Below, in pieces: positions 1 to 64,000 of a stretch of DNA of 64,000 bases; positions within the stretch are counted from its first letter, which is position 1; each line of letters opens with the position of its first letter. A model generated the notes under the pieces. That model did not search any database and was not told the origin of the DNA. It was given only the letters and a program-made list of their open reading frames with translations. Source of the stretch: Amphiscolops sp. MND2022 (Eukaryota). The stretch covers positions 12,092,001-12,156,000 of the forward strand of contig OZ076409.1 in assembly GCA_964187785.1 (NCBI GenBank). Reading direction: 5' to 3'. Both the position numbers and the translations under genes were made by a program.

Positions 1-582
1 GTCGGGTTGCCTTTTCAAAATTGGGGATCATCCCGAACTACTTCCTGCTCATCGGATGAACCTCTCGGCAACCCATGTTATATAGTTCAGCTTTTCCGTT
101 AGCTAGTTGGAACTTTCCGTTTTTTCGACGCGCAGGTTAGGTATTTTTAACTGAATACCTAGATTAAATTGCAAAATAACAGTAAAATATGAATAAAGCA
201 GCTCAACATGTTTCGGACTCGTGGCAATGAAAATTTATTTGCGGGCTCGTCAATATCAATCGTCGTGGTGTATTAAGTTGAACACTACTATGTCAGAGCG
301 AAAGCATTTGAAAAACTCTGAATAACACTATTTAAGTGTCATTAACAGGTTGGTGAAAAAACCACGTTTAGCTTCAAAAAGTCTCGACTTCTTTTCACCA
401 GAAACTACAAATTAGTGAGAATCAGTTACATTGTTCTCGATATTCATTACCTCAACAGCAGCATATAACATATACCAACAGGTCGGTCATCCGGAATGAT
501 TGTTGGTTTTTGATCCAGTATGAAAAGTTGAAGCTTCGCCACTTTCAACGTATTCAATTTTCCAGAACTTAACATTCTTCTT

Positions 583-1166
583 GTCATGAACATTCAGATC
601 AGGGTAATTATTGTTTAACTGATTCTCATCCCGTTCATTTCTCAAGTTGTTCTTTGCGTTTAGATTTCGCTGAACTTCGGAAATTAGTTCCGGTCTCTCA
701 GTCGGAATGTCCCATCCCTTTCTGGTCCCGTGTCCTGATCCGGCCATAATAATATTTTTGATTTGAGGAAGCACCTGAGTGCTTATCGCATCGCTTATTG
801 CCCTTTGTATCTGGACACTCACGGAATTCATCATCTCGTCCATTTCTCGTGAAATTCGAGAATTTAATTCACTTGACAACCTGTTTATCTCAGCACTTGA
901 GTTGCCTGCAATTGAATTTCGGTCACATTCGGCATTTGTCCTAGAGTTAGCATTTCTCTGATTTCTACCTATGTTTTCATCTTCATTTTCGGATTCATTG
1001 CTCGCAAAGCTTCTAGATCTCTGGGCAAATTGCTATTTAAGCTACCTTCTCTCTCCCTTGCATTAAAGTGATTCTCACCTAACATAATATCTAAATTTTC
1101 GATGGCTGACAACATTTCAAGTCCTCTTGATTTTCTCGCTTTCTTCTGTTTTCTAGTTGTAGGCAT
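583..1166 (-). pseudogene. Truncated, frameshifted ORF1/Gag-like N-terminus of a probable retroelement
   Basis: ATG at 1166 (MPTTRKQKKARKSRGLEML...) joins through a frameshift near 1020 to the helical 487..879 frame (SSELNSRISREMDEMMNSVSVQIQRAISDAIS). It is intronless with a basic N-terminus, and no catalytic domain is seen, so the family assignment is inference. Confidence 0.4.
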
Positions 1167-4100
1167 TGAGACAAACCTGGTCAAATAAAAAATTATTTAA
1201 CACCAGGAAATAGTATCTTGTTTGGAGGTTTGTAACAGAAGGTTATTTTACAAACTGATTTTAAGGAGCAGAACAAAAATTGTGTCTACCCAAGGGAGTA
1301 GCACCTATATATACTGCCTCGGGCGTGACATACATAGTACAAATACTTAAAAAATGTGATGACTACATTCCGGAAGCACCTGAATTACTCAATCATATGA
1401 ACATCAAAGTGCCGCTGAAATGTGATCAGGAGAATGACGCAGCCATTCAAATTTTTGTTTCGACAACGCTAGTAAACATTTGAAAGGCACGCAGTACATC
1501 AAATATCATCAAATAAAATACTCAAGCCGCTAATATTCGGGGAATGCTAACAATCCCGTGTCGGCACGTGCCCCGTTAGCAGACAGAATTGACTAGTAAG
1601 CAACACTATTACATGTTATTGCACATGTTAATCTTTATCTAATACGTCCACAGATTGTACATGTTAACTGGTGAGCATAGCCGGGTAGGTCTTTCAGACC
1701 GGTGTTTGTAGCAACATCATAGTCTAATATTGATTGCACCAATTCATTTAGGGAGTTACATGAGTGTTTACATTGCAATCACAATCATACATGACATTTA
1801 GAGTACGCGATTTGGTTAGATACTGCATCCGAATAATTGATTTGAAAAGAAGCCTTAACCGGCCACTGTCCGATTGGCTCTAGCAACAAGAGATAATAAT
1901 CAGGCAAATGGCCTTATTCGGCCAAATAGTAGAACAAAGCGCTAAATAACTAAAATGAGCATTTAATTAGTATAAAAGCACAACTATTTTACCATTAACA
2001 AAGTACAAAGGTATTAGGCTATACATCTTCCATTATTGCTTTGCGGCCGGAACCGGTCGTTTGACCAAAGCACCAAAGCACTGCAGGAATGAATGAATGT
2101 GATTGGCTAGCGAGATGAGCTCAAGTGACGTCCCCGGAATTGGAGTTTCGTTCACTTGAACTCGTTTCCTTTACGGTATCTAGCCGTGTTTCTAATTGCT
2201 TCAATTACATTATTGTATTGCACTTCTGAATCTCGCAAATATCAACGCACCATCTGAGCCTTTTGATTGTTGGCCTTAACAGACTAATAGTGGCAAAAGT
2301 ATATATTAAATGAGAATTAGCAACATTAACAAATTCAACTTATAAAACTAACAGGATAACATAAAAGTTTGAGTTTTGAATGTTTACCTCTCTAAAAGAT
2401 TGTTAGGGTACCGGTCGCAATTTCCTGCCCTTCTGCTGTCGTCGTGATTTTAGTACCGTCACAGGCGGCAGCCTGCGACACTTCTATATGTTTCAATGGC
2501 CTCACGCAGAGACATTTTTTCATTTACCACGAATCGGCCGCTACTTGTAGTTGAAATGAGGGATGTAAAAGTATTTATTTTATTCAAACATATTGACAAT
2601 AAATGAATAAATATCTTTATTTTTAGGTTCGTTCAATACAATATATTTATTTTTTGATCCAATGGAGTTGTGTTCTGGGCCAAGATATTTTGACATTCAT
2701 TTTAATGATGGCAAGTATTAAAACAAGCGTTTCTTTGATTTTTTACGCGAAATACACGAAACTCAAACAATTTCTCAGCCATCTGTTATGATGTAAATGT
2801 ATTCGGATTTAGTTACTAGTCGTGTGAAAAAACCATTTCAGTGAGTTTCGTAAAATTATTGATGGTTACAAATACAGTCCAAGAACTGTAGAAACAAATT
2901 ATTTGTTCGAACAATATACTTTTGTAACTCAATATTGGACAATATATTCAGTATATTTATTGTTAGCCAGCAACAAAATAATATATTCATTTTTCAAATA
3001 ATAATATTCGATCACAATATTTGCATATCTGGTTGAAATCGTTTCGCAGCTGAACTCCTGCGATATCTCAGATTGTAAATTTTTTTTTAAATTCTTAGTA
3101 CAGAATGAAGTTCTCAACCTTTCTGTTTTTGTAAAAGCAAGGTAGTACCATCCGTATGCAAAACGTATCTGCTTTGTTCAAAGAAGAGAATTACGTTAGC
3201 ATCTAAAGACCGGTCATTTTTGAGACGATAGACTAATTAATGTATGATGAATTGGTTAAGGGTTGTCGAAAGTTCATAGTAATCTCTATGCCACGCGGTC
3301 ATTATGTAGTTGAGATGTTTATGACAGTTTTTAGTTTTTAGAGTTTTTAACTTCGTTGATCTTAACCGGTTCCCAATGTATTTATATTCAAACCATAGGT
3401 GTCAAGAAATGCAAAAGCATCTCGGGTTCGCGGAAAGAAATGTTTTCATTTTTTACCCTACTTCGTTTTTTTTTGCTGGCTTTGAGTCTTATCTGAAGTT
3501 TTGATTTATATTTGAGAATATATTGAGTTATATCTGCATAATATCTCAGTGAAACATGATGACTAACTTACATGATTCTTGAAAATATTAACAAACGGCT
3601 TCGTTTATAATATAGTCCGTCTCTGCAGACAACACGATAGAGTCGGCAGAAAATAAGAAAATAATTTCTAAATTTTCATTCTTTTCAACCACACAATGGC
3701 ATTTAATCAATACAATTCACGTCGGTGTTTTGCGATTGTTATCCATCTTTGAGGAAAAAATGAAATTTATTGATTGTAGCAAATTCAAAAAACCCTAACT
3801 GCCTCCAAAAAGCCGTACACGCGTTTTTTGGGGATGTGAAAAAACGGCAAAAATGAAGACAATGTAAATTCACATGGAGGATTAATTGAAGTAGCATGAA
3901 TGTTAACATAAAATTTGATCACATTTTTATGTAAAAAATGCGGAAATCAACTTTCCACGTGACCTGTGAGACAGTGAGGCATCCACGGTACTGCCGAGCG
4001 CCGAGTCTTCAGCTTGTTTTCAGTAAAAAATTCAATTATTCATGGTAGCAAGGAGCTTTCATTGCACTTCTTCTATCCAAACCACCTTTCCCTTCGTACT

Positions 4101-4919
4101 TCTATTCCAGCTTCGAATCTGATTCCATTCCCTCAGCTTCCACCAAGTTGCTTTTCCTGCCGCTATCTGAAGTTCAAATGCTAAATTAACGATTCAATTA
4201 AAACTTTCAAAGCAACTTTTCTAGCTGGTTAGTTTTACCTTTCCAAAAGCAAAATTTCAAAAAAAGTAGCAATTTTGATCAATTAACGTAATTTGACATT
4301 CAAATTGCACAGAAAAAAAAAACAGAAAAAGAAGATATGTAAAGTTAACTTCTCTGATTGTAATGACGATAAGCCATTATGATAAATTGGTCCTAAGTAA
4401 AAATTTTTTGATGTTTGAAATAAATTGGAGCCTCAGATTGAAAAACTATTTTTATAAACTTCCGAGGTGAGTTAAAGGCTTTGTGATTCTTCGAGAGGAC
4501 CTGTTTGAATATTCAGTGTCAGTTGACCGTGAGCTTTTTTCGATTTAACCGTCATCAATTCACTCTTGGTTGTGTCAATTTCAGTCTATTTCTTCCAAAG
4601 TTCGTTCCTGAGTTCGTGTTTTATCCCAAAGTTGTAAAAACTGATCTCATTATGTCTCAACTCAAACCCATAACACCCTTCACCCTGTGAAAAAGTGCTC
4701 ATCTTTTCATTTTAACCCTAGATGTTAGCGACGTTTTTAGTCTACTGGAAAATAGTGCAAAAACTGAAGTGTCGGGAATGAAGCGAATCTCAATTGATTC
4801 CGATGAACCAGGACCAAAATTAATATCCAATGCCAAGTTGGGTGATGGGGAGTATAGCCGCTCGATAATAGTGCAGAAACAATTTAAACCAGAACCGAAT
4901 TGAATTCCAATTATTATTA

Positions 4920-5442
4920 CCCTTGTTGAACATGCTTGAATTTTTTACATGTACTTTAATGTTGCCAGCAACTTTTTTAAGATTTTCTAAATATCTTACG
5001 GAAACTTTAATGCGTTAATATTTCCCTGTTGTCGTCAACTTTTATCAAGCTGCTTTAAAGGATCATCAAAGTTTTGGCGGCAATTTCAAGCCGCGAAGTT
5101 CTGCAAGTTTCAATATGCATCAGTTCTAAATTGAAATGCAGCAGAGACGTCAACAATTTTGCCGCCATTTTAATGCAATTTAACTTCATTCACATTGTAA
5201 ACAGCTAACTAGCGTCATCTTCAGCGTCCTATTTGAGACGCGGTGACTAAATTAGATGAGTATTTGAGAAATCAATGTGTGAATACTACGTGATCATGTC
5301 CGTAAAAGAAGTGGGAAATAAAATGCAGTGTAATTCTGCAAGATTTACCACCGGAACCCTACGGAATTTTCTAGGTTTTATAAAAAGTTACCCTGCATGT
5401 AGGCCTGCAGCATGTAAAAAGTTCCAGCAGTCTCAACTAGGG
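4920..5442. mobile_element. Non-autonomous TIR element (CCC...GGG termini, EnSpm/CMC-like MITE), copy 1
   Basis: Imperfect TIRs CCCTTGTTGAACATGCTTGAATTTTTTACATG / CATGTAAAAAGTTCCAGCAGTCTCAACTAGGG with TA on both flanks. It is homologous over its length to the inverted copy at 26575-27125. Confidence 0.7.
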
Positions 5443-5670
5443 TAGTGACCGTTCAACAACAGTGAGATAGTTTTGATTGATCAGGTTTTTATGTAACTTT
5501 CCAACCAACAATATTAAAGTCAATGCATGCAATTTTTTCTCATTTGGTTATATTATCGGGCGGCTATAGTCACGGCTACGTCGAAGTTGAGCCATGACGT
5601 CATTAAAGGAATGACACGCACTTTTCTAACAACTGTTTTTTTACCTTGAAACAGAATACAAAATGGACTA

Positions 5671-7120
5671 TGTTACACGGTGTTTATACCGAACCGATAT
5701 ATTCCGATTTTGTGCCAATTGTAAAACAGACGTTTAACAACCAGTCCCGTTAAATTCAGATGATATTTATGTTTTGTGTCTTAAATTTTGTTGGTAAAGA
5801 TAAAATTTCTGTTCATACCATTACACATCCGTTTTTTACAATAGAGTTAGGACGGGATAGATTAGTTGACAGGAAACAATTAAACGTTCTAAACAAAACT
5901 TTTAATTGTTTCCTCGGAATAGAACATGGCGCAGTCAGCTATCTTAATTACCTATTGATTTTAACTTCTATACAAACAAAGAAGATGACACAAGAAACGA
6001 AATAAATCGAAGTACCGAATTTCGAGGCCACTATTGGCGGAATGGAAATATTTTCACGCCGAAACAATGACTCGAAAGATTTCGGTAGGAAACGACAAGG
6101 AAGTACAAAATGGATAAAACTGAATCATTACGGGGAACAGAAATTACCCGAAACTGTAGTTCCGAAAAAGGAGGTGAAATACAAAAAAAATTCAAATGGG
6201 GTATTGGCCCAGAAGCGTTATACCAGACGACACGGACAGAATATGAAACAGTACCGGACGGAATTGCAGTGAACGATCTGATTCGATTATTCAATGAGTA
6301 CTTTCTTCGAAAAACGTTTTATCATAATCTCGGGAATTCCTTTCGACAAGGCAAACTGCTGAAACCGAAACACCGGAAAGCTTCTGAAGGATACTGAAAA
6401 AAAATCGAAACAAAATGCGCGTTCGAAGGTATAACAGGCGACGAGTTTATCATCTGCAAATGTTTGACCTCATTTACGGATAAAAAATTCCAAGACAAAC
6501 TGATGAAAGAAAAGAAACTGAAACTAAAGATTGTTTCCATATAAACCAAGAAATCAACAAAGTGATGGAAAATCAAAATGCGACAGAACAAAAATCCACA
6601 AATCCGATCTTGAAAACGCATTTTGCAAAGTCCGCTACAGATGCCGAGCTAAACTGAGTTAGAGATGCCATGAGACGCGGAGCCCGGAACACAGCAACGG
6701 AGCAATACCGATTGGTATTTGAGGAGCTGACGAACAAATGGGCCTTACATTCAATGGCGAAACGACCATTGTACCATGAAGCTAAGATATTCTGGAGGCC
6801 GAGTATCTCGAAAGAAACAGAAGAAAAAGCCTATAATTGTGTGGCCTGCAAGGCAACCTGTAACAATTAAAAACATCAACTACCGCAATATGAAGGCGGA
6901 AACCTAAAAACAATGACGGAATCGGGACAAGAGATCTAAACTGATATCCCCGGAAAACTAAATAATGAAAAAATTAAAGGGCGAACAGCAAATATTGATA
7001 GCTGTAGACCGATTTAGCATATGGCCGACTGTAAAACGAAATAGCTGTTGAACATCTTATCCAAATCTTCATTTCATACGTACTACCGGAAAAAATAACA
7101 AGATGAGAGCGTCTGAAATC
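5671..7120 (+). mobile_element. Internally deleted Ty3/Gypsy relic (putative 5' LTR 5671-5926, PBS, gag and integrase fragments)
   Basis: TGTT...AACA segment followed directly by PBS TGGCGCAGTC (5927-5936). Gag remnant FKWGIGPEALYQTTRTEY..DLIRLFNEYF resembles the gag at 9173. Integrase remnants KIFWRPSISKETEEKAYNCVACK and IAVDRFSIWP are present; PR, RT and RH were not found. The 3' end is approximate. Confidence 0.7.
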
Positions 7121-8594
7121 GCTAAATCTAAGACTAAAAAGTGTCTTGCTCATTTATATTTATCTCCTATTGGCTAATCTCTCTGGCTATTCTGTCAATC
7201 AATTGATGTCGTCATAACTAACGAAACTTTTTATAGGTTCTTATTATCAAAATCCCCACTCAGCCAATCAGAAGCGTTATCACATAATTGCAGATCTGCG
7301 CTATTAGAATGTGCAATACTTGTATATAATAGGTTTTCACTATGTCCCCCCTCTTTGCTGTAGGGGGGATATAGTGAAAGATCCGCTCATCCAAGGAGCT
7401 GCGCCGGACAAATTTATCGTAATCGAAATGTTCAGTGAACGCTTTAATTACTAAAACTTGAATGGTGCAAGGAGTTTCCTAAGGCAAGACACGTCTTTTA
7501 GGCCACAACTTTTTCTTGGGAAAATTGAACTAAAAATAAACATCCATTGCAGGGTTCAAGGCTAGATCACAGATATATGGTTCTAACATTGAGATTATAG
7601 GAACAGGTCATCCAATAGTCGCTTAAAAATGCATCTTCTAGACAAACTTTTCAACACAATGCCCTGAAACTAAAAAACAGCCATGAATATGTTCTTAAGA
7701 AGCCTGAAGTCTTTCACACAAATTTTGACTCCAATTTCAGTTACATCATCACTTCAAACATGAGAACATGTGTCAGTTTTTGACTGGCTTACTAAAGTTA
7801 TTAAAAGAGATGGTCTGTGTCGTATGTGATAGTTTTTAGTCAGCGGGTTCGAATCCCGCTCAGGGCGTTATTTTTTTATAACTAATGCATTTCGAGATAG
7901 TAAACTATTCTGTACTTTGGAGAATTTTCGAACGTCCAGAGTCAATATCTGGATTTGATTTGATTCGAAAATTCTCCAAAGTACAGAATAATTTACTGTT
8001 TTTCTGGCCGAAACACTTTTCCTTCGTCAAAATCTCCTTCAGAGAAATGAGACATTTTGTGTACCTCAGTGTATTCAGTTTAAAATTGTTTGAAGGTTTA
8101 CTTTACAGTGAAAACCATGGGTTTGAATAAGCCGTACAGATTCTATAAATTTGTTTTTTAAACAGCAAAAGCTCATTGTTTATATCCGTTTGTTGTATTT
8201 CATGTTGACTAACAAACAAGAAGGTCTCTTTGAAAATATATTTATATTGAAAAATATATAGACTGTTTTTTAAATGAACGTCGCTTGTACTTTCTTCGTT
8301 AGCTCATTATCATATTTTGGTACGTTCTGGCGACAAACAATTAATTTATTTGTTTTCAAGCCCACTTCAAAGCAATTCTCAGGGCTTAGTTAAGGTTGTT
8401 TCCCTTCAGAAAATGAAATAGTATTGTTTATGATTGTAAGCTTTTCGTTCGTTGAAGCTTCCTGTATGTTTTCTCTTTTGTTGATTGAAATGAGAAACAA
8501 GAACCGCTGTAGCTTGCGATTTTCGTACACTAATACAAGTCACCTCTAGGGGGAAATTGGACACTTTCAAAGCTCGATTATTCAAAATAGAGGA

Positions 8595-8740
8595 GGGAAT
8601 AACGTCTAAGGAATAACGTCTAAAAGTCTACCGGGAATAACGTCTACAGGAATGACGTCTAAAATCAATGTAGTAAGATTGGGAATGAGCATGACTGGCG
8701 GTAGACGTTATTCCGATTTTGCATTTAGACGGTATTCCCG
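8595..8740. repeat. Small inverted-repeat element built from GGAATAACGTCTA motifs
   Basis: Four forward GGAAT(A/G)ACGTCTA copies at 8595-8661 and two reverse copies (TAGACGTTATTCC, TAGACGGTATTCC) at 8702-8740. Confidence 0.6.
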
Positions 8741-8960
8741 CTTGCCAATTCAAAAAAGTATCAGAACAATTTCAACCAAAAAGGTCTCTGTAGCAATGAA
8801 GCCAAGTTCACATAATTAAGTTTCCGAAATTGTCATTCAAAACTGAGTTATTTGACTGTATTCTACTTGTCAAGACTTAATTCGGAAACAACGTTAATAA
8901 TTCCGATACAGAGCGGTTTTTATCGTTTTGCACGTCTATTTTATCCCGGGTTTCCCTCCC

Positions 8961-9155
8961 TGTGGCATCACGTCACTTCATGCAGTAATGTACATGTGCA
9001 CTATAAACAGTAGCTATGACATTTTAGTACCTGGCAAAGATGCTACTGCTCGATACTGTGCTGATCTATTCATTAACATTTAAAGTACGCATACCGATTG
9101 GAATAGATTCTTCAGCATCATCATTGTTCTTATCTTATATTCACAAAATACAACA
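8961..9155 (+). repeat. 5' LTR of element A
   Basis: Direct repeat of 14654-14848 with about 14 substitutions counted by eye in 195 bp; starts TGTGG, ends CAACA; TATA-like CTATAAA at 9001. Confidence 0.97.
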
Positions 9156-9164
9156 TGGCGCAGT
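9156..9164 (+). promoter_or_regulatory. Primer-binding site, probably for tRNA-Ser
   Basis: TGGCGCAGT directly after the LTR is complementary to a tRNA 3' end ...ACUGCGCCA, as in invertebrate tRNA-Ser (recalled, not searched). Confidence 0.75.
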
Positions 9165-9172
9165 AAAGAAAG

Positions 9173-12100
9173 ATGGAAAATCAAAAAGCAACTGAGAGCG
9201 CAGGCTCTTCAAGTGAAGAAATCCCTGAAAGAGCAAACTCAAAAACCGAAAAGACACACCAGAAAATAACCCTACCAATATTCGAAAAACGCGGAAAACA
9301 GGAGGCGAAGCTATGGTGGAGACGATTCACACAGTGCATTAAAATGACCCAAAACATTGATCTCAACACGATGACCACAGACCGTGAGATACTAGAAAAT
9401 TACAGGGACGATCTGGAACACCGGATCAAAGATTTGTTTATTTGGGCATTGGGCGAATCAGCGGTAACGGAAATGACAAGAACCGTTAGGGACAATGACC
9501 CAAATCGAATGGACATAAATCAACTGTACTCAATATTCCGGTTACACTTCAGACCGGAACGAAACAAAATCCATAGTAGAGCTGACTTCTTTGGAATAAC
9601 AAGAGAGAAACACCAATCAGCAGAAGACGTGTGGACGAGAATTCTTCAAGTGAAAAAGAACTGCGAGTTCGAGAATGTAATAGCCGAAGTATAAGCGTCA
9701 AAGTTTCTCTCTGTAATTGGAAGATCAACAGGAGACTATGAACTAAAGAAGAAGATTAGAAAAAGTGACATGACGATAGAAACGATAACAGCATTGATAC
9801 ATGAATACATGTACGACCGACTAAAAGACTCGAACAATTCGAACGACGGAAAAAAAATGAAACACATACAAGAACGGCCATACAAACGAAAACGGACAGA
9901 AAAAACCGATGCAGACAAAATAAAGAAAAGATCGGAGTACCAAAAACAAAAACCAAAAGATACCGATGTGGACAATGCGGAGCACTAAAATGGCCAAGAC
10001 AACAAATCTGCACAGCAAAATCAGCAGAATGTAGAAAATGCAAATGAAGGGGCCACTACGAAAAGATGTGCAGATCGATGAGAAGAGTACAATACAAAAC
10101 AACATCTTCGGCAGAAGAAAATAATTGGGATTATGACAAAATCCAGAGAATAGAAAATACAAAACAAAAGAAAGGCTTTTACAACGCCACACTATTAGTC
10201 AACAACGTACCAATCAACTTCATTATCGATAGTGGATCGCCAGTAACACTTATTCCGGAATGCTTGTTTAGCAAATTTACACCAATGTAACCACTCAAGA
10301 CCACTTACAAAGATGTAAACAATCAAAAGATTGACTTTACATGACAGACGAAAGCAATGGTCAAAACAAACAAAAAAAACAATGGAACCACCACTATTAA
10401 TTACAAAAGCACAAACCGCCCCGTTAATGGGACTGGACAGGATGCAACGGCTGAAAATTAACTTGAATTCAAACAACGACGCAATCCAAATCCACAACAT
10501 AAATTTCGATAGCACAGAAAAAAATCATAAAAGGCCAGAACGACTTCAAAGAAATATTTTACAACAACAAAGAGATAAAGAATCTCTCGGTCAAAATAAA
10601 TTTAAAAATTGGAACACAGACAATACAACAAAGAGGACGACCAGTCCCAATACATTCACACAAACAAGTGGCATAAGAGCTGAAACGCCTAATAAAACAC
10701 GGCTATGTAGAAAAGGCAACAGAAATTACTGAAAACTGCTTCGTAAGTCCTGCGGTAATAACCGTAAAAAAGGACAAATCGATAAACATCGCACTCGATT
10801 CCAAAAAATTAAACGAAATTACTGTGATGCGAAAAGCACAAACGCCGAATATGGAAGAATTGATACAACGGATTTCAAGGAAAATATCTGAAGGAGGAGA
10901 CTGAGAAGTATTAGCAACAAAGCTTGACTTCGATTATGCATACGGACGAATCAAATTAGATGACGATACAAAAAAATTGTGCAAATTTACCGTCACTGGA
11001 GGTGATTTCAGTGGATACTACCGTTTCTTGAAAGGTTTTTACGGATTGGCATACATTTTCCAAGAACGGATAGACATGACGCTAGAACACAAACACACGA
11101 CTTGGTTAGACGATATAATAATTGTCACCAAAGGAAACCTGGAAAAACACGAAGCGGAAAGACGTGAAACAATGACGAAACTGGAAAAAGCAGGATATAG
11201 ATCAAATCCAAACAAATGCAAATTCTTCAAAAAAGAAATTGAATGGGTCGGTCACAAAATTGACCAACAAGGGATACGATCCCTGCAAGACAAATTGGAT
11301 GCAATAAAAAAGATCAACATACCAAAAAACGTAAAAGAATTAATATCATTTCTGGGGGCAATCCAATACTTGTCAAAGTATATTGAAAACCTATCAACAA
11401 ATACGGACATTCTACAAAAACTACTGAAAAAGCGAAACGAGTGGATCTGGACAGAAGAACATACGAGAGCGTTCAATAATTTGAAAGAATGTATCACAAA
11501 AATCCCGTGTTTAGCACACTACAACGCCCAAAGCGAAAACATAATTACAACAGACACCAGTACAAAAGGACTGGAGGCCACGCTTTGGCAACCACAAAAA
11601 ACCGGCAAATTAAAGCCAATTGGATTTGCAAGCCGATTTTCATCCGATACAGAAAAGAAGTACCCAATAAACGAATTGGAATTGCTAGGCGTTGTATGGG
11701 GTCTGGAATACTTTAGACTACATATCTACGGAAAACCAATTGAACTTTTAACAGATCATCAAGCGCTAGAACCATTGATCAAAAGAAATACGTCGAACAA
11801 AACATATAACGCGAGACTAACAAGATGGTTAGATCGCTTGGCTCACTTCGACATTAATATTAAACACATCGCCGGAAAACACTTAGCACTACCGGATTAC
11901 CTGTGTAGAAATCCAACATCAATGCCAGAACCCATCGAAAAATACGACGAAGAATACGTAATTAATTGCATAACACCATTACTTGAATTCATCAACAAGT
12001 ATGGCAGCAATTATGGAAAAATGAACAAAGAAGCGCGAACGGACGATATTGAGAAGCGTGAACAGAAATCCAAGCAATCAGAATCAAGCAAGCGGAACCA

Positions 12101-14398
12101 ACTGAAGTCAAAATAGAACAAAACAAACTAGCGCAGTTCGTTTCTACCTCAACTCAATACAGTCGATCGCAATACCATTAACAACGTCAAACACAATTAC
12201 GGAACAATAATGGACATTCGCAGCATTGGACAAATTGAAGCAGATGACCCGTTCGAACAAACATTACAGCTTGTGGACCGCTGGAAAGAATTAGTAAAAC
12301 CCGGAGAATATAGAACGTCTAAAGGAAGCTGGAAAAGGTAAAATCTCCCAAGACACCATAGAGCGGAAATAAAACGAACCGAGATGAATTTAAACCGAAG
12401 AAGGAATAGAATGCTCTGGAACCGCATGGAAAAACGAGACAAAGAACCCGAAGTTGACACCACAAAAAAAAACAACTTTACCGGGTGATAGAAAAAATCA
12501 GAAACAAGCCAAAAAACAAGACGGAGGACAAACAGAAACAAGTGACAACACAACGGAAGTAGAAAGCCAACCAGAAACAAACGAGACAGAACCAACAAGT
12601 TCCGCCGACTCATTCGATGTACCAGCAATTAACTTCAAAAGATACCTCGGTACGACCGGAGTAAGATACATCCAAATGGGACAGGCCAGTCACATCCAAG
12701 GCGAAATTAAATGGGTTTTAGAGGAAACCATCAGACAAGCTGAACAAAAATTACACCACGGATTTGAAAACAATTGCCACAGAAACAACTAATGACGAAA
12801 AGTTGCTAGAAACATTAGTATGTTTGGAAAAAAGAACGCTGGAGCAAATACCGGACGTTTCCAAATCATACCACAAACAGCTGTCAACACGATTCGGCGT
12901 AGTGTTTTACGACGACCGAATCATAATACCAAAATCACTGAGAACAACAATCATCATGCTCCTACACAAAGGACATGCGACAATCATGCGACAAAATGAC
13001 GACGGCGGCAAAACCATTCTGGTGGCCACGAATGACACGAGAACTACAACAAAAAAGTGACGAATGTACTCCGTGCAAAATGGCAGGTAAGAACATTAAA
13101 CCACAATTACCAATGACTGAGAATAATTATTTACCACCGATAGAGAAATCAAATCAAGAAATCCAATTGGATTTCATTGGAGCAATCAGATTTAAGCACC
13201 GGAGATTTTAAGCACCATATTACTTCCTATAGACCGGTACAGCAGATGGCCGGCCGCGTGCATATGTGAAGCCCCGAAAGGAAAAACAGCAAAAAATTTC
13301 CTGGAACAATATATTACAATAAATGGTTTACCACAAACCATCAGAACAGATGAAGGCACCGCCTTTACTGGAAAAGAGTTTAGAGAAATTTGTAAATCTC
13401 TAAAAATAAAGCTAATATATGGGACGCCATATATACACACACCAACCGGATTGGTGGAAAGAGGTATTATAACACTAAAAGATTACCTCAGAACGAATTT
13501 AGAAGAAGGCTACAATATAAACGAAGCATAAGCCGTTCACTAAACGTAATGAGAATAACGGTCCATTCTAGCATAAAAGAAACACCGTTCGAACGCCATT
13601 ATGGCAGAAAACCACGAACGGAATTTCATAACTATTTAAATATGTCACAAAACAAACATTATAATGTTTCAGCGAGACCGGAGACACTACAAGTCTACAC
13701 ATTCACCAATGGGAACGGAGCTTACGACCAATTGGTTATGAAAGGCTCAAGAAACTATAAGAAGACGTGGGTAACAAATTTCCAAACCTATTTCTTGAGA
13801 AAAATCAAAGCAAAGAAAAATTTGAAAGCGCATACGAAAATAAACCACAAACCGCGGTAACTGGAACAAAACAAACAATAGTAACCGATAAAATCAAAAT
13901 AATTCATAGGGAACGAATAAGCAAACCATTGAACCCAATATTTCAGAACCCATTATCACACCGGGGAGAAAACCCGAGGGGAAAGGACGGAAGATTCCTA
14001 CAACAAGGACAACTGGAAGAAGACACAGAGGATCTAGACGTAACGGCAGAACACTCAGAGAGATGTAGCACGCCAGTACTACAGAAGAACGTACTGGACA
14101 AATCACTGGAAATGGAAAAGACAACAATTAGTCCAGTGTACGGCAGAGGCCGAAAAAAATGATAAGAGACAGAAAATCAAATACAACCCCAACACCAGGA
14201 TTGGAAATAAACGCAAGACCAACCACAGAAGACGACCCGAACGTGATTACAGTAGTGGACCAACACGGTAATAATGATTCAATAAAAACTGAAAACATAG
14301 AAGAAATCGAAAACCAAAACGAACAAAGTATACGAAAGTCAACCAGACTAAGATCCACTAATCCAATAAATAGATATGGTAATCCAATCACGTTCTGA
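9173..14398 (+). pseudogene. gag-pol polyprotein of element A, disrupted by stops and frameshifts
   Basis: Gag from 9173; protease FIIDSGS (~10220); RT WLDD (11103-11114); RNase H TDTSTKG/INELELL/TDHQAL; integrase HKGH..WWP..CTPC, DFIG, RTDEG, VERG; C-terminal RKSTRLRSTNPINRYGNPITF. Split over many ORF-track fragments. Confidence 0.95.
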
Positions 14399-14653
14399 TT
14401 ATTACAGGTAACATCGTTAACAAATGGAGCGCACAGGATAACCAATAAAAGAGGAACGATGAAACGACCGGAAGACATAAAGAAAGAAAATTCGGAAGGG
14501 AAAGAAGAAGTAGATTATACGGAACAAACCGTTTACAAAACAGTCGTAAACATTTGGACCATTCGATGCTATCATTACCGTTTGAAATTTGAGTTTATTA
14601 GTGTTTTGTCTAGTTACGTGTATACATGTAGTTATCTCCCATACAGGGGGGAA

Positions 14654-14848
14654 TGTGGCATGACGTCACTTCATGCAGTAATGTACATGTATACTATAAA
14701 TAGTAACTATGACATTTTAGTACCTGTCAAAGATTCTACTGCTCAATACTGTGCTGATCTATTCATTAACCTTTAAAATACGCAAACCGATTGGTATAGA
14801 TTCTTCAGCATTATCATTGTTCTTATCTTATATTCACAAGATACAACA
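14654..14848 (+). repeat. 3' LTR of element A
   Basis: Follows the PPT, matches the 5' LTR and is followed by TSD CTCCC. Confidence 0.97.
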
Positions 14849-14869
14849 CTCCCATACAAAAACAGGTCA

Positions 14870-14990
14870 ATCATACTCTGCTACATACTCACAGTATGAT
14901 TCCAAGCTGATCATACTCAGGACCATAAAGTTTTATGGTTCCAGGCTGACCATACTCTGGACCATATATGATTCCAGGCCAACCATGGCA
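14870..14990. repeat. Degenerate ~35-40 bp tandem repeat (CATACTC...ATG(A/G)TTCCA(A/G)GCTGA)
   Basis: CATACTC recurs at 14872, 14884, 14913 and 14951, with TTCCA(A/G)GC motifs between the copies. Confidence 0.5.
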
Positions 14991-15213
14991 AGATCAAAGT
15001 AAGGAAATTCGTATGATTTGTATGGTGCCATAATATAGTCAGATTATGATCGGCCTAGTCGGGAAACCCGGGATACAATAAACGACATTTTGATGAAAGT
15101 TTATGTTGAAGCGATATGAAAATTAGACATTGACTAAATGCGAACCCCGTCCTACTTTCTGACAGGTTAAAAACTGTTCGCCTATCCCGAGATCCGAACC
15201 CACGTGCCAATTA

Positions 15214-17067
15214 CAGTGCCAAAAGTGGGTTAGCACCAAGTGTTTAGTTGTTTTGCTATTAGGTCACCGAAATCCACTGACGTATTGTTAAACATGTATT
15301 TCACTGATTTTCAATGGATTCCACTGTAGCCTGTTTTGGATTGCACTAACATATCTAGCTAATGTACAAAAATGCGTGCATCGAAATCCACTGCGTTTCA
15401 CTGCCAACTGAATTGAACCAATCGCGTCAGCTTATTCGAACTTTCAGCAAAATTCGCTGAAACTTGCAGTGGATTCCACTTCAGCTTACAGTGGATTCCA
15501 CTTTGGCTTGCAGCCAATTCCACTTTGGCCTACAGTCGACTCCACTTTTCAACTTGTGGAATTGACTGCAAAACGAGTGGAAATGACTGTAAGCCAAAGT
15601 GGAATCCACTGTAAGCTGAAGTGGAATCCACTGCAAGTTTGCGCGAGAGAACACATCAATGAAACATATATATATTTCTCAGTTTCTTCTTTACAGTTTT
15701 TCATGCAGAAAAATGGTTGAAACATGAATAAAATATAAACTTTTTTCCATCCAAATTTTCATGTTGAAACATGATTGAAAAATTACTAAAATATGATATT
15801 TCTTCTGTGGAATTTTTCACGTTGGTTCGGTTTAATATGTCTCTCAAACTAACACGTGAATGATCACGTTATTGGAAGACTTTTGGCTCTTTTGCTTTGT
15901 CCCCCCACACCTTTCAAAGAAAAGGTAAAATAGTGTGAACAAAGTTTGTATATTACTTGAAAAGTGTATTCAATTTGATTTGTATTCAAGTTTTCACTAC
16001 TTTCGTTTTAATTTCACTTGCGATTTTGTATTTAAACACTGATTGCTACAAGTACAAAAATACAAATTTTTCGTAATACCGAAACAAAACACCGTGAATA
16101 GCAATTTCAGTGAACCCTTGCAACGTATTCTTCACCTGAATCTAGATGAGAGGTTGATTGAGAGCAATAGGCTGATTTTCATTCATCATTCAGCTTGTAC
16201 TTTAATTTGAAATTTTGGTATCCGCCTTGAGGTACTTGAAAAATGGAAACGAGTTGTACCTAAAATACATCCAAGCGCTGTTTGTGAAATTTAATGTCCA
16301 CTATTCTGATGGAATAAATTCTAAAGTAGCTTCATATTGACTAACAGTGAGCTTCGGGTCAGCTTGGAAGTATGCTTGACGTTAGTTTTCTGGAACCAAT
16401 TTTTGGTATCCACCATGAGGTAAATGAAAATTGAAAACTAGTTATACCTAAAGGTATGTGTGTATAACTAGGTAACTAGCAAGAACTGTGTGTGAAATTT
16501 TGATGCCCACTATCATTCAATCAAAGAAAGAGAAATAACAGTCAATCTAAAGCGGTAAAGCGGTTGTTGATTGACAAAAACTCATTTGCCTAATAAAGAG
16601 ATTCTGAATCCTTCTTTTTGTGACCTTTGCTGATTCTGAAAATGTTTCTCATTCTCAAAACTGAACTCGTGAAGGCAGAACTTTCAGGCACTGAAGTACA
16701 TGAACGCCACTTCTTTTCGATGGTTGATAGTTTTTGTAGGTTGGTATTGAAGTAATTCAGTGAATTCCACTAAAACACTGCAGTGGAGTCCACTACAGCC
16801 AATAGTGGATTCCACTGCGGCCATCGGTGGAGTCCACTGCGGCGTTCAGTGGAATCCACGGCAGTGTTTAGTGGAATCCACTGCAAGATCCGAATGTTTA
16901 AGGTATTTGATAGTGGGATCCAATGCTTTGCAGCGAAATTCACTGCAGAAAAATCGCCAAAAAAGTGGAATCGACTGCAACGTAACATCTTTTGTTAGTG
17001 GATTACGCTGCACGCTGCCGTCCAGCGAAATCCGCTGCAAAAATTCAAAATACCCACTTTGGCACTA
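15214..17067. mobile_element. Non-autonomous Tc1/mariner-type TIR element with palindromic subterminal arrays
   Basis: Termini CAGTGCCAAAAGTGGGT / ACCCACTTTGGCACTA, both flanked by TA. Many GTGGA(A/T)TCCAC units lie at 15270-15640 and 16758-17040. No transposase is seen. Confidence 0.75.
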
Positions 17068-18193
17068 TAATGCCACAGCTTCAACGGCTCAAAGCGTCGA
17101 CTAAAACCCAAAGGGGACCTTCTTAGCTAAAAATGCTTTTCAGTAACTGAAAGCATCAGTCTGACAAACTGTTTAATCATCTGTTTCTTTTTTCAAAAAT
17201 GTGACGCAAAAACCTGAATGTGGGACCCTTCGGTCTCATTTAGTTTTTTTAATCAGGTAAAAATGAAAAAGAAACTGAGCGAGACGCTTTGGCACCACTG
17301 GATGCCTTCCAGAACCTAGGCTAACTCTATTCAAATATTGGATCAAAGGTTTTTTTTCCAAAAAAGCGCAGTGGTAAAAAACCCACATTCTTTTGGTCTC
17401 TTGTATTTATGCAAACAAAAAAATCGTAAAGAGAAGGATTCAAAGCATACTTCTCGAAGCCAACTACATCAATAGTTTCAGACAAAAAGTGTTGCACTCT
17501 TTTTGAAAACCGCCCAGAAAATAAGTTTCCTCACATTCTAAGAAAACGAAAAAAAAACAAGAAAACAGTAAGAATTTTGGTCAAACTAGAAGACTCCACG
17601 AGGGAGAAGTCAGGAAACCAGAAATTACTAAGTTGATTCTCTGAAGGCTGCTTCGTTAAGAAAACTTCGTTTTCTTGGCAACTATTTGTCGAAATCGTAA
17701 ACGCTTCTAAATAAGAAATTCGTTGTGATTTCATCAGCAGTTGAAAAACAGTAGGTCGAAGCAACAAATTGAAATTACACAAAACTCTGACAGCCAAAAT
17801 TCAATTACTAAGTCATTTATCTGAAAAGTATTTAAAAATATTGGATATGGAAAATGGATCGGCAATATCAGAAGATGAACAAATTTTTAAGAAAGGAGTT
17901 TTCAGAAATATCAAGAGTCTAAGAACATTTTTGAGCATATCATTCGAAAAAGATCTAATCGATAGTACTGCGCTTTCCGAACTTCTCCGTATGTTTTTAA
18001 GCAAAATATAAATTCATTCTCCACCAAAAAAAGTGGAAATTGTAATTGTAAATTCCACGAGGCATGTTGCCTAAATACATAATGGGAAAAATACGCTTTT
18101 AAAAACCTACACAAAAACAAAGAAAGTTGGCTTCCCGCTCAACTTCATTATGAAAGACAAAACCTTTAATTTCGACAGTACACCGAGAAGTAG

Positions 18194-18871
18194 AACAAGC
18201 CGGGACCGGCCCAAGTCGGCGCCATATCCAAGGCTCAAAAATAGCAAAAAGACTTCCAAGTGTCAAGTACTCTTTTACAGTACTCGAAAATCGAAATTTT
18301 TTGAAAAAATTTTTTTCGAAAAAATTACATAGTCAAAAAAATACACCGAGTGGCGCGCCGGGGCTTGCTAGCGCGAGCCCCTGGCGCGCTAAAGTCTCAC
18401 AATGCCGAAAAACTGAAAGGGTGGACCCTTTGAGGTTTTTCAACATCCATTCTGTCGCAAAACATGAAAAAATTGAAGAAAACAAAAATTTTCATTTTCA
18501 GGAAAAAATCTCACAATGCCGAAAAAAAACTGAGAGGGGGGACTCTTTGGGATTTTTCAACATCCATTCTGTCGCAAAACATCAAAAAAATGCAGGGGGG
18601 ACCCTTTGGGGAAAAGTTTTTTTTTCGAAAAAAAAGTCTCGCAGTGCCGAAAAAAATGAAAGGGGGGAGTCTTTGGTCTCGCGGGTATGGTATGTTACGC
18701 GGAAAAACAGGAAAAACCTTTTTGGTTCAGTTCGCTAGACCAAATAGTGCATTTTGATGCAATAATATTTTGTAGAACTTTTGTAGAACTATTTTGGTCA
18801 GTTCGTGTGGATAGAAAAAAAAAGAGTCACTATAATAGTCGCGTTTCACTTCATGAAGCGCCGACTAAAAA
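18194..18871 (-). mobile_element. Helentron-associated interspersed element (HINE/DINE-1-like), copy 1
   Basis: Subterminal inverted repeats AGTCGGCGC (18214-18222) / GCGCCGACT (18858-18866). GCCGG..CCGGC stem-loop at one end and an AGTCGCG...GCGCCGACT hairpin at the other. Internal tandem units (TCTCACAATGCCGAAAAA...CAACATCCATTCTGTCGCAAAACAT) and A/T-run flanks. Confidence 0.7.
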
Positions 18872-20147
18872 TTGACAAAATTTTGGCAAAAATTTTTTAA
18901 AGCTTCATTTCTCCACAAATAATAGCCGCAGCTCCAATCGGTTTTCTGTTCCTGAAAGCACTTTATCTGAGTTTTCAAATGCGCACTAGTTAGGTAGCTG
19001 CGCCGGGCCTTTCAAATATCGGTTGAATTTATAACTGAAGCTTCATTGAAAAAAACTTCTATATGCGTTTTCAATGGTGGCAAACTGTTACTAGAGTGGG
19101 ACTGTAACGTAGCAAACAGTTGCTCAGTTATTGAGAAAGAAACGAATTTTCTGAAATGTACTTTTTTGCAAATTTTCACTTTTTTTCAGTTACTTTTTTG
19201 CCGGTGGCTCGGAAAAAAATCTATATTAGCACAAATACCAATTCACACCAGATAGTCTAATAAATTGTCGATGAGAAAGACAATTTTTCGTTTTCCTCTA
19301 TGATTTTTGCGTGTAGTAATTTATTATTGATTGCGAAAAAAATTGCTGTCCTCATTTGAGGACGAAATCACTGTCGAGGTTCAACACACGGAGAAAACAC
19401 AGGTTTAATGAACAGGCCGGAAACAGATCAAAAATCGCGCCACTCCGATAAAAGTTTAAAACATAACAACACCTACAATATTTGCAGCCCTGTGCATTTT
19501 CATCCCAGTCGTATCCTATTGGAAAATAAACATCGTTTGTACCTCTTAGTTGAGAGAGTTTCCTAAAAACGAACGTAACTCGAAAATTTTCAATGAGTCT
19601 TTCGATTTTTGTAACAGTTTTCCGGGTTTTAGAAACAATAGCTGGTTGATAGAAACTCAAAAACACGACAACTAATATTGCCTGTCACAATCTTTTTTTA
19701 GATCAAGGAATTGCTCCAAAACTAGCACTGCAATGTTAAAAAAAATCCACGGGGAAGTCACAACTGTAGAAGTTTTGTAGCAGAGTCTTTGTGACTCTTT
19801 TGTCGTATGATTTAGGACTTTTAGATTCCGATATTGCAAAGAGTTTCCCAAGAAGAGATTTTTCGATCAAAAATTGTTTTGTTTGATGGATAGGGCTTTT
19901 GCTTAATTGACTTGCTCGGTTGGTTTTCTTCTTAAACTGTTTTTCAGCTCAGCACGATTGACTGTTAAATCTGGAACAGTACAATACATAAATCGCAAAA
20001 GTGGGTTTTATTATCAAGTGTACTGTTTTTTTTCGTAAAACGAAAGCGAACTGTTTTCTCTCGTCAAAAAGAGCAGTGTCTTCAGTGGGCAAGTCAAGGC
20101 GCAGGATAATTTAAAAAATTCAGATTTCAACCATTAAGCGTAATTAG

Positions 20148-20639
20148 AACAAGCCGCGAACGGCATAAGTAGGCGCCATATCTGAGGCTCAAAAATAGCA
20201 AAGGACTTCATAGTGTCAAATATTCTTTTACAGTACCCGAAAAGCCCAAAAGTTGAATCAAATCGGCGCTCTGAAAAGGGGCCCTTTCAGATTTTTTTAA
20301 CATCCATTGTTGCAAAACATCAAAAAAGTGAAGAGGGGCCCTTTGGCTCACAATGGCGAAAAAACCAAAAAGGGGACCTTTGAGATTTTTCAACATCCAT
20401 TTTGTCACCAAACATCAAAAAATCGAAGGAGGAGACCTGTGAAAAAACAGTTTGGGGACCCTTTACGCCCGGTACTGTATGTTACGCGGAAAAACAGGAA
20501 AACCATTTTTGGTTGAGTTGGCTAGGCCAAATGGTTCACTTTGACACCAAAAAAGTTTGTAAAATATTTTGGCCAGTTCGTGTGGATTGAAAAAGTCACT
20601 ATAATAGTCGCGTTTCCTTCATGGAGCGCCAAACAAAAA
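20148..20639 (-). mobile_element. HINE-like repeat, copy 2
   Basis: Same ends as 18194-18871 (AACAAGCCG...GGCGCCATATC..AGGCTCAAAAATAGCAAA; GTCACTATAATAGTCGCGTTTC). Confidence 0.7.
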
Positions 20640-21669
20640 TTATAAACCTGAATTTCCAACCTACAATTGGCTCAACCTCTTTTCAAGTCCAAAGCGTACA
20701 TTAGTCAATCCCAGAGTGGAATTCAGTTTTTGAAACGCATTATAACTAATTTCCTTGAAATTAGTGCAATCAGTCATTACAATCAGTCAACAACTACAAA
20801 ACTATCTAATGTTGAGGTCCACAGTTTAGTCACAAGTAAAGCTCAATCAGCCCGCTCTGCAAGCTACAAATTAAATCTATTGGATTTTTTTTCGCAAGGT
20901 TACTGTCAGACACTCACATTCGCTATCAAGAAACAAGAGCGTAAACATAAAAAATATTTTGCCCCCGCGAGATTCAACTCGCTTTTTGCTCGCGAAGTCG
21001 GTTCTCCTTATTCATGTAGCATCTAGTTCCTGCTCAAGTCAATTAGGTATCGCACGTGTTTCTTGTGATTTCATCCTCACAATCCGTCTTAAATCACCTT
21101 CACATGACTGGAGGGTCTGCCTTCGGCGTAAGCATGTCAACATATTCTTCAATGGCATAATGAAGGCTTCTACCAAACATAGTTATTCCGCGGGAAAAAT
21201 TCATTTGTCTGAGATTCACCATCCATGCCATTTAAAAACCTCTAAGACATTTTCAAAAGGAACGATGATCTCTCAATGATCTTCAGTTGGAAGATTCACG
21301 TGATATCCATATCTGCGGAGTCTTTTCTTTTCAGTGCGGCTAACGGCGAATCCTCTCTCCTGAATAAAAAATTTTTACGTTTCACGCAAATGAAGATGAT
21401 TTACTTGTTTTTTTTGGTAAGTGTTTGTTTTTCAAATGACCTTTGAGGTCTGAATGTGACCTTGAAGCTTTTCAGAGTCGCCTGACGTTCCTTTATGCCT
21501 TGTTAATGTGTCCTTTGCTAAATAGGATCCGTGGTACACTTGTGTCTTGTTTGTTCTCGCGCGAGCAATCGGTTACGACGAATCGGCAGAAGACGTTTTT
21601 CTGCCTCAAGACAAAAAAGCTCAAAAGAGCAGACCCTTTGTTTTGAAATGAAATTTTAATCAAAATTCA

Positions 21670-23431
21670 TTCCATGCCTTCGTCGACACTGAATCGTCAC
21701 AGACAAAGTTCATCGAAGCCCATGCAGAAAAGATGTTCGAGAATTACTTCAAAATCCAACCACTGGACAAAGACAAAACGTACATCAACCTCAGAAGTAG
21801 CAACTGTGTCAAATTGAACTCCTGGGTCAATTATTGGTCAAGTCGAGTCAGCAGAAAGGACCTTGATTGAAGCGGGCGCCCTGATTTCAGGTAATGGGTC
21901 ACGAACGGTGATATGAACAGATTGACTGAAAGGTTTCAGGATCAAGTCAGTGACAGAAGGTGGTAAGTGCGAAATTACTGAATCAGGTAAGTGCGAAATT
22001 TACTGAAATAAATGAATCTGTCCAAAGTCCTTAATTACTTTTTTTGAAAAAACACCACTTATGTCCTGAGAGCAGTTAAATGGAGTTAAACTTTTGAAAA
22101 GTCAAAACATTTAGGGAATATACGACATTGTTTCAATGTCGAGTTACCAACCGGTTTCTGGCATACAAATTGTTCGATATGCTGTACTGAGAACTTACAA
22201 TAACATCCTCCGCAAAGACAACATGTTTTCAGACAAGTATTCAAGGACCTGAGAGTGAACCGTGAGTTAGTCTACTTTTGAAACAGACTAGTCATCGCGC
22301 GTGATGTGAGGCAAGCTGTCCTAAACAGTATTGATAGTGAGTTGCTTGGATCAGTAGATGAAATCTTGTGGCCACAATTTTACCGCCAGGAAGTGGCATG
22401 TGCAAAAATCTAAAATCATTGTCAGCAAGCAAGTAAGAACAATAATTTACCAAAACAGCATGCCGAATTTGGAAATATCAGTGAACCAAAACAAGTAAAA
22501 GTTGCAGTTAAAATTGATTTTTCGGCCTTTTTGCAGGAGCCCGAGAGAATAAAAAGTGTATACTTGCGGTTATTGACCATTTCTCAGCGTTTCCAAAAAT
22601 AAAGTTCGAAAAGAGCACCGGAACAAAGGTGTAGTATCCGTTTTGCGGAGTACATCAGCGACAACGGAGTCCTTCAAATCATAAGGACGGATCAGGCATC
22701 GAAATTCATGGGAAACGAAAATGGAGGACCTAGAAAGGAGCCCCGACAATCGGCCATCGAGGAAACAGGAACGTGGAAATGTTGATCAGCACCGCAAACG
22801 AGGAACTCAGAGAGAACCCCGAAATACTAATCGAAAAACAGAACAACTTAGCTCGTAAAGAATTAGCAAAAGAAAGGATTAGAAACGACCATTCGAGAAA
22901 CAAACGGGTAGGAAACCAAATACCGTTACAACAATAATTTTCAAACTTCATAATGAAGAGTTGAATGATTTAGGAATCAAGAGAACAGTGGAACTGCAGA
23001 ATCTAGAAAAAGTTCCTCGAGACGACGATACTACCATCGTTGTACGTGATCAGCAAAAAAAGGAAAACTGGCTGGCTTATTCAAAATGAGTAGAAACAAA
23101 ATCACTGGAGCGACCACTCACACTGAAGTTCGTCCCTACGAACAAGACCAGTGAGGTCATATTGTCGACGAGGAAAATGGCAAAAAGAAAACGAGTGAAA
23201 GCACTAAAGAAGCAGAAGCCACCCAAAAAGGTCAAAGTCGTAAGTTTTAAAAGAAATGAGGGCAAGGAGACCGGGCAAACAGTGCAAGGACTAGAGCAGG
23301 AAAAGCAAACCCAAGGAACAGCTGAGATTGAGGAAACGCAAGGAGCAGATAGGACCCGACGATGCCAAAGCGCCACGGATCTTTACGGGCGACCAGTTCA
23401 CGTTTTTTGGAGTTTCAAAGAACTCGAATGA
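21670..23431 (+). pseudogene. Highly decayed Ty3/Gypsy pol relic (protease and integrase remnants)
   Basis: HAFVDTES resembles a degenerate protease site (~21673). Integrase core remnants ILAVIDHFSAFP, YISDNGVLQIIRTDQASKF and GHRGNRNVE at 22560-22790. Basic tail ends RTRRCQSATDLYGRPV. Confidence 0.7.
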
Positions 23432-26400
23432 GAAACCAAGCTTGCTGGCATAATTTTATGAACTTTTGTTGTAACTTTGCAACATCGATAGATTATCTCC
23501 AACCTGTACATTTGTGTTGTCATGTTTTTTTGCTGTTCCTATATATAAAGATTCCCATCTGTGAAGTTGCTGTCGGGGAAATCTGATAGCGAGCCAAAAA
23601 AAAGATGGCATTTCGAACAATTACATCGCTGAAGTCGATTCGTTTTAAGTATCGTTAATAAATAAACACCCGGTTTGGTAAATATATATTAACAAAACAC
23701 GTTATGGCCAGCCTTTTCGGCATCCTTTACTAATCCTTAATCTAGAAACGTGATAAAAAATAGCTCTCTCGATAGTCTGGGCATCACGCCAAAGTAATGT
23801 GATTCGGATAAAGTGCCAAAATCTAAAAGTCTTACATATAACTTCATTTCTATAAGTTGCGCTATTCATTTCCAGCAAAAACAACATGCTTCCTCGAAAA
23901 TTTGATTTCACTGTCAAAGTTGAGTCAGATGTCATCTTGCGCCAAGCACTTTACCTTCACATGCACAGTCATCAATTGTCTATCACGCATTGATTGTTGC
24001 CGATTTCCAGACAAAAAGCAAATCTTGGAAACACAAAGACCACCATGCTGCATTTATTGAAAGTTTATACAGGGTTTTGAATGTTGCTCTTTGTCAAATC
24101 CCATATCGTCCACTTATCATCTGAAATTTCAAGAATGATTTTTCTCAATTGTTAGAAAAATCCACGCGTTCAAAATTAATTTGCCGGCTGAAAATTGTTT
24201 ACAATCAAATTGCCCAACACAAAAGTGACCGTTCGTTTGTTTCGGAATTAACTTTTTCTTAGAAGTTGTCCATAAAAAGCAAATCAGATGTAGGCTTATT
24301 GGCATGCAATCTGAGAATGACTTTTGCAAATTGGCTTACACGTGTATATGTCAACTTAGCTCGTCCTTTTTCCCAATTATTGGGCTAAGCTACCTGCCAT
24401 CTTGTTTGTGGACTCCTGGTGTTTCTCCAGTCCACATGACGGTCGAAAATCACTTGGTAATTGTGCCGTTTCTTTGTTCACGTGACGTGTACAGATTTGC
24501 TACATGAAACAGAAGTGTGTTCAAAGGTTTTTATAAATTGACTCTTTTGTTTTGAAATAGTGAAAAATGCCTGCAAGAATTTTACCTCCTTTCCATGTAA
24601 CCTTCATTGTCTAATTCTGTTTGTCACGGTTCAAACCTGTGATCCCTGCTTACGGTATGTGGATGCAAATTTCCTCATTACGTAACCACTGCACTTTTAC
24701 ATAGTCAGCCGTCCCTGTACGGATTAACGCTCTTCACCTTTTTCTGCAACAACTGTATGGTGACGTAATCGCCGCGTCAACCTGTAACAACCCCCCCCGT
24801 TAAATCTAACCCATTGCGACAGTTGCACCTTTTGATGGTTGTTCCTTTGTTTTGATTACGCTTAAAAAGGACACGTCTTAGAAAAAATGTGCGTGTGCGT
24901 ATCTGTATGTATTCACGATGTATTAAGAGCTTTTTCTGAGGTGTAAATTGAGTTGCCCCTGAAAAATTGGCAGCAGCCGCGGTTTCTGCCATTCTTTTTT
25001 ACCTTTCTAGGGACTGATAGGGAAGAATATATAAACAACCGAATAATTGAATCAAATCAATTCAATTCAAATTATCATCCGTCGGTGCTTTCTTAATTAC
25101 ATTCAAAGTACACGCGACACTCCAAGATATCCTGGAAATTTTCCCCTTTTGTAACTTTTTTCCATTCGATTCCTTTCATCGGTTTTTCATCCCGGTTTTG
25201 CCCGTGTTTTGTTTTGGGCGAATACATCAAAAATGATTTGGTGAGAAAGTTCTTTCTATAACTCGACTATTTCTGAGTATCAAAACAATCTATATTGACC
25301 AATTATGTATGCTAAGTCAATTTGACTTCTTTTTTCAGGTGTATAGAAACGTTTTAATCTAAATTGACTTGCTTTAAATGGTGATATCATTATATTTATT
25401 AGATGTCCGCAGTTTGGTATAATTCATTTTATCCCAGAAATTACAGAAGCCTCTAAAGGAAAGAGGAAATTGGTTAATGCGCAAGATTGCAGCAACTGCA
25501 CTTAATCGATAGTGACGAAAGCATTCACACGGTTGGTAAGAGGCGCGCTCGTGATTGGCTCCTTTTTCTAATATATTCCTTTTTTTGGCTTTTTATGTAG
25601 GCAAATATTTTGTGGAAATACCGATGAAAGCATAGACGCCTGTTAATTTAGCTGCAATTTCCTGTAAGCTTGTTTTAATTTACTTCGACCTCCATGTCTT
25701 GAAGCCCTTGCTTGTTGGTTGTACTGTTCAACTGCTCCTGACTTGGTTTCGCTGCAACTTAGCTGGGTTTTCACTTTTGAAACTGCTCAGAAAAGGGCTC
25801 GGTAGCCGATAGAATTATACCATCAGTAATGTCAGTAAACTAATTGTTTACTCTGGTAATATATCATATTTATCTTCGCACCATCTTTAGCATTAAACAC
25901 GGTTTAATTACTTCTCAATTTTCGACGTTTGCAGCTCAGCCTAAATAAAATTCGACAAAACTCCAAACCCGGCTCAAACTACCAAATATTACTAACAAGA
26001 AGACTACTGAAATTACAAGCACTGGTAAGTACTGGTTATACTATTTTATCAGACCTTCGTAAAACATGGTTCTTCGTCACTGTGTATGTGCCTGCCATAA
26101 ATTACAATAGACAAGTACATATCATATGAACATGTAATATAGACAAACATACCCGCACGCTTTGTGTTTCGTCGAAATTCTTGAATTGATTTTCTCTACT
26201 TGTAACAAACGAGATACAATTGCAGTTTTGTTTACCATTTCACGTAGTATACCATCCTGTTATTGTTATGTAGGTCTAATTGAAGTTTCCACAATAGTTC
26301 AAACACTCGGGAAAACAGTTTGTTTCTTATAAAAGTCCGACCGACCCTGGAAACCGCCCTGTGTTGGTATGCCAAGCACCGTCCAATAATAGCTACTCTA

Positions 26401-26574
26401 TAATAGACACCGCCCTAGATAAAGATATGAACTTATATGAACAACCGCAATGAGTTGACCAAACTATAGTTTTACCATTGTTAATATATAAACTACCAAA
26501 CGGCTATAAAGAACTATTTGCGCTCATCAACAGTAGTTACTCTGTGGTTGGGAAAGCACTGGGAAGAAGGCAAT

Positions 26575-27125
26575 CCCTAGTTAAGACTGCAGGAACTTTT
26601 TACATGCTGCAGGCCTGTAGCAGGGTAATTGTTTATAAAACCTAAAAAATTCAGTGGTAATTCAGAGGGTAAATTTTGAAAAATTACACTGCATTTTCCA
26701 CTACTGCAGTTAAATTTGAAAATAAATACCACTTCATCACCCACCGACACGATCGCTTTGCATTTCCACTTTGTTTTCTCAACTACTCATCTGATATGAT
26801 CACCGCTTCTCAAATAGGACACTAACATGACGCTTATTTGTTATTTATTACGTGACTGAAGTTATTTTGCATTAAAGTGACTGTTAAACTGAGGGCGATA
26901 TATTTAGTTTTAAAATTAAAACTGCTTCTTAGTGAAACCTGCAAAACTTAAATGCTTAAATTTGCCGCCAAAATTTTGATGAATCTTTCAAGGAGCTTGG
27001 TAAAAGTCAAATACAACAGGTAAATATTTTCGCAAAAAAAATCGGTAAGACTTATAGAAAATCATAATAAAAGCAGCTGGCAACAATAAAGTACATGCAA
27101 AAAGTTCAAGCTGTTTCAACAAGGG
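26575..27125. mobile_element. CCC...GGG TIR MITE, copy 2 (inverted relative to 4920-5442)
   Basis: Termini CCCTAGTTAAGACTGCAGGAACTTTTTACATG / CATGCAAAAAGTTCAAGCTGTTTCAACAAGGG with AT on both flanks. Related partial ends at ~34470-34499 and ~38597-38630. Confidence 0.7.
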
Positions 27126-27198
27126 ATGGAGTTGATTTCAACCGTAAACCGAATGCATGATTAAAATGATTGCACTATACTGATTATTTTCAAACATA

Positions 27199-27747
27199 TA
27201 GATCGTTTCAAAAAGTTCGCGAGACTAGAACTAATTAATCGTCGCTGAAAATACCTTTTGTGAAGTCAAAAAATAAATGTCGACGGCACCAGTAACTCTC
27301 CTATCTTTTTGAGCATTCGTAAGAACGTCTTGTACAGCAACACGATTTCGAATGTCACGATTTTTCAAAAAACGGTGTGACGTGGCACTGGAGACAAGTC
27401 GTCTGGCTGTAAGCAGAAGGTCAGAAAGCCGAAGTTTTGAGTTTCGATTAACGCGGCACAGAAGCTGACGCTTGATTCTTGTTGTGAGTACAGATTTTCG
27501 ACCCAATTTGATTTTTTTTCTACCCAATACGTCGCTTCAGGATTGTCGCTAAGTGTTGACTCGAAAATCGAGAAAACCCGAGCAATTGCTGAGTTTGCAT
27601 AATCCGGGTTTGCATCTTTAAAACGGTATATCGATTTTACAAGGTCATCAGATGCGCGTTTGCCTCGCATGGTTGCAGAAATTGATGTGATAGCATCGCT
27701 AATTGAAAGACTGGTCCCTAGTCTCGCGAACTTTTTGAAACGATCTA
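27199..27747 (-). mobile_element. Internally deleted Tc1/mariner DNA transposon
   Basis: Perfect 30-bp TIRs TAGATCGTTTCAAAAAGTTCGCGAGACTAG at 27199-27228 and 27718-27747, with TA TSDs at 27197-27198 and 27748-27749. Confidence 0.93.
27231..27670 (-). pseudogene. Tc1-type transposase N-terminal fragment (paired HTH region up to the first catalytic Asp)
   Basis: MRGKRASDDLVKSIY..SAIARVFSIFESTLSD (HTH), a GRKS linker and VSSATSHRFLK, then after a frameshift WCRRHLFFDFTKGIFSD (Tc1 FSDE-like motif), cut off by the TIR. Two frameshifts. Confidence 0.85.
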
Positions 27748-28481
27748 TAGATTAAGCTAGTCAAGCCTTGTAGCTAACTTGGAAGACTGACATGTGGAAG
27801 CAATTCCCTTATACGGTCCTATGCAAATAGCATTTTCGTACGTGGAACTTTTCCAATTTGATACCACTAATATTTAAATATTGTATTTACTACTGATGTG
27901 ATTTGTTATGTTTTTGATAGCCACGAAGTAAAAATAATTCGTATGTTTTTAGATAATTAAAACTATAGCAATGTTGAGTTTTGGTCTTATGTACTTATAG
28001 GCCCACTGTAAAACGACACAAAAACCGGTTTGGTTTGAATTTACAGAGTAAGGCAGCCAATGAACTAAGTGGAAGCCACAACAGTAATAGCACCAATTAC
28101 CCGGCCTTCCTTCTTCGTGTGGCGTCCGCGATTCGGTTATTCGGGAAAAACCGCTGCATTTCTTTGCTTTCTCTTCTCATTGATTCAATCAACCTTGTCT
28201 CTTAGCTCATTTCCCGGATTTTTGTCTTTTCCTTACTTTGGTGTGGGCGACAACTTGTTTCATACAGTACTGGTTCACGCCGCCTAGAGAAATTTGTTCA
28301 CACTGCAATCAGCAAGCAGCCGGGAAAATTCATTTTCCCTCATTCATAAGTGTGACACCCGGTCATAGTTGGACAGGTATGTACAGGTATGTGTCATTCT
28401 ATTGAAGAAGATAGTTAGGTCACGGTATAGGAAGGAGGAAGGTCAATAATGGAAGCAAGAATGCCAATATTCATCCCATTA

Positions 28482-28503
28482 TCTCTTTCTCTCTCTCTCT
28501 CTC
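28482..28503. repeat. (CT)n microsatellite
   Basis: Visible CT dinucleotide run; nearby (GATT)n at ~28640-28656 and CTG/CTA/TTC triplets at ~29090-29163. Confidence 0.8.
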
Positions 28504-29884
28504 CACCTCATTCCCAGTTGATTTCCGCGCCGGGAGGGGTAACGTGGTTTTAGACACGTCGCCGCGTATTATCTCTGCCCTGAAAACCTCCCCTATTGCG
28601 GCTTATGCATATCGAGTAATAACTTTTGCGCAATCGACTGATTGATTGATTGATTATTTCCCAGTTTTGACCTAATTGCTAAACCAAGTAGCTCCATTCA
28701 TATCCGTCTAACAATGGTATTATCATTTTGCAGCAGCCGAATCGATTCACATTGCGCAATGAAAAACGATTTTTTATGTAAATGTATAATTTATATATTA
28801 AGCTCATGTCATTTTACTTCGCAACAGTGACGTGAATACATTCTGCCCCGCTTAAATATCCAAACCTTCAACTTGCCTCTGTGATTCCATGTCCTCCTAA
28901 TCTATATTTCTGTATCTGTACCTCAAGATACCAGTCTTGTACGGCCCCTGACTGAGCCTGACTGAGCCTGACAGAGTCTACTAGCCACGGCGAACAACAC
29001 GGGGACACATAGCGACATATCCTGCCAAATCCTATCTGGATACCTGCCTTGTGTGTCCGCCCTTCCTGCTGTTTTCATCATAGTGCTTCAGCTACAACTG
29101 CTATTACTACGACTACTGATGCTGCTGCTACTATATCTCCTTTTCTTCTTCTTTTTCTTCTTCAGCCGCGCGGCTGTCGTCTTATCCCTTACCAACACTA
29201 ACCAATGTTTTAATTCCATATCCCTCTTAAGTAGAACAGATTGCGCAACATCTATCTCCTCATTTCGCTCATATTCCCACTAATACCTTACGTACAAGCT
29301 ATCCCCTCCTAATCTTGTTACACCCCCAGCCAACCCCCCGTTTCCCTTTCCACCCGTTTCCCATGCCGCACTAATATTGCGGCATACGACGCAGAGATCT
29401 GCCACAAAATTTATTGGCCGTAACTAGTCTGGTTGTTATTAATTTTAATACTTCTGAGACTTAACTCGTTATTAAACAGCCTTCTGTAACTCATAAACCA
29501 AAAAGCTCAAAATCATTTCCGATGGCGCAATTATTTTTTCAATCTAATATCTCTATCCATGTGGTTTGTCCTTCAATTTGGCTCCCAAAGTTTTTGTTGC
29601 AATCTGTTAAAACCTTTCACTCTGTTCGACACAAACTTTTTTTTTCTTGCAACAAACACAATTTTCTCCCACGGGTGAAATATGAAAAACGAAAAATCTT
29701 TTGGAAAGGAAAATTACTACCTCGTTTTTTTTCATTTCTCCTTAATTTTTTTCCTATACCCAACTGAAAAAACTAAACTTTCAACCGAATTCAACTACCA
29801 CAAAATTAGGTTCGTTTCATTGGATTTGTGGAGATCTTTCAATTTTTTTGTGATATATACCTACGGGATAAAAGTTCCACATGG

Positions 29885-30273
29885 GAGCATGGGGTAGTGG
29901 TTAGAGCATTCGGCCTGTTCTGGGGCGGTATCAGGTTCGAATCTCTCTCAACTCACCATTGTTGGTCCTTAAGCAAGTCCTTCATCCCTAGCTTAGTGGC
30001 ATGGTCAGTGACAAAAAATAACGCATTTGGCGAAGAAAAACAAAACAAAAAAGAGCAACGGTGAGCAGTCAGACCTTTGTGACCTTGAGCAAGTCACTTT
30101 GAAACCACAGCTTCAAGTCCACCATTACTTAATCACTTGGCTGCAAATACGGTACCATAGCTTGCGATGGGGAGATAGTATCCGAAAGGACGCCGACTTA
30201 GAAAAGCAGAACTGCTTATTCGGCGTCCACCCCGCGGTATTGGGGAAATTAACTTCTCTCTTTCTCTCTCTCT
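29885..30273 (+). mobile_element. tRNA-derived SINE fragments with CORE-like central motif
   Basis: A-box-like TGGGGTAGTGG and B-box GGTTCGAATC (~29934), followed by GTCCTTAAGCAAGTC (~29964). A second CORE-like TGTGACCTTGAGCAAGTCACTT at ~30078 and a (CT)n tail at ~30255. Confidence 0.6.
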
Positions 30274-30749
30274 ACACAAACGACCTCGAATTTTCTCGTG
30301 GGCGTGAATAACCAAAATATTCAGCGACAGAAGTTTAAGTAGGATGCTTGTTTTAACTTAGAAAACGATCCGCATGTGTCTTAAAAAATTTTTATTTGAA
30401 GTTTTGTCTATTTTACGGATTTTGATATAACCTTGAAAGTTTTGTAAATATAAATCGTGGAAGACTTAAGACCAAATATTTATCTGATAAACTTCATTTT
30501 GAAGAAAGGAAGGAAAAGAAAATTTATTTCAATGGATATTGGAAAACCTAGTATCCAAAACTAGTATCAAGATCAAAAATCATCCAATCAGGATGGAAAA
30601 TGAGCTTAAGCAGTTTTTAGTTTTGCCCCACGCCAACAAACACTAGAAGATTGTGAGACAAATGCAGTTAGAATTTCTTCAGAGTTCATCATTCAAGTAA
30701 ACAGACAGATGCAATAAAAAGCGATGAAACAAAATTGCTATCTTTGATA

Positions 30750-32150
30750 TCAAGTTCCGAAATTTCCCTGAGTTGCTTAAAAGCTTGGTATCTTTGAATA
30801 TCAAATTTATACCTGTCTTTTAGTCAGATGTGGGGTTTTTCCTAATCTAAATTCAACCGACTTCGATTTAGTTACTGTGTAAATGTAGGTAATTTTGTTG
30901 GTAGTCTCAGCTGGATTCTTTTAGTATCACATGAGCAACTACCATCTCCAGTAAATAATGGAGTAGTGATTCCTTTCTTGATTGTTTGAAAATTGTTTTG
31001 AAAATCTCCATTGCATATACTTCGAATACAATTGGGACTTTGTTGTTCTAAAACAAATCCAACACTATCATACTTGTTCCTGAAAAACTTTCTTGAACTT
31101 TTTATTCGAGATTGGTTTTCGTCGCACTTTCATTATATCTGTAGTATCTACGAAATGATCAATTTTGCAAAAAAATTGTAGAACATCAAGAAGCACTTTG
31201 AGGGGTAAATTCAAAAAAAAATAAACCAATCCACTGAGGCCAATAAACTTTCTGACAACACACTCACATGGATCATGAACAAGCAGCCCTTTATCCAGGC
31301 GTACTCAAGAAAACTACATGCGTTTTGCTTTGGAAATAAATCATTGTTTAGCGTCAAACTTCCATTGTACCCATCTCAAAGGTCATGACATCATAGTCTA
31401 GAATTTTTGACGATAAAAACCCTTCGGAAATCCCTCTGTTTATTGAATTCACGTTTGATTCTTATTTACAGTAAATTATTGGGTCAACCTTAACAAATTT
31501 GACGAATCAGGCTCCACAATGGTATCATTATCAGTCTCTACAAATTGGTACTTATTGTTTGAAGATTCACTCAAAGTTTCAAACATTGGTACTCTGTGAA
31601 GATAAGCAAATAACATTTTAGCAGTATTGAGTTATTAAGGGTTTCGAATGTTACTCGTTAAACACGCTTGAATTATCATTTTGTCTCTTCTGTTGTTCGT
31701 CGCAGTACTGACTGCATAAACGCAAGAACTTTTTTTGGAAATCAATTTGCTTCTATGTTTTTCAGGAGAAAGTGACCGTGCTACTGTTTTAATGATTGTC
31801 GAAATTTTTCTTGATCGGACATTACAGGTTTTTTGGCCTTTAGTTTCCTCGATATTCATTATGTCTTTCCTGAAAATAGGAACAACGTTCGCCGATTTAA
31901 AAATCTCCGGAAACCTTTTTTTTCTCAAGAATAAGGGAACATTGTAATAGCATTTCACTGCTCAAGCTGTCATGACCAACACTTTTTTGTTTTTTTTTTT
32001 CATTCTGTTGGTTGTTGGTTGTTTGAGCTTTTCGTCACAGTATTTGAGTACCATAACTTTTTCAAAGTCTGCCATGTTTACTGAGCAGTTAAATTCTGGG
32101 TTTTTATTTGCCAAGTTGCTCGATAGATTCCTAATCTCTTGGATGCTGTT
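30750..32150 (-). pseudogene. Decayed non-LTR retrotransposon (L2/CR1-group-like) ORF2 RT fragment
   Basis: Minus-strand remnants in the expected order: FPEIFKSANVVPIFRK (~31900), FL(G)VRLDKGL (~31300), CFLMFYNFFAKLIIS and SATKTNLE (~31110-31190). Many stops and frameshifts; boundaries are approximate. Confidence 0.6.
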
Positions 32151-32237
32151 CCAGGTTCATTATTGGTCATTTGATACTTCAAGCTGAGGTATATAGTTTT
32201 ACTGGAGGTTTGTCGCCGCGATTTTTGTACCTACAAC

Positions 32238-32688
32238 CAGGGTTCGCATGTTTAAAACCAACCGTGTTTTAAACACATTTTAAACATGTTTTAAACAGTG
32301 TTTTAAACATGACAAAAACCTTTATATTCTGTTCAATAGTTTTTATCCAGTTATAAATATTTTCAAGTTCCTAAAATCGCAAGTAATCTTGGGCATTTTG
32401 GCAGCAGACATCAAGAAAATTGTCGATGCGCTTCTGGTTATTCCAAGTTTTTTCTCTTTCCGAATTTTCAACAACCTGGGTTTCGTCCACGACGAAACAT
32501 GATATCGACGCTCAATTGAAAAAACTAACGAACTTGCTTTTTGTCTTCGCTTACCGCAATAAACTCAGTGCTTAGGTAGTTAGTGTTAGAAGTATTGGTG
32601 ATAGATCTAGAGTTTTGAACAAAAAATTTCAATGTTTTAAACGTTTTAAACACATTTTCTATCAAAATCTTGTTTTTTTCGAACCCTG
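32238..32688. mobile_element. hAT-type MITE
   Basis: TIRs CAGGGTTCG / CGAACCCTG with 8-bp TSD CCTACAAC / CCTACATC (1 mismatch) and subterminal TTTAAAC repeats. Confidence 0.8.
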
Positions 32689-33676
32689 CCTACATCCTCA
32701 CTCGGCGATTCTAAGGAATGATGCACCTACATTCCTTTGTCTCTTTTACAGATTTTCATTATCCACACTGGGCGATTGCGCCAACATTCAAAATATTTCG
32801 TTCTTTTTCTTTTTGAAAAGTTTTCAACTAAGTTGTTACAATTAGGATCTAGTTTGACACTTTTTGCTCTGAAAAAACACGCAGTTCAATGAGTTCTCGC
32901 CTTTGATTTTATCACGTTCTTAAAGCTGATCGTTCCTGGTTCGGTCGGTTCTAGTGCTGCTATGTTGCCAGGAGTTTTCCCAAAACTGAATAGTGATCGC
33001 TGATTATAGAATTGACCGTTTGATGTGGTGAAACCGTTTTTATTGGCGGAAATGAAGCAGTCCAAAATTTATCACCAACGTCTAAATTATCATTTTTTGA
33101 CTTTTTAAAACCAATTTTTGGGCCCTTCTTTTACAGTTTTCAGGGAAGGAAAATTTCTGAATTTTCAGAGACACAAGAAGGTGTAAAATAATAGCTAATT
33201 GGGACAGTTTTGAAAAATGTGCTTTTCAATTTGAAAATAACCCAAATTTTCCCGAAAAGTATTTCATTTTCCACCTACTTGAGCATTCCGATTGGAGTTG
33301 AGAAAATTTTGGTAGCTATGAATCACAATCTTCGCAAAGTAACTAATTGTCTACTTAGGATATTCTTTCTAATAAATATTGTTGTTTTTGAGAAGAAATT
33401 TAGCTCAAAATGCTTCAATGGGCTGCTTTAAGCATCATCAATTTGCTTTTGTTTTGTGGATATGAACGAACTGCGATTTAAAAGACGACGAATATCTGCC
33501 TATTTTTGTTCAGCCGGCTTCCCAATTGTTATTTTTTTGAAATGTTTTGCTAGTAAAATTCTAAAACAATGCAAAAGAAAATATTTGAGTTTACAGCATA
33601 TTTTCAAATGAGATTCTGAAATCTAGACAAACGAGAAAAATTGCTCCAGAGGACTATACCATTAGATATGGCTCAT

Positions 33677-34000
33677 GTTTTAATAGTTCTTTTCAGCAGC
33701 ATCGAAAACCTGGATTTTTCTACTGTCAAGGGAGAGTTTTTGAAAACTTTCGAGTTTCAAGGGTTTCGGTTGAAATTTTACGACGTTTTAATAGTTCTTT
33801 TCAGCAGCATCGAAAACCTGGATTTTTCTACTGTCAAGGGAGTGTTTTTGAAAACTTTCGAGTTTCAAAGGTTTCGGTTGAAATTTTACGACGTTTTAAT
33901 AGTTCTTTTCAGCAGCATCGAAAACCTGGATTTTTCTACTGTCAAGGGAGTGTTTTTGAAAACTTTCGAGTTTCAAAGGTTTCGGTTGAAATTTTACGAC
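33677..34000. repeat. Tandem repeat, 3 x 108 bp, nearly identical
   Basis: Units start at 33677, 33785 and 33893 (GTTTTAATAGTTCTTTTCAGCAGCATCG...TTTTACGAC), with only about 2 differences in unit 1. Confidence 0.95.
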
Positions 34001-36596
34001 AATTTTTTTGTTAATCGCCAAAAATTGTCTCAAAAATTTGCTGAAACCCCTTTGTTGTTTGGATGGGTTAGGGACTTGAAAGGCGGCGGCTTTTCAACTG
34101 AATATTTTCTGAAAGATGAATTTAAAGAATCATTTAAGTGGAACCGATTTGCACGCCCGGGTTGAGATTGCAGGAATTTCTTTCATGCACAGGCATGCAC
34201 GCAGGGATCATTTTTGATAAATTTTAGAAACTTCAGGGACCCTGCATGGAAAATTTTGTAAAAACTTCCCTGCATCTTGTAAAATCTTATAAAACTTTCC
34301 CTGCATCTTGGAAAAACTTGGAAGCATTTCCATGCGCTTTGATAAAAAGACCCTGCAGTTTATAAGAAAATTGAAAAAAAAGTTCAAGCAACTGGTAAAA
34401 ATTTTGAAAAAAATCGTGCAATTCAGATCAAAAAGCACTCCGAAAAGTGTTTGGCAGCCTATAAAATCATGCAAAAGTTTCAAGCAGTTTCAACTAGGGC
34501 GTGTTGTCTTCTCCTAATTATTTTTTGTCGCATTCAGCAAAAATGTTACTTTCTGACAACTTTGAAAACAATTCTGCTTTAAAATATTTCGATCATATTT
34601 CTTTACCAAAACCAGCCTAGTCAAAGCTTTTGATAAGTAGATTCGTTTAAGTGGACCAGTTTTGTTCGTTTCTCGTTCATTTTTGGAATATTTTGGCCTT
34701 AAAATTGCAGAAACAGGATTCGACCCTCCTGAAGTTAGTTTTATAAAAATTTCTTCTGTAATTTTCTACTGAATTTTTCGATATTGATGTCATTCGAAAG
34801 AGTGACCACCTTTGAACTGATTCAATTGGAATCGATATTCGAGGCTTTTTCAGTTTTGCAAAAAAAAAGTTGTTCAAAATGAGACACGACTGTCATGTTT
34901 ATTCGAGTCGGAACTAGTTTTTTCTCAGAAACATTCGAACCCTTTTTATCAACTGAAACAAAATCAATGCTCGTTTTGTCCAAATTGGATGGATTGAATG
35001 AACCTGAATCTTTTGAATCACAAGGAAGTTTGTCTTCAAAAATCTTCAACCAAGAAAGTGTTTTTCCTGGAAACTCCACATGCCAAAATTTTTTTGGTTT
35101 ATTAACCAGAGCCTTCTCCAGAGCTTCTGTAATTTGTTTAAGCTGCCAAGTTCGGACCTCAATTTTTTCCTTCTTCATTTGGACTCCAAACGGGGAAAAA
35201 CAAAAAATATATATTTCAAAAGTTTCCACATGTTCGGGTTTTATAACGTTTTCGTCTAAGTGTCACACTTCATCAGCTACGATCGGGCTCTTGAAATATG
35301 TTGAGCTAAAACAATCCAGGGTGGAAAATTTCCAGAAGAAATTTTGAAGAATCCAGAAAAGCTTGTGAAGAATCCAGAGAGAATTTAAAACTAATTATCA
35401 ACTTGTTTGAAGAATCCAGAGAAGTTTTCAAGAATTCGCAAAAGTGTTGAAGGATTCAGAAAAGTGTTCAAGAAATGACAAAATGCGAAGATTTTTCACA
35501 CCAATGCTGTTACATGTGCAGCATAGATTATCAATAATATCAAGAATCCACAAAGCGTTTTTCTCATTTCTTAAAAATTTCATTTCTGCAGTGCTAATAT
35601 TAGTGTGTGGATTCTTCAATCATTTTGGGGGCACGCACAATTTCTTTGAAGTGCATAACTTTTGTGAATTCTTGAAAACACTTTTGGTAGGAGGTGCGAA
35701 AACCAATTTTTGTCAATTCTTGAAAAAATCAAAACTTCCCCGATTGGCGCCGTGATACGGTGTTCAGTTGGCGTCTTGTTTTAACTATCCCACCTCACGC
35801 CACTACACTGGTGTAAACCAATGAACCTACCTCCACTAGGTTTAAATAAAACCATATTTTGTTTCAAAATTGGGCTAATAGTTTTACAATAGCAAAATAC
35901 ATGTATAATGAAAAATATTCCCACATATCATAAAAATCGGGATTTGTTGATTGGAAAGGCTGAGACCTGGGAAGAATCAATTGGCAGGTTTTAAAGGCCA
36001 AATTGGCGGGAATTAAATGATGGCGAGGAAAAGTTGAGGTAAGTGAAATTGTGATGTTTGAGCCACTTACTTACACCTTACAGCTCCCATGGGGTGCTCC
36101 TATGCTGCCGGTAGGAACTGGGGAGTTAGTGGATTTCAGGCCCCGCCTTTTTCCTCGCTGCTCTTCCCAAAAATGGAAAGGTCAAATTAAGATTTAATAG
36201 GAAAAGGAAAACAACATTACTTGCTGTTTTCAACACTGAATGTATCTTGCTGGGCGATATCCCTATAGGGGAGCCTCAGTTGTTTATTTATCCCATTTGA
36301 ACTTCTGCAATTCAGTTATTTGTCGACATTAACCCATATCCCCTTTGCTTATATGTACTGATAAGATAAACTTACCTGGAAATTTTAAATTAGCTCTAGT
36401 TACAGCTCGCATTAACCCCCCCCCCCCGTTTTTTGTTAGAGTATATATGTATCTACTACTATGTTACCATTTGGGGTTCGATTTCATTCCACTTTTGGTC
36501 ACGGTGAATGCTAGAAATCTGTGGCGTTGAACAGAACCTTCATTCAAAAAACATAACCTGCTTTTTGCTTTTATTATTTAGTTCACTTTGCTTCAG

Positions 36597-36692
36597 CGTT
36601 TACCGGACAATTGATTGACGGGCTAACATCGAACTCTAAGTGACGCCGATTGATTGAGAAGATTTACGAGTTACAGAACACAACACAACGAG
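36597..36692 (+). other. Candidate non-coding 5'UTR exon of the CaMKII gene
   Basis: Pyrimidine-rich acceptor TTTGCTTCAG (ends 36596; alternative TTTAG ends 36581), donor GAG|GTAGGT at 36693 and no ATG inside. The CaMKII ATG sits 2 nt into an exon, so an upstream exon is expected. Confidence 0.4.
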
Positions 36693-37245
36693 GTAGGTTC
36701 TTGATGATCAAAAATTGACGTTTATAAGGAAAAGTGGCTGTTCCAGACAGAATAATGAGTGAAACTTACTGTAGATCGGCAAGGGGTATACAGTGATCGA
36801 ATACGGATACTAATCGATGGAATTTCCATAGGAATTTTTTCTACTAATGCTGGAAGTTTTTTGTTGAAGAAAAAAGTTTTCCCCATTGAAAATTTTTAAG
36901 TTCTTTAATCGTTCAGCACAACAGAAAAGAACACCTCAGAAAAACAGTTTTTGATCTCTGAATGAATCATCAGGAATGAAAAATTGGGACCTTGTGTTTT
37001 ATAAGAATTGTGTTTCATGAGACATTGAATGAAAAAAATGTCCCCCTTTTCAAAATTTAATATTTGAATTGATTCCGTTGATGAGCGTTCAGATTCAATG
37101 AAAGAACTGACATACAGATGGAACAATAATGATTGAGAGAAGAGAAATCGGTCGAATGATGAAATTATTGCTCGTTTTGTTGCAGTACAAGTTTGTTTGT
37201 AAAAATAATTTTGTCTTCATGTTAGAAAACTTACATCATAAATGA

Positions 37246-37370
37246 AACAAGACGCCTGCTAAGCACCGGGATAATTTCCGCCTAGTCAAAAAAGTCAGGC
37301 GAAGGCAAGATTCGAACCCACTCTCTATTGCCTGATAGGCAGGTGCACTACCACCTGAGCCGCCGTAACT
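37246..37370 (-). mobile_element. tRNA-derived SINE copy
   Basis: Minus strand shows A-box-like CGGCTCAGGTGG and B-box GGTTCGAATC without a full cloverleaf or CCA. Similar heads occur at ~7840 (+) and ~54415-54485 (+). Confidence 0.55.
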
Positions 37371-37591
37371 AAAACAGCAATTAACTAACTGAAGTGCAGA
37401 TTGTGGAGATTTGGCAGAATTTCGAAAAAAAAAACGCAACATAGATGATGATTTTTCTCCCCCCATCCATACACAAATAAATTTGCGGGGGAAAAGAACT
37501 ACCAAAATCATCTTACGTCAAATTTTGAAATGATTCATGTTTATCTGGTAAAAAAAGGGGGGTTAATTCGAGATTTTTTATTGTACCAGCT

Positions 37592-37970
37592 ATGACGTCA
37601 ATCGTGGCGAGAAAGAACTCGGACGGGCCTAAATTCACAGACGTGTACGAGCTGTTTGAAAAGATCGGACAGGGTGCGTTCAGTAAAGTGCACAGGTGTA
37701 TCCACTTGAAGGAAAACAAAGAGTATGCTGCCAAAATAATCAGCACCGAAAAGCTGAATGTGAGACAAAAAGACAAGCTGGATCGAGAAGCCAGAATATG
37801 TCGCATGTTGAGTCATAAATCCATCGTCACCCTGCATTTCACCTCGAACGAAGACAAACGATACTACATGGTGTTTGATCTCATTCAAGGGGGGGAGTTG
37901 TTCGATGATATTGTGGCCAGAGAGAACTACTGTGAACAAGATGCCAGTCACTGCATACAACAAGTGTTAG
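37592..37970 (+). CDS. CaMKII: Calcium/calmodulin-dependent protein kinase II, first coding exon (kinase N-lobe, 126 aa)
   Basis: [76 protein letters not shown] matches CaMKII closely. Acceptor TTGTACCAG at 37589 and donor AG|GTGAGT at 37971; the rest of the ORF-track ORF to 38125 is intron read-through. Confidence 0.93.
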
Positions 37971-38681
37971 GTGAGTTTTTCAAATGCATGAAAGGTTCTA
38001 CACCAAATAATATTTTCTGCCAGAATCATGTACGATTATTTTTTCATGGTTATCTTGCAAGACTCTTGCATGATCTGTGTTTCTCAACCAGGGATCACCA
38101 ATTTCATTATATTTTTCCGAAGTGAAAATAAAATGGTTCATTAGCAGTTCCGTTTATACTTATTTCCCTATACTTTTTTGTCGGTACGCCATCAATGACG
38201 TTTTGAAAATGGCATACTCTCACTGTCTACAGCATTTTTCTATAAGCAAACTTTTTGTGACATTTTTGAGCAACCAACATGCTGTTTTCTCGATAAAAAT
38301 CGACGACAAATAGTAATTGTCTGACTATGAAAGTTGGTTTACAAACAACTTTCTATTTTTAACTCTCTTTAGAAGTGTCCTCTAAAGGTCAACGATGCAA
38401 CACACGGAGGTAGCTGAGGTAGCCGTTGGTATAACCTAACGAGCTTCAAGAAGTTCGGATATAAAACCTCAAATCTGATAGGACGACGAAATAAGCAAAC
38501 TACAACATTGACTTTCGCTATAGCCAGTTGTTGTTTCCATGCATGGTCCCGGAATTTTCCATGTTTTATAAAAAATTAGACTGCATGTTTCCATGCAGCA
38601 TGTAAAAAGTTCAAGCAATCTCGGCTAGGGTAACTTTGACCGGTTTCAAACTTACATAATAGTTTCATCATTCCAAGCTCA

Positions 38682-38810
38682 CCCTGGTTAAAAAAATGCA
38701 TATCTTGCAACAACTGGAGCAGACATTCTTGCCAGATCTTGCAAATCAATGCAATAACCAGGCAAGTTTCTTGCAAGATTCTTGCAAGATTTATGTCAAT
38801 TTGCAAAAGA
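38682..38810. repeat. MITE fragments with CCCTGG-type ends and TCTTGCAAGA palindromic motifs (also ~38000-38093, ~40870-41083)
   Basis: Repeated CTTGCAAGA motifs, with termini CCCTGGTTAAAAAAA / TTTCTCAACCAGGG. Confidence 0.5.
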
Positions 38811-41228
38811 CGTCTGAAGACCTCCTACTGAACTCGTATTGATAACCTTTGTATGTAAGGTAAACCTCGGAGTTTTTATCGGCGAAATCTCCACTACGCT
38901 ATATTGAGTTTTAGGAACCTGGAAAGAAAGCACAAAGATATCAAATTAACGATGTAAGAAAATTTAGCCAGAGGGTCGGAGAGAAACCCCAAGGGCGCAA
39001 CTCTTAGCAGAAACGTTTAAATTTGGTGAGTAAGTTTCGTTCTATAAGCGGGCAATTCTCTTCAAAAAGTCTCTCCGTGCTCAAGTTTTTCGGCTCAAGT
39101 CAATCGATCACGAAAAGAGATGTTCAATAATCCAATTAACTTTAATAGCGATAACCAAAACGTCTCTTCAATCGTTAGCAGATCAATATAATCTTGACTT
39201 TTTATCATACTGACATTTTCGTTACATACTGGGCGTCGGCGTCTTGAGTTAGCATGTATTTACCTTCATGTTTACTATTCGTTTCTTGGCAAGGCGAACG
39301 ACTTGGTTACTCTTCGGCCAAACATTCTTTGCCGTCAACGATAAATAATTCATCATCTTGATCGAAGAACACATTTCAATAATAATTCAAGTCACCTAAT
39401 CTATTTTTTTATATCGAGAAGATTGCTCAATGACCTTCAATTACATGATTTAAATGTCTTCTTTGCGGAAGGAGTACTTTTCCATCATTCTGAGAGCGGT
39501 TCATCGCGAATCGTTCCGCCAGACTGAATTGCATAAATTATCACGCAAACGGCGCTGATTTACATGTTTCTCGTGAGTTCTTTCATATGTTTCGGGGTTA
39601 CATCTAAAATGACCTTGAGGTCCATCGGTGACGTTGAAGTAATTTGTAGTCATCTAATGTCTCTATCTGCCAAGTTATATCATCCTAGCGTCAATGGTTT
39701 TCGAGTGACCTGATATGCGTATCATTTGTTTACTTAAGGCGGTTACCTCGGCATGGGTGAAACATACGGCTTCATTCAGTTTAACAATCGACTACATACT
39801 TTATTACGGTTCGTTTGAGGTATTACAGCCAAAGGCAATTGTCTTTTATCGGTCGGGCCCGCGCGTCCGGTCACGCGTGCCTTAAACGAACGTTACTCCG
39901 CGCGTGGTGGACCGATTAATGTATCTTTCATGTATATCACTCAGGGTTGCTAGCTGAACATCCTAGGCAAGTTTCATAATCTTCGGGTCGTCCGTTGGCT
40001 ATTTACATTTCATTCGGGTTTTTTTACATAGGGTCCGTGCTCCTCCTACACGCGTCATAGGGTTCGGAAAATATACGCAAACGGCTTAATATCATATGGG
40101 CTACCAATTCCATATGTTATATGAGTTATTCCTTGCCTGGCTGACGAATTCACTGGGGGTCGACCTAGGTCACTTTCGGTGTTAATAGCTCGGGACCGGG
40201 GGGAGGTACGAGGTCAGGTACTTCGAGTCGAAAGTTGAGTTAACACCTCTAGTTTATTAATGCCAAATTTCAGCTCGATTGGACTAGTCCATCTCAAAAA
40301 GGGGGTGGTGAGTTTTGGGGATGCCTCTCCTTTCCGCATAAAATAAAAACTTAGTAAAGTTCGCTCTCCAAGATGAATTCTGTCTTAGCGTGATTCGAAC
40401 AACAAGGTCGGTCTAAGTTCTATGCTTCGCGCATAAATGATAGGATTTTTCTAAAACGCCAAAAATTCAAAAGTTCCACAAACGGAAATAAATGGGATGA
40501 AACAAATCAATTTGTTTTGTGGCGAATGTTGGATGCAGATCGAACTCACGAAACGAAAAAACGTCTTCAAGTTTCAAGAATGTTTTTGGCGTTCACCAAC
40601 TCATTGAAGAAAAGTTTAGCACCAATAATGTTTTTGAAGGCTGATTATCTTCTTTAATCTCTCAGTTTTGGTTCCATGTAGCAAAAGGCGCTAGTTATAC
40701 TCAAAATCCGCCGATACCAAGCTGGCGAAAAATTTATTTGGTTTCTCGGTAGAAAGCAGGATACATTTGCCAAGCAAAATTTAAAGATCAAATCAAATAT
40801 TTGGAGTTCAACAGGTTACACATTTATGATTTTTGTTCTTTTTTATCATAGTCCAATATAGCCGTGCCCTAGTAACTTCGAAATTTTCAACAGAAATTTT
40901 GTCAGTATTTTGATATAAACCTTGCAAGATATTTCACTGGTGATGGAAGATTTTTGCAAGAAATAACTTTTTTGTCATATTCTTGCAAGACTTGCATTTT
41001 CTGCCAGATGCTCACAAGATTCTTTTTTTTTTCATGGCTATCTCGCAAGATTCTTACAATATCAGTTTTTTTTCTCAACAAGGTCACTGTCGAACGGAGC
41101 GACCGATAACAATGGAAAGTTCCGAATTTCCTATTGTTATTGGTCGCTTCGTTCGACAGTGACCTGGTTGAGAAAAAGGCTTGAGTCAATTCGTTTCTAA
41201 TATGTTTTTTGTGCACTGCATCCTGTTT

Positions 41229-41342
41229 GTTTTTCAGTTGAATGTGACAATCCGCTCAGCTACCTGCATATGGCATTATTGGCGTTCAGCTGTACAACCT
41301 ACCACACGTTGCTGAGCGAATTGTCACATTCAACCGAAAAAC
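41229..41342. repeat. Short foldback element with 32-bp inverted arms
   Basis: GTTTTTCAGTTGAATGTGACAATCCGCTCAGC ... GCTGAGCGAATTGTCACATTCAACCGAAAAAC, 2 mismatches, 50-bp spacer. Confidence 0.8.
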
Positions 41343-43585
41343 GACCAGGATCGATGCTTGGAACATTTGCATTCCGTGTATATCATATTTTTCGCGTCAT
41401 TGAAAAAGTATGCAGCAGCGGTATATCAAAACTTTTAATGTATGTACGTCAACCATTCTATGAATTTGCAAGTTTGGAAGGTAGCATTCTAGTCTTGATG
41501 AGAGGATTGTTTGGGCACGGGGTACTATCAAAACATCATTATTGAACGTTATTACCAAAATATTGCCATTGTACAATTTATACACGTCTGTTGAGTCTCA
41601 AAAATGTATTCGGATTTCATTGACCTCCCTGATTTGTTATTGTGATAGCACCACGAAAACTTTACAATTCCCAATACTTGCTCACTTTCAGTTTCGTTTA
41701 AAAACCGCGGTTAACCACCAAATTTTGCATAAGATTGGCAGAATTTTATATAGCTTCCTTGTTTTTACCCATACCAAAAATATTGGTTGTAGCTAAAGGC
41801 TCCTTCCTCGTTTTAGAGCCAATAGACACGCATGATTGGAGTTATACGAATATTTGCTTTTACTATTACGTAAACAGAACCCACATTATATGCTAGTATC
41901 CCCCTATATTCCCCCCATGTCCCCCCATAGCATGTAGAAGGAAAATAAATGCTTGTCGCCTTTTTGTCCAAATTCGCCATTCCTGTAGTCAACAATTATT
42001 TGAGTTACTTCCAAAGAATTCATCGATGAAAAACCGGCTCCGCAGGATGTGTTTGTCGAGTTATATCGAGAACTGTTTTCAAAAAACGAACAGGAAAAAA
42101 GGTTCCATAATGCTATAACAAGTACCAAAAAAAAACAAAAATTTCCAGTATTTTATTATTCTTATACAAGTTTTGAAAAATTTCTGATTGTTCTCGTTGA
42201 ATGATTATCTGTATTATCCAACAACAAAACAAATAATTCTTAAGCAAAATTTACCACAGAAAAAACTTGATATAGAAATGATTTTTATCGTACATCCAGG
42301 GTTAAATTGGTTTTTAAAAGGGATTTTTCTAAAAAAGATTCACAACATCCCAGAATGTCTGAAATATCCAATGAAGGGACTCTTTCTTTGGTCTCAAAAA
42401 TGCATTTTCCGAAGTGAAAACATCAAAAAGGTGAGGGGACCTTTTGATGAGATCAAAAAATTGGTCAAAAGAAGTCACACAAAGCCGAAAAACCTACTGG
42501 GCAAACCTTCGGTCTCGTGGCGTTCTGTAATTAGGTAAATAAGTGGATTAATCAAAGATGGATTCTTTGGCCCTTCGGATGCTGTCTAGATTTTAGGCTA
42601 AAAGTCTCTTAAAAATCGAATCAATCAGATCGAGTGTGTGTTCAAGAGAAAAAGAACTAAAGACTCGAATAGCCGGGAATGTTTTCCAAGACAAAAAGGA
42701 CTAAAAGGAATTCACAAAAGAAATATGGCGCCACCTTGGAAACAGAGTTTTTTCACTTCTTTTACGTGGCCTGCCCATTGCAACAATATGGTGTTAGGAC
42801 ATTTCATTCTATGCAATTTCAACCGTTGTCATTCCAATCGCTCACAATTTCAACTTTTTGCATTTTCGACCATCCACAATGTCGACTTCAACTACTTTTG
42901 GCCGACGGGTCATGATTAGTTATATTGTTACTTTAGGGGGGTTTCATTTTCATACATTCCCAAAATTTAGGCAGTTTTTCTCGTTTCTCGAGGATATGCT
43001 TTTTTTCTCCGGTTCATATAAAGCGTTTTCTCCTGGAAAGGTTAATTACTTTTCTACGCACAAGTTTTTTTTTCATGCAATTTTTTTGAGGTGTTCTGTC
43101 TAGGGAAAACCGTTTTTCGTGTCCTATTGTTTTTGAGCTTAAAGGGTCACACCCTTGGGTAAATTCGGCGCTGTACGACTTTTGTTGAACATTTTGCTCT
43201 CAGAAATAGCACATAATTGGGTTTCCGTAATATTTTCAGTTAAGGAATACTTTCTTTACATGCTGAAATGTCTCCCTTCGGAAATGTTCTAATGCAATAG
43301 TGTACAAAAATTCCGCGATTTCATTGAGCCTCTTGTTTGGCTCTTAGTGTCGAGGATGTTGTTATCGATTGCGTAGTAACAGAACCGGTTGTGATTGAGA
43401 ACAGTACGCATATCCTCAATTTTCATTGATCTCGTCCTTCGTCGAACCATTTCCATTCGCATCCGCAACTCGGCGAAAACTAAATACCTTAGTCTGTGTG
43501 CGTTTGGACCAAGAAAGCCAATTCGATTTATATGCGGTATATACCAAATAAATTCATCTTTGTATCAAAATGCCGCTAAGATTAC

Positions 43586-43776
43586 TGTTGTATCTCAAAA
43601 ATAAGTATGAAAAGAATGTAATGCTGAAGCTTCTATTCTGTATCAATGTATAAAGGTTAAGTGAATAGGTCAGCATATGTATGTTGGATGGTAGTACTAT
43701 TGACTGGTACTAAATTGTCAGTACTACTATTTTTAGCACGTATGTAAATAAGTATATAATATGACGTCATGTCACA
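43586..43776 (-). repeat. 3' LTR of element B
   Basis: Direct repeat of 49284-49474, adjacent to the PPT and TSD. Confidence 0.97.
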
Positions 43777-44058
43777 TTCCCCCTTCGTTCGGGATGTAAG
43801 TGTACATGCAGTGTAACTATAAATAAATATAACAAAAATGAACTCAAAAGTAAACTCAAATTTCAAACGCTAAATATAGCACCGAATGGTCAAAATGTTT
43901 GTTTCTATTTTAGGTACGGTTTCCACCGTACAATCCTCTTCTTCTTCTTTTGCCGGTTTTCTTCTTTTTTGTGATTTTACTCCTTCCGGTCGTTGTTTCT
44001 TGCTTCTTTTACTGGCTGTCGTTTGCGTTCCATTTGTTAACGGTGTTACCTGTAATAG

Positions 44059-47000
44059 TCAGAATGTGATTGGATTGCCATATCTATTTATTGGATTAGT
44101 GAATCTTAGTCTAGTTGACTTTCGTACTTTTTGTTCGTTTTGGTTTTCATTTGATTCTATGTTTTCGGATTTTATTGAATCGGTATTATCGTTTTGGTCT
44201 ACCACTGTGATTACGTTCGGATCGCCTTCTGTTGTTGGTCTTGCCTTAATTGTTGTTCCAGGTGTTGGTGTGTTCTTTCTGTCTCTGATTAACTTCTTTC
44301 GTCCTCTGCCGTCCACTGGACTGATATTTGTGTTTTCTCAGTCTAGTTCTGGAGTCATTGGGGTCAGTGCGTTGTTTAACCCTTTTTCTTCCAGCACCGT
44401 TTAATCCAGCTGCATCTTTCTGAGTGTTCCGCTGTATTGATGTTTTCCTCCTGTTGTTCGATCGTTGTGAACCTTCCATCTTTTCCCCTCGGGTTTTCTC
44501 CTCGTCGGGATAGGGGATTCTGAAATATTTGGTTTAATGGTTTGCTTGCTCTTTTTCTATGTACTATTTTGTTCGTGTCCGTTATTATGGTATGTTTTGT
44601 TCCGGCAACGGCCATTTGTGGTTTGTTTTCGTACATACTTTCAAATTTGTCTCTATTTTGTTTTCTTCCGAGAAAAAGGTAAGGGAATTTGTTACTCACG
44701 TCTTCCTTTAGTTTTCTCGGGGTTTTCATTACCAGTTGATCGTATGTTCCATTTCGGTTGGTAAATGAATACACTTGCAGCGTCTCTGGTCTTGCTGAAA
44801 CATTGTATTGTTTATTAGGTGACACATTCAAGTAATTATGAATTTCCGTTCGTGGCTTTCTACCGTAGTGGCGTTCGAATGATGTTTCTTTTATGCTTGA
44901 ATGGACCGTCATTCTCATTACATTTAATGAACGGCTTAATGCCTCGTTTATTACGTACCCTTCTTCGAGATTTGTTCGTAAGTACTTTTTCAGTGTTTTG
45001 ATTCCTCTTTCTACCAAACCGTATGGATATACGGTGTTCCGTAAATTAATTTTATGTTTAGTGATTTACAAAAATCTCTAAATTCCTTTCCGGTGAAGGC
45101 CGTGTTTTTATCTGTTCTTTTGGTTTGTGGTAAACCATTTAGTGTTATGTATTGTTCCAAAAAGTTTTTTGCTGTCTTTCCGGTTGGTGCTTCACAAATA
45201 CATGCCGCCGGCCTTCTGCTATACCGGTATATTGAGAGCAGTATGTAAAATCTCCGGTGTTCAAATCTTATTGGTCCAATGAAATTCAATTGGATTTCTT
45301 GGTTGGTTTTTTCCGCCAGTGGTAAGTAATTAATTTCGGACATTGGTAATTGTGGTTTAATGTTCTTACCTGCCATTTTACACGGGATGCACTCCTCGCA
45401 TTTTTGCTGTATGTCCCGTACCAGTCGTGGCCACCAAAACGGTTTAGCTGCCGCTGTGATTTTATATATGGCCGCGTGTCCTTTGAGTAGTAACATTATA
45501 ATGGTTGTCCTGAGTGATTTTGGAATGATAATTCGATCGTCGTAAAATACCACACCGAATCTCGTTGATAGTTGTCTTTGGTAGGCTTTGTATTCTTCTG
45601 GGATTTCTTCTAATGTTCTTCGTTCGAGACATACTAATGTTTTCAGTAGTTTCTCGTCATCGGTTGTTTCTTTGGCGATTGTTCTCAGGTCGGTTGCGAA
45701 TTTCTGCTCCGCTTGTCTGATTGTTTCTTCTAAATCCCATTTGTTTTCTTCTTGTATGTGACTGGCTTGTCCCATTTGAATGTATCGGACATCGGTTGCT
45801 CCGATGTATTTTTTGAACTTTATTGCGGGAACGCCCAGCGATTTTATTGAACTTGTTGATTCTGTTTCTACTTCTGGCGAATCTTCTTGTTCTTGTGTTT
45901 TACTGCTTGTTCCTAGATGTTTTTCCCGTTTTTGTGGCAGGTTTGGGGTTTTTTCAAAAACCCGGTACAGCTCATTTCTTCGTTCGGTTTCTTCTTCTGT
46001 TTCGCCATCTTGTTCTTCCATGCTGTCCCAGAGCATTCTGTTTCTTCGTTGGTTCAGAGTCATTTCTATCCGTTTTATTTCTGCTCTGTGGTGTCTTGGC
46101 GGGTTATATTTTTTCCAAACTCTGTTTGATGTTCTGTATTCTCAAGGTTTGACTAGTTCTTTCCAGCGTTTCGTCAAATTTAATGTTTCTTCTGAATGGT
46201 CTTCTTTTTCGATTTGTTCGATTCGTCGGATGTCCGTTGTTATTTCTTGAACGGTTTGAATCGTATTGAGTTTATATGTATCGACTGTATTTGAATGTGG
46301 TAGCGATGAACTGCGTTTGTTTGCTTTGTTCCTTTTTGGCTTCGGTTGGTTTGGTCTGCTTCGCTCTGATTGGTTGATGGTTTGTTCACGCTGTTCGCTT
46401 TGGTCCGTTCGCGCTTCTAATTTCTTTTGACTGGCGACGCTGCCATAATTGTTGATGAACTCAAGTAAAGGCATTATGCAATTAATTACATACTCTTCGT
46501 CATAGTTTTCGATCAGTTCTGGTTTTGAAATTGGATTTCTGCTCAGATAATCGGTTAGTGCTAAGTGTTTTCTGGCGATATGTTTGATGTTTATATCGAA
46601 ATGAGCCAAGCCGTCTAACCATCTTGTTAGTCTTGCACTATTTGTTTTGTTCGTTCAATTTCTTTTAATTAATGGTTTCAACGCTTGGTGGTCTGTTAGT
46701 AGTTCTATTGGCTTTCCGTATTTGTATAGTCGAAAGTGTTCCAATCCCCACACTACTGCCAGTAGTTCTAATTCATTTATCGCATATTTCTTTTCTGTGT
46801 CCGATAAATATCTGCTTGCGAACCCGACTGGTTTTAGAGTTCCATCTTTCTGTTTTTGCCATAACGTTGCCCCCAGTACTTTTGTACTGGCATCTGTGGT
46901 GATTATATTTTCGTTTTGTGCTTTATATTGTGCAAGGCATGGTATTTTGGTTATACCTTCTTTTAATTCGTTGAATGCCTTTGTGTGTTCATCTGTCCAA

Positions 47001-49267
47001 ATCCATTCGTTTTGTTTTTTCAATAATTTTCTCAGTACATCTGTGTTTGCTGACAGGTTTTCGATGTACTTCGATAAGTATTGTATTGCTCCCAGAATTG
47101 ATTTTAATTCTTTTTCGTTTTTTGGTATGTTGATTTTTGTAATGGCTTCTAGTTTATCTTGTAGTCGTCGTATTCCTTGTTGGTCAATTTTATGTCCGAC
47201 CAATTCGATTTCTTTTCTGAAGAATTCGAATTTTTTTGGGTTTAGTCAATAGCCGGCTTGTTCCAATCTCTTCATTGTCTCCCGAACTCCTGTTTCGTGT
47301 TCGTCAATGCTTCCTTTGGTGACTATAATGATATCGTCTAACCATGCCGGGTGTTTGTGTTCAAGTGTCGTGTCTATCCGTTCTTGAAAAATTGTTGATA
47401 TATCGGCCAATCCGAAGAATCCTTTCAAGAAACGGGAGTATCCAGTAAAGTCCCCTCCTGTTACGGTGAATATACAAAGGTTTTTTGTATTTTCGTCGAG
47501 TTTAATCTGACCATACGCGTAATCGAAAACTAATTTTGTTGCCAAAATCTCGCCTTCTTTTCCTTCGGCTATCTTTCTTGATATCCGTGAAATTAGCTCT
47601 TCCATATTTGGCATCTTAGTTTTTCTTTTTTCTGGAGTCGAGAGCAATTTTTATTGATTTGATTTTTCTCATTGTAATCACTGCGGGGCTCACAAAACAA
47701 TCCTCGGTGATTTCCGTTGCTCTTTCTAAGTATCCGTGTTTGATAAGTCGCTTTAGTTCTAGTGCCACTTGGTCTTGTAGGTGTATTGGGATAGGTCTTC
47801 CTTTTTGTTTTAATATTTGTGCCCTTTCTTTTAATTGTACTTTGACTGAGAGATTTTTTATCTCCTTGTTGTTGTAGAATAAATCATTGAAGTCGTTCTG
47901 GAGTTTTATTATTTTCTTGTCCATGTTGTCTAGTTTTATAGTGTGGATTTGGATTGCTTTGTTATTTGAACTCAGGCTGATTTTTAACCGTTGCATCCAG
48001 TCCAGTCCCATCAATGGTGATGTTTTTGCTTTTGTGATCAGTAGTGGTAATTCAATTGTCTCTTTGTTTGTTTTCACCAGTGCGTTGGTTTGTCCAGTAA
48101 ATTCAATCCTTTGATTGTTTACATCTTTGTAAGTGGTCTTGAGTGGTTTAATTGTAGTTATGTCGTTGAATAGACACTCCGCAATAAGTGTTACTGGTGA
48201 GCCGCTGTCTATGATGAATTTTTTTGGTACGTTGTTGACCAATAGTGTTGCGTTGTAGAAATCTTTCTTCTGTTCTTTATCGTTTATACTTTGGATTCTA
48301 TTGTAATCCCAAGTGTCTTCTTCTGCTGATGAAGGTGTTTTTTCGATGTAATGAACTCTTTTCGTGGATCTGCACATTTTTTCATAGTGTCCTCTTCTTT
48401 TACAATTTCTGCATTCTGCCATTTTCGCCGGGCATATGTGTTGTCTTGTCCAGTTTGGTGCGCCACATTGTCCGCATCGGGTATCTCTTTGTTTATATTT
48501 TTGATTTTCCGGTCGTCTTTTCGATTTATCTTGATCGGTTTTATCTGTCCACTTTCTTTTGTATGGCCGTTCCTGCACATGTTTAATCTCCTTTCCGTCG
48601 TTTGAATTGTTCGATTCGTTCAATCGGTCGTACATGTGCTCATGTATTAATGCTGTTATGGTTTCTATAGTCATGTCACTCTTTCGAATTTTCTTCTTTA
48701 TTTCGTAGTCACCAGTTGACCGTCCGATTACAGAGAGAAATTTTGAGGCTATTAGTTCGGCTGGTGTCTCGAACTCGCAATTCTTTTCTACTTGTAATAT
48801 TCTGGTCCACACATCTTCTGCTGTTTCATGTTTTTCTCTAGTTATCCCAAAGAAATCTGCTCTTCTGTGAAATTTGTTTCGTTACGGTATGAAGTGTAAC
48901 CGGAACAGTGAATACAGTTGGTTAATGTCCATTTTATTTGGATCATTATCTCTAACGGTTCTTGTCATTTCCGTTATCGCTGACTCGCCCAGTGCCCATA
49001 TAAATAAATCTTTGATCCGGTGTTCCAGATCGTCTCTGTAGTTCGGCAATATTTCACGATCTGTTGTCATTTCGTTGAGGTCGATGTTTTGGGTCATCTT
49101 TATGTACTGGGTAAATCTTCTTCACCATAATTTTGCCTCTTGTATTCCCCGTTTCTCGAACGTTGGTAACGTAATTTTCTGATCAGTTTTTCTGTTTTTG
49201 CATTTGCTCTTTCGGGGATTTCCCCACTTGATGAGCTTGTGCTTTCTGATGATTTTTGACTCTCCAT
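44059..49267 (-). pseudogene. gag-pol polyprotein of element B, disrupted
   Basis: ATG at 49267. The ORF 47616..48812 carries gag knuckles (CGQCG..HICPAK..CRNCKRRGHYEKMC), protease IIDSGS and the RT start in one frame. RT WLDD at 47333-47344; RNase H TDAST/ELELL/TDHQAL; integrase WWP..CIPC, RTD, VERG. Several stops and frameshifts. Confidence 0.95.
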
Positions 49268-49283
49268 CTTGTTTACTGTGCCA

Positions 49284-49474
49284 TGTTGTATCTCACAAAT
49301 AAGTATGAAAAGAATGTAATGCTGAAGCTTCTATTCTGTATCAATGTATAAAGGTTAAGTGAATAGGTCAGCATATGTATGTTGGATGGTAGTACTATTG
49401 ACTGGTACTAAATTGTCAGTACTACTATTTTTAGCACGTATGTAAACAAGCACATAATATGACGTCATGTCACA
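49284..49474 (-). repeat. 5' LTR of element B
   Basis: Adjacent to the PBS and TSD ATTAC; matches the 3' LTR. Confidence 0.97.
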
Positions 49475-52400
49475 ATTACACATTTTTAAATCCATTTAAA
49501 AAACTCAGCTTTCGCGAGGTTCGAAACGTCACCCTGCTACCTTTGAAGAGCATTCAGCTATCCAACTAAATCAATGTGAAAGATATGGTGCAAGTTTACA
49601 AGTAGCAGCGCCAAATTCGAAGAAACCCGTATTCGATGACCTATTTCAATTTCTAAAAACAAGAGGAACTTTAGACAAACTTGAAGCGAAAATTTTGGTT
49701 TTTAAAGGTCTAACTTTCTCAGAATGGCGTGTCTGAGTTATGATTTTAGTGCCCCTACAAAAACTTTATCGTTTGTCTGTCTTCTTCTTGGTTACACCAA
49801 AAACTTTATACGCCGATCTTTTCGGTATCGTTATTCCATTTATCAACCATAGCAAGGCTGCTCAACAAAAGTGTCGAATCTCTGACCAAATCAACTTCTG
49901 TTTAATGTTTTTTTTGATAAATTCGTAGACTGCTATGCCATTCAATCTTCACACGCCAAAAGCTGTCGGTTTCGACATTAAAAATGCAATTGAGACATGT
50001 CTGCTAAACATGTCGCCGTCTATGAACAAAGAGACACATAATAGTTGCAAACCCCTTCAACATAAAATGCTGATTGATGTTTCTTGTCTCGGGATTTTTT
50101 TAAATTTTACTTTGTTTCTGAAGCAATAGACAACCTACGTGCTTTTGAATAACCTAGTGAAACATGGTTCACTTGGAATCAGGCGGATTAGACTCCCCTC
50201 TATTTTTATGGGAGGAGTCTACCAATGAATTTCATGTCATAACTTCCCATTTTTGCTGCAATTTGATCACGGAAACGTCCACAGACAGAGATTAGTGTGG
50301 AGTAAACGTTAATGCGCGGTTAACATCGATATTTAAAAAACTTCCGGAGTTTGTGTATTTTTGGGGTTAGTTTGTGGTGGCTTTCTTCACCCTAGTGGAA
50401 AGTTCAGGCACGAAATGCAATAAACTGACAGATTCTTTGTCCAAGATCTTGGATCTTAATACATTGTTCTGTCATGTGAACTGCATTTGCATTGTCTTGA
50501 TATTTTTTGTCTGACTTTTTAAGATCTTTATAGTTTTTGTATGATCTTTCAAACCCTTTGTAGTTTTGATCTGGTCTCGTAAAGTTTGTTCAAATATCTA
50601 GCTAGATATGTATGATCTTGTGAGTGTTTTGTGACTTATGGTGTGTAACGGCAAAATTAGGGAAAAATTAATCGCATCATATAATGATAAATTGTCAACT
50701 CAAGACAAAAACAGAGTTTTTATAACAAAAATACGCAGGACCAGGGTTGGGAACTATTTGAAGGTCTGTGTTTTTTGTGTTTTATGGGGTTCTTTTGTTC
50801 ATAATCTTGTTAATGACTTCAATATCTACCTTTTTGACAAAATGTTTCGTTCTTTGGACCAAATCAGCTCTTGAAGTTGCTTGAAAATTGTTTTCCTATA
50901 CCAATTGTTCAGGAATAGACCAAAAACGTTCAATAGGTCTCAGCTGGGGACAGTTTGGAGGGTTGTTTTCACGTTTCACAAAATCGATGTTCTCCGAAGA
51001 TAACCAAGTTTGAACGCCAGTCAGTTGCGTAAAGAGATGTTGCCAAATCTGGCGAAAAACAGTCATCACCGGCGCCGCGGATACACTTTTGTGCCTTGTT
51101 TCGGCTTCGTGAGACTTTTTTCCGAATATTTTTTATTGTCCACAAAGGGCCCCCTTCAATTTTTTAAATATATTGCAACGAAATGGATGCTAAAAAACCA
51201 CTTGTTAAAACTTTGAGCTTTTCGACATGTAGTTATAACGCCAATTTTAGAAGTTCCCGTCTTGTTGTAGTTTTGTATAGTAAGTTTTGGGAAGTTTTTT
51301 GCAGTGCTTAGAGCTCGAAGTTGATTTTTGCCATTCAATTGAAAATGAGTCGATCTATTTGGGTCGAACCAAAACGTGTAGGTCTTCAACCCAGTCATTG
51401 AAACTGCGATGATTGCATAATACACTAGGGTACCAAAAAGCTAAAGACACTTTATTTCATATCTCAAATCGCAATAAATGTGTACATACTCAATAGACAC
51501 AAAAGTCATTGAAGCAAATTGTCAAATTTTAATCAGAATTACAGGGGTATCTTTTGTTTTGAACTCGAAGAAAAACTACAAAAGTTAGTAGCTAACAAAT
51601 TGTTCGCTAGTTTTTTTTTACTTTTTGGCTTTTTCAGAATTTCATCGTGCAATATATCCAGAAGCGATGTTCTCAACAAGATATGTTTGGGACAAACTTT
51701 GTACATTTGATTCAGAAGTCTAACTTTGAATTTACCACTTTTTCTGAAAACGCCCTCCCTAAAAGTTTACATTGCAAAAGGATCACAATATGCGAAATAT
51801 TCGTTTTTTACTAGTTGAAATATTGTTTTGTAGAAAATACAATTGTTTTTGGCTGTTCATTTTCAGAATAATTGGTAAATATGAAGAATAAATTGAAGAA
51901 CGGTGTCAAGGCTCCAAAAACGATCGTAAAAGGTTCTTCTTCTGACCAATAGTTTCTGAGATATCGCTCAATACGTTTCAATTTCCAAAGTTCCTGGAAA
52001 TAAAGTGTGAAATAACTCTTTCAATTTTGGTTCGACTCAAAACAAAAAAGACTGTTGTATTGCTGGTCGAAATTTGAGTCATTTCTGCTCTGCCCCTGAG
52101 ACATTTTGTGAAATGAATATTTTGAAAGATTTTGCGCTTTAAACAATTTCATAAGCCATATCGACTGTCTTTAGCTTTTTGGTCTTTAGCTTTTTAGTGT
52201 AAAAGATAATGTGTCGTCGGAGTTTATGAAGACATGCAATGAAATTTCAGAAAATGTCTGATGTTTCGCTCAGGGCAACTTCCGGTATGTTTTCAAAAAA
52301 AACTGTTTCTGAAATTAATTTCTTTTCCAACTTTTTCCGTTATTTGTTACAAGAACGCTTTTTGCGTCTGATATATTTGTATATCGTAAATGTCAGCTTT

Positions 52401-53765
52401 GTCAGAGTGGTATTGATTATTATGTTATTTTTACTTCTCCATTAGTGTAGTTAAAATCTGTGCCATCGTTAAAAACTGAACGTAATTTTGAGGTTTGTTT
52501 TAATTGCTGTACCTCCATGATAGCTAACGGGAAGACAAGCATCGCATTTCACTTGATTTGACTTATTTAGTGCCTATGCATTTAGATTTTTTAAATGTCA
52601 TTCAACTAACTTGTGTCAAAAAATAGAAAGACTTGCACACATTTTAGGTCATTTTTTGACGTCACAAATTCAGCAATTTCGCGGTTGTTAAATGTGAGAA
52701 AATTTTTTGAGTTTCATGTTAGCGCGGAACATAATTATTGAATAACCTTGAAATTCGAATTGTATCAATTAGTAGTAAGTAGAATATAATGGAAAAGTTT
52801 GGAAAATTAATGAAACTAGACAAATTATTATTCCGCCTTGAAATCGGTGTTTCGATCTGCCTTACCTGAAAATTTGTTTTTCCCATTTAATCAACACGCT
52901 AATGGGAAAAACACTCCATTTCAAAAAACACTATCTAGTATTTATCAATTATTTTCATCATTATGAAATCCGAGAAAAGTGAAAAGTGTTTCCGGCCACA
53001 TAAAAATGCCACAAGCGCTTAGCTGAATTTTTTAATCACTTGATGAATCGTTTCATGCCATGCTCCTAGTTCCATTGAACCCACGAATTTAGCTCAGCAA
53101 CGTGAAAAAACTTTGATATTTATTTCTTTAAGGAACCATAGAATCAACTACGGTCAGAACCAACGTAAATATTTTAGCAGGTGCATCTTAAAATTCAACT
53201 ATTAGCTTCGGCAGGTGTTTCCGAGTTCATCTATAATTGAAAAACTTAGCGATTTACTTTTTAAATCCTAGTTGGTTGGGTACCCAAACTATAGTAAATA
53301 TTTGCGAGGCAGGTCTATTCTGTAGTTTTTGCTTCCAGAGCAAATAAGACAAAAATGAAAGTTGCGCTTTAGTACCAAAATAGTACTAATACTTCCATAT
53401 AACAACGCCAACGTTTCATGGTGATTAAGGAAACAGAGTTTGCAACCCCAAATTTTAATCTCAACATTTTTTGGTACAGAGCAGTATATTATGTTTTACC
53501 AAAAAACGAGCTTATTGCTTGTTGAGCTCATTACTGACCCGCTAACGTTTAAGCGGCGCTTTTTGAAGAAAACTTTGGCTGAGAGAATTTAAGTTTTCAA
53601 AAGCCACAATTTCTTTTGAAAGTTCGAAGTTTTTATTTCGAACTTTTGGCAAAATCGATCAGTTACTCTCTTTTCTCAACAAACTACCACCACAAGAGAC
53701 AAATCTTTCAACTGTACTGGCGTCGGGTGAAACAAAAAAACTTACCACCGTAAGAGTTGGGCACT

Positions 53766-53950
53766 TTTTGTTACCAAAATATCTAAACTTTCTGACCAAT
53801 CAGGTAAGCGCAAATTTCAGTCGTCGCTTTCGTTGTCGGCGCTTTTTCGGATATTACCGTAATATCCGAATAAGCGCCGACAACGAAAGCGACGACTGAA
53901 ATTTGCGCTTACCTGATTGGTCAGAAAGTTTCGCTATTTTGGTAACAAAA
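53766..53950. repeat. 185-bp near-perfect palindrome
   Basis: 92-bp arms symmetric about C53858, with 3 mismatches counted. Confidence 0.95.
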
Positions 53951-54084
53951 GAAGCTGTCGCTTCTTTTGCGCATTTGCTGATTCACTGGTACTGATGCCC
54001 AAGTTCCACTAGTTGAGAAAATTTTGTGCTGTAAAAAAATGATAATTTCCATGCGTGTTTCCTCACACTGATGAGCACTGTTGG

Positions 54085-54310
54085 TTAGTCGGCGCCTCTG
54101 TGGAACGCGACTATAATAGTGATTTTTTTCCAATCCACACGCACGCGAACTGAACAAAATAGTTCTGCAAAGTTCTACAAAATTTCAAGGAGCCGAATTG
54201 TACTTTTGGGTTTTTCGGGTACTTTGGAAGAGAATACCTGGCGGTTTGAAGTCCTTTTGCTATTTTTGTGCTTTAGACGGCGCGCCGACTTATGCCGTTC
54301 CCGGCGTGTT
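54085..54310 (+). mobile_element. HINE-like repeat, short copy 3
   Basis: TTAGTCGGCGC...CGCGACTATAATAGTGA start and GCGCCGACTTATGCCGTTCCCGGCGTGTT end; the reverse complement of the 18194 family. Confidence 0.65.
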
Positions 54311-54489
54311 TTTTGTCTATTCAAGAAACGAGAAATCTCAGTTTCAACGAAGTTTTTCTACAAAAAGTTGCTTTCCTCCAATTTGTGACTGAAAGTTTGC
54401 AAATTACTTTCAATTCGGTCTAGTGGTTAGCGCTTCTGTCTGAGTTGGCTGGACTTGGGAATCAGAAGTATGTTGGTTCAAACTACGCG

Positions 54490-55024
54490 TTTTTAGTCGG
54501 CTTTTTCGAAGAAAAACCTGACTCTTACAGTTGCAATTTTTTTTCGTCAGTTCAAAACGATCGGTCAACTTTTTGTGCATTATGCTTTTTTACCATATGT
54601 ACTTAGTACTTCATTTTCAACGCGTCCAAAGCCTCTAACAAGCCATTCCAAAGCAATGGGGTCCCCCTTTCCGCTTATTTCGACACTATGGGACTTTCCC
54701 CTTTTTTCGGCACTCTGAGACTGTTCAATTTCTCATTTTTCCGAAATTTTTTTATTGCTCCAAAGGGTCCCCCCATCAATTTTTTGACATCTTGCAACAA
54801 AATGGATGCTCAAAAAATCCCAAAGGGTCCCCCCTTTTACATTTTTTGGCACCATGCGACTTACCGGAGACTTCAAAAAAATTTCGAAAAAAATACCGGA
54901 AAAAGTTTTTCCTCAATTTTTAGTTTTTTGAGAGCTTTTGTTGTCTCCAGTTGTACAAAAGGTGGTTTTCGAGTCTTATTGAGCCTTAGATATGGCGCCG
55001 ACTTGGGCCGTTCCCGGCTTGTTT
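54490..55024 (+). mobile_element. HINE-like repeat, copy 4
   Basis: TTTTTAGTCGGC start, internal AAAGGGTCCCCC units, and end GGCGCCGACTTGGGCCGTTCCCGGCTTGTT. Confidence 0.65.
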
Positions 55025-55130
55025 GAACTTTATCATGTTTGCAGAAGTAAAAGAGACCAGAGAGTCCCCCTTTTTGTTTTTTTTTGGCTCTTTGCGACTT
55101 TTATGATGTTTCTTTCAAATTGGTGGGTAC

Positions 55131-55903
55131 TGTAACGGCAAGCTCTGGTACAGCAATATCAACCGATTTTGCAACTTTGACATGTTCAGAAATTTTGTCA
55201 AAAATTCTAATCCGATGTGTGACGTGGCACTGAGCATGTGATTGCTCTTTTCGCTGTTTCCACGAAATTGGCAGGTACTTCGACAACAAAGAGCAAGAAC
55301 GAGCAAAAAGACGGGCGCGCCGCCATGAAAGAAGCCAGAGACGGCAAGAACATCCGAAAATAGACTCTTTTTGAGGTGCTAACACCGGTTTTATCGATTT
55401 TCAGCATTATGCTACCCTATGTAGCGGAAACCGTAAAAATGAGTCTTTTCGCCTAAAGATCCTTGTTTGGTGCTTGGAGCCCCTGCGCCCCAGCTTTTTA
55501 GCTGTGTGGTTTGTCATATTCGTGCCTGTTTTCATGTATTTTCAGTGATTTTGGCTGTATTCAGTAGCGCTAGCGCTAGTTTAGATCTTATTCCCCAATT
55601 TTAGATCTTATTCACATGTCACCCTGGAACTGGAAATTTACCTTATTCTTGGCATTGTTTTTATATGCTAGTTAAGCGGTGGTCTTTAGAGAGTCAGAAA
55701 GATGCCCGTTACTATTAGCAATCAAAGACTAGGACCGGTTGGACAGTATTCGTCGAAGCACCCGCGGCCCCGGGACGTATTTCACCCCTGGAGGCAAAAT
55801 GGATCTGTGGCGATGGGCGCCTGTCCCGAGCGATTCACCCATTCCTGCAGGTTCCTCCACCTCTGGTATCGTGTTAAGCGACCGATAACAGCTTGCCGTT
55901 ACA
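55131..55903 (+). repeat. Putative 5' LTR of element C (773 bp)
   Basis: Perfect 14-bp terminal inverted repeat TGTAACGGCAAGCT / AGCTTGCCGTTACA (TG...CA), with a PBS just downstream. The second LTR is not available to confirm it. Confidence 0.75.
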
Positions 55904-55918
55904 TGAGACCTCATTTTT

Positions 55919-55935
55919 TGGCGACCACAGAGGGA
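55919..55935 (+). promoter_or_regulatory. Primer-binding site, probably for tRNA-Arg
   Basis: TGGCGACCACAGAGGGA resembles the complement of a tRNA-Arg 3' end (TGGCGACCACGAAGGGA, recalled, not searched). Confidence 0.65.
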
Positions 55936-57004
55936 TCGCTTCCGATTACTGCCCTATTATATGGTTTTAAAATTTCCGACCCCCTGGTATTGGACGCCAA
56001 GAACGATTGGACTCTGGAAGGAGACGTTTACCCAGAGTTTTTCCAAATTTTTTAGATGATATGACGTTATATTTTGGTATTTTTCCAGTCTTTCGGGGGA
56101 TTTTTCCGAGTACCTTTGGTATATTTCGATAACAGGTACTTGTTGACAGATATCGTCTAAAATTGCAAGGTTCCCATCAGCGGGTATCTTTTTTGCAGGT
56201 GTAGAGGACCGTAGCACGTGGCTACGGGTGTTTACCAGGTTTTTTGAGCTATTTTCAGCCATTTTATGCCATGCAAGAAGGTGACTGGTGGATGGTTAGC
56301 CACGAGCCAGCGAGGCGACAGAGGGGTCAAATCGTGTGTTGCCTACTTCCTACTCCCATATCTCGTGGAGACGTCCTAGAGGCATGGTTTTTGGTGGACA
56401 GCAAGTGCAATAGCAGACGATGCTAATGGTCCAAACCGTGTGTCTCTATCTGGTCTGGATGTGGAGAAAAAACGTGGTGAAGATGTACCCCCTGTGACCA
56501 GAAGTGTCGCTCAAATGGCTCATGGTGGGCGAAAATTTTGAAAATGAACCTTTTTCGACGGGGAATTGTTTGGTAAGCCTAGTTTCCTCTTGTTGCAACT
56601 AAGTGTGTGCTTTTGCACCCGTTTTCAGTGAAAAAAGTGCGATTTTTAGTGCAAAAGTCGCAAAAACGTGATTTTTGGCATTTTTGAGTACTTTTCTTGG
56701 TACGAGCGCGAGCGCTCGAAGTATTAGCCATAGCAGTTGCAAAAATGAATAAAAAGCAGCCCAAAACCTTGAGGGCTATGCTACATAATGTAACGACAAC
56801 CAGAAAGGCCGTTGGAGACCTTTTTGAGACACATTTTGCATGAAAAAACCCGGTTTTTGGCGAAATTGGCAAAAAACCACTATGAAATGCCACTGGGAGA
56901 GTGCTGGATTGTGATGTAATTGCCTCTTCCGTGCTGCTATTAGTTTGGGGCACACTCCACAGTACCGAAAATAGGATTTAAGAGAGTTTGTAACGTTTTC
57001 TTGG

Positions 57005-57385
57005 TGAGAACAGGTCGAAAAACCTTGATTTTTGGCCAGTTTCAGGAGTGCCAGAGTGCATCATTAAAACCTCTGGGGCACTCAGTGTTTTCGAGACCTG
57101 GGAGCCCGCGCGTTCTCATTTTCTGTTTTTGTAGTAAAAATAACGCATTGTGGTGAAAACCGCGTGCAAAAATTTCTTTTTCAGTGCTGAGAAAAGTTGA
57201 AAAACCTTGATATTTAGTCAGTTTCAGGAGTGTCTGAGTACACAATTAAAACCACATGGGCACTCTGTCTTTTTGTTAGCTAGGAGCTTCCGCGCTCTAA
57301 TTTTCTGTTTTTATCACAAAAATAACGCGTGGTGGTGAAAACCGCGTGTAAAAACTCCCATTCAGTGCTGAGAAAAGCGAAAAAA
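57005..57385. repeat. Diverged ~182-bp tandem repeat (2+ units) in the element C leader
   Basis: TGAGAA..G..GAAAAA unit starts at 57005, 57188 and 57369; units 1 and 2 share CAGTTTCAGGAGTG, ATTAAAACC and GTGGTGAAAACCGCGTG. Confidence 0.85.
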
Positions 57386-59813
57386 TGCACTGAATTTGAT
57401 CAATTTTCCACAAAATCGGACTGTCTCTGAGCTAGGGTCGGGTCATCGATTCCTGAACCCTAGCCAAAAAGTGGTTGCATTTTCGTAACCACCACAAAAA
57501 TTAACGTTAGTGCCGAAAATTTGGTGGGCGTATCGCTCACCAAAGTCGAGAAAAGCTCTCTGACATTTCGACCTCAGAGAAGCGTAAAAGGACCGAAAAA
57601 ATCCAAAACTGCAGGACTGTCAGTGCCTTATACCTAACGGGCACAACCAATTGAGGGTTTATCCCAGTGCTACGGATAGTGGGGCGACACGTTGGTCCCA
57701 TTTTGCCCGCCGTATCACTTTCTGAGGTGATCCTCTTGGTCAATTTGTGAAAAAAGTCGTCAAAAACAGTGTTTTTTCGTGTACAACGTACATAGTGGGC
57801 CGAAACCTCAAATAAGCGCTCGCGCTTCAATTCGACCCTTTTAGTGGCATTGTAGGTGCCCACTGACATAAACTACCAAGTTTGGTGCCGATTTGTGTGA
57901 TACTTGTCGAGAAAATAGGAAAAACGCGGTGCCCAAAAAAGTGCGCAAAAAGGCAGTTTTTTCTTAATTTTTCCAAGTAACCCGGGTACCTTAGCCGACG
58001 GGTGGGTCTATATTGCAGCCCACCATCGTAACCTCTGCTAGTTCCTACGTTGCTGCAGAGAATTTGAGCTTGCTAGCTCCGTCCAGTGGACCGCAATCTT
58101 GAAAAAGACGTGAAAAACCGTGTATTTCGGTACATAGTGGTACCGCACGTCTGTACCTAGGTGAAACTGTGTAGAAGAGGTGCAGCTCAATTCTGTGTTC
58201 ATTTTCGTAAACCTACGTGTACCTAAGATCTGCTGGTCAATTTTGGGCTTGATACAGCGCTTCCAGCGCACACACGAGCCTCTTGAGTGTTGTGGTGCGA
58301 TTTTTGGAAATTTCAAAAATTGTTCGAATTTCTTCCTGTGGGTGACTGGAGACTTTTTGCCCTAAACCAGGTTGATTTTCTGGCCCATTGTGCTTGTGGG
58401 AAAGCGCGGTGCAAATTTGAACAGCCTACGAGCCTTGGAACGTGTTTTGAAAAATCTTGGACGTTGAAAAACATCAATTTTCTTAAGTCCTCACCGAGAC
58501 GAGCAGAGGGCCAAATCCTTGAGGAGACCCCCTGCAAGCATACCAGCGTCTGTTTTACTATTCTAACAGCGTGGTTGGTGCCTACTGACAGCGTTTGCCA
58601 AGTTTGGTGTCAATCGGTACTGTATCTGTTGAGAAATTGACTAAAACAAACTGCACAAGAAGGTGCGCAAGAAGACGAAATCTACGAAGTCTTGTGGGAT
58701 TGCTTGAACACCTTATTCAAAGAGTGGGGCCAAATTGCTGCCCTCTATCGTAATCAGTGCAAGTTTATCGTACTGTTGCCGAAAAAAACGAGCCTGGGAG
58801 CTCTTTGCTGTTTGCCGGAATCTGAGTTGACACGTGAAGAACACTGCATATTGGAACACGGTGATACGGAACGTCAGTATCAGATCTAAATCTTGCCCAG
58901 TGGTCTGAATTCTCATTGGTTGTTACTGTAGTGTAGCTGGCTATACGTGTGATCGCGTGACCAATTTTGAGCCCGATACCACGTTTCCAGCACTTGTAAA
59001 AGCCATTTGAGTGATTTTCGAAAACAGTTGAAAAATCCAAAAATCGTTGAAAAAGGCTCTAGCTCGAAGCTGGAGGCAATCATCAGCTACGGAAGGTTGT
59101 TTTTCTGACTTGAGTGGCTGACAAATTGTGCTGTGTCATTTTGTACCCAGTACGATTGATAAAACTGAATTTGACTTTGTCCAGACACACGTTTTGAACA
59201 AAATTCCAAAAAACACCGGAAAGTCTATCACTGTAAATCGTCAATACTTCCGCTGTACAGGAGGCAGACCCAAAAAGCCTTCATTTTCCAACGGAACGGA
59301 CTCAGTAGACCTTCCTGGGTGCAAACGAGGCAAATCCTACGGTTCAAAAAAATTGCCGGCAGGGGTCATAAATTTTGGACTCCTCTGGAACTTTGAAATT
59401 TGATCCTGAACAGCTCAAGGCAGCAGTTTTAAGTGCCTGCGACGCACTCTGGTCTACATTTTTCCAAACGAAAATCTCTAGGAGTTACCTTGAGCAGGGT
59501 TTTCGACATTCAAAAGAGACCCTGTGAGTTCCGACTTAGCCAAAATCACGAGATTTTGAGAGGAGCAACTTCCTAGTGACAATAATTTGACCGGATTGCC
59601 CGAGTGTGTCACCTTTTTGAACGCTCTGGTGCCTCATTTTGGTGTTATTTCGCTGTATCGAGTAGCACCAACGCCGAATATTACGCCAAATTTGCAGAGA
59701 ACTCTTTTGGGCAATTGCAAAATACCCAAATCTCTCGAGGTTGAGAGGCGAAATTGCTACTGAGTTTGCTGAAAGACTCCTTTGAGCCACATCCTGCTAC
59801 ATCTAACGCTGGA

Positions 59814-62800
59814 ATGAAACCTTCGGAACAATTCCAACGCCTCTGCTTCTTTTTGAAGGGGGGAGAGGGGACCAGCGCAGCACAACCAATCGATGAACCG
59901 GCCTCGATATCTTTGAACAACGCAACCATGGGCATGGCTCACACGTCGCCTAGGGATCGAGGCGGGTTGCTCGAGAGCAATCATGGTACTGATGACCCAA
60001 AAGATGAATTGATATCTCCCGAACAGTTGAAATTCACGGAGGCGATATCCAAAACTATAACTAAAGCGTTGGCTCCCTTGATTGCCAATCGTGATCAAAC
60101 CGCTGTTCGACCAACCTTATACAGAGGTTCGAAAGACGGGACTGTTGAAGAGTGGTTGCTCGTGATGAAACGGTATTTGGAGCGAGTTTATTCCAATGCT
60201 TCACCTGACGACAAGGCCTGGGCGATAATCGATCACTTAGGTGATGAAGCTCGGAGTTTTATAATCAACAAACCGGAGTCCGAACGGGATTCTCACGAGA
60301 AGGTGACTGCCTTGCTCTCCAGCAGATTTGGGACTGGGAAAAGCCGCTGGCCAGTGAGGCAGGCTTTCAGGTTGCGGAATCAGCTTGAGAAAGAGGGCCT
60401 GATGCAGTATCTAGATGCATTAGAGGGTCTGAGGAGTCAGGGTTTTCCTGATGAGCCTATCACAACCCGACGCTATGAAATCTTGCATCGGTTCATGGAT
60501 GGGGTCAGCGATCCCGTGTTGCAACGAGAACTGACGGTAGTGTTTGCGACTGAGGCGTATCTAGCCGACCCACCTACCGTGGAATCACTTCGGTTCACGG
60601 TGCAGGAACTCCAAAGGAGTCGTCACCAACAACAGCCTCGTGACCCAGAGTGCACCGAGACTGTACCTTATCAGTACCTACAGAGCAACCAAGTGCAGGG
60701 GTCACCAGTGACCCAGCAGTATGAATCGCTGCCACCCCTTGCACGCCGGTCGGTGCGATTGCCGATGCCGGCTGCGTCAGTACACACAACCCCTGAATAC
60801 AGACAGACCGCAACCTTAGAGCAATCCGCGCGCTGCTTGCAGAGTGCTTGCGCGAGACGCAAGCTGGTGGTGCATCGCCCGGAGCATATTCTTGACCCAC
60901 ATAGTGAGCCCCAGCAAGGTGCTGCAGCAGCGATTCCAGCGCCTGCTGTCCCAGTGAAATCGTGCACAACTGAGGTGTCTCCAGGTTGTCCAACATTGTC
61001 AATCCAGTCAGAAACTTCCAGCCCTAGGGCTGAAGAAAAGAAGAAAACGGATGCAACGCAAACCCTGTCTACTGCCTCTGGCAGGGTATTAATGCTACGT
61101 CCAGCTGACCAAGCCACCGTAAATGCTCCATTGACTGTCACCTGTGGCACAAAGCAGGTGCAGACAGGTTTGGAGTCCACAACGTTTGACCCTAGTGGCC
61201 GGACTTTATTGTCTGTACACCTAGTGCTGGCCTCGGAGCAACAAATACGCCCAGATTTGACTTTGGAAAAATTGAAGCTGGAGTTAGCTAGCAATCCGGC
61301 TGTCAAAAAAATCTCCTTACCACTGCCAAAAGAATGGTACACTGAAGGCGAAGCTAGCACATGCACGGCATACTCGCCTGTTCCTGTGCACGCCAACATA
61401 GATGGCGTGGACATGAAATTTGATGCTAGCGTGGTAGTAGATGTGTTCCCTCAAGGAGTGTGTCTAGGGCCACATGAATTACGCTGCTATAGCATCAGCA
61501 AGCAAGAGCCCACAGGTGAGGCCCGCATAGATGAGCGTGCGTCGCTCGTAGTATCTTTTGCAGTGCCAGATGCCAACCCTATTCCACTGAGAGGAATGGT
61601 CGACACGGGGTCAGGCGTGTCAATCATGAGTTTCTCAGCCTTCAACCGTGTAGCCTTGCGGACTGGTGTAGCGCTACAACCTTACCGAATCGACTTGTAT
61701 GCTGCTAATGGGAAGACGATGAAAACTTTTGGAATAGCGGAGCGTGTGCGCTTCCAACTTGGTGGATATGAACTCGAAACAAATTTCGTGGTCGTTGATG
61801 ACGCACATGGTTTGGAAGATTTCTTGCTGGGTAGGAATTTTCTGCGAGCATACAACGTGCTGGTAGATCTGACCTCCATGAAAATTGTGGTGCGAGCACC
61901 GGCTAAGCCTGTGTGGCATCACGCACACGCCCAGACGAGTGACGAAGCTTTATCCAGCACAGTAGTCTTGGATCAAGACGTAGTGCTCCAGCCATTTGAA
62001 CGTGCTGTTTTACGAGCTAAGTTGGTCACTTCGAACTTGGAAGCTTTCGCTTTCAGTAATGTTGTGATTAACTTTGCAACACCGAACCGATTGCTGAAGA
62101 ACACTATATTCGTGGAAGACACTATAGCCACTGTTGGAGAGACAGGTTCGTTCTATGTCTCTGTTGGCAATCTGACAAGCAATGCCCAGAAAGTGAAGTG
62201 CGGCACCATGCTTGGTACTGCTGCACCAGTACGCCTAGTCTACCATGCAGTTCCCCAAAGTGTGCTAGCGCATAAAGGCGACAGTGACGAAAAATCGGAC
62301 TCCCCAAATGAGTTCGTCAACAGGGTCTATTCTGAAATGGACCTGAACTCGCATTCAAGATGTTCGTCGTCGTCGGAGTTCGAGTTTCTCTCCTCTACAG
62401 ACCCATCGGAGGAGGGGTTGTCAGAGCGCGAGATCAGAAAGCGCACTGACCCTGATCTCTTGGCCCCTATTCCTGGACCCGAATCTCAGTTAGAGGAGGT
62501 ACAAAAGTTGTGGGGGAAGACTGCCCGCGACTCGCTGAACAACATCCTTACGGAATTTGATGACCTATTCATGAAGCACAAAGCAGACATTGGTCGCTGC
62601 ACAATAGCCAAGCATCCTGTTGAGTTGGAGCCTGGGGCTACACCGCACCGTGAAGGCGCGAGAAGAATGTCGCCCGACAAGGCGGAGCGCGCTAATCAAG
62701 AAGTACGCAATCTCCTGGCTTTGGGCATGATCCAACCTTCGCTATCACCTTGGGCGAGTGGGATTGTGATGGTAAAAAAGAAAAATGGGGAGTTGCGATT

Positions 62801-64000
62801 CTGCTGCGACTTTCGCCCCCTCAACGCTGTCACAATAAAGGACGCGTATCCCCTCCCACGCATCGATGAAAGCCTTTCACGCTTGGGTAAGGCCAAGATT
62901 TACACCAGTATTGATTTGGCCTGGGCTTTCTGGCAGATACCAGTCCGCAAAGCAGATAGGCAGAAAACGGCCTTTGCCTGCAAGCTGGGTTTGTTTGAGT
63001 GGAGACGTATGCCCTTTGGGATGTGTAACGCTTCAGCTACTTTCCAGCGAGCAATAGCGCGAGCGCTACGGAAAATTGTGAACCGGGAAGGAAGCATGGT
63101 GATGGCGTACATTGACGACATCGTCATTGCTACCGAGACAGTCGAGGACCACATGGTACGCTTACGCGAGGTATTTGAATGTCTGCGCGAAGCTGGCTTC
63201 AAAATGAGAGTCGCTAAGTGCGACTTTATGAAGTCGGAAATCAAGTACCTGGGACGTGTGGTCTCTGCCGAAGGTATCAAACCTGATCCTAAAGCAGTGG
63301 TAAAACTACGCGATTGGGAAGTACCGAGGAACAAAACGGAGATGCAAAGCTTTTTGGGCTTCGCCAACTATTATCGAGAGTTTATTCCTTGGCACGCCAA
63401 GCTTGTGGTCCCCTTGCATGCTATTACCGGCCTGGGCGCGACTTTCGCCTGGGGGGATGAGCAGCAACAGGCTTTCAACACCGTCAAATTGGCTTTGATC
63501 GAGGCAACTGCCTTGGCGCAACCGGACTCGGAGGGCGAATTTGTGCTGGACACTGATGCCAGTGCTGTTGCAATTTCCGGCATTTTGCATCAATGGCAGG
63601 GTCCTCCGGGCGAAAGGCGCCTGAGACCAATTGTGTATGGTAGCAAGAAGTTGAATGCCAGTCAAGCGAAGTATGGCGCTCCCAAGCTTGAAATGTACGC
63701 AGCTTATTATTTCATCTTGAAGAATCACAGTTATCTCTGCTCCAAAAAGTTCATCCTTCGGGTTGACAATCAAGCTCTCTCTTGGCTCAAAACGTATTCC
63801 ACTGATCAGGCCTTGATTGGTCGATGGATTATGGCACTCGAGAAGTACCATTTCAAAGTGGAGCATCGTCCCAGGACACAGCATAGGAATGCCGATGGCC
63901 TCAGTAAACGAACCAATGATTATCGGTGGCGAGAGAAGCAGCTCGAGAAGCTGCCAGCTGTGACAGACAAATGGAATTTCCTCTCACAGGAGGAGTTTGA
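59814..64000 (+). CDS. Intact single-frame gag-pol polyprotein of element C (>1395 aa, 3' end outside the window)
   Basis: Frame-3 ORF after the stop at 59742, first ATG at 59814. Capsid-like Gag (YRGSKDGTVEEWL..RFG..FRLRNQ), protease DTGSG (61602), RT (MPFG, YIDD at 63108, KYLG) and RNase H (DTDAS, KLEMYA, VDNQAL, NADGLS) all lie in one frame. No in-frame stop was found, consistent with its absence from the ORF track. Confidence 0.95.
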   Translation, partial: MKPSEQFQRLCFFLKGGEGTSAAQPIDEPASISLNNATMGMAHTSPRDRGGLLESNHGTDDPKDELISPEQLKFTEAISKTITKALAPLIANRDQTAVRPTLYRGSKDGTVEEWLLVMKRYLERVYSNASPDDKAWAIIDHLGDEARSFIINKPESERDSHEKVTALLSSRFGTGKSRWPVRQAFRLRNQLEKEGLMQYLDALEGLRSQGFPDEPITTRRYEILHRFMDGVSDPVLQRELTVVFATEAYLADPPTVESLRFTVQELQRSRHQQQPRDPECTETVPYQYLQSNQVQGSPVTQQYESLPPLARRSVRLPMPAASVHTTPEYRQTATLEQSARCLQSACARRKLVVHRPEHILDPHSEPQQGAAAAIPAPAVPVKSCTTEVSPGCPTLSIQSETSSPRAEEKKKTDATQTLSTASGRVLMLRPADQATVNAPLTVTCGTKQVQTGLESTTFDPSGRTLLSVHLVLASEQQIRPDLTLEKLKLELASNPAVKKISLPLPKEWYTEGEASTCTAYSPVPVHANIDGVDMKFDASVVVDVFPQGVCLGPHELRCYSISKQEPTGEARIDERASLVVSFAVPDANPIPLRGMVDTGSGVSIMSFSAFNRVALRTGVALQPYRIDLYAANGKTMKTFGIAERVRFQLGGYELETNFVVVDDAHGLEDFLLGRNFLRAYNVLVDLTSMKIVVRAPAKPVWHHAHAQTSDEALSSTVVLDQDVVLQPFERAVLRAKLVTSNLEAFAFSNVVINFATPNRLLKNTIFVEDTIATVGETGSFYVSVGNLTSNAQKVKCGTMLGTAAPVRLVYHAVPQSVLAHKGDSDEKSDSPNEFVNRVYSEMDLNSHSRCSSSSEFEFLSSTDPSEEGLSEREIRKRTDPDLLAPIPGPESQLEEVQKLWGKTARDSLNNILTEFDDLFMKHKADIGRCTIAKHPVELEPGATPHREGARRMSPDKAERANQEVRNLLALGMIQPSLSPWASGIVMVKKKNGELRFCCDFRPLNAVTIKDAYPLPRIDESLSRLGKAKIYTSIDLAWAFWQIPVRKADRQKTAFACKLGLFEWRRMPFGMCNASATFQRAIARALRKIVNREGSMVMAYIDDIVIATETVEDHMVRLREVFECLREAGFKMRVAKCDFMKSEIKYLGRVVSAEGIKPDPKAVVKLRDWEVPRNKTEMQSFLGFANYYREFIPWHAKLVVPLHAITGLGATFAWGDEQQQAFNTVKLALIEATALAQPDSEGEFVLDTDASAVAISGILHQWQGPPGERRLRPIVYGSKKLNASQAKYGAPKLEMYAAYYFILKNHSYLCSKKFILRVDNQALSWLKTYSTDQALIGRWIMALEKYHFKVEHRPRTQHRNADGLSKRTNDYRWREKQLEKLPAVTDKWNFLSQEEF

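Follow-up and report, generated by a model that had tools for sequence, protein, structure and literature searches.

LTR-element proteases are described as single-domain enzymes that work as homodimers, and fused live copies are lethal in HIV. The locus analyzed here—part of a 64,000-nucleotide stretch of DNA, referred to as the window in the following—raises the question of what a second protease-like domain is doing directly ahead of a canonical protease on the same polyprotein chain. An earlier note on this DNA had proposed a retropepsin-like domain with a degenerate catalytic triad D-P-S, which either forms a single-chain, pepsin-like pseudo-dimer with the active protease or delays polyprotein processing in a frameshift-free gag-pol. 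Here, we refer to the upstream domain as D1 and to the canonical protease (PR) as D2, and ask whether D1 bears a protease fold, whether it is retained among relatives, and what role it might play.

The element and its domain layout

The gag-pol frame lies on the forward strand (59745..63998) and comprises 1418 codons in a single stop-free frame that is still open at the window end. It begins with a capsid-like gag region (60087..60629, approximate boundaries drawn from conservation), for which three more distant relatives match PNMA PF14893 below the Pfam cut-off. A spacer follows (60630..61079), which is of low conservation in the relatives compared and free of CCHC zinc knuckles. Such knuckles are absent in frame from the window copy and from all five close relatives, and present in 8 of 10 others. 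The window's subfamily, having lost them in frame, nevertheless includes several copies whose open frames are long, and may package its RNA differently or move in trans.

D1 (61113..61508) and D2 (61518..61889; DTG at 61602, end of the LLGR motif at 61835) come next. Downstream of D2 lies a beta-rich domain (61947..62264), a lead for a possibly dUTPase-like fold from weak Pfam matches, mainly of relatives: these match Herpes_ORF11 with E=0.033 and 0.25, and the sole Pfam match of the window copy is CBM-like_2 (E=0.006). This domain is followed—still within the interval between PR and reverse transcriptase (RT)—by a Ser/Glu-rich motif, which is well conserved in near relatives. The frame continues with RT (62772..63254; Pfam RVT_1, E=1e-35) and RNase H (63450..63848; Pfam RT_RNaseH_2 and RT_RNaseH). 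Pfam thus gives the order PR, RT, RNase H in the window, which stops before the integrase; in the relatives P0067, P0094, and P0371, the integrase comes after RNase H. P0094, a full-length relative, carries gag, a pair of CCHC knuckles, D1 and D2, RT, RNase H, and integrase within one frame of 2966 aa. A PDB sequence search with RT–RNase H returns the Ty3 RT as best match (E=1e-68), with retroviral RTs at E values of at least 9e-36. Judged from its sequence, the element that hosts D1 belongs to the Ty3/gypsy-type LTR elements and sits in a eukaryotic genome rich in repeats.

P0094 additionally bears a long tail past the integrase (residues about 2670–2966), which has no Pfam match at 0.01 and no useful PDB sequence match; by eye, we presume it to consist of one or two macrodomain-type repeats.

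A predicted protease fold in D1

D1 spans about 130 aa directly upstream of the DTG protease and in the same frame, and simple sequence comparisons do not reveal its nature. BLASTP of D1 against D2 from the window copy alone yields E=36 and hence no pairwise support, and Pfam lists no family of relevance for D1. A PDB sequence search with the window D1 returned two rows (E 0.65–0.79), neither of them a protease, and PDB sequence searches with D1 profiles returned no relevant match. A D1 profile made from close relatives scored 16.2 against D2, which is under the best of 100 shuffles (19.3). This changes with a broad profile to which distant families were added (14 rows at <85% identity out of 88 full tandems): D1 and D2 profiles then match over 92 columns with a probability of 76.8%, E=2.1e-5, and a score of 34.6, compared with a maximum of 19.6 in 150 column shuffles (mean 11.5, sd 2.2) and 11.3 for the reversed profile. 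The match rises above chance because of these distant relatives; the window alone gives none.

Structure prediction points in the same direction. The core of D1 is predicted with a pLDDT of about 87–97 in both AlphaFold runs. For the first model, all 22 D1-covering rows among the VIA top 50 are compatible with an acid-protease fold: 20 carry titles of retroviral or aspartic proteases, and the remaining two, 9iy9 and 2pma, we take to have an acid-protease-compatible fold. The best rows are foamy virus PR (Z 6.8, rmsd 3.3, 90 aligned) and EIAV PR (Z 6.7, rmsd 4.3, 95 aligned), with HIV, FIV, and APRc among the other leading ones; these Z values for D1 (5.9–6.8 against retropepsins) lie under the VIA caution mark of Z=8 and are weak when taken alone. 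It is the uniformity of this match list together with the D1–D2 profile match that makes the prediction of an acid-protease (retropepsin) fold for D1 a firm one. A retropepsin-like domain ahead of the protease, as claimed in the earlier note, is hence borne out by both profile–profile and predicted-structure comparison. An Atlas search adds little: the window D1 finds only bacterial clusters scoring under 0.9, and the D1–D2 unit of a relative finds single-domain protease clusters of 118–157 aa in the nine rows listed, which are no evidence on D1 because D2 alone explains them.

In comparison with D2, D1 carries a predicted extra helix (in both models) and a four-residue insertion past the catalytic position. 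It likely originated when the element's own protease was duplicated in tandem long ago. Applied to the clade's own D2 domains, the D1 profile scores 0.3–20 bits, with less than 3 bits in 4 of 14—a weak test—and 0.4 bits or less on three segments from outside the clade.

D2 itself is canonical. It matches Pfam gag-asp_proteas with 37.3 bits (cut-off 28.2), and the D2 part of the tandem model aligns to Ddi1 in VIA with Z 12.8 and rmsd 3.3 over 111 residues. D-T/S-G is kept in D2 of 82 of the 88 tandems and, combining this motif with the LG-R motif and a retropepsin fold, D2 is predicted to be active. Retropepsin dimers depend on the Thr/Ser, the Gly, the Arg, and hydrophobic residues; in the tandem alignment, the corresponding positions (Thr/Ser, Gly, Arg, and the hydrophobic residues 262/264) are fixed in D2 and variable in D1.

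The catalytic position of D1

The DTG at 61602, the D-P-S at 61188, and the single stop-free frame are all present as the earlier note had described, yet its assignment of D-P-S as the degenerate triad has to be rejected. The profile alignment sets L-E-S-T of D1 opposite V-D-T-G of D2, which places a Glu (61173..61175) where D2 has its catalytic Asp, and the Asp of D-P-S (61188..61190) off this position, in or just past the loop insertion. By this register, the triad reads E-S-T in the window and S-E-P, G-S-M, or G-T-G in relatives. Glu occupies the catalytic column in 60 of the 64 tandems from the window's lineage; Ser does so in all 18 tandems of three sister families and Gly in all six of the two most divergent families. 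Asp is found there in 1 of 88, and D-T/S-G—the motif of an active retropepsin—in none of the 88 D1 domains. The hydrophobic-hydrophobic-Gly(-Arg) motif of D1 retains its Gly in 85 of 88 tandems and its Arg in 20 of 88, belonging to two of the nine families. One divergent family, whose D1 reads G-T-G and retains an ILGR motif, displays a near-intact protease signature minus the Asp. Lacking D-T/S-G, D1 is taken to be catalytically dead. At the column of Asp 61188, an Asp is likewise found in 60 of the 64 tandems belonging to the window's lineage, and the other 24 tandems lack this column; some role for this conserved residue is conceivable.

Spread and conservation of the tandem

With the tandem as query, 72 proteins were recovered from 2892 candidates, and a D1 profile picked up 157 from 1.84 billion representatives; all D1 carriers with a listed source are ENA proteins (10 of 150 profile matches looked up). 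A search with RT uncovered sister families with an RT identity of 51–58%, which also bear a D1-like domain just before PR, and a further profile search seeded with the two most divergent families yielded just two more carriers. No relatives were found in metagenome contigs.

Throughout, D1 and D2 occur together. Of 115 informative D1 ends, 110 are followed by D2—the other five look decayed—and no different neighbor of D1 was found at any of them. Conversely, D1 precedes D2 in 102 of 103 D2 matches with upstream room, the exception being an unrelated plant protein. Among 56 proteins with both RT and D2, 20 begin too near D2 to judge; of the 36 informative ones, 35 carry D1, and the single miss resembles an internal deletion. 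In an RT tree of 24 rows, 16 D1 carriers and three rows without a PR region form one clade (100/100), with five named outgroups falling outside; a long-branch warning applies to this tree. D1 was not matched in these five outgroups, which is a weak test as only one of them has a recognizable PR.

Compared with five near-family relatives, D1 is 47–64% identical, the capsid-like region 53–67%, D2 64–83%, and the spacer 16–27%. This pattern points to purifying selection on D1 at the protein level. The conservation that the earlier note had left to be checked is therefore found in two forms, as retention in nearly all informative relatives and as identity at a capsid-like level. Individual copies with deletions also occur: in P0315, a single copy, an in-frame internal deletion takes most of D1, and in P0071, likewise a single copy, an in-frame deletion removes the latter half of D1 together with most of D2.

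The proposed tie to a frameshift-free gag-pol is weak. The window bears a single frame, and of 39 tandems whose upstream sequence is long, 38 have a capsid on the same protein. For the two most divergent families, however, the called proteins start 6–115 residues before D1 (7/7 with an intact D1 start), and no capsid match was found in their 24 members; from gene calls only, this suggests a separate pol frame. The link of D1 to a single gag-pol frame is thus partial.

Geometry of the tandem

How D1 packs on D2 was addressed by two AlphaFold models, both built on shallow alignments of 38–47 rows. The first has a pTM of 0.48, a poorly folded D2, and no confident packing, and is therefore of no use for the interface. 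The second, from the broad alignment (38 rows), reaches a pLDDT of 81 and a pTM of 0.74, which suggests a defined D1–D2 packing; hereby, what can be said of the interface comes only from the pTM, the predicted secondary structure, and the ranges that align. Compared with tethered HIV dimers and pepsins, the second model aligns both domains in order with an rmsd of 11.7–15.6 and a TMq of 0.25–0.33, and the first gives an rmsd of about 17 over both lobes. VIA aligns single lobes of the second model, for the tethered dimer 3ka2 with 101 of 203 residues. A two-copy complex prediction, run without an alignment, scored 0.28 (mark 0.32) and counts neither for nor against any arrangement. Going by the tandem models, the packing of D1 on D2 is predicted to be non-pepsin-like.

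The linear arrangement is tight. From the glycine of the LG motif in D1 to the Asp of D2, there are 41–50 residues in all nine families, and HIV PR 1–99 maps on model residues 147–264, leaving a D1–D2 linker of about three residues. In the model, strands at 136–142 and 148–151 span the junction of the two domains.

A single-chain pseudo-dimer—with D1 sitting on the dimer face of D2 in a pepsin-like manner, contributing no Asp of its own to a one-Asp site, and keeping the protease zymogen-like until D1 is displaced or cut—would draw on just this arrangement: the uniform spacing, a linker as short as in engineered tethered dimers, which have comparably short ones, and a D1 that always travels with D2. 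It is disfavored by the geometry, since neither model fits tethered HIV dimers or pepsins with both lobes at once and only one lobe is aligned at a time, even though the linker length fits. Moreover, the conserved Thr-Gly is missing from D1, the Arg is retained in just two of the nine families, and in the window's lineage the loop is extended by an insertion. We consider this form of the earlier claim unlikely and, going by the models, less likely than a tethered brake or scaffold. The broader idea that the clade replays, within a retroelement, the duplication and fusion that have been proposed for the origin of pepsins, with the dead lobe as zymogen lock on polyprotein processing, appears to us equally doubtful.

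A possible role for D1

Our favored, still tentative reading is that D1 is a retained dead duplicate, acting as a tethered brake or scaffold on a D2 that still homodimerizes. An ancestral protease would have been duplicated in tandem, and the first copy, having lost its Asp, would have been kept. The tail of D1 might then pair with the first strand of D2, as the strands at the junction suggest—the same strand that HIV-type proteases use in the terminal sheet of the dimer. Such pairing would delay D2:D2 association to the stage at which the particle becomes crowded with polyproteins, or until D1 is cleaved away, a role that would parallel the N-terminal transframe region of HIV-1, which is described to block premature autoprocessing (PMC8537868). 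Activity would most likely arise from D2:D2 pairing because a D1:D2 pair has one Asp and lacks the usual dyad, the need for which is presented as established for clan AA catalysis (PMC2761423). A dead first copy might persist because two live tandem copies would cut too early and be selected against; for tethered PR copies in HIV Gag-Pol, premature processing and no infectious progeny are reported (PMC8537868). We count in support of the brake or scaffold the fixed D1–D2 order, the loss of D-T/S-G in D1 with its retention in D2, the conservation of D1 throughout a deep clade, and a second model that is confident yet not bilobed. The uniform D1–D2 spacing counts against it, as this would fit a tethered two-fold dimer equally well.

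D1 might also have been recruited away from protease control altogether—for oligomerization, nucleic-acid binding, or particle structure—and be released as a separate mature protein. This would agree with a psi-loop that varies freely (E, S, or G) around a kept core, with the predicted extra helix, which is very basic in the two most divergent families, and with further apparently non-catalytic modules in the same polyproteins. However, no neighbor other than D2 was found at the informative ends of D1, and the tight spacing and the pTM of the second model suggest contact with D2; we regard an independent role as somewhat improbable. Far more remote is an unusual active site, in which a Glu or a displaced Asp of D1 replaces one Asp and completes a single-chain active protease with D2: the Glu and the Asp five residues on, each found in 60 of the 64 tandems from the window's lineage, invite the thought, yet in the remaining 24 the catalytic position is taken by Ser or Gly and the column of the second Asp is absent, and the models are not bilobed. 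Just as hard to credit is a functionless relic of duplication, given that D1 stays in frame with a capsid-like conservation across families at 50–58% RT identity.

Comparison with known systems

With Ty3/gypsy elements (Metaviridae), the clade shares the order of capsid-like region, PR, RT, and RNase H, and the integrase in full-length relatives. Their PR is single-domain, whereas the clade studied here adds a protease-fold domain ahead of it; clan AA proteases are outlined as having one domain in LTR retroelements and two in pepsins (PMC2774666). In another gypsy element of the window (47616–48881, reverse strand), the interval from knuckle to PR leaves no room for a D1-like domain.

The nearest precedent for the tandem in the sources consulted is Wendovirus, an endogenous member of Caulimoviridae, which is likewise reverse-transcribing and has two close aspartic-protease domains (PMC9794742). 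There, the proteases are described as lying in different ORFs and as both recognized by Pfam, and the authors reject a duplication (PMC9794742). D1 and D2, on the contrary, are adjacent on one chain, and D1 is invisible to Pfam and bears no catalytic motif. Pepsins (family A1) also combine two clan-AA lobes per chain, whose similarity is described as mainly structural besides the psi-loop motifs (PMC2761423), and have an Asp from each lobe arranged about a two-fold axis; the D1 lobe has no Asp, and the tandem model is not bilobed. Engineered tethered HIV-1 protease dimers (PDB 1hvc, 3ka2) are likewise two PR units with a short linker, reported also within the polyprotein (PMC8537868). These are artificial, with both units live, and lethal, whereas D1–D2 is natural, common across its clade, and has one unit dead.

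The retroviral "pseudoprotease" segments resemble D1 in name and in their PR-adjacent position only. They have been identified as dUTPase (McGeoch 1990, by its title as cited in PMC4261571; PMC7354474), and this identity is ruled out for D1 by its predicted acid-protease fold. In the window, the possible dUTPase-like domain sits after D2 and is separate from D1.

A Foldseek search of BFVD with the tandem model matched soymovirus proteins labeled as uncharacterized (Q919G1, E=3.2e-4; P15634, E=1.5e-3), which suggests a second protease-fold protein in these plant viruses. Soymovirus ORF VII is described as a separate small ORF, unfused to the protease (PMC3289790).

Within the accessible part of the full-text literature, we found no description of an in-frame tandem of a dead and a live protease in an LTR retrotransposon; Repbase, Dfam, GyDB, CDD, and subscription journals lay outside this scope and might hold an annotation. 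As a layout of a Ty3/gypsy polyprotein, the conserved D1–D2 tandem is apparently undescribed.

Implications and further elements in the window

An abundant clade, with clusters of 575–2442 member sequences, has kept a fused dead protease copy through deep divergence. The tandem thereby offers a natural system for the timing of protease activation in retroelements, especially where gag and pol share one frame, and bears on the intermediates between homodimeric retropepsins and bilobed pepsins. With about 260 residues, the D1–D2 unit is easy to express. Since Pfam misses the protease fold of D1, similar cases elsewhere may lack annotation.

Besides the element described, a different, A-rich gypsy family is represented in the window by two decayed copies, at 43586–49474 on the reverse and 9167–13860 on the forward strand. 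The former is flanked by direct repeats (191 nt, 98% identity) and bears a single ordinary PR. An open frame on the reverse strand (37529–38125) resembles, by eye, the N-lobe exon of a Ca2+/calmodulin-dependent protein kinase. Two further structures are possibly MITE-like: a near-perfect inverted repeat at 53766–53950, with 92-nt arms at 97% identity, and likewise near-perfect inverted repeats at 41069–41351, with arms of 54 and 47 nt.
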